Shown piece after piece: positions 1 through 40,799 of a stretch of 40,799 nt of DNA. The first letter of the stretch is position 1. Each line of letters begins with the position of its first letter. A program made the translations under genes and the position numbers. The stretch spans positions 1 through 40,799 of the forward strand of contig JAGXOH010000003.1 of the NCBI GenBank assembly GCA_023659985.1. The letters are read 5' to 3'. This DNA is from Candidatus Falkowbacteria bacterium LH_S3. Its GTDB lineage: Bacteria > Patescibacteriota > Patescibacteriia > Patescibacteriales > JAGXOH01. The notes beneath the pieces were generated by a model. It saw only the letters and a list, made by a program, of their open reading frames with translations. It ran no database searches and was not told the DNA's origin.

Positions 1-147
1 CTTTAAACAACATTAATTATCCCCAAAGTGTAACCTTGACCCTGCAACAGTACAAGACTTGCCAGTAGCTAAAGTGCTGAGCTTATTGTTAATTATTTTA
101 TTTTTTTGTCATTAAAGCCAAAGTGCCTGCAAGTAATTATTTTTATT

Positions 148-1641
148 ATGCTTCCTGATTTTATTTTAAATATCTTAAACCGGATTGAAGATAAAGGTTT
201 TGAGGCGTATGCAGTAGGGGGATGCGTACGTGATTTGTTAATGGAAAGAAATAATTATTTTGGGGACTGGGATATAACCACCAATGCTTTGCCTGAAAAT
301 ATTTTAGAGATATTCCCAGAGGCTAAATATAATAATGATTTCGGCACTGTTCTCGTTCCTTATGAGGATGAAAGCAATGGCAAATCAGTGGTGGAGATAA
401 CTACCTTTCGTTCTGAGAGTGACTATAGTGATAGGCGGCATCCGGATAAGGTTATCTTTGAAAAATATTTGGATAAAGATTTGAACAGAAGGGATTTCAC
501 TATTAACGCTTTGGCTATGAAACCTAAAGATAGTCAAAAATCCATTCCTTCAGATATCAAGAAATGGACTTTTGAAAAAAACAATTATGTTATAATTGAT
601 CTTTTCGGAGGAGTGAAAGATATGGACAAAAAGATTATCCGGGCAGTAGGAGAGCCAGTTGATAGGTTCAGGGAAGATGCTTTGAGAATGATGCGGGCTA
701 TTAGATTCGCTTGCCAATTGGGTTTTTCCTTAGAATATAAGACAGAGCGGGCTATTAAGAAAATGGCTGGTTCTTTGAAGTTTATTGCCAATGAAAGAAT
801 ACGGGATGAATTAATTAAAGTACTGGAATCAGAGTATGCGTCCGAAGGAGTGATGCTTCTTCATAAAAATAAATTGCTTCAATACATTTTACCTGAATTG
901 GAGTTAGGATTAGGAGTCAAGCAGGATCGTCATCATATCTATACCGTGTTTAAGCACTCGGTTCTTTCCCTTAAGAGTTGTCAGAACAAGGATTGGCGGG
1001 TAAAATTAGCCGCGCTCTTACATGACGTCGGCAAACCTAAGGTTAAAAAAATTATTAACGGTCAAGCCACTTTTTATAACCATGAATATGTTAGCGCCAA
1101 AATGATGTCCAAGATAGCTCAGAGGTTAAATCTTTCTAATAAAGATAGTGTAAAAATTATCACTTTGATTAAAAATCATATGTTTTATTATAATGTTGGA
1201 GAGGTTACCGCCAGCTCTGTCCGTCGTTTAATAAGAAAAGTAGGAGAAGACAACTTAAAAGAACTTATTGATATTAGAATGGCAGACAGATTGGGTTCCG
1301 GAGTTCCAAAAGCCAAGCCTTATAAATTAAGGCATTTGGAGTATATGATGAAAAAAGTAAGTAAGGATCCGATATCAGTAAAAATGTTAAAAATAAACGG
1401 TGATGATTTAATGAAAAAGTTGGAACTAAACCCTGGGCCTAAAATTGGAGCTATACAGGAAGTCCTATTATCCGAAGTCTTAGATGACCCAAGTTTGAAT
1501 AACAAAAGATATTTGCTAAGGAGAAGCAAGGAACTAAAAGAAAAACAGTTAACTAATTTAGCCAAAAAAGCTAAAAGAAAGATAGGCCAAGAACAAGAAG
1601 AGCAGGATAAAAAAATAAAACAAGAATTTAGCGTGAAATAA
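148..1641 (+). CDS. cca: CCA-adding tRNA nucleotidyltransferase (class II) with HD domain
   Basis: Motifs [33 protein letters not shown] and LLHDVGK. ATG at 148 preferred over the track's TTG at 106. Confidence 0.92.
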
Positions 1642-1738
1642 GTATTAAATTATCTTAACCAATTTCCAATTTCTTGCCTTTTTTCTTAAACCTAAGAGAT
1701 TAGGAATTAGTCCATTAGAAATTAGAAATTTTATATCT

Positions 1739-2050
1739 ATGCAGATGAATATTACAGGTACCCAGATCACTTTAACCGATGACATCAAGGATTATATCCA
1801 AAGAAAAATGGATGTGTTAGAAAAATATTTAGGCGATATTCAGGTTATTAATTGCGATGTGGAAGTAGGTAAGGCGGTAAGTAAGCAACATAGCGGTTAT
1901 ATTTATAGAGCGGAAATAAATTTGCAAGTTCCTGGAGAGTTATTAAGGGTGGAAAAGACAGAAAAAGATCTACGAAAAGCCGTTGACAAAGTAAAGGATC
2001 ATATAGCTCGGTCAATCAAGAGATATAAAGGGAAAAAAGATAATAAATAG
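1739..2050 (+). CDS. hpf: Ribosome hibernation promoting factor (RaiA/HPF, short form)
   Basis: MQMNITGTQITLTDDIKDYIQRK...DLRKAVDKVKD..RSIKRYK; typical position upstream of secA. Confidence 0.9.
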   Translation: MQMNITGTQITLTDDIKDYIQRKMDVLEKYLGDIQVINCDVEVGKAVSKQHSGYIYRAEINLQVPGELLRVEKTEKDLRKAVDKVKDHIARSIKRYKGKKDNK

Positions 2051-2108
2051 TTTTTAAATTCCTTATTTGTTCAATAAATTAAATTAAATTCAATTATAAT
2101 AACCGATT

Positions 2109-4913
2109 ATGCGTAAAATTTTAGAAAAATTAGCAGGTGATCCAAATGAAAAAATACTTAAAACATTTCGTCCTTTGGTTAAGAAAATAAATGAATTTGA
2201 AGATAAATTTTCTAACATGAGTAATGATGAATTACAAGGAATGACTCGTCATTTTCAGGAAAGATTGGGGGTGGAGAATAAGACCAGAGAAGAAGTTTGG
2301 GGTAATGAAGAAAAAATAGATGAAAAAATGGAGGAAATATTACCAGAGGTCTTTGCCGTGGTTAGGGAGGCTGCTAAAAGAAAGTTAGGCCAAAGACATT
2401 TTGATGTTCAGCTTTTAGGAGGCATTAGTCTACATAAAGGCCAAATTGCGGAGATGAAAACAGGTGAGGGCAAGACTCTGGTTGCTATTCTGCCTATTTA
2501 TCTTAACGCTTTGACTAAAAGAGGGGCTCACTTAGTAACCGTTAATGACTATTTAGCTAAGATGGGTTCTGGCTGGATGGGGCCAATATATACTTTTTTA
2601 GGTATGAGTGTGGGAGTAATAACTCATTCTGCTTCTTATGTATATGATGAGGAATATTCAGATGATAACGAATATGATGAGAGGTTAAGTCATTTTCGGC
2701 CTGCTCAAAGGCAAGAAGCTTATAGTTGCGATATTGTTTACGGAACCAATAATGAATTTGGGTTTGACTGTCTTCGTGACAATATGGCTCACTCTTTCAA
2801 AGATCAAGTTCAAGGAGAGTTAAATTTCACCATTATTGATGAAGCAGATTCTATTTTAATTGATGAAGCCAGAACTCCTTTGATTATCAGCGCTCCGGCA
2901 GAGGAGTCCACTGATAAATATTTTCAATTCGCTCGGCTTGTAAGCAGATTGCAAGAAGAAGAAGATTATAATGTAGATGAAAAAATGAAAGCAGTTACTT
3001 TAAGCGAGCAGGGGATAAGTAAAATGGAGAAGTGGTTGGGTATGGATAATATTTATGTGGAAAAAGGTATTCAAGAAGTTCATCATATTGAACAGGCTTT
3101 AAAGGCTCAAGTATTATTTAAGAGAGAAAGGGATTATGTAGTAAAAGACGGTGGGGTTGTTATTGTTGATGAATTTACAGGCAGATTAATGCCTGGCAGA
3201 AGATATAGCGAAGGCCTCCATCAAGCTATAGAAGCAAAAGAAAATTTAGAAATACAAAGAGAATCTCAAACTTTAGCCACTATAACATTTCAAAATTTTT
3301 TTAGAATGTATAGAAAAATAAGTGGTATGACTGGCACGGCAGAAACAGAGGCTGAAGAATTCTCTCAGATTTATCATCTGGAAACAGTGGTTATTCCAAC
3401 TCACAAACCTATGATAAGAAAAGATTATAATGATTTGGTTTTCAGAAATGAAAATGGTAAGTTTAAGAGTATTATTAAAGATGTGGAAGAAAGAAATAAA
3501 AAAGGACAGCCTATCCTGATAGGCACAATTTCTATTGAGAAAAATGAAAAATTAGCTGAAATGATGAACAGAGAAGGTTTAAAACCGGAAGTGTTAAATG
3601 CCAAAAACCATGAAAGAGAGGCGCAAATAATTTCTCAAGCCGGTCAGCCTGGAGTTATTACTATTGCCACTAATATGGCAGGCCGAGGTGTGGATATTGT
3701 ATTAGGAGGAAATCCCCCTAACCAGGAAGAGCAGGAAAAAGTAAAACAAGTTGGAGGTTTGCATGTATTGGGCACAGAAAGGCATGAAGCTAGGCGAATA
3801 GACAATCAATTGCGAGGCAGGTCTGGTCGTCAAGGAGATTCCGGGTCTTCACAGTTCTATGTTTCGGCTGAAGATGATTTGATGCGTATATTTGGGGGAG
3901 AGAGAATGCAAAAGATTATGAGGACCCTTCAAGTTTCAGAGGATACTCCGGTAGAAAATAAAGTTGTTTCTCGATCTATAGAGTCTGCCCAGAAAAAAGT
4001 GGAAGGGAATAATTTTGATATCAGAAAACATTTGGTTGAGTTTGATGATGTTATTAACAAGCACAGAGAAGCTATTTATGGCAGACGCAAAGAAATATTA
4101 AGGCTATCTGAAGGTAAGGAAATATCTTCCACTTCTTCAGAGACCACTTATTCTGATTTGTCAGCCATAGTATTGGAAATGGTGGAAAATGAAATTGAGC
4201 AAGTAGTTAGTCTTCATACCGCGGCTGAAGATATTAATAATTGGGATATGGAAAAAGTTTATCAAGCAATATTCACTATTTTTCCAGTAAAAGAAAAGTT
4301 AAAACAAGATTTGTTTAAACAGACAGGAGGTGATAATAAAAAATTAGATAAAGCAAAAATAAGAACCGTTATTATTGAACATTTAATGAAGTTGGCTAAT
4401 GATAATTATAAGGAGATAAAGAATCAATTTCAAGCTGCAGGATTGGGAGTGGATTGGTATTCAATTGAAAAGAGTGTGTTGCTTCGTTCTATAGATACTC
4501 TATGGGTAGAGCATCTGGACGCGATGAGCCGCTTACGCCAAGGAGTTGGTTTACGCGGTTATGGTCAGCGCGATCCGTTAGTTGAATATAAAAAAGAAGC
4601 TTATAGGATGTTTAATGAATTAAATGATATGATACAGAAACAGGTGGTATATAGTATTTATAAGTTAAGTGCTATAGATAGTTCTTTCGGAGATACTTTT
4701 GCCGCTCCTACTTTAGCTGAGAGAGCCAGACAATTTCAAGCTCCATCCAAAACAATGAGCTCTTATAGCGGAGCTGATACTTCTTCAGGGAATTCTACTA
4801 CTACAACAATGAATGTTTCTAAGCCCAAAAATAATCAAGGAGAAAAAGTGGGCAGGAATGACCCATGTCCATGCGGGAGCGGAAAAAAATATAAAAAATG
4901 TTGCGGACGATAA
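2109..4913 (+). CDS. secA: Preprotein translocase ATPase SecA
   Basis: EMKTGEGKT, IIDEADSILIDEARTPLIIS, QLRGRSGRQGD and C-terminal SEC-C motif GRNDPCPCGSGKKYKKCC. Confidence 0.99.
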   Translation: MRKILEKLAGDPNEKILKTFRPLVKKINEFEDKFSNMSNDELQGMTRHFQERLGVENKTREEVWGNEEKIDEKMEEILPEVFAVVREAAKRKLGQRHFDVQLLGGISLHKGQIAEMKTGEGKTLVAILPIYLNALTKRGAHLVTVNDYLAKMGSGWMGPIYTFLGMSVGVITHSASYVYDEEYSDDNEYDERLSHFRPAQRQEAYSCDIVYGTNNEFGFDCLRDNMAHSFKDQVQGELNFTIIDEADSILIDEARTPLIISAPAEESTDKYFQFARLVSRLQEEEDYNVDEKMKAVTLSEQGISKMEKWLGMDNIYVEKGIQEVHHIEQALKAQVLFKRERDYVVKDGGVVIVDEFTGRLMPGRRYSEGLHQAIEAKENLEIQRESQTLATITFQNFFRMYRKISGMTGTAETEAEEFSQIYHLETVVIPTHKPMIRKDYNDLVFRNENGKFKSIIKDVEERNKKGQPILIGTISIEKNEKLAEMMNREGLKPEVLNAKNHEREAQIISQAGQPGVITIATNMAGRGVDIVLGGNPPNQEEQEKVKQVGGLHVLGTERHEARRIDNQLRGRSGRQGDSGSSQFYVSAEDDLMRIFGGERMQKIMRTLQVSEDTPVENKVVSRSIESAQKKVEGNNFDIRKHLVEFDDVINKHREAIYGRRKEILRLSEGKEISSTSSETTYSDLSAIVLEMVENEIEQVVSLHTAAEDINNWDMEKVYQAIFTIFPVKEKLKQDLFKQTGGDNKKLDKAKIRTVIIEHLMKLANDNYKEIKNQFQAAGLGVDWYSIEKSVLLRSIDTLWVEHLDAMSRLRQGVGLRGYGQRDPLVEYKKEAYRMFNELNDMIQKQVVYSIYKLSAIDSSFGDTFAAPTLAERARQFQAPSKTMSSYSGADTSSGNSTTTTMNVSKPKNNQGEKVGRNDPCPCGSGKKYKKCCGR

Positions 4914-4993
4914 GTTTAAATTGAAAAATGGAAATTCTAAGATTAGGTTTTCTCAGTAACGAATTTTCAATTTCAAATTTTTAATTTCTTTTT

Positions 4994-6133
4994 ATGGAAA
5001 TCTTTATTATTTTACTTTTAATCCTTCTTTTTTTTGGTATTTTAGCAGTTATTCTTATGCTTTATCGCAACAACTCTAGCTCTGATCGCCTTATTTCCAT
5101 GAAGGAGCAGGTTGACCAATTATCTCGACAGAACGAAGAGCTGCGCAAAACATTAGATCAAAAATTAAGTGAAAATTATAAAGCTACTCAACATCAATTA
5201 GATCGGAGTACAAATGTTATGCAAAATGTAACTGATCAGGCTAATAAGCTAATGTCTGATATTCATAAGCAAAGCCAAAATTTAATCACCAATGTTTCGG
5301 AAAAATTAACTAAATTAGATGAAACAAATAAACAGGTGGTTGATTTTTCCAGTCAGCTAAAAAATTTACAAGATATATTACAAAATCCCAAGCAGAGAGG
5401 TGTTTTGGGTGAATATTTTCTGGAAGAGACCTTAAAAAATGTCCTACCCCCGAATTCTTACAGTATGCAGTATAATCTGGGTAAAGATAAAAAGACAGGA
5501 CAAGAGTTATTAGTGGATGCGGTGGTTTTTGTCAAGGATAAGATTATTCCTGTTGATTCCAAATTTTCTTTGGAAAATTATGAAAAAATATTAAAATCTC
5601 AAGATAAAGAAGAAAGAAAGAAGTGGGAAAGCCAGTTCCGCCAAGACTTAAAGACTAGGATTGATGAAACCGCTAAATATATTCGTCCGGATAAAGGAAC
5701 TTTAGAATTTGCTTTTATGTTTATTTCTTCTGAAGCTATTTATTACGATTTATTGATCAATAAAGTGGGCGCGGTTAAAGTTAGTTCCCTGGATTTAATA
5801 GAATATGCTTTTCGGGATAAAAAGGTGATAATAGTTTCTCCTACCTCATTTTTGGCTTATCTACAGACTGTGCTTCAAGGATTAAGGGCAATGCAAATAG
5901 AGGAGTCTGCCAAAGATATTAAATCCAATGTGGAGAAATTAAGCAGTCATATTTTAAGTTACGAGAATTTTATAAAAAAGATGGGCAATAGTTTGGGAAC
6001 TACGGTTAACCATTATAATTATGCTTATAAAGAATTTAAGAAAATAGATAAGGATATAGTCAAAATTACAGGTAAAGAGCATGAGGTAGAACCTGAAAAC
6101 GTGGATAAACCCAAGTTGGAAGAGGAAGACTAA
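4994..6133 (+). CDS. rmuC: DNA recombination protein RmuC
   Basis: N-terminal TM segment, coiled coil, then KQRGVLGE..LE, VDSKF, FAFMFI and IVSPTS motifs. Confidence 0.93.
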   Translation: MEIFIILLLILLFFGILAVILMLYRNNSSSDRLISMKEQVDQLSRQNEELRKTLDQKLSENYKATQHQLDRSTNVMQNVTDQANKLMSDIHKQSQNLITNVSEKLTKLDETNKQVVDFSSQLKNLQDILQNPKQRGVLGEYFLEETLKNVLPPNSYSMQYNLGKDKKTGQELLVDAVVFVKDKIIPVDSKFSLENYEKILKSQDKEERKKWESQFRQDLKTRIDETAKYIRPDKGTLEFAFMFISSEAIYYDLLINKVGAVKVSSLDLIEYAFRDKKVIIVSPTSFLAYLQTVLQGLRAMQIEESAKDIKSNVEKLSSHILSYENFIKKMGNSLGTTVNHYNYAYKEFKKIDKDIVKITGKEHEVEPENVDKPKLEEED

Positions 6134-6267
6134 AATATTATAATTTTCAATACTCAAATTTTAAATTTACATAAATTCTTATACCAAATTTAAGATTGTT
6201 TTGGATTTTGGTTATTGTAATTTATTTGAAATTTGGTGCTTATCATTTAGTTTTTTTGCAAGATCTT

Positions 6268-7158
6268 ATGTTAAAAGAGGCAATTGTTCGCACCATCACT
6301 TTTTTTGATCTTTTTGATTATCCCTTGACATCCACTGAAGTCTGGGAGTATATCGGAGTTAAGTGTGGTCTTAGAGAAGTTATTGTAATTTTGCAACAAA
6401 TGGTTGGCAAGGAAATCGGGCAAAAGGATGGGTTTTATTTTTTAAAAGAAAGAGATGAGATAGTGGAGATTAGAAGACAAAGATATAATTATTTTAAAAA
6501 AAAGTTGGCCAGAACTAAAAATATTTGCCGAATTTTTAGGTATATCCCTGGGATTAAGACAATAGCCATTAGCAATGTGATCGGAGGATATAATTTAAGA
6601 TATGGCGGTGATCTTGATTTTTTTATTATAACAGAAAAAGATAAAATTTGGTTGTCTAGATTTATGGCGGTAGCTATTACCGCATTGCTAGGATTAAGAC
6701 CCACTCCTCAAAAACAAATGAATAAAATCTGTTTGAATTTCTTTTTATCTGAAAATGGTCCGAGTATTAAAAAATTGAAAATAGAAAACGATATTTATTT
6801 TGATTACTGGATAGCAGGTTTAATTCCTGTCTATGACCGAGACGAAACTTTTGACTCTTTTATAAATGTTAATTCTCGAATAAAAAATATTTTCCCTAAT
6901 AGAAATTTTGGTTATAGTAGTTTTAGAGGACAGATTAATAAACAGCCGAGCCGATATACATTGAAAATATTAAATTTTATTTTCGGATGGTTTGAGAATA
7001 TTTTAAAAAAGGTTCAATTAAAATTATTAGCCCCAGAGCTTAAAAAAATAATGAATCAAGATACTCGGGTAGTTATAAATGACAGAGTTTTTAAATTGCA
7101 TACCCATGATAGAAGGGAGGAGTTTAGGGAAAAATATAAAAGAATGATAAATAATTAA
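6268..7158 (+). CDS. Hypothetical protein with nucleotidyltransferase-like motif
   Basis: Long ORF with FDYPLT N-terminus and GGDLDFFII (DxD) motif. ATG at 6268 chosen; the track's extension reads through repeat-like DNA. Confidence 0.6.
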   Translation: MLKEAIVRTITFFDLFDYPLTSTEVWEYIGVKCGLREVIVILQQMVGKEIGQKDGFYFLKERDEIVEIRRQRYNYFKKKLARTKNICRIFRYIPGIKTIAISNVIGGYNLRYGGDLDFFIITEKDKIWLSRFMAVAITALLGLRPTPQKQMNKICLNFFLSENGPSIKKLKIENDIYFDYWIAGLIPVYDRDETFDSFINVNSRIKNIFPNRNFGYSSFRGQINKQPSRYTLKILNFIFGWFENILKKVQLKLLAPELKKIMNQDTRVVINDRVFKLHTHDRREEFREKYKRMINN

Positions 7159-7645
7159 GCAAAGCTTAATTGTTGAAAGTTGAAGGTTAAACGTTGAACG
7201 TTGAAGGTAAATTGAATTAAGCAAAGCATTTTAAATTAAGCAAAGCTTAATTGTTGAAGGTTGAAGGTTGAATGTTGAAAGAATAATTTGCCTTCTGCTA
7301 AATTGTTGAAAGTTGAAAGTTGAATGTTGAAAGTAAATTGAATTAAGCAGAGCTTAATTGTTGAAGGTTGAACGTTGAATGTTGAAAGAATAATTTGCCT
7401 TCGACAAATTGTTAAAAATTAAAAGTTGAACGTTGAAGGTTGAAAGAATAATTTGCCTTCTGCTAAATTGTTGAAGGTTGAAGGTTGAATGTTGAAGGTT
7501 GAAGGTTGAACGTTGAAAGAATAATTTGCCTTTGGCAAATTGTTGAAGGTTGAAGGTCGAACGTTGAAAGAATAATTTGCCTTCTGCTAAATTGTTGAAT
7601 GTTGAACGTTGAATGTTGAAAGAATCAATTGAATTAAGCAAAGTT
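7153..7645 (+). repeat. Composite tandem array of 19-20 nt hairpins alternating with (GTTGAAN)4-7
   Basis: About 10 hairpin units (AATTAAGC-AAA-GCTTAATT or AATTTGCC-TTC-[TGCT/GGC]AAATT), eight of them followed by GTTGAAN heptamer runs. Confidence 0.95.
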
Positions 7646-7656
7646 TAGAAAACATT

Positions 7657-8961
7657 ATGTCTAGGTTTCAAAAAATAATAGAATATACTCTGTATCTTTT
7701 TGTTTTTCTTTTACCTTTTGGGACGCGTTATTTTATTGAGAAAGGTTTTGTAAATGGAGGTTATTTAGAATACAAAACCATTAGTTTGTATCTTTCGGAC
7801 ATTGTCTTGGTGTTTCTTTTAACATTTTTTTTGGTTCACCAATTTTTAAAAGTAAAAAAGTTTGGCTCTAAACATAATATTTCCTTGATTTGGTGGCTTA
7901 TTTCAGGGTTGGATTTAGCAGTGTTTATTTCCATTTTTCAGTCCCCTGATCATATTTTAGCTCTTTATAAATATGTAGTCTTTTTATTAGGTGTTGGTTT
8001 ATTTTGGGTAATTATTAGAATCAATTATTCTAAAGCCAAACTATATTTCAGCTTGTTGATAGCTTTGGCTATTCAAGCCAGTATTGGGATTTGGCAGTTT
8101 CTTTCCCAATCTGATTTTGCCTCTAAGTGGTTGGGAATGGCTATTCATCTGCCATCTCAAGCAGGAACTTCGGTAGTGGCGGTGGCTAGTCAAGGAGAAA
8201 GATGGTTGCGTGCTTATGGTGGTATGGATCACCCAAATATATTGGGAGGAGCATTAGTTATAGGAATACTTTTAACAATTTGGATGTTGGTCACTCCAAA
8301 AGGACAGAGGATAAAGGACAAAATTATACATTACGTCCTACTATTTGTTTTCACAACAGCTATTTTTTTTACTTTTTCTCGCTCTTCCTGGTTAAGTCTG
8401 TTTGTCGGATGTTTTATCATCTTAACTTTGAATTACACAAAAGGAGAAAAGAGAATTGCCAGGCAAGTCACTAAAGTTTTGGGGGTAATGGCAGTTTTGG
8501 TGGTTGTTTTAGTGGTGCAATTCCAAAATCTTGTCAATACTCGATTATTCACTACTAGCAGATTAGAAGTTAAGTCCAATGTTAGGCGAGTGGAATTATT
8601 GCAAAGCTCAAGCGATATAATAGGCCAAAATTTTGTTTTCGGGACCGGTGTTGGTAATTATTCTTTGGCTTTAGTTAAAGAAAAGCCGGATCAACCGGCA
8701 TGGACCTATCAGCCGGTGCATAACAGTTTTTTGTTAGTGCTTTCAGAAATAGGCTTTTTCGGTTTTATATTTTTTATTAGTGTGTTGGTATGGATAGGCT
8801 TAATTGTTTATAAGAGAAAAGATTATTTAGGCTTGTCTATTTTGTTTGGTTTGCTAATATTGATGATGTTTGAGCATTGGCTATGGAGCCTTCATTTTGG
8901 AATATTGTTTTTATGGTTAATATTAGGACTAGTGTATAAAAAGCCACAGGTAAGCAGTTAA
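7657..8961 (+). CDS. O-antigen ligase / O-oligosaccharyltransferase (Wzy_C family) membrane protein
   Basis: Polytopic membrane protein with RAYGGMDHPNILGG, TFSRSSW, GTGVGNY and PVHNSFLLVLSEIG. Confidence 0.85.
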   Translation: MSRFQKIIEYTLYLFVFLLPFGTRYFIEKGFVNGGYLEYKTISLYLSDIVLVFLLTFFLVHQFLKVKKFGSKHNISLIWWLISGLDLAVFISIFQSPDHILALYKYVVFLLGVGLFWVIIRINYSKAKLYFSLLIALAIQASIGIWQFLSQSDFASKWLGMAIHLPSQAGTSVVAVASQGERWLRAYGGMDHPNILGGALVIGILLTIWMLVTPKGQRIKDKIIHYVLLFVFTTAIFFTFSRSSWLSLFVGCFIILTLNYTKGEKRIARQVTKVLGVMAVLVVVLVVQFQNLVNTRLFTTSRLEVKSNVRRVELLQSSSDIIGQNFVFGTGVGNYSLALVKEKPDQPAWTYQPVHNSFLLVLSEIGFFGFIFFISVLVWIGLIVYKRKDYLGLSILFGLLILMMFEHWLWSLHFGILFLWLILGLVYKKPQVSS

Positions 8962-9012
8962 TTTTTTAATTTCCCCACTATTGATTGCTTTTTAATTTTT
9001 AATAATTAAACT

Positions 9013-10275
9013 ATGTATAAACAAAAAAAGTTGAATAATGGTCTTAAGATTCTAACCGTTCCCACTCAAGGAACCGAAACAATTACTATTTTTGTTTTAT
9101 TTAAAACCGGGTCTAAATATGAAGATAAATATAATAATGGTATTTCTCATTTTCTGGAGCACATGTTTTTCAAGGGCACGACCAACCGTCCGGTTGCATT
9201 GGATATAGCCAGTGAGTTGGACAGTATAGGAGGAGAGTATAATGCTTTTACAGGTAAAGAATGCACCGGGTATTTAATGAAGGTGGCGACTGGCAAAATA
9301 AAAACCGCGTTGGATGTTATGAATGATATTTTAATGAATTCTAAGTTTGAGGCTGAAGAAATAGAAAGAGAAAAAGGGGTTATTATTGAGGAGATAAATA
9401 TGGATCATGATAACCCTATGATGTATATTGAAGATGTTTTTGAGCAAGGCTTATATGGAGATACTCCTGCAGGTTGGGAAATATCTGGTCCTAAGGAAAA
9501 TGTCCAGAACTTTGATAGATTGAATTTTCTGAAGTATTTTAATAGCCAATATGGAGCCAATAACGCTTTGGTGTGTGCTACTGGCGCTTTGCCTGAAAAT
9601 GTTGATAATCTGTTAGAGGAATATTTTTGTAATTTCCATAAAACTGATTGCCATGACAAATTGAAAGTTATTGAAAACCAAAATTCTCCTCAAGTTAAAT
9701 TACACAAGAAAACTACTGATCAAGTTAATCTATCTTTAGGAGTGAGAACATATCCGGCAGGAGATAAGTATGAGGCAACTTTAAAATTGATTTCAATTAT
9801 TTTGGGCGGATCCATGAGTTCTCGATTGTTTACAAAATTGCGGGAAAGACATGGTTTGGCTTATTATGTTAGAACTCAATCAGAAGCAAACTCCGATTCT
9901 GGGTATTTAACTACTAACGCCGGCATTCCGGTGGATTTGGAAGGTAGGGCTATAGGTATAATTTTAGATGAGTATAAAAGATTAAAAAAAGAAAAAGTGG
10001 ATGAAAAAGAATTACAGAGAAACAAAGATATGATCAGAGGTAGAACCACCATTAAACTAGAGGCCTCGGAAAATGTAGCTAAATGGTTTGCTGATAGTTG
10101 GGTGTTAAGAGATGAGGTGTTAACTCCCAAAGATTTTTTAAATAAAATTGAGGAGGTAACAGCTGAAGATATACACAAAGTAGCTCAAGATATATTTAGG
10201 CCTGATAAGTTAAATTTAGCCATTATCGGTCCATTTGAGCAAGATTGGGGATTTAGCAAATACTTGAACTTATAA
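9013..10275 (+). CDS. M16 family zinc peptidase
   Basis: Inverted zinc motif HFLEH, NAFT and GGSMSSRLF..LRE. Confidence 0.95.
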   Translation: MYKQKKLNNGLKILTVPTQGTETITIFVLFKTGSKYEDKYNNGISHFLEHMFFKGTTNRPVALDIASELDSIGGEYNAFTGKECTGYLMKVATGKIKTALDVMNDILMNSKFEAEEIEREKGVIIEEINMDHDNPMMYIEDVFEQGLYGDTPAGWEISGPKENVQNFDRLNFLKYFNSQYGANNALVCATGALPENVDNLLEEYFCNFHKTDCHDKLKVIENQNSPQVKLHKKTTDQVNLSLGVRTYPAGDKYEATLKLISIILGGSMSSRLFTKLRERHGLAYYVRTQSEANSDSGYLTTNAGIPVDLEGRAIGIILDEYKRLKKEKVDEKELQRNKDMIRGRTTIKLEASENVAKWFADSWVLRDEVLTPKDFLNKIEEVTAEDIHKVAQDIFRPDKLNLAIIGPFEQDWGFSKYLNL

Positions 10276-10582
10276 TAGTCAACTAATATTTGATTTACTT
10301 TAGGGTTTTTGTTAAAATTCAATTATTAGTTTTGCTTAAAATAAATAGTACATACTAAAGTACATACTAAAGTAAGTACTAATTTATATATATCCAGAAA
10401 AGTAGGAAAAAGTAGGAATAGTTTTAGTTAACTCTAAGGATTATGTTAATAAATTCTTGGCTGAATCTCGGGATAGCCTGTTGGAGCAGTAGTTTTATTG
10501 ATTTTAATGTCGGTGTAATTGGTTGATAATGTCAGTAGTGAAACTTCTCTTAGAATATATAAGAAATAATTATTTTATAATA

Positions 10583-10659
10583 GGGCGCATAGCTCAGTTG
10601 GTCAGAGCGCATCGCTGATAACGATGAGGTCGATGGTTCGAATCCATCTGCGCCCACCA
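10583..10659 (+). tRNA. tRNA-Ile(GAT)
   Basis: Cloverleaf, anticodon loop CTGATAA, TTCGAAT T-loop, encoded CCA. Confidence 0.97.
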
Positions 10660-11190
10660 AGAAAATTTGCCTTCGGCAAATTGTTGAAAGTTGAAAGTTG
10701 AAAGAATAATTTGCCTTCTGCTAAATTGTTGAAAGTTGAAAGCCGAATTCTGAAAGAAGAATTCCTTCGGAATTGCCGAATGCTGAATGCATAAAAATTA
10801 AAGATATTAAATATAGTTGAAACTCAAAATTCAAAACTTAAAACGTAAAACCAAAAGTCAAAATTCAAAACCAAAATTTAAATGAAATCCAAAATCCAAA
10901 AAATATGATTGAAACGTAAAACTCAAAGTTCAAAACGCAAAACCAAAAATTAAATAAAATCCAAAATCCAAAGCTCAAATGTCAAATAAATGTCAAATGA
11001 CTAAATGTCAAATGTTGTAATCTTGTAAATTATAAATTATATGCCGTGGGTTTCTGGCTTAATATTTTTATGCGTTCAGCGTTAAGCAGTCAAGCTTTGC
11101 TTGACTAATTTGGCATTAGGATTTTGGATTTCATTTGGCATTAGGATTTTGGCATTAGGATTTTAGTAAGTATTTGAGCTTTGACATTTT
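10660..11190. repeat. Composite heptamer/hairpin repeat region with an A-rich left arm and T-rich right arm
   Basis: AATTTGCCTTCGGCAAATT(GTTGAAA)n, then TCAAAAC, TCCAAAA and GTCAAAT runs, then complementary TTTGGCA, TTAGGAT and TTTGACA runs. Confidence 0.9.
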
Positions 11191-11201
11191 GGCACAAACC
11201 C

Positions 11202-11230
11202 TTGACAAAATTATAATAGTTTGCTATACT
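11202..11230 (+). promoter_or_regulatory. Sigma70-type promoter
   Basis: TTGACA-N17-TATACT with extended -10 TG. Confidence 0.8.
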
Positions 11231-11237
11231 AAAATAT

Positions 11238-11476
11238 CAATTGAAAATGAGGCTAATGAGGCTAAATTCATTTTTAATTGTTCAAAATAGCTCTTTGATA
11301 AAACAAAATTGGTGGAAAATTCAGTTTTGCCGCTTCTTCTATAAAGAGCGCAGAGGATATTTCTAGTAAAAGTATCTTGCGTGCTCTTCATAGAGGAGAG
11401 ATGGCGAAACCAGCGGCCAAAGAACTGCTGGTATTCCACGCTCTTGAGACTATCTTTTGGGATAAAACCAAGTCTC
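11238..11476 (+). ncRNA. Putative structured leader RNA / ncRNA
   Basis: Several long complementary stems and a boxA-like GCTCTTTGA between the promoter and the AGGAGG RBS. Confidence 0.5.
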
Positions 11477-11504
11477 TGGGATAAGAAAAAAAGGAGGAAG
11501 AAAA

Positions 11505-12056
11505 ATGAAGTTTTATGAAATTGATTTCCGGCATGCGGGGGATACTCCAATGATGAAATTGGAGAGTGATGAGGAATTGAAAGGAACTCTCCAGATTCAA
11601 ACTCCTACTAGGAAACAGGAAGGAATCGAAATCCCCATTATAGGGGAAGGTTTTGAAGTTAAAGTCAATAGAACGGACAAGGGGCTTATCCTCGTCTGGG
11701 GTGATTGGGACAAGGGGAAAGATGAGCGTTGCTTAGTTCTCCTAAAAGGAAGGAGTTTCAGCAGCTTCGATTGTGATTATGATAAGGCTGATAACATCCA
11801 ACTTCTGACAAGTGGTTGGGGTAAAAGCAGGAAGAGGAGATTCTATGCTAATTTTCTACTGTTACTGGATGTAGGAGCAAAGTTTTTTCTTAGAAAACAT
11901 CCTCGTCGCGAGTTCTCCTCTTTTTGGTATACATGGGGGGGGAGCATCGTGGACCGTAGAAGAGGAATATACTTGGAAAAAGCGGCAAAACCGCTTAGCA
12001 TTAGAAAATGCAGTAGAAAATGGAGAATGGCTGTGAATTTCCATTATTTTCCTTAG
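11505..12056 (+). CDS. Hypothetical protein, probably frameshifted at a G8 tract (11935-11942)
   Basis: Strong AGGAGG RBS. Removing one G gives a C-terminus ending GEWL* at 12036. Confidence 0.6.
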   Translation: MKFYEIDFRHAGDTPMMKLESDEELKGTLQIQTPTRKQEGIEIPIIGEGFEVKVNRTDKGLILVWGDWDKGKDERCLVLLKGRSFSSFDCDYDKADNIQLLTSGWGKSRKRRFYANFLLLLDVGAKFFLRKHPRREFSSFWYTWGGSIVDRRRGIYLEKAAKPLSIRKCSRKWRMAVNFHYFP

Positions 12057-12121
12057 TGATCTCCACAGAGACCTTGAGCATGTCTTTAAACTGCTCTTTT
12101 TTATTCTCAAAATTTCAAAAA

Positions 12122-12150
12122 TTTACAATCCTTCAATTTTTTGCTACAAT
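12122..12150 (+). promoter_or_regulatory. Promoter of the tRNA-rpsT cluster
   Basis: TTTACA-N17-TACAAT with extended -10 TG. Confidence 0.6.
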
Positions 12151-12314
12151 ATAATTAACTTTTGTTTTGCGGTTTGAGATTTTGCGAAACGCCGCAAGCG
12201 TTTCACTCAAAAAAGGTTCGCGCATTTTCAATTATAGTCCACAGTTCAATTGTAAATAGTAGCTCATAAATGAGGGCAAGATTAAGTTTTTAATTCGTAG
12301 TCAATTTTTATAAC

Positions 12315-12387
12315 AGCGGGGTGGAGCAGGTGGCAGCTCGCCAGGCCCATAACCTGGAGGTCGTAGGTTCGAATCCTACCCCCGCAA
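12315..12387 (+). tRNA. tRNA-Met(CAT), initiator type
   Basis: fMet-like GCGGGGTGGAGCAG...CCCCGCAA, 1:72 mismatch, CAT anticodon; no encoded CCA. Confidence 0.9.
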
Positions 12388-12429
12388 CATTCTCATTGAT
12401 AATTTTTATAATTTAAGTTCAATCAGTAA

Positions 12430-12501
12430 GCCGGGGTAGCTCAGTGGTAGAGCAAATGACTGAAAATCATTGTGTCATGAGTTCAATTCTCATCCCTGGC
12501 A
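12430..12501 (+). tRNA. tRNA-Phe(GAA)
   Basis: Cloverleaf with anticodon arm AATGA-CTGAAAA-TCATT; no encoded CCA. Confidence 0.93.
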
Positions 12502-12550
12502 CATTTTCGTTTATAATTTCAGGATTTAATTTATGAATCTTAAATAAGAA

Positions 12551-12624
12551 CGGAGTGTGGCCTAGATGGCTAAGGCGCGTGCTTTGGGAGCACGAGATCC
12601 CGGGTTCAAGTCCCGGCGCTCCGA
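12551..12624 (+). tRNA. tRNA-Pro(TGG)
   Basis: CGGAGTG/CGCTCCG acceptor and anticodon arm CGTGC-TTTGGGA-GCACG. Confidence 0.93.
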
Positions 12625-12730
12625 CCCTTAAAATTAGAAGTCAGAAATTAACAGTCGTGAATTAGTTTGGTGAAGATATAAATTTTTATTATGATAATTC
12701 GTAATTAATAATTTGAAATTTTTTATTTCT

Positions 12731-13009
12731 ATGCCTAATACAAAATCAGCTAAAAAAGAATTAAAAAAGAACGCAAAACAAAAGGTTTATAACCAAGACA
12801 TTAAAGGTAATGTCAAAAATTTAATGAAGAAGAGCCAAAAAGCCATACTGGCCAGGGAAGATGGTGCTAAAGATTTGCTGTCCCAAACTTTAAAAGCATT
12901 GGATAAAGCGGCTCAAAAAGGCGTTCTTAAAAAGAACACGACTGATAGAAAAAAATCTAAGATACACAAGTTGTTTAATAAGAAGACAGCGGAAAAGAAA
13001 GATAAATAA
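12731..13009 (+). CDS. rpsT: 30S ribosomal protein S20
   Basis: MPNTKSAKK...LDKAAQKGVLKKNTTDRKKS. Confidence 0.95.
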   Translation: MPNTKSAKKELKKNAKQKVYNQDIKGNVKNLMKKSQKAILAREDGAKDLLSQTLKALDKAAQKGVLKKNTTDRKKSKIHKLFNKKTAEKKDK

Positions 13010-13045
13010 TTTTTATTGTTCCAGCAGTGTTTATTTTATTTTTAC

Positions 13046-13071
13046 AAGAACAGGGCATTACCCTGTTCTTT
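13046..13071 (+). terminator. Stem-loop after rpsT
   Basis: AAGAACAGGG-CATTA-CCCTGTTCTT, a perfect 10-bp stem. Confidence 0.65.
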
Positions 13072-13095
13072 GGTTCATATTATCATTTAATTAGG

Positions 13096-13168
13096 GCATC
13101 CTTGGCTCAGGGGTTAGAGCGCTGCCTTCACACGGCAGAGGTCGTAGGTTCAAATCCTACAGGATGCA
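13096..13168 (+). tRNA. tRNA-Val(CAC)
   Basis: GCATCCT/AGGATGC acceptor and anticodon arm CTGCC-TTCACAC-GGCAG. Confidence 0.92.
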
Positions 13169-13170
13169 CT

Positions 13171-13400
13171 AAGAAAATTTGCTTTCAGCAAATTGCCAAA
13201 CGTTGAAAGTTGAAAGTTGAAAGAATAAATTGAATTAAGCAAAGCTTAATTGTTGAAGGTTGAAGGTCGAACGTTGAAGGTTGAAAGAAAAAAATGGTTA
13301 ATTATTGAAAGTTGAAAGAATAATTTGCCGAAGACAAATTTAATGCCAAATATATTCTTACAGCTTAGAGCTTTGAGCAATTTTCCTTAGGAGGAAAATT
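13171..13400 (+). repeat. Hairpin + (GTTGAAN)n array
   Basis: Same units as 7153-7645, including AATTAAGCAAAGCTTAATT and GTTGAAGGTCGAACGTTGAA. Confidence 0.9.
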
Positions 13401-13424
13401 TTTTAAGTATACGTTTGTTGTAAC

Positions 13425-13496
13425 GGGCCTGTAGTTCAGGGGTAGAACGCCGCGTTCGCAACGCGGAAGTCATCGGTTCAAATCCGATCAGGTCCA
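13425..13496 (+). tRNA. tRNA-Ala(CGC)
   Basis: G3:U70 identity pair and anticodon arm CCGCG-TTCGCAA-CGCGG. Confidence 0.93.
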
Positions 13497-13655
13497 CCCC
13501 TAAAAAGAATATAAATCCGGAAGCCGAAAAGTTTTTGTATTTGTTGGTCACTAAGATAAGACTTTTGCTAAGGCAAAGACTTTTTTGAATTCAAAGCATA
13601 AATTGGGGTGTTTTGTTTTTACATTTAAGTTTTTGGACTTTTGGAATTAATAACT

Positions 13656-14534
13656 ATGTCTCGTCGGGTTGTTTTTTATTTTTTATTGATTTTAATTCTC
13701 CTATTTTCACTTTTTTCCCTTTATTATTTAAAAGCAACCAAAAACAAGCTTCAGGTCAATTTTTTTGATGTGGGTCAGGGTGATTCTATTTTAATAGAAG
13801 CTCCTGCTGGCCAAAATATTTTAATAGACGGCGGCCCGGATGACAAAGTTTTGTTTCAGTTAGGAAGAAGTTTGCCTTTTTGGGATAGAACCATTGACTT
13901 AATGATTCTTACTCATCCTCATAGTGATCATATTTCCGGATTGATAGAAGTTTTGGATAGATATAATGTAAAAAAAGTCTTGTATACGGATGTGGGGTGT
14001 CATTCAACCCTTTACCATAAGTGGGAGAGAGCCATAGCTGGAAAGAATATTAAAGTTATGACGACAAAGAGTCAACAAAAAATAAAGTTAAGCCAAAATT
14101 GTTATTTAAAAATATTGTCTCCTTTAACCTTTTTGCCAAACAAAGATATAGATAATTTAAATAATAGCTCAATTGTTTCCAAGTTAGATTGTCAAAATAC
14201 CTCTTTTTTGTTTACCGGAGATATAGAAAGGCGAGCCAAGGAGGAGTTGGTTGCTTCCGAGTTTGATTTACAAGCCGAGATTTTAAAAGCCGCCCATCAC
14301 GGGGACAGAGAAGAAGGAAGTGGTTTTTTGAAAGAAGTTTCTCCTGAGATGGTCGTAGTGTCTGTGGGAGATAATGATTATGGCCTTCCAGATATGCTAT
14401 ATTTGCGAAAATTGAAAGATAAGGGTATACAAGTTTTTAGAACTGACAATCAGGGGACTGTTATTTTTGAAAAAGATAATTCCCAAGCTAATGTGGAGTT
14501 CGGCTCTTTAGGTATAGAAGACATTTTTTATTAA
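13656..14534 (+). CDS. ComEC/Rec2-family metallo-beta-lactamase-fold protein (stand-alone MBL domain)
   Basis: FFDVGQGDS, LIDGG, THPHSDH, LFTGD, HHG and RTD.QG motifs; N-terminal TM segment. Confidence 0.9.
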   Translation: MSRRVVFYFLLILILLFSLFSLYYLKATKNKLQVNFFDVGQGDSILIEAPAGQNILIDGGPDDKVLFQLGRSLPFWDRTIDLMILTHPHSDHISGLIEVLDRYNVKKVLYTDVGCHSTLYHKWERAIAGKNIKVMTTKSQQKIKLSQNCYLKILSPLTFLPNKDIDNLNNSSIVSKLDCQNTSFLFTGDIERRAKEELVASEFDLQAEILKAAHHGDREEGSGFLKEVSPEMVVVSVGDNDYGLPDMLYLRKLKDKGIQVFRTDNQGTVIFEKDNSQANVEFGSLGIEDIFY

Positions 14535-14728
14535 GGTGAACAAGTTCAGATAGATTGGACTCCAAAACAACTAAAAAGTAAATGCAAATAGGATTTAAGT
14601 TTCATAATTACGGATTTGCTATATTGGGACAATTATTGGTACAATAATAGTAATTTGTGGATTATATTTTCGTCCAACTTATATCCAGTAGTGTTTTTTG
14701 ATTATTTGACCTTCATTTGACATTAAAT

Positions 14729-15136
14729 ATGTTTGAAACTCAAAACTCAAAGTTAAAAACGTAAAACCAAAACTCAAAATTCAAAACTGAATTAAAACAT
14801 CGTTGTTATTATTTTTCAATTCAAATAATCAAATTTTTAGAAACATTACCAGAAAAGAAAGTTTATTGGGTGATTTCAGACCAATTACTAAGATCAGCTA
14901 CTTCTATCGGAGCTAACATTGTTGAAGCTAAAGCATCAAGTTCTAAACGAGAATTTATTAAGTTTTATAAAATTGCTTTGAAGTCTGCCAACGAAACTAA
15001 ATATTGGCTAGGATTATTAAGAGATGCAACTCAGGCTGATAAAAAGAAAATTAACCAGATTTTATTAGAAGTTGAAGAAATATCAAAAATATTAGGTTCC
15101 AGTTTATTAACTTTGAAAAACAAGAAGGAGTTTTAA
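14729..15136 (+). pseudogene. Four-helix-bundle protein (23S rRNA IVS protein / Avd-like family), in-frame TAA at 14762-14764
   Basis: QLLRSATSIGANIVEA..SSSKREFIKFYKIALKSANETKYWL. The same frame upstream of the track ORF encodes SKFKTELKHRCYYFSIQIIKFL. Confidence 0.8.
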
Positions 15137-15345
15137 GTTTTAAGTTGTAGTTTTTAGCTTTAAGTTTTTAGCTTTAAGTTTTTAGCTTTAAGTTTTAAGC
15201 TTTAACATTTGACATTTGAGCTTTGACATTTAATTTGTTATTTAGTCATTTGAAATTCATTTGACATTAAGATTTTGTCATTTGGATTTTATTGTATGTC
15301 ATTAGGATTTTATTAAGTATTTGAGCTTTGGATTTTGGATTTCAA
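15131..15345. repeat. T-rich heptamer arm downstream of the four-helix-bundle gene
   Basis: GTTTTAA, GTTTTTA and GCTTTAA units, then CATTTGA units; complementary to the A-rich arm at 14735-14790. Confidence 0.9.
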
Positions 15346-15428
15346 TGTTACAATTGCAGCAATTAGGGTTACATTTTGGATTTCAAATAACTAAATGATA
15401 TAATAATTAATAGGTCTAATTAATAAGT

Positions 15429-18359
15429 ATGTTATTTATGACTATTTTTAAATTGCCACAGAAGAAGTTTATTTTTTTCAAATTATTGGTTTGCTCAATT
15501 TTTTGTTTTGTTTTTTTGTTTGCGATCGGCTTGAAAATTCCTGAATTTTTTACTGTAAAAAAAGCTTCTGCCACTATTGCCGAGTCCAGTAAATATCTGC
15601 CTTTAGATCCGGCTAACAAGAACATCAATATTAACGGTTACAATATAGAAATGTCAGGCGGTTGGCTTACTTATGATGGAGACAATGAAGGGATATACAT
15701 AGGAACAAACGGCAACGTAGGCATTGGCACCACTAGTCCCGCTTATAAGTTTCAAACCATGGGTTACGGTTATTTTTCCCAACCTGTAACTGTTGGCACC
15801 CCAACAGCAGACACCCATGTCACTACTAAGTCCTATGTAGATTCAGAGCTCCAAAGCGCTACTACCACAGTGGAAGACACCTATGTCAACGAATCTGGCG
15901 ACACCATGACTGGAGCTTTAGACATCCAGCAACCAGATACAGGCGATATATTTAACATTTCAAGTAGCACGGCAGGGGATTTGATGACTATAACCAATGC
16001 CGGCAACGTCGGCATCGGGACGACGGGACCAAGTAGAAAACTGGATGTAAATGGTGACATTAGAATAAGAGGGAATGACATCTTCGAATCCGGTAATAAT
16101 AATTTCTTAACAATGAATTACGATGATACTTCTCGTATGCGGACTCACAGGCTTGATATTGGTAGACACCTTGACGCATACAAAGACTGGGGTGGAGAAG
16201 GCGATACTCTATTCCTTGGTTGGTCCACCGCCAATAGTGTTCTTGGGTACAACGGAGCTAGCTCAGGAGATGTTGCAAATGTTGGTGTCTTGGTCACTCA
16301 GGACACTGCATTTAAAGGCAACGTCGGCATCGGCACCACCAATCCTTCCTATGCTCTGGATGTAGCAGGTTATGGTCAATTCTCCCAACCCGTAACTGTC
16401 GGTACTCCTATAGCAGATACCCATGCCACCACCAAGTCCTATGTGGATTCAGAGCTTTCAGAAGCTACCTCTACAGCAGAAAACACCTATGTTAACGAAT
16501 CAGGCGACACCATGACTGGAGCTTTAAACATGAATAGCAATATTGATCTCAACTCCAATACACTGTTTATAAATAAAGGTGATGGTTTAGAGATGGGTCG
16601 TGATGATAGTATATGTAGTAGTAATGATTGTTACTATTTAGCAAAAACAGATGCAAATGCTGCAGATCCGGACGGCGAATTTTCTATTGGCGAGAGAGGA
16701 AATGATGACATTTTTAACGCCTGGATGCATTTTGACAGCGGCAACGTCGGCATCGGGACGACAAATCCGAGTACAGCGTTGGAAGTAAATGGGATCTACG
16801 AGACTGGCTTGGGTAATAGTTACGATAAGATACGTGTGTATCCTTCCTCAAGTTACACTATTGGAATGAAATCAGCCCAAACATTGGGCTTTCTTAACGA
16901 CTGGGCGACTACTTTTACCATGAATGCTGATAATAACCGAGGTTGGCTCTGGAGAGATACCTCAGATGCTGCTTCTGATGGTGCCATGAGTTTAACGACT
17001 AATGGAAGATTATATGTAAAAAGTACGGCTGCATTTAGCGGCAACGTCGGCATCGGGACGACGGGGCCCGCTTACGCTCTGGATGTAGCAGGTTATGGTC
17101 AATTTGCTCAACCCGTAACTGTTGGCACCCCAACAGCAAATACGCACGCTGCCACCAAGAGTTATGTGGATAGTGAGATTGGATCAGTTAGCGATACCTA
17201 TGTTAACGAATCAGGCGACACCATGACTGGGAATTTGGCCTTTACTCCTACTGGACCTAGTGCTCAGATTGGAGATACTTTTGCTGATAATACCTACAAG
17301 AGTTATATTAATTTTAATGCTGGTTCTGGTTCAAATGATCCGGGGTATATTATGCATGAAACTTCTGGAACTAGTACTAATGAAGGGGTTTTGCATATTA
17401 TTCCTTCGGATGATAATCAGTATGGAGATTATGTCTCTATTCATGGAACCAACGATTCTGATATGATTAAACTTCATACCTCTGGAGATATTGAAGGGAT
17501 AAATACAATACGATTCCAAGATTCAGACAGAAGAATTTATGGAATATCATCGGACGGTAATGACACGGTAGTTATTGATGGAAATTGGAACGAGCTTCTC
17601 GAAATGGGGAGAGTGATTGGTTGGACAGGTTCAAATTTTTACATAGGATCTAACTGGGATACTGTAGATCACACTGATGATATGATAGAAATCGGCCGCG
17701 ATGTGGGACATCTCGAATTTGAAGATACCACTGGAGAAGTAATGAGAGTAACTGGAGGCAATGTCGGCATTGGAGCAACAGCACCTGCTGAAAAACTTGA
17801 AGTTGCAGGTAACATCAGGCTAGATGATGGCGGGGATGCGTATATTGAGAATCAGTCTGGTTATGTAGGTATTAGGCCGCATGATGCTACTCATGGTTTA
17901 ATTATGCGTGACTTTGACGGAAATAGCACCAATTGGAGTGGAATTCGGACTCAGGATGACGGAAGTATGGAACTGAGGGCGGATGGCGGGTCTTACAGTC
18001 AGCTTGTTTTAGCAGATAACGGCAATGTCGGCCTCGGGACGGCGAGTCCGGGGGCGAAGTTGGATGTAGCAGGCGGCGGGTCATTCGGCAACCCTGTGAC
18101 TGTCGGCACCCCAACAGCAGCAAGTCACGCCGCTACCAAAGATTATGTTGATTCTAATTTTGGGGGTGGTTCTTATAAAGCAAATACAGTTGATCAAGAT
18201 TATAGTGGGGGTTGCAATTGTGATAAAGATAATTGCGCTAGTGGATACGATAATGTGGATAATATTGATTGTACGATAACAAATTATTGTGTAAGTGATC
18301 AGTATGAATGTAGAGGATACGAAACATGTAGCTGCACTTGCAATGTTTGTGAAGAATAA
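15429..18359 (+). CDS. Large membrane-anchored fibre/adhesin-like protein with GNVGIGTT repeats
   Basis: N-terminal TM, 7 GNVG(I/L)G motifs, 4 TVGTP..HxxTKxYVD motifs, 3 YVNESGDTMTG motifs, Cys-rich C-terminus. Confidence 0.8.
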   Translation: MLFMTIFKLPQKKFIFFKLLVCSIFCFVFLFAIGLKIPEFFTVKKASATIAESSKYLPLDPANKNININGYNIEMSGGWLTYDGDNEGIYIGTNGNVGIGTTSPAYKFQTMGYGYFSQPVTVGTPTADTHVTTKSYVDSELQSATTTVEDTYVNESGDTMTGALDIQQPDTGDIFNISSSTAGDLMTITNAGNVGIGTTGPSRKLDVNGDIRIRGNDIFESGNNNFLTMNYDDTSRMRTHRLDIGRHLDAYKDWGGEGDTLFLGWSTANSVLGYNGASSGDVANVGVLVTQDTAFKGNVGIGTTNPSYALDVAGYGQFSQPVTVGTPIADTHATTKSYVDSELSEATSTAENTYVNESGDTMTGALNMNSNIDLNSNTLFINKGDGLEMGRDDSICSSNDCYYLAKTDANAADPDGEFSIGERGNDDIFNAWMHFDSGNVGIGTTNPSTALEVNGIYETGLGNSYDKIRVYPSSSYTIGMKSAQTLGFLNDWATTFTMNADNNRGWLWRDTSDAASDGAMSLTTNGRLYVKSTAAFSGNVGIGTTGPAYALDVAGYGQFAQPVTVGTPTANTHAATKSYVDSEIGSVSDTYVNESGDTMTGNLAFTPTGPSAQIGDTFADNTYKSYINFNAGSGSNDPGYIMHETSGTSTNEGVLHIIPSDDNQYGDYVSIHGTNDSDMIKLHTSGDIEGINTIRFQDSDRRIYGISSDGNDTVVIDGNWNELLEMGRVIGWTGSNFYIGSNWDTVDHTDDMIEIGRDVGHLEFEDTTGEVMRVTGGNVGIGATAPAEKLEVAGNIRLDDGGDAYIENQSGYVGIRPHDATHGLIMRDFDGNSTNWSGIRTQDDGSMELRADGGSYSQLVLADNGNVGLGTASPGAKLDVAGGGSFGNPVTVGTPTAASHAATKDYVDSNFGGGSYKANTVDQDYSGGCNCDKDNCASGYDNVDNIDCTITNYCVSDQYECRGYETCSCTCNVCEE

Positions 18360-18393
18360 ATTTAACCGGTGGTTTTTCGGGTTACCCATTTTA

Positions 18394-18538
18394 AATTAAG
18401 CAAAACTTAGAAAATTTGCTTTCAGCAAATTGTTGAAAGTTGAAAGTTCAAAGCTACAACTTAAAGCTTAAAACTCAAAATTTCTTAACAATGTTTTAAT
18501 TCAGTTTTGAACTTTGAGTTTTGCGTTTCAACTATATT
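18394..18538 (-). repeat. Hairpin/GTTGAAA unit plus an empty (gene-less) four-helix-bundle cassette
   Basis: Reverse complement of 18487-18511 matches 14780-14804 at 24/25 nt and is joined directly to the cassette's 3' arm sequence. Confidence 0.8.
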
Positions 18539-18660
18539 TTATGTTATAATTAATTTAAAGGTCGATTTATGTATTTTATAATTAACATACTTAAAAATTA
18601 ATTAATTGGGTATTTTGTTGGCAGTAGCTAAGCCAACAAAGGCCTTTCCTTTATTAAATT

Positions 18661-19389
18661 ATGGAAGACACAAAAAAGAAGATTTTTATTGTTGTTGCTA
18701 TTTTGGTAGTAGTCGGCATAGTCGGCTATTTACTGCTTAGTAATCAGCAGGTAAAGGAATCTTTACAACCACAAGAGCAACAAGAAGGAGAAAATATGAC
18801 TGAAGCTTCTGAAGAGATGAACGAGGAAGCTGCGAAAGAGACTGAAAATCTTATAGAAGAAGCTCAACAGAAAGCGCAAGAACAAGGAACAAGCACCAGG
18901 AACGAGGTAACTTGGCAGGAAGAAGGCGAGGGAACCTCTACGAAATCTAAAACTGGAGTCAGAATGGCTGAAGGAGGTAGTCCCATAGATACCCAAACTG
19001 GCAAAGTGGTTACAGAAGAAGGAGAAAAAGCAGATAATGCGGCTACTCCTGGATCTCCGGAAGCTCCAACTCAGTCTTTTACTACTAGTGAAGAAGATCT
19101 TCCTGAGAGTACTGTCAAAATGAAAATTACGCAGTCAAGTATTGATCCTGCTGAATTTTCTGTCAGTCCTGGCCAAGCCGTATCTATATCAGTTACTGCG
19201 GCAGGAGATGCTACTGAGATTTTCAGATTTGACGATCCATCTTTAGAAGGTGTAGCTGTAGGCGTAGCTCCGGGAAAGACTCGGGCTATAACCTTTAACG
19301 CCCCGACTGACACAGGTGACTACACTTATTATTCAGACGTTGCCAATCACAGAGCGTTAGGAGCTAAAGGAGTGATGATTGTAGAGTAG
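18661..19389 (+). CDS. Membrane-anchored cupredoxin-like domain protein
   Basis: N-terminal TM and acidic linker, then PAEFSVSPGQAV...ITFNAP..GDYTYYSDVANHRALGAKGVMIVE. Confidence 0.8.
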   Translation: MEDTKKKIFIVVAILVVVGIVGYLLLSNQQVKESLQPQEQQEGENMTEASEEMNEEAAKETENLIEEAQQKAQEQGTSTRNEVTWQEEGEGTSTKSKTGVRMAEGGSPIDTQTGKVVTEEGEKADNAATPGSPEAPTQSFTTSEEDLPESTVKMKITQSSIDPAEFSVSPGQAVSISVTAAGDATEIFRFDDPSLEGVAVGVAPGKTRAITFNAPTDTGDYTYYSDVANHRALGAKGVMIVE

Positions 19390-19408
19390 GCTAAATTTGA
19401 TCAATGTT

Positions 19409-19443
19409 AAAAGCTCCCTTTCTTTATAGAGGGGGAGTTTTTT
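19409..19443 (+). terminator. Intrinsic terminator
   Basis: GCTCCCTTTCT/AGAGGGGGAGT stem followed by a T run. Confidence 0.7.
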
Positions 19444-19508
19444 GTAGCCAATGATGTGATACAATATAGTTGAATGTCAAAGCTAAAAACTAAAAGCTAA
19501 AGGTTGAA

Positions 19509-19802
19509 TGTCATATGAAATCGGTGCACCTATTTTTCGACCTTTGATTGATTTTGAATGATAGTTTTTTAATCAATTTAGATTTTTGTTCTTTCTCAAA
19601 ATAGAGTTGTTCTTGTTTGAGATTCCATTCAGCTAAGACAAAATAGTTAACGTAGGATTTGGGCAGAAATACTTCTCATTGAAATGATTTTTCTTTGTTC
19701 ATAGAATTTAGTAGATTAGAATTAATTTTCAAAGTCGAGTAATTATAGTCTATTAATACTCTGAACAAAAATCAACTTAAGGTGCTACGATTTTATTTGG
19801 CT
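19509..19802 (-). mobile_element. Internally deleted IS remnant (MITE-like) with imperfect terminal inverted repeats
   Basis: TGTCATATGAAATCGGTGCACCT versus the reverse complement of 19780-19802 match at 17/23. The minus strand has a start MNKEKS joined to a C-terminal fragment EVFLPKSYVNYFVLAEWNLK...CTDFI*. Confidence 0.55.
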
Positions 19803-19809
19803 AATAGCC

Positions 19810-19930
19810 GCTAAAAGCTAAAAACTACAACTTAAAACTTAAATCTTAAAATTTCTTAACGATGTTTTAATTCAGTTTTGAATTTTGAGTTTTGGTTTTG
19901 ACTTTTGACTTTTGAGTTTCAACTATATTT
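19810..19930 (-). repeat. Empty four-helix-bundle cassette
   Basis: 19858-19899 is the exact reverse complement of 14763-14804 (42 nt); 19814-19843 is the exact reverse complement of 15132-15161 (30 nt). Confidence 0.9.
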
Positions 19931-19958
19931 CATATATCATTTGTATTTTTTAAAAATA

Positions 19959-22367
19959 ATGTATTTAAACAAAAAACCCATCTTTTTTTTGATATTGGCT
20001 ATTATAGTAACAGTGGCTGGCTTTTATGTTCTTCAAAACAATCAAATATTCACAGGCAGAGCTGAGTCAGATGATAATATCATTGGATATGCTTGGAGCG
20101 AAAATATGGGTTGGATAAGTTTTAATTGCACAAATGAATCTAATTGCGGAAGTAGTAATTATGGAGTGGATATTGATATGGAAACAGGCGATTTCTCCGG
20201 GTATGCTTGGAGTTCCAATATCGGTTGGATTGATTTTTCTCCGAGCGGACCTTACCCCGGAACTCCTTATCACGGAGTCAAATATGAATATGGGGATAGT
20301 GGCTTGGAAAGAAGGGTTACTGGTTGGGCCAAGACTTTAGTCTTAGAAGATGAAGGTTGGATAAAATTAAATAGCGATCCTTGGCTTTCTGGTTGGGACC
20401 AGAGACGGCAAATAACCATAGATAGTAATGATATAAATAATGATCTTGATCAGTTTCCAGTGCCAGTGTCTATAAACAATAATGCAGGCAAAAACAATGC
20501 TGATATCACTTCTATATTTGATGAAGTGGGAACTAGTAGTCAGAAAATAGCCATAACTGAATCTGACGGAGTAACACAGTTGTATGCTGAAATAGAAAAA
20601 TGGGACGCGGCGAGCGAGGAGGCGGTTATTTGGGCAGGAGGATATAATTGTGATATTGATAGTTCTTCTAATACTCATTTTTATATTTATTATGACAATG
20701 ACCAGTCAAGCAATGATTCTTATGTAACTTTAGGCACCAATGCCACCACTTCTGAGCAGATATGGGGCAATGATTACAGCTTGGTTCAACATTTAAATGA
20801 AGAGGAAGCAGGGGCAGGAACGGCGGCTTTATATAAAGATTCTACCAATAATAACAATAATGGAGATGACCAAGTTTCGGCTACTGGTCAAGATGGGCAA
20901 ATCAATGGAGGACAGGAATTTGACGGGTTAGATGATTATATTAGCTTGGGAGATAATGATATAGAAGGTGTTTTTGCTGAAGGAAGTTCGGTTTTTACAG
21001 TAACTGCTTGGGTTAAACCAAGTATTTTAGGAACCGCAAGTAGCAATCACGGCACTAGAAATGTAGTGTTAGCTCGTGCTTCAGATAGTAGTAACGATAA
21101 TTTTGAATTAGGAATTAGTGATGGAGGTGATTTGGACTTATATATTGATGAAAACAATGATGATATAACGAAAACTTATGGAGCGGGCGAGATGACCATA
21201 GATGACTGGCATTTTATTACAGCAAGTTTTAACTCTGGTTTAGTAGATGTATATTTAGATGGGAACCATTATACAGGTTCTTTCGTTGGAATTTCTTTGG
21301 ACGCAGCCAATGGTTCACCTGTAACAATTGGAGTTACAAGGCATTCTGATATATATTTTGAAGGTTTTATTGACGAAACCCACATTTCAAACACAATCAG
21401 AAGCCCAGCTTGGGTGGAAACTGATTACAGAGCAGGAATGGATGATCTACTTACTTGGGGCTCAGAGGAATTTGTTGATTACGGGGTTACCGCTGATATC
21501 AGCTCTGGCGAGTTCTCAGGCTGGGCCTGGAACAAAAGCAGAGTGAACAATGCTTCTGGTATCGGTTGGATTAGTTTTAATTGCGCTGACAGCGGAGCCG
21601 GAGGGTGCGCAAGCACTGATTATATGGTTTCTGGCTATTTAAATACTGTTCCCACCTCCACCAATATGACTTCTCCTAATTGGAGTAGTTCTGACGCCTG
21701 TTCTGATACTGCTTTGAAGTCTATTTTGGAATGGGAGTTTTCAGATCCTGATAAGGGTTCTTCCCAGTCAGCTTATCAATTAGTGGTGGATACTGACGAC
21801 ACCAGAGATGATGATACTCCGCTACTTGATACAGGAAACACATCAGGAAGCGCTCAGCAGTATTTACTAAATTCTTCATCTTTGGACTATGACACCTCCT
21901 ATTATTGGTGGATTAAGGTATGGGACAATCATGATATTGATTCTGATTGGCATCAATACTCCACTGAACCAGATACAGATAATGATGACGGCAATGCCAA
22001 CACTTTTACCACTTACAAGCATGAATTTCCAGAAGTTTATTTCCATTGGGTTCCGGATCCGCCTAGTGTTAACGAGGATGTAACTTTCACTAGTGATTCT
22101 TCAAGATATACGGTTGCTACTCCAACTATCGCTACTTCTTGCAGTACCAGCACCTGCAATTATAATTGGGATTTTTCAGGCTCTGATGCTACAATAACAG
22201 AAGGAAGCACTTCTTCTTCCACTATTACTGTTCAATTTACTTCCACCTCCACTCAAACCGTTGTCTTAGAAGTTACTGATCAAGAGGACTATACTTGCGC
22301 CAGTTCAACTTCCATTGAAATGAATCCGGAATTGCCGATATGGAGGGAAGTGAAGGTAAATGATTAA
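19959..22367 (+). CDS. Secreted/surface protein: GxAW...GWISF repeats, DUF2341-like, LamG-like and Ig/PKD-like domains
   Basis: Signal/TM segment, GYAWSENMGWISFNC repeats, WDQRRQITID..LYAEIEKW..YIYYDN, FDGLDDYI..FTVTAWVKP..WHFITAS..FEGFIDE. Confidence 0.75.
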   Translation: MYLNKKPIFFLILAIIVTVAGFYVLQNNQIFTGRAESDDNIIGYAWSENMGWISFNCTNESNCGSSNYGVDIDMETGDFSGYAWSSNIGWIDFSPSGPYPGTPYHGVKYEYGDSGLERRVTGWAKTLVLEDEGWIKLNSDPWLSGWDQRRQITIDSNDINNDLDQFPVPVSINNNAGKNNADITSIFDEVGTSSQKIAITESDGVTQLYAEIEKWDAASEEAVIWAGGYNCDIDSSSNTHFYIYYDNDQSSNDSYVTLGTNATTSEQIWGNDYSLVQHLNEEEAGAGTAALYKDSTNNNNNGDDQVSATGQDGQINGGQEFDGLDDYISLGDNDIEGVFAEGSSVFTVTAWVKPSILGTASSNHGTRNVVLARASDSSNDNFELGISDGGDLDLYIDENNDDITKTYGAGEMTIDDWHFITASFNSGLVDVYLDGNHYTGSFVGISLDAANGSPVTIGVTRHSDIYFEGFIDETHISNTIRSPAWVETDYRAGMDDLLTWGSEEFVDYGVTADISSGEFSGWAWNKSRVNNASGIGWISFNCADSGAGGCASTDYMVSGYLNTVPTSTNMTSPNWSSSDACSDTALKSILEWEFSDPDKGSSQSAYQLVVDTDDTRDDDTPLLDTGNTSGSAQQYLLNSSSLDYDTSYYWWIKVWDNHDIDSDWHQYSTEPDTDNDDGNANTFTTYKHEFPEVYFHWVPDPPSVNEDVTFTSDSSRYTVATPTIATSCSTSTCNYNWDFSGSDATITEGSTSSSTITVQFTSTSTQTVVLEVTDQEDYTCASSTSIEMNPELPIWREVKVND

Positions 22368-22389
22368 TTTGTAAATATTTTGGAATTTG

Positions 22390-22935
22390 ATGAGAAAAAC
22401 ATTTAAAAATTTTAAAAATAAGGGAAAAAATATCAACGGTTTTACTTTAATAGAATTAACGGTTGTACTCGCTATTATTGCTATTTTAACTGCAGTTTTT
22501 TTGGCCAGTTTTCGCGTCGGCAGTGAGCCATCCAAGATCAAGTTGGTTTCCCACAACATTGTTAGTAATATTAGATTGGCCCAAAGCAACACCTTAGGAG
22601 CGGTAAAATATGAAGACCAAGTCCCGGAGGGAGGCTGGGGAGTTCACATGGAAGAGGGAAATTCGCGATATGCTATTTTTGCCGATATTAACGCCAACCA
22701 TAGCTATAACGAGATAGATGAAAAGTTTGTTATTAAAGATTTTAGTGAAAATATACAAATCACATCTATTGATCATGGAGATTCTGTAGATATTGTTTTT
22801 GACCCTCCAGATCCGACCACTTATATAAATGGCACCAGCACTGGTTCAGTATTAATAAGCTTAATAGATGATCAGGATAATTCTGAGTCTATAAGAGTTA
22901 ACTTTTTCGGATTAATAGAAGTGGTTAAAGAATAA
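22390..22935 (+). CDS. Type IV minor pilin (FimT/FimU-like)
   Basis: Class III signal G|FTLIE followed by a hydrophobic helix. Confidence 0.85.
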   Translation: MRKTFKNFKNKGKNINGFTLIELTVVLAIIAILTAVFLASFRVGSEPSKIKLVSHNIVSNIRLAQSNTLGAVKYEDQVPEGGWGVHMEEGNSRYAIFADINANHSYNEIDEKFVIKDFSENIQITSIDHGDSVDIVFDPPDPTTYINGTSTGSVLISLIDDQDNSESIRVNFFGLIEVVKE

Positions 22936-22961
22936 TTACTAATCACTTTATGTTCATATAT

Positions 22962-23543
22962 ATGAACAATAAGACTAAAAAAATAACAGCTGAAGCAGTG
23001 AATATCAAAAAAAATAATGGTTTTTCCCTTATTGAAGTCGCTACGGCTTTATTTGTTATATCTGTTGGACTGGTGGGTATTTTAAGTTTGATATCCCAAA
23101 ATATCCAAGCTGAAAATATTAACAAAAATAAGTTAATAGCTTCCCAATTGGCTCAAGAAGGTCTGGAATTGGTTCGGAACCGACGGGGAGATAATTGGCT
23201 TACTGATGATGATTGGAATGACGGCATAACAGAGGATAATTATATAGTAGATTATACTGGAAAAATTCAGGAGGTGTCTGGCATAGAAAATGCTGTTTTG
23301 CAAATGAATGATGAAGGATATTATGTTCATGATGGGGATTATAGTGATACTATTTTTAAAAGGATGATAATTATTAGATCATTTCCTATGGCAACGCCTC
23401 CCCCTATGGCAACGCCTCCCCCTGTGGCAACGCCTCCCCCTATGGCAACGGCCTCCTCTTCTGTTTCTTGCCAGGTGAAGTGGAATGCCAGAGGAAGAGA
23501 TTTTGATTATATAGCGGATACGGTGTTGTATAACTGGAGATGA
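22962..23543 (+). CDS. Type IV minor pilin (PilV-like)
   Basis: G|FSLIE and A.QLAQEGLELVRN.R motif; contains an in-frame 18-bp repeat. Confidence 0.85.
   Translation: MNNKTKKITAEAVNIKKNNGFSLIEVATALFVISVGLVGILSLISQNIQAENINKNKLIASQLAQEGLELVRNRRGDNWLTDDDWNDGITEDNYIVDYTGKIQEVSGIENAVLQMNDEGYYVHDGDYSDTIFKRMIIIRSFPMATPPPMATPPPVATPPPMATASSSVSCQVKWNARGRDFDYIADTVLYNWR
23385..23450 (+). repeat. In-frame 18-bp tandem repeat, about 3.7 copies
   Basis: CCT(A/G)TGGCAACGCCTCCC, encoding P(M/V)ATPP. Confidence 0.95.
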
Positions 23544-23682
23544 TTTTATTGTTAATTTAGCTGATATAAGCTTGGGAAGTTATTAATTGTTGTTTATTAT
23601 AGCAAGAACATAATCATTAATAACTATAAATAATCTGGTAACCACTAATAATAACTCATAATTTTCTTGTCAAAACCGCCTT

Positions 23683-24291
23683 ATGAAAAAACAAGAAAAA
23701 CAAATATTAGAACAAAACAGAACTGCAACACAGGAAAAGGGCTTTACTTTTATAGAGATGGTGGTGTCTATTGCCTTGTTTGCAGTGGTTGCTCTATCAT
23801 CTACGCAGATTTTAAAGATGGTATTAGAGGGTCAGCAAAGCGCTATTACTTCCCAAAATATTCAAGAAAATATGAGATATGTTTTTGAAGTTATGAGCAA
23901 GGAAGCGCGGGTGGCAACAATAAGCAATGATGAGTGTGAAGATATTTTTTCTCCAAGCGCAAGCGCCGAGAATAAGGTTTTTAATGAAACAGAGATTAAT
24001 GACAATGATGCTCTTTATTTTAAAAATCAATATGGTGAATGCACAGTTTATTATTTGTCAGACAGCGGGGTTATGATGATTACTCGGGGAGAAGATACCG
24101 CTTCCACTACTCCGAATAATTTAGCTATTAACAGTTTGGAATTTAGCATAGAAGATGACGGTATTGGAGAGGTTCATTCAATGCAGCCTAAGGTAACTGT
24201 AAATATGAATGTAACAACTGATACTAACGATGAGATGCATAAGAAAGAAATGAAATTGCAAACAACAATATCGTCTAGATATTATGAGTAA
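23683..24291 (+). CDS. Type IV minor pilin (PilW-like)
   Basis: G|FTFIE, hydrophobic helix, C-terminal LQTTISSR. Confidence 0.85.
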   Translation: MKKQEKQILEQNRTATQEKGFTFIEMVVSIALFAVVALSSTQILKMVLEGQQSAITSQNIQENMRYVFEVMSKEARVATISNDECEDIFSPSASAENKVFNETEINDNDALYFKNQYGECTVYYLSDSGVMMITRGEDTASTTPNNLAINSLEFSIEDDGIGEVHSMQPKVTVNMNVTTDTNDEMHKKEMKLQTTISSRYYE

Positions 24292-24371
24292 ATTTTAATC
24301 TGGATGTTATTCCTGTATCAAAGATTAGTATTTATGGCTTAAAGTTATGGTGTTAATTTAAAGATACTTTT

Positions 24372-24773
24372 ATGAATATGAAAAAGGCTAAATTCAAGAA
24401 CATAAGGCTAAATTGCGTTAAAAATGAGCAGTTTGGTTCAGCTTTATTAATGACCATTATGATTTTGGGCGGCTTTTTATTGTCTTCTCTCGTAGCTGCC
24501 AACATAATTTTTCACGGTATTAAAATGGTTAAAGTGCAAACTTCTTCTACCAAGGCTTTTTTTGCTGGTGAAGCTGGAGCGGAAAAAGCTTTATGGAAAG
24601 TTAGGAAAGACGGATACAGCTTGCCTGCTTCAGATGAAGAGAATATTTTTTCTGGAACATTGGGTAATGGAAGTAGTTATTCTGTTAATTATACAGCAGC
24701 ATCCTATACTGATATAATGACCTCTGTGGGAGAATATGAAACAACCAAAAGAAGCACGGAAGTGGAATGGTGA
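24372..24773 (+). CDS. PilX-like minor pilin
   Basis: G|SALL without Glu5, AFFAGEAGAEKAL motif; last gene of the minor-pilin series. Confidence 0.8.
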   Translation: MNMKKAKFKNIRLNCVKNEQFGSALLMTIMILGGFLLSSLVAANIIFHGIKMVKVQTSSTKAFFAGEAGAEKALWKVRKDGYSLPASDEENIFSGTLGNGSSYSVNYTAASYTDIMTSVGEYETTKRSTEVEW

Positions 24774-24779
24774 ATACTC

Positions 24780-25344
24780 AATAAAATCCAAAATCCAAAA
24801 TCCTAATGTCAAATGAAATCCAAAATCCAAATGACAAATTAAATATAGTTGAAACTCAAAACTCAAAAGTCAAAAGTCAAAACCAAAACTCAAAATTCAA
24901 AACCAAAATTTAAATGAAATCCAAAATCCAAAATCCTAATGCCAAATGAAATCCAAAATCCAAATGCCAAATTAGTCAAGCAAAGCTTGACTGCTCAACG
25001 CTGAACGCATAAAGATTAAAGATATTAAAAATAGGAACCTATGTTTATTCATTTGACATTTGAGCTTTGACATTTGACCTTCATTTGACATTTGAGCTTT
25101 GTCATTTGGATTTTATTGTATGACATTAGGATTTTGACATTAGGATTTTATTAAGTAGAAGTTTTAAGTTTTAAGTTGTAGCTTTTAGCTTTGAGTTTTT
25201 AGCTTTAAGTTCTGACATTTGACATTTATTCATTTGGATTTCATTTGTCATTTGGATTTTGTCATTTGGATTTTATTAAGTAGAAGTTTTAAGTTTTAAG
25301 TTGTAGCTTTTAGCTTTTAGCTTTAAGTTCTGACATTTGACATT
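24780..25344. repeat. Large composite inverted heptamer repeat
   Basis: A-rich arm (TCCAAAA, GTCAAAT, CTCAAAA), hairpin AGTCAAGC-AAA-GCTTGACT, then a T-rich arm with an internal duplication of about 70 nt. Confidence 0.92.
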
Positions 25345-25477
25345 GTGTGCCTAAAACAACAAATAATTGAAAAAACAGAGAATATGGGTTACTATAAAAA
25401 TAAACAATATAAACTTAACTTACAAACACTTGTATTGATGTTTTTAAAAATTAAACAACAAGCAAACCAAAAATATT

Positions 25478-26740
25478 ATGTCTAAATTTATTATCCAAGG
25501 CCAAGCTAAATTATCCGGAGAAATAGAAGTGAAAGGAGCTAAAAATTTAGCATTAAAAATAATCCCAGCCTCCATTTTGATAAAAGATGAAATTTTTGTT
25601 ACCTCTCTACCTGATATAAAAGATATAAATAAATCCTTATCTCTACTGGAAAAACTCGGCGCCAGTATTAAAAAAAACGAAAATTCAGCTCAAATAAACT
25701 CCCGCGAGATTAAAGAAACAACTCTATTTGAAGGCCATGCCAAAACATTCAGGGCTTCAATAATGTTTGTGGGACCTCTACTAGCTCGTTTCGGAGAAGT
25801 AAGTTTTCCGCACCCCGGTGGATGCGTTATCGGAGCCGGGAGGAGGCCTATTGATTTGTTTGTGGAAGGATTTAAAGCATTAGGAGCCGAATTAAAGCAA
25901 CAAGGAAATTATTACCATTTAAAAGCTTCTAAACTTAGTGGAACTGAATATTTTTTTCCTAGTATAAGCGTCACTGCCACTGAAAGCTTAATGATGACCG
26001 CCACCTTAGCCCAAGGAACCACAGTTCTTAAAAATTGTGCTATGGAACCAGAAGTTAAAGTGTTAGCAGATTTTTTAAACAACAGGGGCGCAAAAATAAA
26101 AGGAGCAGGCACACCGACTATAAAGATTCAAGGAGTTAATAAATTAAAAGGAGGACGAGCCAGAATTATTCCAGATCGAATTGAAACCGGCTCTTTCGCT
26201 ATTATGGCGGCAGCTACTGGCTCAGAGCTAACCATTACCGAATGCGAACCTAACCATATTCAAATCTTATTAACCATTTTTGATAAGATCGGAGTCTATT
26301 ATAAAAAGGAGAAAAATAAACTACACATAAAGCAGACTAAATCATTAAAACCGTATAACATCAAAACTCATGAATACCCCGGTTTTCCCACAGATCTTCA
26401 ACCGCCATACACGGTCTTAATGACCCAGGCCAAAGGAACCAGTCTAATCCATGAGGCTATTTATGACAGAAGATTGCTTTATATAGATCTCCTCTCTCAA
26501 ATGGGAGCTGACATACTAATGTGTGATCCTCATAGAGCCATTGTTAACGGTCCCACCAAGCTTTATAATCGAAAATTAACAAGCCCTGATCTTCGAGCGG
26601 GAATTGCTTTATTGATAGCATCTTTAGTAGCCAAAGGCACATCTGAAATAGACAACATCTATCAAATAGAAAGAGGTTATAAAAATATTGATAAAAGATT
26701 AAAAGCTATAGGCGTTGATATTCAAAGAAAAAACGAATGA
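25478..26740 (+). CDS. murA: UDP-N-acetylglucosamine 1-carboxyvinyltransferase
   Basis: GAKN, RASI, PGGCVIG.RPID, PDRIE, YPGFPTDLQ and DLRAG. Confidence 0.97.
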   Translation: MSKFIIQGQAKLSGEIEVKGAKNLALKIIPASILIKDEIFVTSLPDIKDINKSLSLLEKLGASIKKNENSAQINSREIKETTLFEGHAKTFRASIMFVGPLLARFGEVSFPHPGGCVIGAGRRPIDLFVEGFKALGAELKQQGNYYHLKASKLSGTEYFFPSISVTATESLMMTATLAQGTTVLKNCAMEPEVKVLADFLNNRGAKIKGAGTPTIKIQGVNKLKGGRARIIPDRIETGSFAIMAAATGSELTITECEPNHIQILLTIFDKIGVYYKKEKNKLHIKQTKSLKPYNIKTHEYPGFPTDLQPPYTVLMTQAKGTSLIHEAIYDRRLLYIDLLSQMGADILMCDPHRAIVNGPTKLYNRKLTSPDLRAGIALLIASLVAKGTSEIDNIYQIERGYKNIDKRLKAIGVDIQRKNE

Positions 26741-26801
26741 CAAGATAAAAAATAAATACAGACTACTAATTTTTATTGTTTGTTAGCTATAATTATTTTT
26801 T

Positions 26802-28187
26802 ATGGTATCAAAAAGAAGAAGAATATTATTCCTTTTATTTATATTAATATTTGCTATTATATCTTCTCTTACTATTTTGTATACTTCCGGATATAGTATA
26901 AATTGGACTTGGCCACCCAATTTTAATCAAGTGTTGCAAAAAACAGGTATGTTAGTGCTGGAAACTGAACCTGAAGGAGCTGATATTTATATAAACGGAA
27001 AAACACAAAAAAAATTATTAGATAATATTGGATTATCACAAAACCAGGAAAACATCGTGAAAACTCCGGCTAAGATAAAATACATAGCTCCTGGCAAATA
27101 CCATATACGTTTGGAAAAGGAAAATTATTGGCCATGGGAAAAGGAGCTGCGCATTCTACCCGGAAAGCAAACCAAGACCCAAGATATAATTTTATTCAAA
27201 AAAAGCCTTCCTTCAAAAATCGTTTCCTCTTCGGCTCAAAAAATAAAAATATCATCTGATAAAAATTATATACTACTACCTAAAGATGACTTATTGGTTA
27301 ATTTAAACAAAGAACAGGCCATAAGCATAAAAAGCCAAGAAACTGCAAACTTAAAGGCTACTTCTACTGCCAAAACCATTTCTTGGTCTCCAGACAGCCA
27401 AAAATTTTTAATAGGAACAAAAATATATAATATTGATGATATTAAAAACCCCATAAACTTAGATGATAAACTGTTAAATTCCAATGTCAAAAATATAAAA
27501 TGGCTTAATAATTCAGTTATTTACTACCAATTTAAAAATTCAATCGCTTACTATGATATCAATCAGGATAAAAGCGAAACCATCCTTTCTTTAGAAAAAA
27601 ATATAATTGACTATCTCCCAGGAGATGATAGGATTTATATTATAAACAGCCAAGGAATGCAGGTATCAATGGGAATATATTCCATTGATTCAAAAACCGT
27701 TTTTAGAAAAATCAATCTTCCTTATTCTACTAGCTACACTTTCATTAACCCTTCACACAAATTAATAAATCTATATGACAAAAATTATAATATATTGTAT
27801 CTTATAAATGAGGATTCTTTTTTCAACCCTATAAAAACTATTCTAGAAAATATTAAATATACTGACTGGGCAGGAGAAAATAAACTGGTTTACGCAAACA
27901 AATTTGAAATTTGGACTTATAACATAGAAAATAACAAAAAAACCTTGTTAACGCGCATCAGTGAACCGATTATCGGAGTAAGTTGGCATCACAGCATGAA
28001 ATACGCTCTTTATTACACAAAAACCGCCATAAATGTAATTGAAAACAAACAACAGACAAAAAAGAGTATAACTAATCTAACAAACGTTACAAGAATTTAT
28101 TCATCTGCGAAGGGGATGAGTGGTAACTTTATATATTTTAATGCTAAAATCGGCAGAAACACAGGGCTATATAAATTAAGCCTTTAA
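26802..28187 (+). CDS. PEGA-domain membrane-anchored protein with beta-propeller-like C-terminus
   Basis: TM segment, TGMLVLETEPEGADIYING..TP..PGKY.IRLEKENY..W, and WSPD repeat. Confidence 0.8.
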   Translation: MVSKRRRILFLLFILIFAIISSLTILYTSGYSINWTWPPNFNQVLQKTGMLVLETEPEGADIYINGKTQKKLLDNIGLSQNQENIVKTPAKIKYIAPGKYHIRLEKENYWPWEKELRILPGKQTKTQDIILFKKSLPSKIVSSSAQKIKISSDKNYILLPKDDLLVNLNKEQAISIKSQETANLKATSTAKTISWSPDSQKFLIGTKIYNIDDIKNPINLDDKLLNSNVKNIKWLNNSVIYYQFKNSIAYYDINQDKSETILSLEKNIIDYLPGDDRIYIINSQGMQVSMGIYSIDSKTVFRKINLPYSTSYTFINPSHKLINLYDKNYNILYLINEDSFFNPIKTILENIKYTDWAGENKLVYANKFEIWTYNIENNKKTLLTRISEPIIGVSWHHSMKYALYYTKTAINVIENKQQTKKSITNLTNVTRIYSSAKGMSGNFIYFNAKIGRNTGLYKLSL

Positions 28188-28215
28188 TAGAAAACTTATA
28201 ATTAACATATATATT

Positions 28216-29040
28216 ATGATAGGAGTATTAGATTCAGGCTTAGGAGGACTTACTTTCTTAAAAGAGTTTTCAGATGCATTGCCTGGCTATAGTTTTGTTT
28301 ATCTAGGAGATAATGCCAGAGCACCCTATGGCAACAAATCACAAGAAATTATTTATAAATACACTCGCCAAGGAGTGGAATTTCTTTTTGACAAAGGGTG
28401 TGAGCTTATAATAATCGCGTGTAATACCGCATCAAGTGAACCCCTGAAAAAAATCCAACAAGAATTTCTCCTTGAAAAATACCCTGATAAAAACGTTTTG
28501 GGAGTAATTGTTCCCACTGTTGAAGGTGCTATGCAGAGTATAAATTATAATTCTAAAAAAAATAAAATAGGAATCATCGGAACCAAAGCGACTATGGAAT
28601 CCAAAAGTTATGACCAAGAATTTAAAAAACTATCTCCAAAAGTAGAAATATACAAAAAAGCCACCCCTTTGCTAGTGCCTTTAATTGAAGAGGGATGGCT
28701 GGATAGACGGGAAACTAAAATGATATTAAGGTATTATCTGCGAGACTTGAAAAATAATAAAGTAAATACATTAATCTTGGGATGCACTCATTATCCAGTG
28801 CTACATAAAACAATACAAGGAATAGTCGGATCTCAAATCAATGTAGCGGATGCTCCTAAAGCCGTGGCTCTACGCTTAAAAGACTATCTAACCAGGCATC
28901 CGGAAAGAGATGAAAAAATTGAAAAGAAGAGAAAGAGAATCTTTTATACCACAGATGATAAAAAAAGATTTGCCAGTATCGGACAAAGATTTTATAAAGC
29001 ACCTATTAAAAAGGTAGAAAAAATAAACTTGGAACAATAA
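28216..29040 (+). CDS. murI: Glutamate racemase
   Basis: DSGLGGL, PYG, IACNTAS and LGCTHYP. Confidence 0.97.
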   Translation: MIGVLDSGLGGLTFLKEFSDALPGYSFVYLGDNARAPYGNKSQEIIYKYTRQGVEFLFDKGCELIIIACNTASSEPLKKIQQEFLLEKYPDKNVLGVIVPTVEGAMQSINYNSKKNKIGIIGTKATMESKSYDQEFKKLSPKVEIYKKATPLLVPLIEEGWLDRRETKMILRYYLRDLKNNKVNTLILGCTHYPVLHKTIQGIVGSQINVADAPKAVALRLKDYLTRHPERDEKIEKKRKRIFYTTDDKKRFASIGQRFYKAPIKKVEKINLEQ

Positions 29041-29048
29041 TCAATTGT

Positions 29049-29756
29049 TTAGTTACCTCCAAATCTTCTTTTTCTTCGAGAAAATTCTTTTATAATATAC
29101 TCCACATCATTTTCAGCAAAATCAGGCCAATATTTATCTAAGAAAATTAACTCACTATAAGCTGATTCCCACAACTGAAAGCCTGACAACCTTTTCTCCC
29201 CTGAGGTTCTGACTATAACATCAGGATCACCCACTTCCGGGTGATATAAATTTTCAGAAATAGTGTCTTCATTAATATCATCATTTTTAATTCCGGCCTG
29301 AACCATCTTGCGAATAGCATCAACAATCTCGGCTCTTCCTCCGTAATTAAGGCATACATTAAAGATGCCATTTTTGTTTTCCTTAGTCTTTTCTTCAACC
29401 TCCCTACATCTGTCAGGAATACCCCCAGGAAGCTCATCCACTCCTCCACTAATTACCACTTTATGTCCTTTTTTCATTGCGTTCTCCACCTCTTCCCTTA
29501 ACACTTTTTCCAGAAGATCCATTAAATATTCAACCTCTTCTTTTTTTCTATTCCAATTTTCAGTAGAAAAAGCATACGCTGTTACTATTTCCACACCTTG
29601 ATCCAAAAACCACTTAGGAGCTTCCCTAACTCTTTTTTCACCTTCCATATGTCCTTTAAAAACAGATAATCCTCTTTCTTTGGCCCACCTTCGATTGCCA
29701 TCCAAGATAAGCCCCACATGCTTGGGAATTTTATTGTTTTTCACTGAATTTTCCAT
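29049..29756 (-). CDS. uppS: Undecaprenyl diphosphate synthase
   Basis: ILDGNRRWA, FSTENW.R, RTSGEKRLSGF and RRFGG. Confidence 0.97.
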   Translation of the reverse strand: MENSVKNNKIPKHVGLILDGNRRWAKERGLSVFKGHMEGEKRVREAPKWFLDQGVEIVTAYAFSTENWNRKKEEVEYLMDLLEKVLREEVENAMKKGHKVVISGGVDELPGGIPDRCREVEEKTKENKNGIFNVCLNYGGRAEIVDAIRKMVQAGIKNDDINEDTISENLYHPEVGDPDVIVRTSGEKRLSGFQLWESAYSELIFLDKYWPDFAENDVEYIIKEFSRRKRRFGGN

Positions 29757-29836
29757 AATAAAATAATGGTTAATACTCTTAAGTATAAATAAACACTGGC
29801 AAAAATAATTTGTTTTTTATAGCCAGATATAAAAAG

Positions 29837-30100
29837 CTAATTTTTGATTTTAATCATTTTAAACCTTGCGGTCAATCCTGTTAATATTTTAACATTATTT
29901 TCATCGATCTCCAATTTCTTAGCTAAAAATCCGATCAATTCCTTGTTAGCCTTGCCTTTTTCCGCCCGAGCTTTTATATCTATTTTCAATACACCCTTCA
30001 CGACAGATTTTATCTTATTAGCTGGAGCACCTGCTCTAACTTTCACTTTTATCACTATTTCTCTTTCAAATTTTAATCTTTCTTTTAGCTTATTTAACAT
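29837..30100 (-). CDS. DUF167 (YggU-like) protein
   Basis: VKVRAGA..., AEKGKANKELIGFLAK and GLTARFK motifs. Confidence 0.85.
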   Translation of the reverse strand: MLNKLKERLKFEREIVIKVKVRAGAPANKIKSVVKGVLKIDIKARAEKGKANKELIGFLAKKLEIDENNVKILTGLTARFKMIKIKN

Positions 30101-30105
30101 AAACT

Positions 30106-31113
30106 TTATTTAATCGTTTTTTTACCTACCAATTGTCCGCAAGCCGCCTTAATATCCTGTCCAAATTTATATCTTTGGATAACTTTTACACCTTTTCTCT
30201 CAAGGATGGCGCGAAATTTATTTATTTGCTGTGGAGTGGAGCCCTTATACCCTTTGGTTGAATTGAATTCTATTAAATTAACCTTTAAATGCTTGCCCAA
30301 TTTTTCTTTTAGCAGATCTGCTAATTTATAAGCTTGAGAAACTGAATCATTAATACCTCTAAGCATTATGTATTCCACCATCACCTCTCTACCTGTATAA
30401 AAAATGTAGTCAGCCACGACATTTAATAACTTATCTATTCCAAACCTTTTATTTACAGGCATTAAAGAGCTCCTTAATTTGTCGCTAGCGGCATTCAAGG
30501 ATATCGCCAAATTAACTTGCATATATTCCTTAGACAATTTTTTAATACCGTCAATAATACCAACGGTAGAAATGGACATCTTTCTAGCTCCTATATTGAA
30601 AAAATCTTTATCATTTAAAAAATGAACAGCCTTAACTACTTCATTGTAATTCAACATTGGCTCCCCCATTCCCATGAATACCACATTGGTTACCTTTTGA
30701 TTTTTATCTTTTAGGTATCTTTCAAATAATAATACTTGTTGTACAATTTCTGTGTACAATAGATTTCTTTTACATCCCAACTTGCCGGTAGCACAAAAAT
30801 TACAACCCATGTTGCATCCCGCTTGGGTTGATACACATACGCTGTTCTGATTTCCATACCTCATTAGAACGGATTCCACAAAATTATCATCAAAACAAAC
30901 AACCGCTTTAACTGTCTTTTTGTCCTTGGATTTAAAAATATCTGCCTCAATTTTCAATGGACAATTCTCCCATAATATCCCTCTTAGTTCTTTGGGTATA
31001 TTGCCAGCCTCCTGCCAAGAACTGATGAATTGTCTGTAGACAGCATCATACACCTGCTTATGCCTGAATTTAGGTTGGTCTTTAAGTATATCTTTTAATT
31101 TTGATAAGTTCAT
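30106..31113 (-). CDS. rlmN: 23S rRNA m2A2503 methyltransferase RlmN
   Basis: CVSTQAGCNMGCNFCATG, VFMGMGEP and DIKAACGQL. Confidence 0.95.
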   Translation of the reverse strand: MNLSKLKDILKDQPKFRHKQVYDAVYRQFISSWQEAGNIPKELRGILWENCPLKIEADIFKSKDKKTVKAVVCFDDNFVESVLMRYGNQNSVCVSTQAGCNMGCNFCATGKLGCKRNLLYTEIVQQVLLFERYLKDKNQKVTNVVFMGMGEPMLNYNEVVKAVHFLNDKDFFNIGARKMSISTVGIIDGIKKLSKEYMQVNLAISLNAASDKLRSSLMPVNKRFGIDKLLNVVADYIFYTGREVMVEYIMLRGINDSVSQAYKLADLLKEKLGKHLKVNLIEFNSTKGYKGSTPQQINKFRAILERKGVKVIQRYKFGQDIKAACGQLVGKKTIK

Positions 31114-31196
31114 ATTATCTAAATTTTTTTATTCTTTTAACTTATGAAAAATTTGCCTCCTAAGGAAAACAAGGAGACAAAAAACGTTCATTGTAT

Positions 31197-31409
31197 TTAT
31201 GCCAACTCTTTGGTCCAATAATGGGTTATCGCCAAAATAAACAAACCAATAAACAATGCTACCCAGGAATTTATTTCCTGGCTTCCCATATGCAAATAAA
31301 CCTCCAATAATCCCCATACCCCCTTCCAAAAAGTAACAACGGCACACCCGATCAACAAACTAAAGATCGCTTGTTTAAAAGGTTTTAATTTTTGAATTCT
31401 GTGAAACAT
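31197..31409 (-). CDS. Small two-TM hypothetical protein
   Basis: 70 aa with two hydrophobic helices and FWKGVWGL motif. Confidence 0.65.
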   Translation of the reverse strand: MFHRIQKLKPFKQAIFSLLIGCAVVTFWKGVWGLLEVYLHMGSQEINSWVALFIGLFILAITHYWTKELA

Positions 31410-31794
31410 AGATTATAAATTATAAATTAAAAAAACATAAACAAAATTGTCACAATTACTAAACCCAATGCAAACCTTTTTTGAATGAAAAATACTTGAT
31501 TAACTCCATTCCACATCTTCACCCGCCTGTTAGACTGAAAGATTTTTTGTGATGGTGCGGTTTACATTCATTTCAAATAATATATTGTACAATATTATTA
31601 TTAAAAAACGTTTCTTAATTTAAAAGCCCTGAAATTTACACCTTCGGTCTTTTTTATTGGAGCATAGTCAAAGTCAAACCTACCTTGATGAGATTTGACC
31701 TTGAGAAACCAAAACTGCTTGATAATGAGCGAGTATTATTCAGGCATAGCCCCTCCTTCTTCAATATCTATTATCTGAACTCTTAGACTGAACT

Positions 31795-33306
31795 TTAGGA
31801 GCCGAAAAGCTCTTCAACTTTTCTAAATTCATCTCCAATGTCATCCCTTTTATCCAAACGATTTCCCTTGGAATTTTCTCTAGGAATAACTCTTACTTTA
31901 GCATTGATGAAAGCATTCTTGATCTTCTGCTGAAGTTCTTTAACAACTTCACCTTCACTCCGCTCCTCTTTAATTGTTACATTAGATACCAGGTAAACAA
32001 CCCTGGTTCCATCTGAAAAAAATCCTTTTTCTTTAGAGTATCCAACACCTGATGGAACAACTTGAATCCCTTTTTTTTGAAAGTAATCAAAATCAATTTC
32101 AAGTGGCTCTCCTTTTGTATAGGATCCAGGATAACCTCTTTGTCCATCAGGTCCACCGGGTCCAACCACTAACGCAACACAAATTGAAATCTGGCTATTC
32201 CTGATCTCAGGACGAACTATATCAAAGTTTCCTTCAATCGCTGCCTGAAAAAGTGAACCAAGATTTCTAATTCGTTTTATCATCGGCTGCCATTCCGGTT
32301 CTCCAGGACGGACATTAACTTCCGATACTTGAATTGAGATTGGTCTTCCCTTATTGTCTATTTTCACAAAACATCCAGGATAGAGGACACAAGGCCTCAA
32401 GTGGTCCTTCTCTTTAAGAAATTGTATAAGAGGCATTGCAATTTGTTCTTTAACCATCTTCCTGAGGCGAAGAGATTCAAAGGGATGTGGAGAAATACTC
32501 CCCATACCTCCAGTAATAGGGTTTTGCGTTCCTCTTTCAGCAGCATATCTTTCTGGATAATCCATAGCAGTTGGCAACATACGAAATCTGCCATATCTGT
32601 CAACAAGAATAGTAAAGCTTATTTCCACTCCACTCATCAAAGACTCAATAAGCAATGGCCATTCTTTGTTGCTGTGAATTCTCTTGTAGTTGCTTTGATA
32701 ATCACGGATCAATTGATCGTAAACTGGTTTTATATCAAAAATTTTTTGGATCAATCTGGCTCCTTTGCCTCCTGCGCTATAGGGGTATTTCAATACAGCA
32801 CCACCGTAATCCTGGACTAGAGAAATGCATATCTTACGAATTTTTTCAAAATTCTTAGCATCTACTTTAAACCATTTGTCAGCTACTGGTATTTTAAATT
32901 CATCGCAGTAATATTTTGTCCAGATCTTGTCACCTTCTAGTCTGGCAGCCTTCGAGGTCAAGCCAATCACCTTGTCGCCATAGCCTACTTCAATAAGCCT
33001 ATCCACAAAACCCTCAAAAAGCAAGTCTTCCGGCATTGGAACAACGCAATCAAGTTCGCCATTTTTCAAAGCTTTCAGTGTTGCCTGAAAATAGGCTTCA
33101 ACAGAATTGTCTTCAGTTGGAATGAAGTCAATTGGGTGACCAAGTTTTTTCTGAAATTCAGGCTGTCCAGAAGTTCCACGAACAATAATTCCCTTATAAC
33201 GACCACTTTCCACTTCGCTTTTGGCAGTAGAAACCACTTGAGCGCTTAAATAAGTCCTGCCGTCGGTTCCTGCAAATCCGATTTTGTAATCACTTGTTAT
33301 TTTCAT
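31795..33306 (-). CDS. Divergent phosphoribosylamine-glycine ligase (PurD)-like ATP-grasp protein
   Basis: AARLEGDK, AGGKG, GVEISF, TGGMG, EVNVRPGEPEWQ, GYPGSY and GTRV motifs; GAGGA RBS. Confidence 0.8.
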   Translation of the reverse strand: MKITSDYKIGFAGTDGRTYLSAQVVSTAKSEVESGRYKGIIVRGTSGQPEFQKKLGHPIDFIPTEDNSVEAYFQATLKALKNGELDCVVPMPEDLLFEGFVDRLIEVGYGDKVIGLTSKAARLEGDKIWTKYYCDEFKIPVADKWFKVDAKNFEKIRKICISLVQDYGGAVLKYPYSAGGKGARLIQKIFDIKPVYDQLIRDYQSNYKRIHSNKEWPLLIESLMSGVEISFTILVDRYGRFRMLPTAMDYPERYAAERGTQNPITGGMGSISPHPFESLRLRKMVKEQIAMPLIQFLKEKDHLRPCVLYPGCFVKIDNKGRPISIQVSEVNVRPGEPEWQPMIKRIRNLGSLFQAAIEGNFDIVRPEIRNSQISICVALVVGPGGPDGQRGYPGSYTKGEPLEIDFDYFQKKGIQVVPSGVGYSKEKGFFSDGTRVVYLVSNVTIKEERSEGEVVKELQQKIKNAFINAKVRVIPRENSKGNRLDKRDDIGDEFRKVEELFGS

Positions 33307-33311
33307 TCCTC

Positions 33312-33522
33312 TTTTTGTTTTGTTTATTTTTCTGTTAAATATATCTATTTCTCTATTTCCAAAAACTAAATTTTCATTCTTTTTTTCGACTTTTTAGTTA
33401 TCCACATTTTTATTTCTTGACAAGTAATATTGGCTTGATATACTGATAATGTCTTTCGGTTCTAGATAGAACCGTTAGGGTTATACATCCTAGGGCCACC
33501 CTCTTAGTTGAGGGTGGTTTTT
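33312..33522. repeat. Copy 1 of a ~210-bp direct repeat (NYN 5' end + promoter + small RNA + terminator)
   Basis: Aligns with 34085-34295 at an offset of 773 nt. Confidence 0.95.
33449..33522 (+). ncRNA. Putative ~75-nt small RNA, copy 1
   Basis: TTGACA(33417)-N16-TATACT(33439); hairpin CGGTTCT/AGAACCG; terminator CCACCCTC/GAGGGTGG plus T5. Confidence 0.6.
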
Positions 33523-33530
33523 GTTTATAC

Positions 33531-34115
33531 TCATTCATTTTCGCGATATTTTAAATCCTTTCCCCATAATTCATTTATATCTTTCAAATCAAAGTAATCA
33601 TCCCCGCTGGTTTTTAGTTCGTGAGAGATATTATCTTTTGACGAAAAGATATAGACCTTTTTGCCACTGTTTTTCAAATAATTCACTAATGCTAAAAAAT
33701 CGGCGTCACCACTGAAAAAGATCGCTATGTTATATTTCTGGATGTTATGCATTGCGTCAATCGTTATTTCCACATCCATATTTCCTTTTTCTATGATAGA
33801 TTCTCCACTTTCGCTAATAACAGAGATTCTTTTTAACTCTTTTTTTCTTACGATAAAACCAAGCCCTTTCTTGAGATAAGTAAAAAATTTATGCTTTCCA
33901 TCCAAGTCATAATCTCTTGTCCCTGCTTTTGGATAAGCGTCATAATAAAAAATTTCAACTTGGTCTGCATTAAAATTTCTCCTAAAATAATCTTTAAGAG
34001 TTTTGTATTCAATAAACTTTTTTACCGATTTGACCGCATTCCAAATATTTGAAGCGTCAATAAAAACATACACTGTGTTTTCTGTTTTTGTTTTGTTTAT
34101 TTTTCTGTTAAACAT
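33531..34115 (-). CDS. NYN domain (LabA/DUF88, PIN-like) ribonuclease
   Basis: VFIDASN, EKGNMDVEITIDA, FSGDADF..L and GKKV..S..L...D motifs. Confidence 0.92.
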   Translation of the reverse strand: MFNRKINKTKTENTVYVFIDASNIWNAVKSVKKFIEYKTLKDYFRRNFNADQVEIFYYDAYPKAGTRDYDLDGKHKFFTYLKKGLGFIVRKKELKRISVISESGESIIEKGNMDVEITIDAMHNIQKYNIAIFFSGDADFLALVNYLKNSGKKVYIFSSKDNISHELKTSGDDYFDLKDINELWGKDLKYRENE

Positions 34116-34295
34116 ATCTATTTCTCTATTTCCAAAAATTAAATTTTTGTTCTTTTTTTCGACTTTTTAGTTACCCACATTTTTACTTCTTGACAAGTAA
34201 TATTGGCTTAATATACTGATAATGTCTTTCGGTTCTGGATAGAACCGTTAGGGTACTACATCCAAGAGCAGTCCTCCTCGCGGAGGGCTGTTTTT
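34085..34295. repeat. Copy 2 of the ~210-bp direct repeat
   Basis: See copy 1; this copy includes the real NYN start codon. Confidence 0.95.
34222..34295 (+). ncRNA. Putative ~75-nt small RNA, copy 2
   Basis: TTGACA(34190)-N16-TATACT(34212); same first hairpin; different terminator CAGTCCTCC/GGAGGGCTG plus T5. Confidence 0.6.
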
Positions 34296-34324
34296 ATTTC
34301 TTTCCCTCTTTATACTTTAATTCT

Positions 34325-34552
34325 TTACCCCAAATATCTTCTTCTATTCTTAATAAACATCTTACCATAACCATAGTAAGTTTTTAAATATTTTTCTCGA
34401 TGAGTGGCATCTTGCTGGTTTAAACAAGATTCATAATATATTAGTTTTAATGGCCTCCTATCTTTTGTTGACTCAATTAATCCTTTTTTATGTTGCTCAA
34501 ATCTTAATTTTAAATTTTCGGTATATCCAATATAAAACTTTTTGTCTTTCAT
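34325..34552 (-). pseudogene. GIY-YIG nuclease (small YhbQ-like family), 5'-truncated
   Basis: FYIGYT.NL..R..QH..G..ST..RRP..L.YYE..A..RE..LK; in-frame TAG two codons upstream and the first Y-x-Y strand is missing. Confidence 0.75.
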
Positions 34553-34608
34553 TGACTACAAAACAACTAAATAAGTTGCTGATCCGTAGTGATTAACTCA
34601 ACTTGTTT

Positions 34609-35481
34609 TTATTCACCTTTTGATACTTCTCGCACGAATACACTGTAAGTTTCGCCACTATCTAAAATAATCTTGATAACCTTGCCATTTACTTCAACAG
34701 AGGTGACTTTTTGACCCTCAATTCCTTCTTTAATTCCAGATAATCCGTCCGTGATTTGTTTCTCATGTTGTTCTTTAGCAGTGCCAATTTCAGACGGTTC
34801 GCCAAAATTTAATCCCAACGGTAATTCTTCCTCATGAGAAATGCCAATTTCGGTTTTAGCCGGCCCGAACTTGCTGGCTGGTTGGTAAAAACCAACACCT
34901 GGAATATTCTTGTAGTGTCTGTATCCTGCGGCAATCGTATGGGTCAAATAGAGAGGTCCACGACCGGAAATTAACACGGGTTTTGAAGGATCAACGTCAG
35001 GAGGAATGACTTTGTCCAAATCCTCAACCTTAAAATCGCCCGCGAGATTAAACTCAACAAGAGTATAATCTTCAGTTTCTTTTTTGACCCATGTAAATCC
35101 TTCTGGCCCGCGCCCTTCGCCTTCAGGTAATGGCTCTAAAACTTTAGTCTCACCCTTGGTCATTTCCCCTTCTGCGTCTTTTGACATGTAGGTGAAATAT
35201 CCCTCTGCCGGGTGCACGCCGTGCAACAAACTGGCAATTACCCCGGGCGAAGCAACACCGTCAATAACAATGCCTTCGGCTTTTTCATCGCGAGCAAATT
35301 TTTCAGCGTATTCGTACGCCAATCGGTCATGCTCCGGACCAAAAGTAATGCGGCCCTGTTGATCGGGTTGTAACCCAATCTCGCGGGCAAAATCGTTAAT
35401 CGACAACTTTTCAATTTTTGACTCGCCTTCTTTGATTTCTTGAGGCATCTGTGCCTCAGGTGTGAAATTTTTTTCGTTCAT
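34609..35481 (-). CDS. Tandem Csx3/Crn3-like domain protein
   Basis: C-terminal half PPDVDPSKPVLISGRGPLYL...YRH...FYQP...ISH resembles Csx3; N-terminal half IVIDGVASP..IASLLHGVHP resembles a degenerate copy. Confidence 0.65.
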   Translation of the reverse strand: MNEKNFTPEAQMPQEIKEGESKIEKLSINDFAREIGLQPDQQGRITFGPEHDRLAYEYAEKFARDEKAEGIVIDGVASPGVIASLLHGVHPAEGYFTYMSKDAEGEMTKGETKVLEPLPEGEGRGPEGFTWVKKETEDYTLVEFNLAGDFKVEDLDKVIPPDVDPSKPVLISGRGPLYLTHTIAAGYRHYKNIPGVGFYQPASKFGPAKTEIGISHEEELPLGLNFGEPSEIGTAKEQHEKQITDGLSGIKEGIEGQKVTSVEVNGKVIKIILDSGETYSVFVREVSKGE

Positions 35482-35622
35482 AGTATTTGTCCTTTCTAAA
35501 AATTAAATTCCGGTCAGATCTTCAAAACTAACTTAAACCCTATTTCAGTTAGATAGTTAAATTGCTTGACACGACCGGCGATTATTCCATTGATCAATAA
35601 TTGCAAAAAAACATCTGTCATT

Positions 35623-35838
35623 TTATTGTATTAAATTATCTAAATTGACGCTAAGCGCTTTGGCTATTTTTGCACGGTGTTCATTGTTGGACTTTGAATT
35701 GCACCTGACTCTATTTTAATAATCGTATTATGAGAAATATCAGCGAGTTTGGACAATTTGTCCTACGCCAAATTCCGTTGTTTCCGCAACTTTTTTATAT
35801 TCTTCGCTATTGTTGTTTTTTGTTTTAGATACAGACAT
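35623..35838 (-). pseudogene. XRE-family HTH regulator, disrupted
   Basis: Manual translation IAKNIKKLRKQRNLA*DKLSKLADISHNTIIKIESG..SPT..TVQK/IAKALSV.LD.L shows an internal TAG and frameshift(s). Confidence 0.85.
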
Positions 35839-35990
35839 TTGGCGGTTTTAATTAACTGATAATAGCACCTGATTGGGCGATTTTCCACTCAAACCGCAAT
35901 GAGCCAAATTATTGTAATAGATTCCACAATCTAAGCTTATAATTAAGCTTACAGACATTCTTAACCCCGATTTTGTCATAAAAAGATTCT

Positions 35991-36067
35991 TGGTCGGGGA
36001 TGTGGGACTTGAACCCACGACCTCCACAACCCGAATGTGGCGCCCTAGCCATCTGGGCCAATCCCCG
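35991..36067 (-). tRNA. tRNA-Pro(CGG)
   Basis: Reverse complement CGGGGAT...CCACA-TTCGGGT-TGTGG...ATCCCCGACCA. Confidence 0.95.
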
Positions 36068-36123
36068 CTGAATAATTTTCAATTCACAATTTCTAATTAT
36101 CTCAACTATTCTTGATCCAATTT

Positions 36124-36534
36124 CTATTTTATCACTTCTCCTTCAATGCTATTTCTACCGCCACCATGCCTACCAGATCCATAACTATCGTCCTTTGTCT
36201 TTCTTATGAATTGATTTAACATATAACCGAACACAGATAATACTATACTAAAAAGAATAGCGGGAAACAAACCATTTACGTAAAAACCCTGAATAATAGA
36301 GGATGTAAGAAGGACCAATAAGGCATTTATTACAAAAGTAAACAACCCCAAGGTCAAAACATTAACCGGCAAAGTTAAAATAAACAAAATCGGCTTTAAA
36401 ATCATATTAAAAACACCTAAAAATACAGCCACCCACAAAGCTGCCCACAAACCCCCGATTTCCACTCCGGGTATGATGTAGCCGGCGATAAGTACAGCCA
36501 AAGCTGTCATAAACCATTTTACAAATAAATTCAT
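36124..36534 (-). CDS. Four-TM phage-holin-family (YvlD-like) membrane protein
   Basis: N.ILKPIL.ILTLP.NVLTLGLF.FVINA motif. Confidence 0.88.
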   Translation of the reverse strand: MNLFVKWFMTALAVLIAGYIIPGVEIGGLWAALWVAVFLGVFNMILKPILFILTLPVNVLTLGLFTFVINALLVLLTSSIIQGFYVNGLFPAILFSIVLSVFGYMLNQFIRKTKDDSYGSGRHGGGRNSIEGEVIK

Positions 36535-36550
36535 AAAGGTGATCTAATTA

Positions 36551-37684
36551 CTAAAAAAAGCGACTTATATCATGGAAGGTTACCACTAATATCAATAAAA
36601 GTAAGAAAATAAAACCAAAATTATGAAATAAAGCTTCAGTTTCTTTTTTTACCGGACAACCCTTGATCTTTTCAATAATCAAAAATAATATTCTGCCTCC
36701 ATCCAAAGCAGGAAAAGGGATAAAATTAATAATAGCCAGATTAACCGAAAGCAAAGCCACAAATTGCATTAAATAAGCAATTCCCATCTCAGCCACTTGA
36801 CCAGTTAAGGAAGCTATGCCAACCGGACCGGCTACTTGTTGGGCAACTCCGCTATCTCCAACTATTAATCCCTTTATTAACCCCACCAGAGCCAAGATTA
36901 TAGTTACTATTAATAAACCAGTAGTTTTAATACCTTCCCAGATACCTGTAAAAAAAGAATATTTTACCAAACCAGTAGTAACCAATGCTACTCCCACTCC
37001 TTCCCGATCAGTGCCAGATAAAGACTGCGGTTCAATATTAAAAGTTACATCCTTATCTCCTCTGCTTATTTTATAAATCAATTCTTCATCGCAATGGCTA
37101 TCTACAAAATCCTGTATCTTAGATACATCTTCAAATTTTTGTCCATTAATACTAACTATAATATCAGCCATTTTCATCCCTGCCTCCTTAGCCGGAGATT
37201 GAGGCAGAACCTTTACTACCTGTATCTTTTTATCAGAAACAATAGCATTGCTTCCTATGTCATTATTTATGGCCTTAGGAATTCCAGTTATAGATCCGAT
37301 GGAAAACAAAACAGCCGCCAATACTATATTCATAGCCACTCCGGCTGAAAGAATAATAGCTCTTTTCCAAATTTTTTTGGAAGCGAAACTGTCTGATGAT
37401 TGCTTATCTTCCCCGTCTTCGCCTTTTATTTTAACAAATCCTCCTAATGGAATCCAATTAACCGAATAAACAGTATCATCCGTATCTTGCACTTCTTTTT
37501 TCCCCAAAACCTTTTTCCACTTACCTTCTTTATTTTTATAAAAACCAAAAATCCGCGGAGGAAAACCAAAACCAAACTCCTCAGCTTTTACCCCGAATCG
37601 CTTAGCTACCCAAAAATGGCCGAATTCATGGACAAAAACCAAAACAGACAAAACCAAAATAAAAATTATAGCAGTAAAAAACAT
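36551..37684 (-). CDS. rseP: RIP metalloprotease RseP
   Basis: HEFGH, PLGGFVKI.G, PDZ domain, GPVGI and NFIPFPALDGG. Confidence 0.96.
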   Translation of the reverse strand: MFFTAIIFILVLSVLVFVHEFGHFWVAKRFGVKAEEFGFGFPPRIFGFYKNKEGKWKKVLGKKEVQDTDDTVYSVNWIPLGGFVKIKGEDGEDKQSSDSFASKKIWKRAIILSAGVAMNIVLAAVLFSIGSITGIPKAINNDIGSNAIVSDKKIQVVKVLPQSPAKEAGMKMADIIVSINGQKFEDVSKIQDFVDSHCDEELIYKISRGDKDVTFNIEPQSLSGTDREGVGVALVTTGLVKYSFFTGIWEGIKTTGLLIVTIILALVGLIKGLIVGDSGVAQQVAGPVGIASLTGQVAEMGIAYLMQFVALLSVNLAIINFIPFPALDGGRILFLIIEKIKGCPVKKETEALFHNFGFIFLLLLILVVTFHDISRFF

Positions 37685-37764
37685 ATTCTTTGAAGTTAAA
37701 ACTTATATCCCCATATTCTAAGATAAACCACATTTTCAGTAAATTCCTAAAAAAAAATAATTTG

Positions 37765-38319
37765 CTAAATATGCATTATATCTTCTTCTTTTTTATCCCT
37801 TATTTGCTTTAATGAATTATTCTTGTTATCTATTTCTTCGTCTAATTCTTTTATGCATCTGAATTTATCATCCTCGGTTATTTCTTTGTTCTTTTCCGCA
37901 TCTTCTATATCACTCTTAATCTCATCTCTTATATGCCTTATGGAAATGCGCGCATTTTCTAATTTTTCATTCAACTTCTTAACCATATCTTTTCTTTTTT
38001 CCTCAGTCATCTCCGGAATACTCACTCTGATTTTTTCGCCCTCATTGCCAACATTAACTCCCAAATCAGCTGTCTCAATAGCTTTTTCCACGTTTCTTAT
38101 TGTATTTTTATCCCAAGGCACTACCACCAAAGTTCTAGGGTCTTCCATATTGATGTTTGCCAAAGCTTTCAGAGGGCTATTTATGCCGTAAACCTCCACT
38201 TGCACCCCTTCTAAAAGCGAAGGACTGGCTCGCCCTGTTCTCAAAGTTTTGATATTGGTTTTGAAATGCTCTATGGCATTATCAAAATCGTTTTCCCGTT
38301 CACTAATATATTCATTCAT
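37765..38319 (-). CDS. frr: Ribosome recycling factor
   Basis: LRTGRASP, PWD, PEMTEEKRK, and ARISIR..R. Confidence 0.97.
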   Translation of the reverse strand: MNEYISERENDFDNAIEHFKTNIKTLRTGRASPSLLEGVQVEVYGINSPLKALANINMEDPRTLVVVPWDKNTIRNVEKAIETADLGVNVGNEGEKIRVSIPEMTEEKRKDMVKKLNEKLENARISIRHIRDEIKSDIEDAEKNKEITEDDKFRCIKELDEEIDNKNNSLKQIRDKKEEDIMHI

Positions 38320-38407
38320 AAAATATTTAGCTCCAACATTTAATACACAATAAGGAAATTAAATGTTGTTAATTATTATATTATGATTTAGCAATTGCAA
38401 TGGAAAA

Positions 38408-39472
38408 TTATTTGTTAACTCCCAAATAGATAATATTGGGATTTTCAAAATCTATCAATAGGGCTGAACCACTCCTGGAAGAGGGTAGTTCCTGAACTGA
38501 CCAATTATCTCCTCCATCAACCGAACCATAAAAAGTAGTATTTGTTACATAATAAATTTCATCAGAATTAAGAGGATTTACAGCAATAGAATTGATTGTT
38601 GTTTCCTTTTCCGGGGTTATCAATTCTATTCTCTCCCAATTATCACCGTTGTCAACAGATTTTAATAAACCGTAATCACTAGCCCAAAAAAGCAAACCCT
38701 TTTGAGCCTGAGAAACTAACAAATCTCTATATTCAACTCTATCATTAAATTCTTCCATATTGGCTTTTAAACTTGTCCAAGATTCTCCCTTGTCTGAAGA
38801 TCTAAAAAGGCCGCTATCTTCTGTGGCTAAAAATAATTCACGACTGTCAAAAGGATTAATATTTATCTCTTCCACACTACTATCAAACCTTCTTAGGGTC
38901 CTCCAACTTCTCCCCCTGTCTTCACTGACCAAAATCTCTCCCCTGCTTGTCCCAGCATACACCCGGGAATTATCATAATAATCAATAGCTAAAGTATTTA
39001 TTCTGGTTTTTACTTGATCATCAAAATAAACCCCGGCCCATGTTCGATTACAATCCGTGGTTTTATGAATCTTATTTTCTATGGAAGCATAAATTATACA
39101 TTTAGCCCCAGGATCAACAGCTATGGCGTCAACTTTTTTTTGAGGTAATTTATCTACTGAATTCCAGCCATCACTCACATTGTAACTATAAAATAAACCA
39201 TTGTCTTGAGTTCCGTAATATACAGCGTTATGATCGCTAGGATCCATAACCAAAACACTGGCGTTGGTATATTCAATGCTTTTCGATTTATCTCCCAAAG
39301 TCGGAACTTCAACCATCTGCTTCCAATTGTCTCCTTTGTTAGTGCTGACGAATACTCCTCCGTCATGTTCACTACCACCTCCTGTTTTAAATTTAATAAA
39401 ACCGCAACCAGTCAAAGTAAAAACTAAAAAAAATAACACCGAGCACAATATTAAAGATTTGATTTTTGACAT
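38408..39472 (-). CDS. Lipoprotein with BNR/Asp-box repeats (YCF48/sortilin-like beta-propeller)
   Basis: Lipobox LTGC and repeated S.D.G.xW motifs. Confidence 0.85.
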   Translation of the reverse strand: MSKIKSLILCSVLFFLVFTLTGCGFIKFKTGGGSEHDGGVFVSTNKGDNWKQMVEVPTLGDKSKSIEYTNASVLVMDPSDHNAVYYGTQDNGLFYSYNVSDGWNSVDKLPQKKVDAIAVDPGAKCIIYASIENKIHKTTDCNRTWAGVYFDDQVKTRINTLAIDYYDNSRVYAGTSRGEILVSEDRGRSWRTLRRFDSSVEEININPFDSRELFLATEDSGLFRSSDKGESWTSLKANMEEFNDRVEYRDLLVSQAQKGLLFWASDYGLLKSVDNGDNWERIELITPEKETTINSIAVNPLNSDEIYYVTNTTFYGSVDGGDNWSVQELPSSRSGSALLIDFENPNIIYLGVNK

Positions 39473-39487
39473 AAAAAATTTAATTAA

Positions 39488-40573
39488 TTAATTTATACTG
39501 CAAGCAACCCCTTCCAAAACAAGGCCAGGGTTAACATTGGATTGTATCTGTTTTTCTCCTTTATCTAATTTATTATTAATTCTCAAGAGGTAATCTAAAT
39601 CAATTCTTCTTGAAACTTCCTCTAATTCACTAAATAATACTTTGTATTGAACAAGATCTTTATTATTAGTTATCAAAAGCAATAAATCCCTAACCACTCC
39701 ATGCCAAACTTCTAATATACTGTCTGCCTCTTTTGCCGATTCTCCTGCAAATGATGAATTCCCAAATATTTTATTAATTTCAGCAAATCTGGAATTTAAA
39801 TCTTGATCAAAAAAACTGATAAAGACTTTGGCTTTAGCCAAATATTTCTCATAAAAATCCTTATCTTCCAACAATTTAACCGCTAAAGCCGGCCTACCCA
39901 ATGATAACCGAGATATATTGATGGCATCTGTCCTGGAGGTGTTGAAATAATTGACTAAATAATCATAAATAGAATCAGTTTTCACAGGATAAAAATTCAA
40001 AACTTGACTTCTAGAAACAATAGTTTCTGGAATAAATTCCAAATTGGAAGCAATCATTATAATAATAACTTTACGATTAGGCTCTTCTAAAATTTTAAGC
40101 AAAGCATTGGATGCTTCCAAGCTTAAAGTCTCAGCTTCTTTAATAATGCCTATTTTATAGGAATTAAGAAAAGAGCTTTTACTAAGGGCGCTTGTTAATT
40201 CTCTTATTTGCTCAATAGAAATATTCTTTTGACCTGAATCTTTTTTAATAATATGAAAATCTCCATGAACCACCTCAAACCCATCTTCTTCTCCTTCTTC
40301 TTGTTTATACTTAGAGCTAGTCTTCAATCTCTTCATTTGCCTGCAAGAACGGCATTCCTCACAAGGAACTTTATCACTGGCTTGATTATTTTTTTCACAC
40401 AAAATATTTTTAATAAAATAGTTTGCCAAAGTGTTTTTTCCCAGATTATTAGGCCCTAAGAAAACATAACTACCCCTTGGCTTATCTTTTTTTAAAACAC
40501 TGGAAAGATAATTAACTATGTGCTCATTTCCGATCAAAGGCCATCCTTGTTTTTTTGTGCTTGTTTGTTCCAT
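39488..40573 (-). CDS. holB: DNA polymerase III subunit delta'
   Basis: GP..LGK, zinc motif C..PCEECRSC, ISIEQIR, SNALLKILEEP and TIVSR. Confidence 0.93.
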   Translation of the reverse strand: MEQTSTKKQGWPLIGNEHIVNYLSSVLKKDKPRGSYVFLGPNNLGKNTLANYFIKNILCEKNNQASDKVPCEECRSCRQMKRLKTSSKYKQEEGEEDGFEVVHGDFHIIKKDSGQKNISIEQIRELTSALSKSSFLNSYKIGIIKEAETLSLEASNALLKILEEPNRKVIIIMIASNLEFIPETIVSRSQVLNFYPVKTDSIYDYLVNYFNTSRTDAINISRLSLGRPALAVKLLEDKDFYEKYLAKAKVFISFFDQDLNSRFAEINKIFGNSSFAGESAKEADSILEVWHGVVRDLLLLITNNKDLVQYKVLFSELEEVSRRIDLDYLLRINNKLDKGEKQIQSNVNPGLVLEGVACSIN

Positions 40574-40799
40574 ATATTGATATTACCACCTTTGGCCAAT
40601 AATATCAAACCAAAATAAGCCTAAAAAATTGATTTTTACCCATACTCTTGATATAATTACCAAGAATTTATAATGATTATCTTCTTGTTTTAAATTCTAT
40701 TTAGCATGTCAAATAGACTGAAAAAAATTGTTCTTTTAGCCGGAGATATTATTTTTTTATATGCATCTCTTTATATCGCTTTATTTCTTCGGTATCTGC

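What the first reader, a model, noticed from the sequence alone, without database searches (positions are those of the whole stretch)
14725..19930. Four-helix-bundle gene cassette with inverted 7-mer arms, and two empty copies sharing one deletion junction
Seen: the four-helix-bundle gene is bracketed by an A-rich arm (ACTCAAA-type 7-mers, 14735-14790, running into the coding frame) and a complementary T-rich arm (GTTTTAA/GCTTTAA, from 15131). Each arm has one 6-mer interruption. At 19810-19930 and 18449-18538, both in reverse orientation, the same two ends are joined directly with the gene body missing. The 19.8-kb copy is identical over 42 nt and 30 nt. Both empty copies have the same junction (minus strand AAAACAT[C/T]GTT|AAGAAATTTT). 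Known: this protein family is related to 23S rRNA IVS proteins and to DGR Avd, a pentameric nucleic-acid binder, and is not a known transposase. Inference: a full/empty pair of a dispersed element that spreads without an obvious transposase, with the oligomeric protein possibly binding the periodic arms. This is my best candidate for an undescribed system.
Basis: partly seen in the sequence, partly recalled or inferred. Interest (0 to 1): 0.82.

Follow-up and report, generated by a model that had tools for sequence, protein, structure and literature searches.

The report
Heptamer-armed four-helix-bundle gene cassette
A small gene of unknown function sits in the loop of a hairpin built from 7-letter DNA repeats, and the same layout recurs around this gene family in many bacteria and goes with genome-wide 7-letter repeats, which links two long-unexplained features.

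Summary
A TIGR02436 four-helix-bundle (4HB) gene at 14765-15136 lies between an A-rich heptamer array (14736-14788) and a complementary T-rich array (15129-15205). Two gene-less copies (18436-18545 and 19806-19933) join the same ends.

The arms are not private to this gene. In this 0.8-Mb genome the left arm gives 83 BLAST matches, the right arm 217 and the gene body 1. The 18-nt junction module occurs 26 times.

The layout is general:
- 27 of 29 and 22 of 23 4HB genes in related genomes have complementary flanks, against 25 of 219 other ORFs.
- 67 of 76 loci from named, mostly Patescibacteria records have such arms, all with period 7.
- 8 of 10 cyanobacterial, Bacteroidota and Azospirillum plasmid copies have them.

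Genomes with five or more 4HB genes carry 42 period-7 arrays per 100 kb, against 4 in genomes without the gene.

The closest known thing is the ORF-bearing 23S rRNA intervening sequence. In Coxiella it has heptamer repeats and an RNase III-cut stem.

My best reading is an IVS-like intercistronic cassette with gene-less hairpin derivatives. The mechanism of spread and the protein's role remain inferred.

The parts
14722..14804 (+). Upstream, A-rich arm. It consists of a terminal motif, then ACTCAAA-type heptamers (TRF array 14736-14788) and the 18-nt loop module 14787-14804.
   Evidence: (I1, I4). BLAST gives 83 HSPs on 33 contigs. The loop module has 26 copies.
14729..14764 (+). The only in-frame ATG, followed by 10 further codons and a TAA stop at 14762-14764, all lying inside the arm. 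The stop falls in an ACGTAAA unit that reads ACGCAAA in several other copies.
   Evidence: Translation, ORF list (the next canonical start is GTG 14870), copies listed.
14765..15136 (+). Four-helix-bundle reading frame of 123 codons after the TAA. The domain spans 14798-15115 and the stop is at 15134-15136. The frame has no internal stop, and all family-invariant residues are present.
   Evidence: TIGR02436 E 5.9e-29, 100.5 bits against a cut-off of 24. PF05635 89.3 bits. Invariant columns. Model pLDDT 92.1 with four helices. 2RLD and 2GSC are the top fold matches.
15129..15205 (+). Downstream, T-rich arm (AGTTTTA / AGCTTTA heptamers), complementary to the upstream arm. It overlaps the last codons and the stop.
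   Evidence: (I8). BLAST gives 217 HSPs on 52 contigs.
15201..15342 (+). Further heptamer arrays of other families (TTTGACA, TTTGGAT) that continue the repeat block up to the next gene.
   Evidence: TRF rows; sequence.
18436..18545 (-). Gene-less copy 1. Both arms are joined through the loop module, and it lies between two + strand genes.
   Evidence: (D6, I4, I7). The RNA fold is -22.3 kcal/mol (z -2.9) on the + strand and -19.5 (z -1.6) on the - strand.
19806..19933 (-). Gene-less copy 2. It is identical to the full copy over 42 nt and 30 nt, and it ends 26 nt before the start codon (19959) of the next gene.
   Evidence: (I1, I8). The RNA fold is -21.2 kcal/mol (z -1.9) on the + strand and -13.7 (z +0.4) on the - strand.
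19466..19510 (+). Solitary arm-like array (AAAGCTA units) of the right-arm family.
   Evidence: (D5, D7, I21).
10806..10871 (+). Another left-arm copy inside a nested repeat block (10806-11165).
   Evidence: BLAST 89% over 66 nt; sequence.
24838..25211 (+). Another gene-less composite: a left-arm copy at 24838-24903 and a right-arm copy at 25160-25211, nested inside outer AAATCCA/GGATTT arrays.
   Evidence: BLAST 88% and 96%; sequence; array pairs.

Best explanation
The locus is one member of a widespread cassette class. In this class a TIGR02436/PF05635 four-helix-bundle ORF lies in the loop of a long stem formed by two inverted arrays of 7-nt (rarely 8-9-nt) repeats, wedged into a short transcribed spacer.

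It most likely works like the ORF-bearing intervening sequence of 23S rRNA:
1. It is co-transcribed with its neighbours.
2. The arms pair.
3. The stem is cut by RNase III, which releases the ORF RNA and separates the flanking RNAs.
4. The purine-rich, stop-rich inward-reading arms stop ribosomes that read in from either side.

The gene-less copies are the same hairpin without cargo. They far outnumber the full copy here (about 25 to 1 for the loop module), so they persist and multiply on their own.

Spread is probably by recombination or gene conversion between arrays of one family, not by a transposase.

Shown: the architecture, its generality, the co-variation of the two arms, the operon-internal position and the genome-level link to period-7 arrays.
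Inferred: RNase III cutting, the function of the stops, the mode of spread and any role of the protein.

The window's own copy is probably inactivated by a TAA 11 codons after its only ATG.
For: Architecture and generality:
- Flanks of 27 of 29 4HB genes in relatives are complementary above the 99th percentile of shuffles. The cognate median is 21 and the non-cognate median 9.
- In a second set, 22 of 23 4HB ORFs score at least 13, against 25 of 219 other ORFs.
- Searching from the arrays instead, all 21 inverted array pairs 345-659 nt apart enclose a 4HB. None of 6 pairs 1216-1492 nt apart does.
- 67 of 76 evaluable loci from named records have such arms, all 67 with period 7.
- 8 of 10 plasmid copies from cyanobacteria, Riemerella and Azospirillum have them.

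Co-variation of the arms:
- The cognate downstream arm is the best partner within its arm family in 12 of 21, 18 of 33 and 3 of 5 loci.

Position:
- 46 of 50 cassettes are co-directional with both neighbours, with median gaps of 80 and 45 nt.
- One lies between tRNA-Val and tRNA-Ala.
- Cassettes are retained at orthologous sites in different genomes (L003/L005/L007 and L008/L009).

Polarity:
- Stop triplets average 8.2 on the inward-reading strand and 4.5 on the outward-reading strand. Inward exceeds outward in 37 cassettes, against 8 the other way. The wide sample gives 42 against 18.

Precedent:
- The Coxiella 23S IVS has tandem GACAGAT heptamers before the S23p ORF and a 28-bp terminal stem. 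RNase III cuts at the first repeat (passages of PMC4990558).
- G000 encodes RNase III.

Gene-less arrays:
- Both window copies fold better on the transcribed strand.
- In 31 co-directional gaps the sense strand is the more stable in 20, against 10 (p 0.017).

Genome-level link:
- Period-7 arrays number 42.1 per 100 kb in 20 genomes with at least 5 4HB genes, against 4.0 in 20 genomes without.
- Among closer relatives the figures are 28.3 and 7.2.

Recombination:
- In G039 two copies 11 kb apart have ORFs with 1 mismatch, while their arms have diverged and their flanks are unrelated.
Against: - No RNA-specific signature in the cassette arms. G.U-type mismatches on the sense strand number 79, against 96 of the A.C type and 258 others, in 111 arm pairs.
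- Sense and antisense duplex energies do not differ clearly (31 against 20, p 0.085). The complementarity could therefore be kept at the DNA level.
- 3 of 50 cassettes and the Nostoc edaphicum copy are antisense to their neighbours.
- 2 of 10 plasmid copies and L030 have direct or non-complementary arrays.
- No RNA data for this organism were found.
- The window's copy lacks an intact start, so nothing here shows that the protein is needed.
- Most abundant array families in G000 (GTTGAAA, AAATCCA, AAATGTC) have no resident 4HB gene with matching arms.
- Related genomes are not independent, so the p-values overstate.
Confidence: 0.5

Rival explanations
1. A DNA-level mobile element. The arms are terminal inverted repeats, or cruciform or hairpin substrates. 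The gene-less copies are MITE-like derivatives. The pentameric 4HB protein is the element's own structure-specific DNA-binding factor, with catalysis supplied by host enzymes.
For: - An 18-nt non-repetitive loop module lies at 26 places on 18 contigs, with one full copy.
- Congeners G000 and G001 have their 4HB genes at different sites of one syntenic block.
- G001 also has a full and a gene-less copy with the same termini.
- Arm mismatches show no wobble bias, so the complementarity looks like DNA-level Watson-Crick pairing.
- The G in the 5' arm faces C 595 times, against 134 the other way, on both strands. This polarity is a property of the DNA duplex.
Against: - No target-site duplication was seen by eye in the copies. 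This was not tested systematically.
- Cassettes are kept at orthologous sites across genomes of different families.
- The protein has no known catalytic fold.
- Y1 transposase is found in 15 of 31 4HB-positive and 4 of 10 4HB-negative relatives. Reverse transcriptase is found in 13 of 31 and 5 of 10. Neither is found in G000.
- In G039 the ORF, not the arms, is the recently copied part.
Confidence: 0.2
2. A protein-and-repeat system without mobility. The 4HB pentamer binds 7-nt periodic RNA or DNA genome-wide as a chaperone, stabiliser or regulator of intercistronic hairpins. Its own gene is flanked by its binding sites for autoregulation.
For: - There is a tenfold, period-7-specific excess of arrays in 4HB-rich genomes, although the sampled stretches held only 3 4HB genes.
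- The structural relatives 4DWL and 8UB7 are Avd in a DGR ribonucleoprotein.
- Array units have a conserved 4-nt core plus 3 variable positions. Rehm et al. report the same for (GGGANTN)n.
Against: - Arm sequences vary widely within one protein subfamily of 61-79% identity (GAATnnn, GTATnnn, GTAGnnn).
- G000 has the highest array density of the genomes measured (58.8 per 100 kb), but only one intact 4HB gene and one interrupted one were found.
- No binding data exist.
Confidence: 0.15
3. Generic slippage-prone simple-sequence repeats or terminator hairpins that are common in these AT-rich intergenic regions. The 4HB gene merely happens to lie among them.
For: - 80 of 311 intergenic gaps in G000 hold a period-7 array.
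- 473 arrays cover 2.3% of the genome.
- 91 of 154 arrays in other genomes have no inverted partner.
Against: - 22 of 23 4HB ORFs have complementary flanks, against 25 of 219 other ORFs.
- All 21 of 21 array pairs at cassette spacing hold a 4HB.
- The same layout occurs in GC-richer cyanobacterial and Azospirillum plasmids with unrelated heptamers.
- The excess in 4HB-rich genomes is specific to period 7.
- The arms lack the G+C-rich stem of intrinsic terminators (read).
Confidence: 0.05

Closest known systems
ORF-bearing intervening sequence (IVS) of 23S rRNA (Coxiella, Leptospira and others; S23p ORF)
   Same: Both have a protein of the same family inside and complementary termini that form a long stem. 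In Coxiella there are tandem heptamers (GACAGAT) just upstream of the ORF, their number varies between strains, and RNase III cuts at the first repeat. ORF-less and ORF-decayed versions exist (passages of PMC4990558). 23S_rRNA_IVP ORFs also occur in 16S and 23S insertions of CPR bacteria (passage of PMC11270868).
   Different: The window's element is not in rRNA. Rfam finds only tRNAs in the window, and the neighbours are protein genes. Both arms are whole heptamer arrays. Gene-less copies are dispersed in dozens. Cutting by RNase III is not shown here.
Heptameric simple-sequence repeats: cyanobacterial STRR and Xanthomonas (GGGANTN)n
   Same: Both are 7-nt units in intergenic regions, often inside operons, that can form hairpins. 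STRR hairpins between hupS and hupL have no known function (passage of PMC2670836). Xanthomonas has 70-75 convergent pairs, with a conserved core plus variable positions, and most are transcribed (sections and passages of PMC4692102).
   Different: Those papers do not mention the 4HB/S23p family: the words occur 0 times in PMC4692102 and PMC4679880. Here the inverted pairs at about 350-450 nt spacing always enclose that gene, and array density tracks the gene family.
DGR accessory protein Avd
   Same: Same fold: 4DWL has TM 0.75/0.83, and the DGR ribonucleoprotein 8UB7 also matches. Sequence similarity is weak (NF033474 E 0.0027).
   Different: The score is far below the family cut-off (18 against 80 bits). 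No reverse transcriptase was found in G000. RT presence is unrelated to 4HB presence in relatives (13 of 31 against 5 of 10).
MITEs and REP/BIME- or Correia-type intergenic hairpin repeats (comparison from my own knowledge, not from a call)
   Same: Both are short, dispersed, hairpin-forming, co-transcribed intergenic elements that outnumber any coding parent.
   Different: The arms here are tandem heptamer arrays, not unique inverted repeats. The coding parent carries a non-enzymatic 4HB protein. No cognate transposase (Y1/RAYT) was found in G000.
23S_rRNA_IVP genes inside cas operons (Zhang and Ye 2013)
   Same: 18 genes of the family were seen wedged between cas genes (passage of PMC3936711). 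I saw the same in plasmids: cas6-4HB-cas4 twice and cmr2-4HB-cmr3 once.
   Different: That paper read them as CRISPR-associated functions. The flanking heptamer arms suggest they are insertions of the cassette described here.

Membership tests
TIGR02436 / PF05635 (four helix bundle protein, 23S_rRNA_IVP) | Profile score above the curated cut-off | tested here: met
   TIGR02436 scores 100.5 bits against 24. PF05635 scores 89.3 bits against 33.8.
TIGR02436 / PF05635 (four helix bundle protein, 23S_rRNA_IVP) | Up-and-down four-helix bundle like BT_0352 (2RLD) and Xcc0516 (2GSC) | tested here: met
   The model has pLDDT 92.1 and four helices. Foldseek gives 2RLD TM 0.80-0.90 and 2GSC TM 0.78-0.85.
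TIGR02436 / PF05635 (four helix bundle protein, 23S_rRNA_IVP) | Conserved polar stripe Q..R...S...N..E plus a later E | tested here: met
   Q, R, S, N and E66 are invariant in A1, which includes the window's copy. The E of N..E is also present.
TIGR02436 / PF05635 (four helix bundle protein, 23S_rRNA_IVP) | Homopentamer | not testable with these tools
   2RLD and 2GSC each hold 5 chains. The pentamer of Xcc0516 is stated in a passage of PMC4990558.
TIGR02436 / PF05635 (four helix bundle protein, 23S_rRNA_IVP) | Intact, translatable gene | tested here: not met
   A TAA at 14762 follows the only in-frame ATG. The next canonical start, GTG 14870, would remove helix 1.
ORF-bearing 23S rRNA IVS | Lies within a 23S rRNA helix | tested here: not met
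   There is no rRNA in the window. The neighbours are a metallo-beta-lactamase-fold gene and a 976-aa ORF.
ORF-bearing 23S rRNA IVS | Complementary termini forming a stem around an S23p-family ORF, with heptamer repeats 5' of the ORF | tested here: met
ORF-bearing 23S rRNA IVS | Excision from the transcript by RNase III | not testable with these tools
   An rnc gene is present in G000. No RNA run is listed for the region.
DGR Avd | NF033474 above cut-off and an adjacent reverse transcriptase with template/variable repeats | tested here: not met
   The score is 18 bits against 80. There is no RVT_1 match in G000.
MITE / transposon | Terminal inverted repeats, target-site duplication and a cognate transposase in the genome | tested here: inconclusive
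   Inverted arms are present. No duplication was seen by eye in 12 copies, but this was not tested systematically. No Y1_Tnp and no RT was found in G000, which is 77.5% complete. Other transposase families were not searched.
Heptameric SSR / STRR-type repeats | Tandem 7-nt units, intergenic, dispersed in many copies | tested here: met
   There are 473 merged period-7 arrays covering 2.28% of G000. 80 of 311 intergenic gaps hold one.

The most novel reading that the evidence does not exclude
TIGR02436 proteins and heptamer arrays are two halves of one self-propagating system. The pentameric four-helix-bundle protein recognises 7-nt periodic stems (RNA or extruded DNA) and promotes their copying or conversion into new spacers. 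On this reading the unexplained heptamer repeats of many bacteria (cyanobacterial STRR, Xanthomonas GGGAATC, the arrays here) are the footprint of a mobile-element family that has no transposase of any known kind.
Probability: 0.2. Interest if true: 0.92.

Novelty: new variant of a known kind. Interest (0 to 1): 0.78.

Why it matters
Three loose ends would get one explanation:
1. Heptameric repeats are over-represented in many bacterial genomes, and their function is called unknown in the papers I read.
2. The large 'four helix bundle protein / S23p / IVS protein' family has solved structures but no known function.
3. These genes turn up wedged inside cas, nrd, hydrogenase-like and tRNA operons.

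The rule found here gives direct experiments in cultivable hosts. The rule is that a 4HB gene lies between inverted heptamer arrays, and that array density rises about tenfold where the gene family is present.

It also has practical uses:
- The arrays sit at many contig ends and probably break metagenome assemblies.
- They can mimic CRISPR-like periodic repeats.
- They can mislead 'guilt by association' annotation of the 4HB gene.

Tried and rejected
**RNA-specific pairing in cassette arms.** Duplex energies for sense against antisense gave 31 against 20 of 51 cassettes, Wilcoxon p 0.085. Mismatch types were 79 G.U-type, 96 A.C-type and 258 other in 111 distinct arm pairs. There is no signature, so I do not claim RNA-level selection for the cassette arms.

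**Telomerase-like or DGR-type origin of the arms.** The purine-rich strand always reads inward, which suggested this idea. However, RVT_1 is found in 13 of 31 4HB-positive and 5 of 10 4HB-negative relatives and not in G000. I dropped it.

**REP/RAYT analogy.** Y1_Tnp is found in 15 of 31 and 4 of 10 relatives, and none in G000. I dropped it as a requirement.

**Sequencing runs.** No RNA holder is listed. The three DNA runs of one study are kept as short contigs that break at the repeats. A joint 14724 to 15274 in X3 has only 20 letters on its shorter side, so it may come from another repeat copy. No verdict on presence/absence polymorphism.

**Orthologous empty sites.** G001, of the same genus, is too diverged for base-level insertion boundaries: the neighbouring protein is 58% identical. 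Only the different occupied sites could be stated.

**Things I could not see or use.**
- Supplementary tables of PMC4692102, which list every Xanthomonas repeat pair, are closed. They could show whether the pairs enclose 4HB genes such as xcc0516.
- Vioque 1997 on STRR in RNase P RNA is not held. Only its title was seen, in a reference list.

**Literature searches.** Searches for a printed link between this protein family and heptamer or tandem repeats found only the single-species remark in PMC4990558.

**Rows dropped.**
- L020 (gene at the contig end).
- 2 of 53 cassettes (short flanks or N).
- 4 of 80 loci.
- Stretches under 10 kb or under 15 kb were left out of the per-genome medians only.

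Full report
**1. What is in the window**

- TRF reports a period-7 array at 14736-14788 (7.7 copies) and one at 15129-15205 (11.1 copies).
- The two arrays are reverse complements of each other. The local alignment spans 66/69 nt and scores 24.5. Shuffled flanks reach 12.6 at their 99th percentile.
- Between the arrays lies an open frame that matches TIGR02436 (E 5.9e-29, 100.5 bits, cut-off 24) and, far below its cut-off, DGR Avd (18 against 80 bits).
- An AlphaFold model built on 16 sequences is a four-helix bundle with pLDDT 92.1. Its best structural matches are BT_0352 (2RLD), Xcc0516 (2GSC) and then Avd.
- The only in-frame ATG (14729) lies in the arm and is followed by a TAA at 14762. 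The next canonical start would delete helix 1. This copy is therefore probably inactive, although the domain itself is intact and keeps the family's invariant residues.
- The two gene-less copies at 18436-18545 and 19806-19933 carry both arms in the opposite orientation, with the stated 42-nt and 30-nt identities and the stated junction.

**2. The arms are a genome-wide family**

The window is contig C50 of an 803,827-base, 116-contig genome with 34% G+C that is 77.5% complete.
- The left arm gives 83 BLAST HSPs on 33 contigs, the right arm gives 217 on 52 contigs, and the gene body gives only itself.
- The 'deletion junction' is a conserved module. A non-repetitive 18-nt loop sequence (14787-14804) is followed by a variable run of AAGAAGT units and then the T-rich arm.
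- The 18-mer occurs 26 times with at most 2 mismatches on 18 contigs. Only once is it followed by the gene.
- In the full copy the 18-mer encodes the first residues of helix 1. It resembles the 5' coding end of the nearest 4HB genes of relatives (read). This favours an origin of the gene-less form by loss of the gene body, but it does not prove it.
- The genome holds 473 merged period-7 arrays covering 2.28% of its bases. There are several unit families, and arrays occur in 80 of 311 intergenic gaps.
- Only one other 4HB gene was found, on C37. It is intact and is flanked by a different heptamer pair.

**3. The layout is general**

TIGR02436 genes occur in 31 of 41 related genomes, with up to 15 per genome of about 1 Mb.

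| Test | Result |
|---|---|
| First 30 loci: downstream flank complementary to upstream flank, above the shuffle 99th percentile | 27 of 29 evaluable (cognate median 21, non-cognate 9) |
| Second sample of 254 kb: score at least 13 | 22 of 23 4HB ORFs, against 25 of 219 other ORFs |
| Inverted array pairs 345-659 nt apart that enclose a 4HB gene | 21 of 21 |
| Inverted array pairs 1216-1492 nt apart that enclose a 4HB gene | 0 of 6 |
| Gene-less hairpins with under 100 nt between the arms | 11 pairs |
| 80 loci from named public genomes, mostly Patescibacteria of many classes | 67 of 76 evaluable have such arms, all 67 with period 7 |
| Plasmid copies outside that phylum | 8 of 10 have inverted heptamer arms, each with its own unit |

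- Some taxon labels in the named records look unreliable, and at least five of those loci duplicate earlier ones.
- The plasmid copies come from Calothrix, three Nostoc/Anabaena strains, Geminocystis, Picosynechococcus, Riemerella and Azospirillum.
- One plasmid copy (Pseudanabaena) has long direct arrays on both sides. One (PCC 7120 gamma) has non-complementary arrays.

**4. Properties of the arms**

- Period: in 51 cassettes of relatives the period is 7 in 37-38, 8 in 6-8 and 9 in 2-4.
- Unit structure: units have a conserved 4-nt core and 3 variable positions. Rehm et al. describe the same for Xanthomonas.
- Co-variation: within an arm family, the cognate partner is the best match in 12 of 21, 18 of 33 and 3 of 5 loci. 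The two arms therefore co-vary unit by unit.
- Polarity: on both strands the 5' arm is purine-rich. G faces C 595 times, against 134 the other way. The 5' arm also carries more stop triplets in the inward reading direction: 8.2 against 4.5 on average, greater in 37 and smaller in 8 cassettes, and 42 against 18 in the wide sample.
- With a period of 7, a stop in the unit falls into all three frames within three units.

**5. Context**

- 46 of 50 cassettes are co-directional with both neighbours, with median gaps of 80 and 45 nt. That leaves no room for separate promoter and terminator signals.
- In plasmids, 4HB genes sit between cas6 and cas4 (twice), between cmr2 and cmr3, and antisense between nrdB and nrdA. 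This matches the 18 cases inside cas loci noted in print.
- In the congener G001 a cassette fills the tRNA-Val/tRNA-Ala spacer. Its termini abut the tRNAs, and a gene-less hairpin with the same termini precedes tRNA-Pro.
- The window has arrays but no 4HB in that spacer. It has its own 4HB downstream of the next gene, where G001 has only short arrays.
- Cassettes are also kept at orthologous sites in different genomes: L003/L005/L007 and L008/L009, with homologous flanks.
- In G039 two copies 11 kb apart have ORFs with a single mismatch, diverged arms and unrelated flanks. This suggests that recent copying or conversion involved the ORF and only the innermost repeat units.

**6. Genome-level link**

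The stretches used here were chosen without regard to 4HB genes.

| Sample | Period-7 arrays per 100 kb, 4HB-rich genomes | Period-7 arrays per 100 kb, 4HB-negative genomes |
|---|---|---|
| Closer relatives, 10 and 10 genomes, first 20 kb of contigs 1 and 2 | 28.3 (82 of 83 arrays far from any 4HB gene) | 7.2 |
| Phylum-wide sample, 20 and 20 genomes, first 20 kb of contig 1 | 42.1 (genomes with at least 5 copies) | 4.0 |

- In the phylum-wide sample, 92 of 150 genomes at least 90% complete have the gene.
- The Mann-Whitney test for that sample gives p 3.6e-5.
- Other periods differ little or less: period 6 gives 6.0 against 3.4, period 8 gives 13.4 against 6.8, period 9 gives 9.8 against 12.2, and periods 5, 10 and 11 give 14.5 against 13.4.
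- G+C content is alike in the two groups.
- 63 of 154 arrays in the rich genomes have an inverted partner within 600 nt.
- Related genomes are not independent, so the p-values are upper bounds on the strength of the evidence.

**7. How it most likely works**

The nearest precedent is the ORF-bearing IVS of 23S rRNA. In Coxiella it has tandem GACAGAT heptamers of variable number before the S23p ORF and a 28-bp terminal stem. RNase III cleavage there was mapped to the first repeat.

I therefore read the window's element as the same kind of cassette living in spacers of ordinary operons and tRNA clusters:
1. It is co-transcribed with its neighbours.
2. It folds through its arms.
3. It is cut by RNase III, which G000 encodes.
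4. It is insulated by inward stops.

Gene-less hairpins are the commoner state. The two in the window, and array-rich gaps in general, fold better on the transcribed strand.

Against a purely RNA-level reading, the cassette arms show no excess of G.U over A.C mismatches and no clear strand difference in duplex energy. The complementarity may therefore be kept by a DNA-level process.

The role of the protein is open. The genome-level link says that the gene family and the arrays belong together. It does not say whether the protein acts on the arrays or is only their cargo.

**8. Known and new**

Known:
- The protein family, its fold and its pentamer.
- Its presence in rRNA IVSs.
- Heptamers in one IVS.
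- Heptamer SSRs, and inverted pairs of them, in cyanobacteria and Xanthomonas.
- 4HB genes inside cas operons.

I found no paper that links these. No paper in six searches combines the family's names with heptamer or tandem-repeat terms, other than PMC4990558. Supplements and subscription journals were not searchable.

New here:
- The cross-phylum rule.
- The extension outside rRNA.
- The gene-less families.
- The period-7-specific genome-level association.

**9. Limits**

- No expression data.
- Mobility was not observed.
- Sample overlap and relatedness inflate the counts.
- ORF calls are crude (longest ORFs).
- TRF thresholds define what counts as an 'array'.
- G000 is fragmented at exactly these repeats, so its 4HB count may be too low.

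Noticed in passing
window 7159-7656; also 10660-10745, 13170-13340, 18405-18453: A second modular repeat. A 19-nt palindromic hairpin (AATTTGCC..GGCAAATT or AATTAAGC..GCTTAATT type) is followed by 3-5 direct GTTGAAN heptamers, and the module is strung up to eight times in one intergenic gap. It also follows tRNA-Ile and tRNA-Val. It is the commonest heptamer family in the genome, with 67 TRF rows.
   Followed up: partly
window 10806-11165 and 24780-25344: Nested composites. Outer AAATCCA/GGATTT and AAATGNC/GNCATTT arrays enclose inner ACTCAAA/TTTTAAG arrays. The two loci share a central, non-repetitive module of about 40 nt (TAGTCAAGCAAAGCTTGACT...) in opposite orientation.
   Followed up: no
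window 15201-15268, 25048-25108: The TTGACAT heptamer arrays repeat the sigma-70 -35 hexamer TTGACA every 7 nt. I did not test whether they act as promoters.
   Followed up: no
window 15429-18359: A 976-aa ORF with no Pfam match. It has internal repeats of about 606 nt and a recurring GNVGIGTT-type motif (D1-D3).
   Followed up: no
L019 and L043 (G039:C1, 11 kb apart): Two 4HB genes with 1 mismatch over the ORF, while their arms and flanks are diverged or unrelated. The identical stretch is bounded by a 9-nt inverted pair (AGGTAATAG / CTATTACCT).
   Followed up: partly
L135 (Pseudanabaena plasmid, between cas6 and cas4): A 4HB gene flanked by long direct arrays, not inverted ones: at least 14 AAAAGCT units upstream and AAAAGCC units downstream.
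   Followed up: no
L008, L011, L012, L014, L033 and many loci: Arms of the ATGAATN type carry ATG and TGA overlapping (ATGA) in every unit, so both a start and a stop fall in all three frames. The 4HB start codon is the last such ATG.
   Followed up: no
L003, L005, L007: The cassette sits between two genes whose products look like hydrogenase subunits. This is the position where 7-bp-repeat hairpins are reported between hupS and hupL of cyanobacteria. The gene identity was not checked with a profile.
   Followed up: no
L051-L130 record titles: Several records titled 'uncultured Gammaproteobacteria' or 'Bdellovibrionales' carry 4HB cassettes 61-75% identical in protein to Patescibacteria ones and have low G+C. 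Their taxon labels may be unreliable.
   Followed up: no
G000 contig ends: Many arm matches lie at the first or last 200 bases of contigs, so these repeats probably caused much of the assembly's fragmentation into 116 contigs.
   Followed up: no

Follow-up and report, generated by a model that had tools for sequence, protein, structure and literature searches.

The question raised by this locus is why a gene for an NYN-fold ribonuclease should lie between two similar, promoter-driven small RNA units, and what such an RNA might do for the enzyme. The window, meaning the whole stretch of DNA analysed (40,799 nt from Candidatus Falkowbacteria bacterium LH_S3), holds the intact gene, NYN-A, on the minus strand (33531..34115, 194 aa). 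The initial annotation had described two promoters of the form TTGACA-N16-TATACT, each followed by an ORF-less unit, and these are present on the plus strand at 33417-33444 and 34190-34217, each with 11/12 consensus matches. Both units also contain the reported hairpin CGGTTCT-AGAT/GGAT-AGAACCG and core TAGGGT..ACATCC, each being followed by a GC stem and T run (33492-33521 in copy A, 34264-34295 in copy B). The layout was likewise read correctly, with one unit divergent from the NYN start and the other convergent on its stop.

The two sides resemble each other through a direct repeat of 221 nt (33306-33526 and 34079-34299, spacing 773, 197/221 positions identical), so that the NYN gene has on either side a near-consensus promoter, an ORF-less RNA of about 75 nt and a terminator. 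The repeat is much longer than the RNA unit, as it also covers some 75 nt ahead of the promoter and NYN codons 1-11, and its identity is uneven, reaching 170/181 in the part that runs from the NYN leader to the end of the RNA core and 24/36 in the terminator and tail. The first copy opens with a minus-strand remnant of NYN codons 1-11 (33310..33342), in which ATG has become ATA and 31/33 positions match the true NYN start at 34083-34115; this remnant is in frame and directly upstream of the ATG (33306) of a GARS-like ATP-grasp gene. It is followed by a spacer, U (33343..33416), matching 34116-34189 at 69/74 positions, which corresponds to the NYN 5' untranslated region together with the region upstream of the RNA promoter, holds a DnaA-box 9-mer, and has homologous stretches upstream of the RNA promoter at loci L033, L034, L036 and L043. 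Next comes small RNA copy A (33451..33526, plus strand; covariance-model match 33445-33525, 104 bits), which is partnered with the intact NYN gene; it has the P1 hairpin at 33452-33463 / 33468-33479, a conserved single-stranded core at about 33480-33494, and a terminator at 33495-33503 / 33510-33518 before the U tail.

In the second copy, spacer U (34116..34189) is the real 5' region of NYN-A as well as the upstream region of small RNA copy B (34224..34299, plus strand; covariance-model match 34218-34298, 87.7 bits), which carries a second terminator variant (34264-34295). Beyond it lie, on the minus strand, the last 17 codons and stop of another NYN gene, NYN-B (34294..34347, IEEDIWGKELKYKEGKK followed by the stop), whose translation matches the NYN C-termini at L082, L091 and L072. 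In the place of NYN-B there is a GIY-YIG nuclease-domain ORF of 75 aa (34325..34552, minus strand; Pfam GIY-YIG, E 1.4e-11), overlapping the remnant in another reading frame.

Regarding the protein, NYN-A matches the profile PF01936 with 76.6 bits (E 3.7e-21), the curated cut-off being 24.2, and the acidic residues D20, D114, E116, D120, D137 and D139 are invariant in 32 homologs. The predicted model has a pLDDT of 89, its best fold matches being 2qip (E 5e-10) and the NYN domain of MARF1. Judging from these invariant residues and the predicted NYN fold, the protein is under selection as an enzyme. Lysine-rich leaders of the type MFNxKxKE..(I/V)YVFIDASN are native to many NYN homologs, and PADLOC returned only its generic NYN model plus a weak match to HEC-09 (E 5e-4). 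The fold and the acidic catalytic residues are like those of known NYN domain proteins (PF01936; VPA0982, PDB 2qip; MARF1, PDB 6fdl and 5yaa), for which literature searches gave no report of a dedicated small RNA partner, whereas the NYN of this locus has one.

The RNA is about 72-76 nt long and consists of the 5' hairpin P1, an invariant single-stranded core GGGU(U/A)(A/U)UACAUCC and an intrinsic terminator. Both units of the window fold better than shuffled sequence (z -5.5 for copy A and -5.1 for copy B), with 0/200 shuffles as good. Across the family, 98.6% of the alignment cells pair, and double changes occur in 7/12 pairs of P1 and 5/9 pairs of the terminator. P1 is also rich in G·U pairs, which at the same positions of the other strand are A·C; since compensatory changes and G·U pairs maintain the hairpin, it is the RNA pairing and not the DNA sequence that has been kept. 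In addition, at least 9/12 consensus positions of the promoter are retained in 69/71 copies despite differing spacer sequences. The identity of P1 plus core is 0.75, 0.79 and 0.92 in three bins of NYN identity, where the third codon positions of NYN give 0.44, 0.47 and 0.60. Thus the selection on RNA structure suspected in the initial annotation is borne out by the covariation, the strand-specific G·U pairs and the retained promoter, and this comparative evidence shows the small RNA to be a genuine RNA gene under selection. Both terminator stems pair as had been described, but they do not differ completely, since they have a CCTC...GAGGG centre in common and represent two variants, each recurring in other genomes; the type of copy B is also found at L091 and in most of the distant family members.

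Variation within the RNA is confined to the hairpin loop and the first ~6 nt. Sequence invariance of the kind observed is not required by cis-antisense pairing alone. Several further features of the RNA were considered: a mini-ORF, MSFGS-x-stop, was rejected because its ATG is absent at L027, L030 and many distant copies; a helix extension of the terminator was rejected, with only 45.8% of cells pairing; and a middle hairpin, GGGU/AUCC, shows no covariation and competes with an extended P1. Pairing of the RNA with the NYN 5' region was likewise rejected (mean z -0.1, n=65), and a 6-8-nt match between the core and the NMDVE codons was ascribed to chance, as the choice of Asp and Val codons gives no sign of selection for such pairing.

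The search for relatives of the RNA required a covariance model (R1), as BLAST and pattern searching were insufficient: BLAST in 60 relatives retrieved promoter-like fragments only, and a 27-nt RNA pattern allowing up to 3 mismatches was found in 0/315 other genomes of the order. The Rfam search, which had been suggested as a check, gave no match in the region at the gathering score, and only two chance-level matches (21.9 and 21.7 bits) at E up to 10, so no known family was matched. Literature searches found no description of the RNA or of a pair of NYN and small RNA, and the listing of public runs, consulted for expression data, contained no carrier of the RNA.

With R1, a match was found on the opposite strand directly past NYN in 68/72 loci. 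The RNA is present at all 60 collected loci with an intact NYN, and also at 2/2 further genes of the subfamily found among 400 genomes of the phylum, which brings the total to 62/62 intact genes; beside other NYN paralogs, the covariance model detected it at 0/27 loci. The partnership proposed at the outset, and the conservation of the motif beside close NYN homologs on which it depended, are thereby upheld: this NYN subfamily has the small RNA as its dedicated partner. Of the 60 loci with an intact NYN, 42 have an ORF that runs into the 3' end of the RNA, 7 have one that ends right beside it, and 11 have a gap of 1-14 nt between the two, the gap in the window being 5 nt. The decay of the pair is asymmetric, as the RNA is kept at seven loci with a broken NYN, at L025 and at copy B of the window, and occurs as an orphan in a genome of the same genus (G001); conversely, zero intact NYN genes of the subfamily are without RNA. 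These counts come from loci gathered by NYN similarity, so that RNA-only loci are under-sampled. As the 72 loci have one RNA match each, and no locus but this one has a copy 5' of NYN, the conserved design is that of the convergent copy alone, and flanking on both sides is not part of it.

The second RNA of the window is best explained if a small mobile cassette, made of an NYN-fold ribonuclease gene and its convergent RNA, stands here in two copies side by side: cassette A (33417-34115) is intact, and cassette B keeps its RNA (34190-34299) with NYN replaced by the GIY-YIG gene. The 221-nt repeat would then be the junction common to successive cassettes, consisting of the NYN leader, the spacer, the RNA promoter and the 5' part of the RNA. 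In a related genome (run X3), a contig joins position 33379 to 34154, skipping 774 nt and so holding one cassette and one copy of the repeat; in run X3, a contig also extends beyond the NYN-B remnant through 456 letters that differ from the window into the 5' sequence of an NYN gene, and the whole sums to a full-length NYN. It is because of the NYN-B remnant and of this one-cassette relative that RNA copy B is assigned to a decayed neighbour cassette. A recent simple duplication was rejected as the sole origin of copy B, the terminator and NYN-B C-terminus being from a different cassette lineage. A similar NYN leader remnant, broken after codon 10, is present at L043.

Several features point to mobility of the cassette. 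NYN is up to 92% identical across metagenome-assembled genomes labelled as many different lineages and is also found in a Niastella isolate; the cassette is sporadic, being present in 2/400 genomes of the phylum; the neighbouring genes vary by locus and are often defence or mobile genes, with defence genes near about 16 loci; and locus-specific direct repeats flank the cassette in at least 12 loci. On plasmids, only NYN genes of 27-31% identity were found, on 9 records, and none on phages. The arrangement is similar to insertion with long target duplication (PMC2853133) in having no transposase or integrase, direct repeats of variable length above 30 bp and a single-repeat form in a related genome. 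However, the repeat in the window and at L043 is the cassette's own end (NYN leader, spacer and RNA promoter) rather than neutral target DNA, and the 'empty' site of the relative in run X3 still contains cassette B. Homologous recombination that joins cassettes in tandem accounts for the arrangement no less well than target duplication.

A further element lies beside the RNA promoter. In copy A, 11 nt upstream of the -35 hexamer, there is a perfect DnaA-box 9-mer, TTATCCACA (33398..33406, plus strand), and copy B has a similar 9-mer with one mismatch, TTACCCACA (34171-34179). A single box is not significant alone, because the genome holds 15 perfect boxes against about 10 expected. Of 70 copies of the cassette RNA, however, 26 carry a perfect box at this position and 38 a box with no more than one mismatch, compared with 5/4180 and 72/4180 background windows of 50 nt, respectively; the box is perfect in only 37% of the copies, and about 46% have none even at one mismatch. 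The host encodes DnaA, which probably tunes the synthesis of the RNA and would so tie the switch to replication status. DnaA-regulated promoters outside oriC include those of dnaA, nrdAB and mioC in E. coli and of sda in B. subtilis; the likeness to them is a consensus 9-mer beside the -35 hexamer of a sigma-70-type promoter, and the difference is that the putative regulated product is here a mobile small RNA.

The mechanism that we infer as the most likely for the cassette, with about even confidence, is that of an NYN toxin with an RNA antitoxin; the suggestion of a toxin-antitoxin or defence module made earlier is thus a reasonable one. NYN would be a growth-arresting or abortive-infection RNase, held off by the abundant small RNA through one or both of two routes. 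Through the first, the RNA would bind the NYN protein by its invariant core, as type III antitoxins do. Through the second, it would pair as an antisense with the 3' end of the NYN mRNA, and the duplex would be cut by the RNase III that the host encodes, in a type I-like manner. Given that there is no complementarity in the 5' region, antisense action would work only if transcription of the NYN mRNA continued into the RNA gene. On the NYN strand the shared hairpin lacks a U tract, and a terminator beyond the RNA gene was found on that strand in 8/66 loci against 10/66 on the other strand, none of them consistent.

Among RNA antitoxin systems, the type I pairs whose toxin is a nuclease include SymE/SymR and RalR/RalA, and the type III systems ToxIN, CptIN and TenpIN combine a toxin of the ToxN/AbiQ fold with tandem RNA repeats upstream of it in one operon. 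The proposed likeness to type III is an endoribonuclease-type protein neutralised by a dedicated structured RNA, with a possible use in abortive infection, and the invariant core suggests, by analogy, a direct protein contact. The type III arrangement considered in the initial annotation is not found, as no array of repeats precedes the NYN gene; instead, a single RNA unit without tandem array, under its own promoter, lies on the opposite strand downstream of a protein with the NYN and not the ToxN/AbiQ fold. Convergent antisense RNAs with 3' overlap are described (PMC6563280) for the type I systems txpA/RatA and bsrG/SR4 of B. subtilis and the RCd systems of C. difficile, where RNase III cleaves the toxin-antitoxin RNA duplexes. 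The convergent genes with overlapping 3' ends, the strong promoter of the RNA, the small, mobile and patchily distributed pair and the host RNase III are shared with these systems. Here, however, the protein is a soluble NYN RNase of 180-194 aa instead of a short hydrophobic membrane peptide, overlap is certain only around the terminator and the stop codon, and the RNA is conserved far beyond the needs of antisense pairing.

A more elaborate version of the toxin-antitoxin reading, which we consider speculative and rather unlikely, is a selfish unit of ~0.8 kb that senses replication to control toxicity or abortive infection, with an NYN RNase toxin, a protein-binding RNA antitoxin and an RNA promoter gated by DnaA. 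Disturbance or titration of DnaA, from stalled initiation or from replicating foreign DNA, would lower the RNA and free the RNase. Recombination at its own repeated ends would have spread the unit between distant ultra-small bacteria and into Bacteroidota.

The same observations can be read otherwise. NYN and RNA might form a ribonucleoprotein without toxin logic, in which the RNA serves NYN as a cofactor, as a scaffold or as its specific substrate, for instance in a particle for defence or RNA turnover whose RNA activates or targets the enzyme instead of restraining it. The strict 1:1 coupling and the invariant single-stranded core fit a specific protein-RNA contact equally well, and defence genes are neighbours of the cassette in the ~16 loci mentioned above; yet the RNA outlasts NYN (at seven loci, L025, copy B and G001), which is expected of an antidote and less of a cofactor, and no segment of it is variable and guide-like, so that we hold this partnership to be possible but doubtful. 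It seems quite improbable, on the other hand, that the convergent promoter and RNA only set the level of an ordinary, non-toxic NYN by cis-antisense action or transcriptional interference. The convergent 3' overlap or abutment in nearly all loci, the strong promoter and the RNase III of the host agree with such a role, which leaves unexplained both the conservation of the RNA far above NYN silent sites and the sporadic, mobile-unit behaviour of the pair.

In a reading based on DNA, the palindrome together with the DnaA box and promoter could constitute an operator, a recombination site or the replication origin of an excised ~0.8-kb circle, the RNA being incidental or a primer. Enrichment of the box next to an A+T-rich spacer, the repeat-bounded cassettes and the one-cassette form of the relative would suit this, but pairing of the first hairpin, already suspected to be an operator, is preserved in RNA by compensatory changes and by G·U pairs that are A·C mismatches on the other strand. 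As about 46% of the copies are without the box at up to one mismatch and no circular junction was seen among the contigs examined, such an element is very unlikely. Least credible of all is an RNA-guided nuclease in the manner of TnpB/IscB with omega RNA or CRISPR systems, a role also raised initially, in favour of which is that a nuclease gene has a dedicated structured RNA next to its 3' end: this RNA lies on the opposite strand under its own promoter, has no variable guide and no hypervariable segment in 71 copies, and NYN has a PIN-like RNase fold, not RuvC or HNH.

The 'symmetrical' layout of the window is thus explained by tandem cassettes, one member of which has decayed. With a DnaA box beside the RNA promoter, a mobile RNase switch may be linked to replication status, and no description of such a link was found in the literature searched. 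The cassette is smaller than 1 kb and one of its carriers, Niastella vici DJ57 (L066), is a cultured strain, which makes the pair directly testable. If the toxin-antitoxin reading is true, NYN would be a new toxin fold and the RNA a new family among RNA-antitoxin systems, with a layout intermediate between the convergent antisense of type I and the protein-binding RNA of type III, and the pair would open a first way to the function of a non-coding RNA that is among the few conserved ones in Patescibacteria genomes.

The small RNA is a genuine gene that goes with a single subfamily of NYN ribonucleases. It occurs twice in the window (copy A, 33451–33526, and copy B, 34224–34299, both on the forward strand) and nowhere else in its own genome, within a direct repeat of 221 nt (33306–33526 and 34079–34299) having a spacing of 773 nt and 89% identity (197/221 positions), outside of which identity falls to chance level. 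Each repeat copy carries TTGACA-N16-TATACT, matching the consensus at 11 of 12 positions, followed by an ORF-less part with the hairpin CGGTTCT-(A/G)GAT-AGAACCG and the element TAGGGT..ACATCC, and each unit ends with a G+C stem and then a T run. Compared with shuffled sequence, the folding of the two units gives z values of −5.5 and −5.1, with no shuffle as good out of 200. The initial annotation had described both units correctly; the repeat is longer than it had stated, as it reaches back some 110 nt from the promoter and takes in the first 11 NYN codons.

In an alignment of 71 sequences, 98.6% of cells pair, as opposed to 40–55% after sliding the partners. P1, the 5' hairpin, is 12 bp long in its extended form and 91.7% paired, with changes on both sides in seven of the 12 pairs, and it possesses a UU/UU internal loop in the clade of the window. 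G·U pairs are abundant in P1; read from the other strand or as DNA they would turn into A·C mismatches, so the selected structure belongs to the transcript of the predicted promoter. Regarding the terminator, five of nine pairs covary, and the stems of copies A and B represent two variants, the copy-B type also adjoining NYN at another locus (L091) and recurring in most of the distant members. The stretch that separates the two helices is a nearly invariant, single-stranded core, (G)GGU(U/A)(A/U)UACAUCC. A hairpin of the middle element initially described shows no covariation and competes with the P1 base. The promoter hexamers match at least 9 of 12 positions in 69 of the 71 copies and at least 10 in 56, separated by spacers of unrelated sequence. 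Pairwise identity of P1 and the core (0.75–0.92) is higher in every identity bin than that of NYN third-codon positions (0.44–0.60), indicating that the RNA sequence itself is under selection. A mini-ORF considered in the RNA unit was rejected, as its conservation is absent.

The Rfam search proposed earlier matched the small RNA to no family, and neither BLAST in 60 relatives nor a mismatch-tolerant pattern search of 315 other genomes of the order found it. An exact-pattern scan of metagenome contigs gave two loci, in both of which the RNA adjoins a NYN homolog on the opposite strand, in convergent orientation. The association was then followed in 72 genome loci encoding close NYN relatives (54–92% identical), from metagenome-assembled genomes (MAGs) labelled as many Patescibacteria lineages, a few labelled otherwise, and one isolate, Niastella vici DJ57. 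A regular expression detected the RNA in 17 of them, and a covariance model built from 20 RNA copies gave one strong match in 68 (49–110 bits, E 1e-23 to 4e-9), always just past the NYN stop and on the opposite strand. The other four loci comprise three whose contig ends in or near NYN (L090, L092 and L093) and one with a 41-aa fragment only (L098); wherever NYN is intact, the RNA is present (60/60 loci). The expected conservation beside NYN homologs was therefore borne out, but the layout with RNA on both sides of the gene was not, as a copy at the NYN 5' side is seen in the window alone. The cassette is rare: of 400 additional phylum genomes searched with a protein profile, two had the NYN subfamily (>300 bits), and the RNA model with strict filters matched in one of 150. 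Paralogs of the generic NYN type (~100 bits or lower) are common, with 263 of 401 genomes matched in the profile search, and the covariance model hits beside both subfamily genes and none of 27 paralog loci. No NYN–small RNA pair was found in the literature at the level of main full texts.

The intact NYN ORF (33531–34115, reverse strand) matches Pfam NYN with an E value of 3.7e-21, and 32 homologs all keep the acidic residues that a PIN-like active site should have. Its AlphaFold model (pLDDT 89) has VPA0982 (2qip) and the MARF1 NYN domain as best matches. MFNRKINKTKTENT, the Lys-rich leader, is a native part of NYN, with many homologs starting with MFNxKxKE...(I/V)YVFIDASN. At L036 (~100–270, forward strand), an insert of ~110 nt within the leader region, ending in 18-nt inverted repeats (AGACCAGTTGCTTAATAA / TTATTAAGCAACTGGTCT), looks like a miniature inverted-repeat element.

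At the 3' junction, the NYN frame overlaps the RNA 3' end in 42 of the 60 intact loci, abuts it in seven and lies 1–14 nt apart in 11, and the window has a gap of 5 nt. Read along the NYN strand, the shared hairpin lacks a U tract and no consistent terminator was found further on, so the NYN mRNA may run antisense through the RNA gene. No complementarity was found between the RNA and the NYN 5' region.

The RNA promoter is also associated with DnaA boxes: within the 50 nt adjoining the −35 hexamer, a perfect TTATCCACA/TGTGGATAA is present in 26 of 70 copies and a box with at most one mismatch in 38, compared to 5 and 72, respectively, of 4180 background 50-nt windows from the same loci. The commonest arrangement is TGTGGATAAC, 2–4 nt, then TTGACT. 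In copy A the box is perfect (33398–33406), and in copy B it carries a single mismatch; as the whole genome holds 15 perfect boxes against ~10 expected, the signal comes from the cross-locus comparison and not from the single site in the window. The promoter may, as a further step, be controlled by DnaA, whose gene is on another contig of the host genome.

The window holds tandem cassettes, as indicated by two NYN remnants and one sequencing run. Just past the copy B terminator, IEEDIWGKELKYKEGKK followed by a stop (34294–34347, NYN strand) is the typical NYN C-terminus of the lineage accompanying terminator variant B, and a 75-aa GIY-YIG ORF (Pfam) overlaps this remnant in a different frame, so copy B once had its own convergent NYN, since replaced. 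Upstream of copy A, a remnant of NYN codons 1–11 (33310–33342), with ATG changed to ATA, is joined in frame to the start of a GARS-like ATP-grasp gene; a similar leader remnant, broken after codon 10, is seen at L043. A 15-kb contig from public run X3 passes from 33379 directly into 34154 and so omits 774 nt, giving a single cassette at the same site; past 34353 it has 456 other letters, then NYN 5' sequence and leader, summing to ~588 nt, as long as a complete NYN gene. In runs X1 and X2 the contigs are broken at the repeats. Successive cassettes thus meet in the 221-nt repeat, which is made up of the NYN leader, the spacer, the RNA promoter and the 5' portion of the RNA, and its identity is uneven (170/181 from NYN leader to RNA core, 24/36 in terminator and tail) because cassettes A and B come from different lineages. 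Recombination between such junctions would yield either gain or loss of a cassette. The ATP-grasp protein itself (31795–33306, reverse strand, 503 aa) has a purD match of 150.9 bits, well under the 288-bit cut-off, and the start region of its gene is built from the cassette remnant, with the NYN leader in frame upstream of the ATG.

The distribution of the cassette points to a mobile unit. NYN identity reaches 92% between MAGs labelled as different lineages, and flanking genes vary by locus, being mostly housekeeping, with about 16 loci, L066 among them, adjoining restriction-modification, Shedu, Fic, S24-peptidase, Cas9, PIF1 or resolvase genes. Locus-specific direct repeats of 25–100 nt stand on either side of the cassette at 12 loci or more, resembling the repeat-flanked gene units reported for restriction-modification systems (PMC2853133). 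No close copy was found in known plasmids and phages. Among eight genomes of the family, only the same-genus genome G001 has an RNA copy, an orphan without NYN.

That orphan (L100; G001 contig C4, 27019–27097, reverse strand) scores 72 bits and has a poor promoter, with an IS200-like transposase fragment in its vicinity; contig C27 holds a further, weak match (29.7 bits). At L032, L035 and L037 the cassette directly follows an Eco57I-type N6 methylase/restriction gene, upstream of NYN, and in L032 the final ~80 nt of this methylase/restriction gene recur beyond the other end of the cassette. An ORF with a Cas9 recognition-lobe (REC1) domain is on the RNA side at L049 (2516–3529), and ORFs with a PEP-utilising-enzyme mobile domain flank the cassette on both sides at L047 (2–1426 and 2167–3534), which suggests a position inside or beside a duplicated part of such a gene. 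In the window, a 290-aa ORF adjoining the cassettes (34609–35481, reverse strand) has a Csx3 (ring-nuclease-like) domain at residues ~133–201 (Pfam 28.4 bits, cut-off 21; PADLOC Csx3 E 1.6e-10), and no CRISPR array or cas gene was noticed there. The tRNA genes for Met, Phe, Pro, Val and Ala form a cluster of five at 12315–13498 (forward strand), a separate tRNA-Pro(CGG) is at 35991–36067 (reverse strand), and gene orientation flips from forward to reverse near 29040.

Regarding function, the RNA outlasts the NYN gene, as seen at seven loci with broken NYN, L025, copy B and G001, and intact NYN without RNA does not occur. This, with an RNA that is dedicated, structured and driven by a strong promoter, its obligatory pairing with an enzymatically intact NYN, the contact of the convergent 3' ends and a sporadic mobile spread, leads us to infer, at about an even chance, a toxin-antitoxin-like pair, NYN being the toxin and the RNA its antidote. 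It appears rather unlikely that the RNA is a NYN cofactor or substrate without toxin logic, a role that would fit the obligatory pairing but make the survival of the RNA beyond NYN less expected. Plain antisense control of NYN expression is less probable still, as it would leave unexplained both the conservation of the RNA above NYN silent sites and the sporadic mobile spread. A DNA-level element is very improbable given the G·U pairs of P1, and an RNA guide, named in the initial annotation beside toxin-antitoxin and defence modules, is hardly to be expected.

For the toxin-antitoxin-like pair, the invariance of the single-stranded core speaks for an RNA that binds the NYN protein directly, as in type III systems. 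The 3' overlap and the RNase III encoded by the host would permit antisense control like that of convergent type I systems (PMC6563280), and both modes may act.
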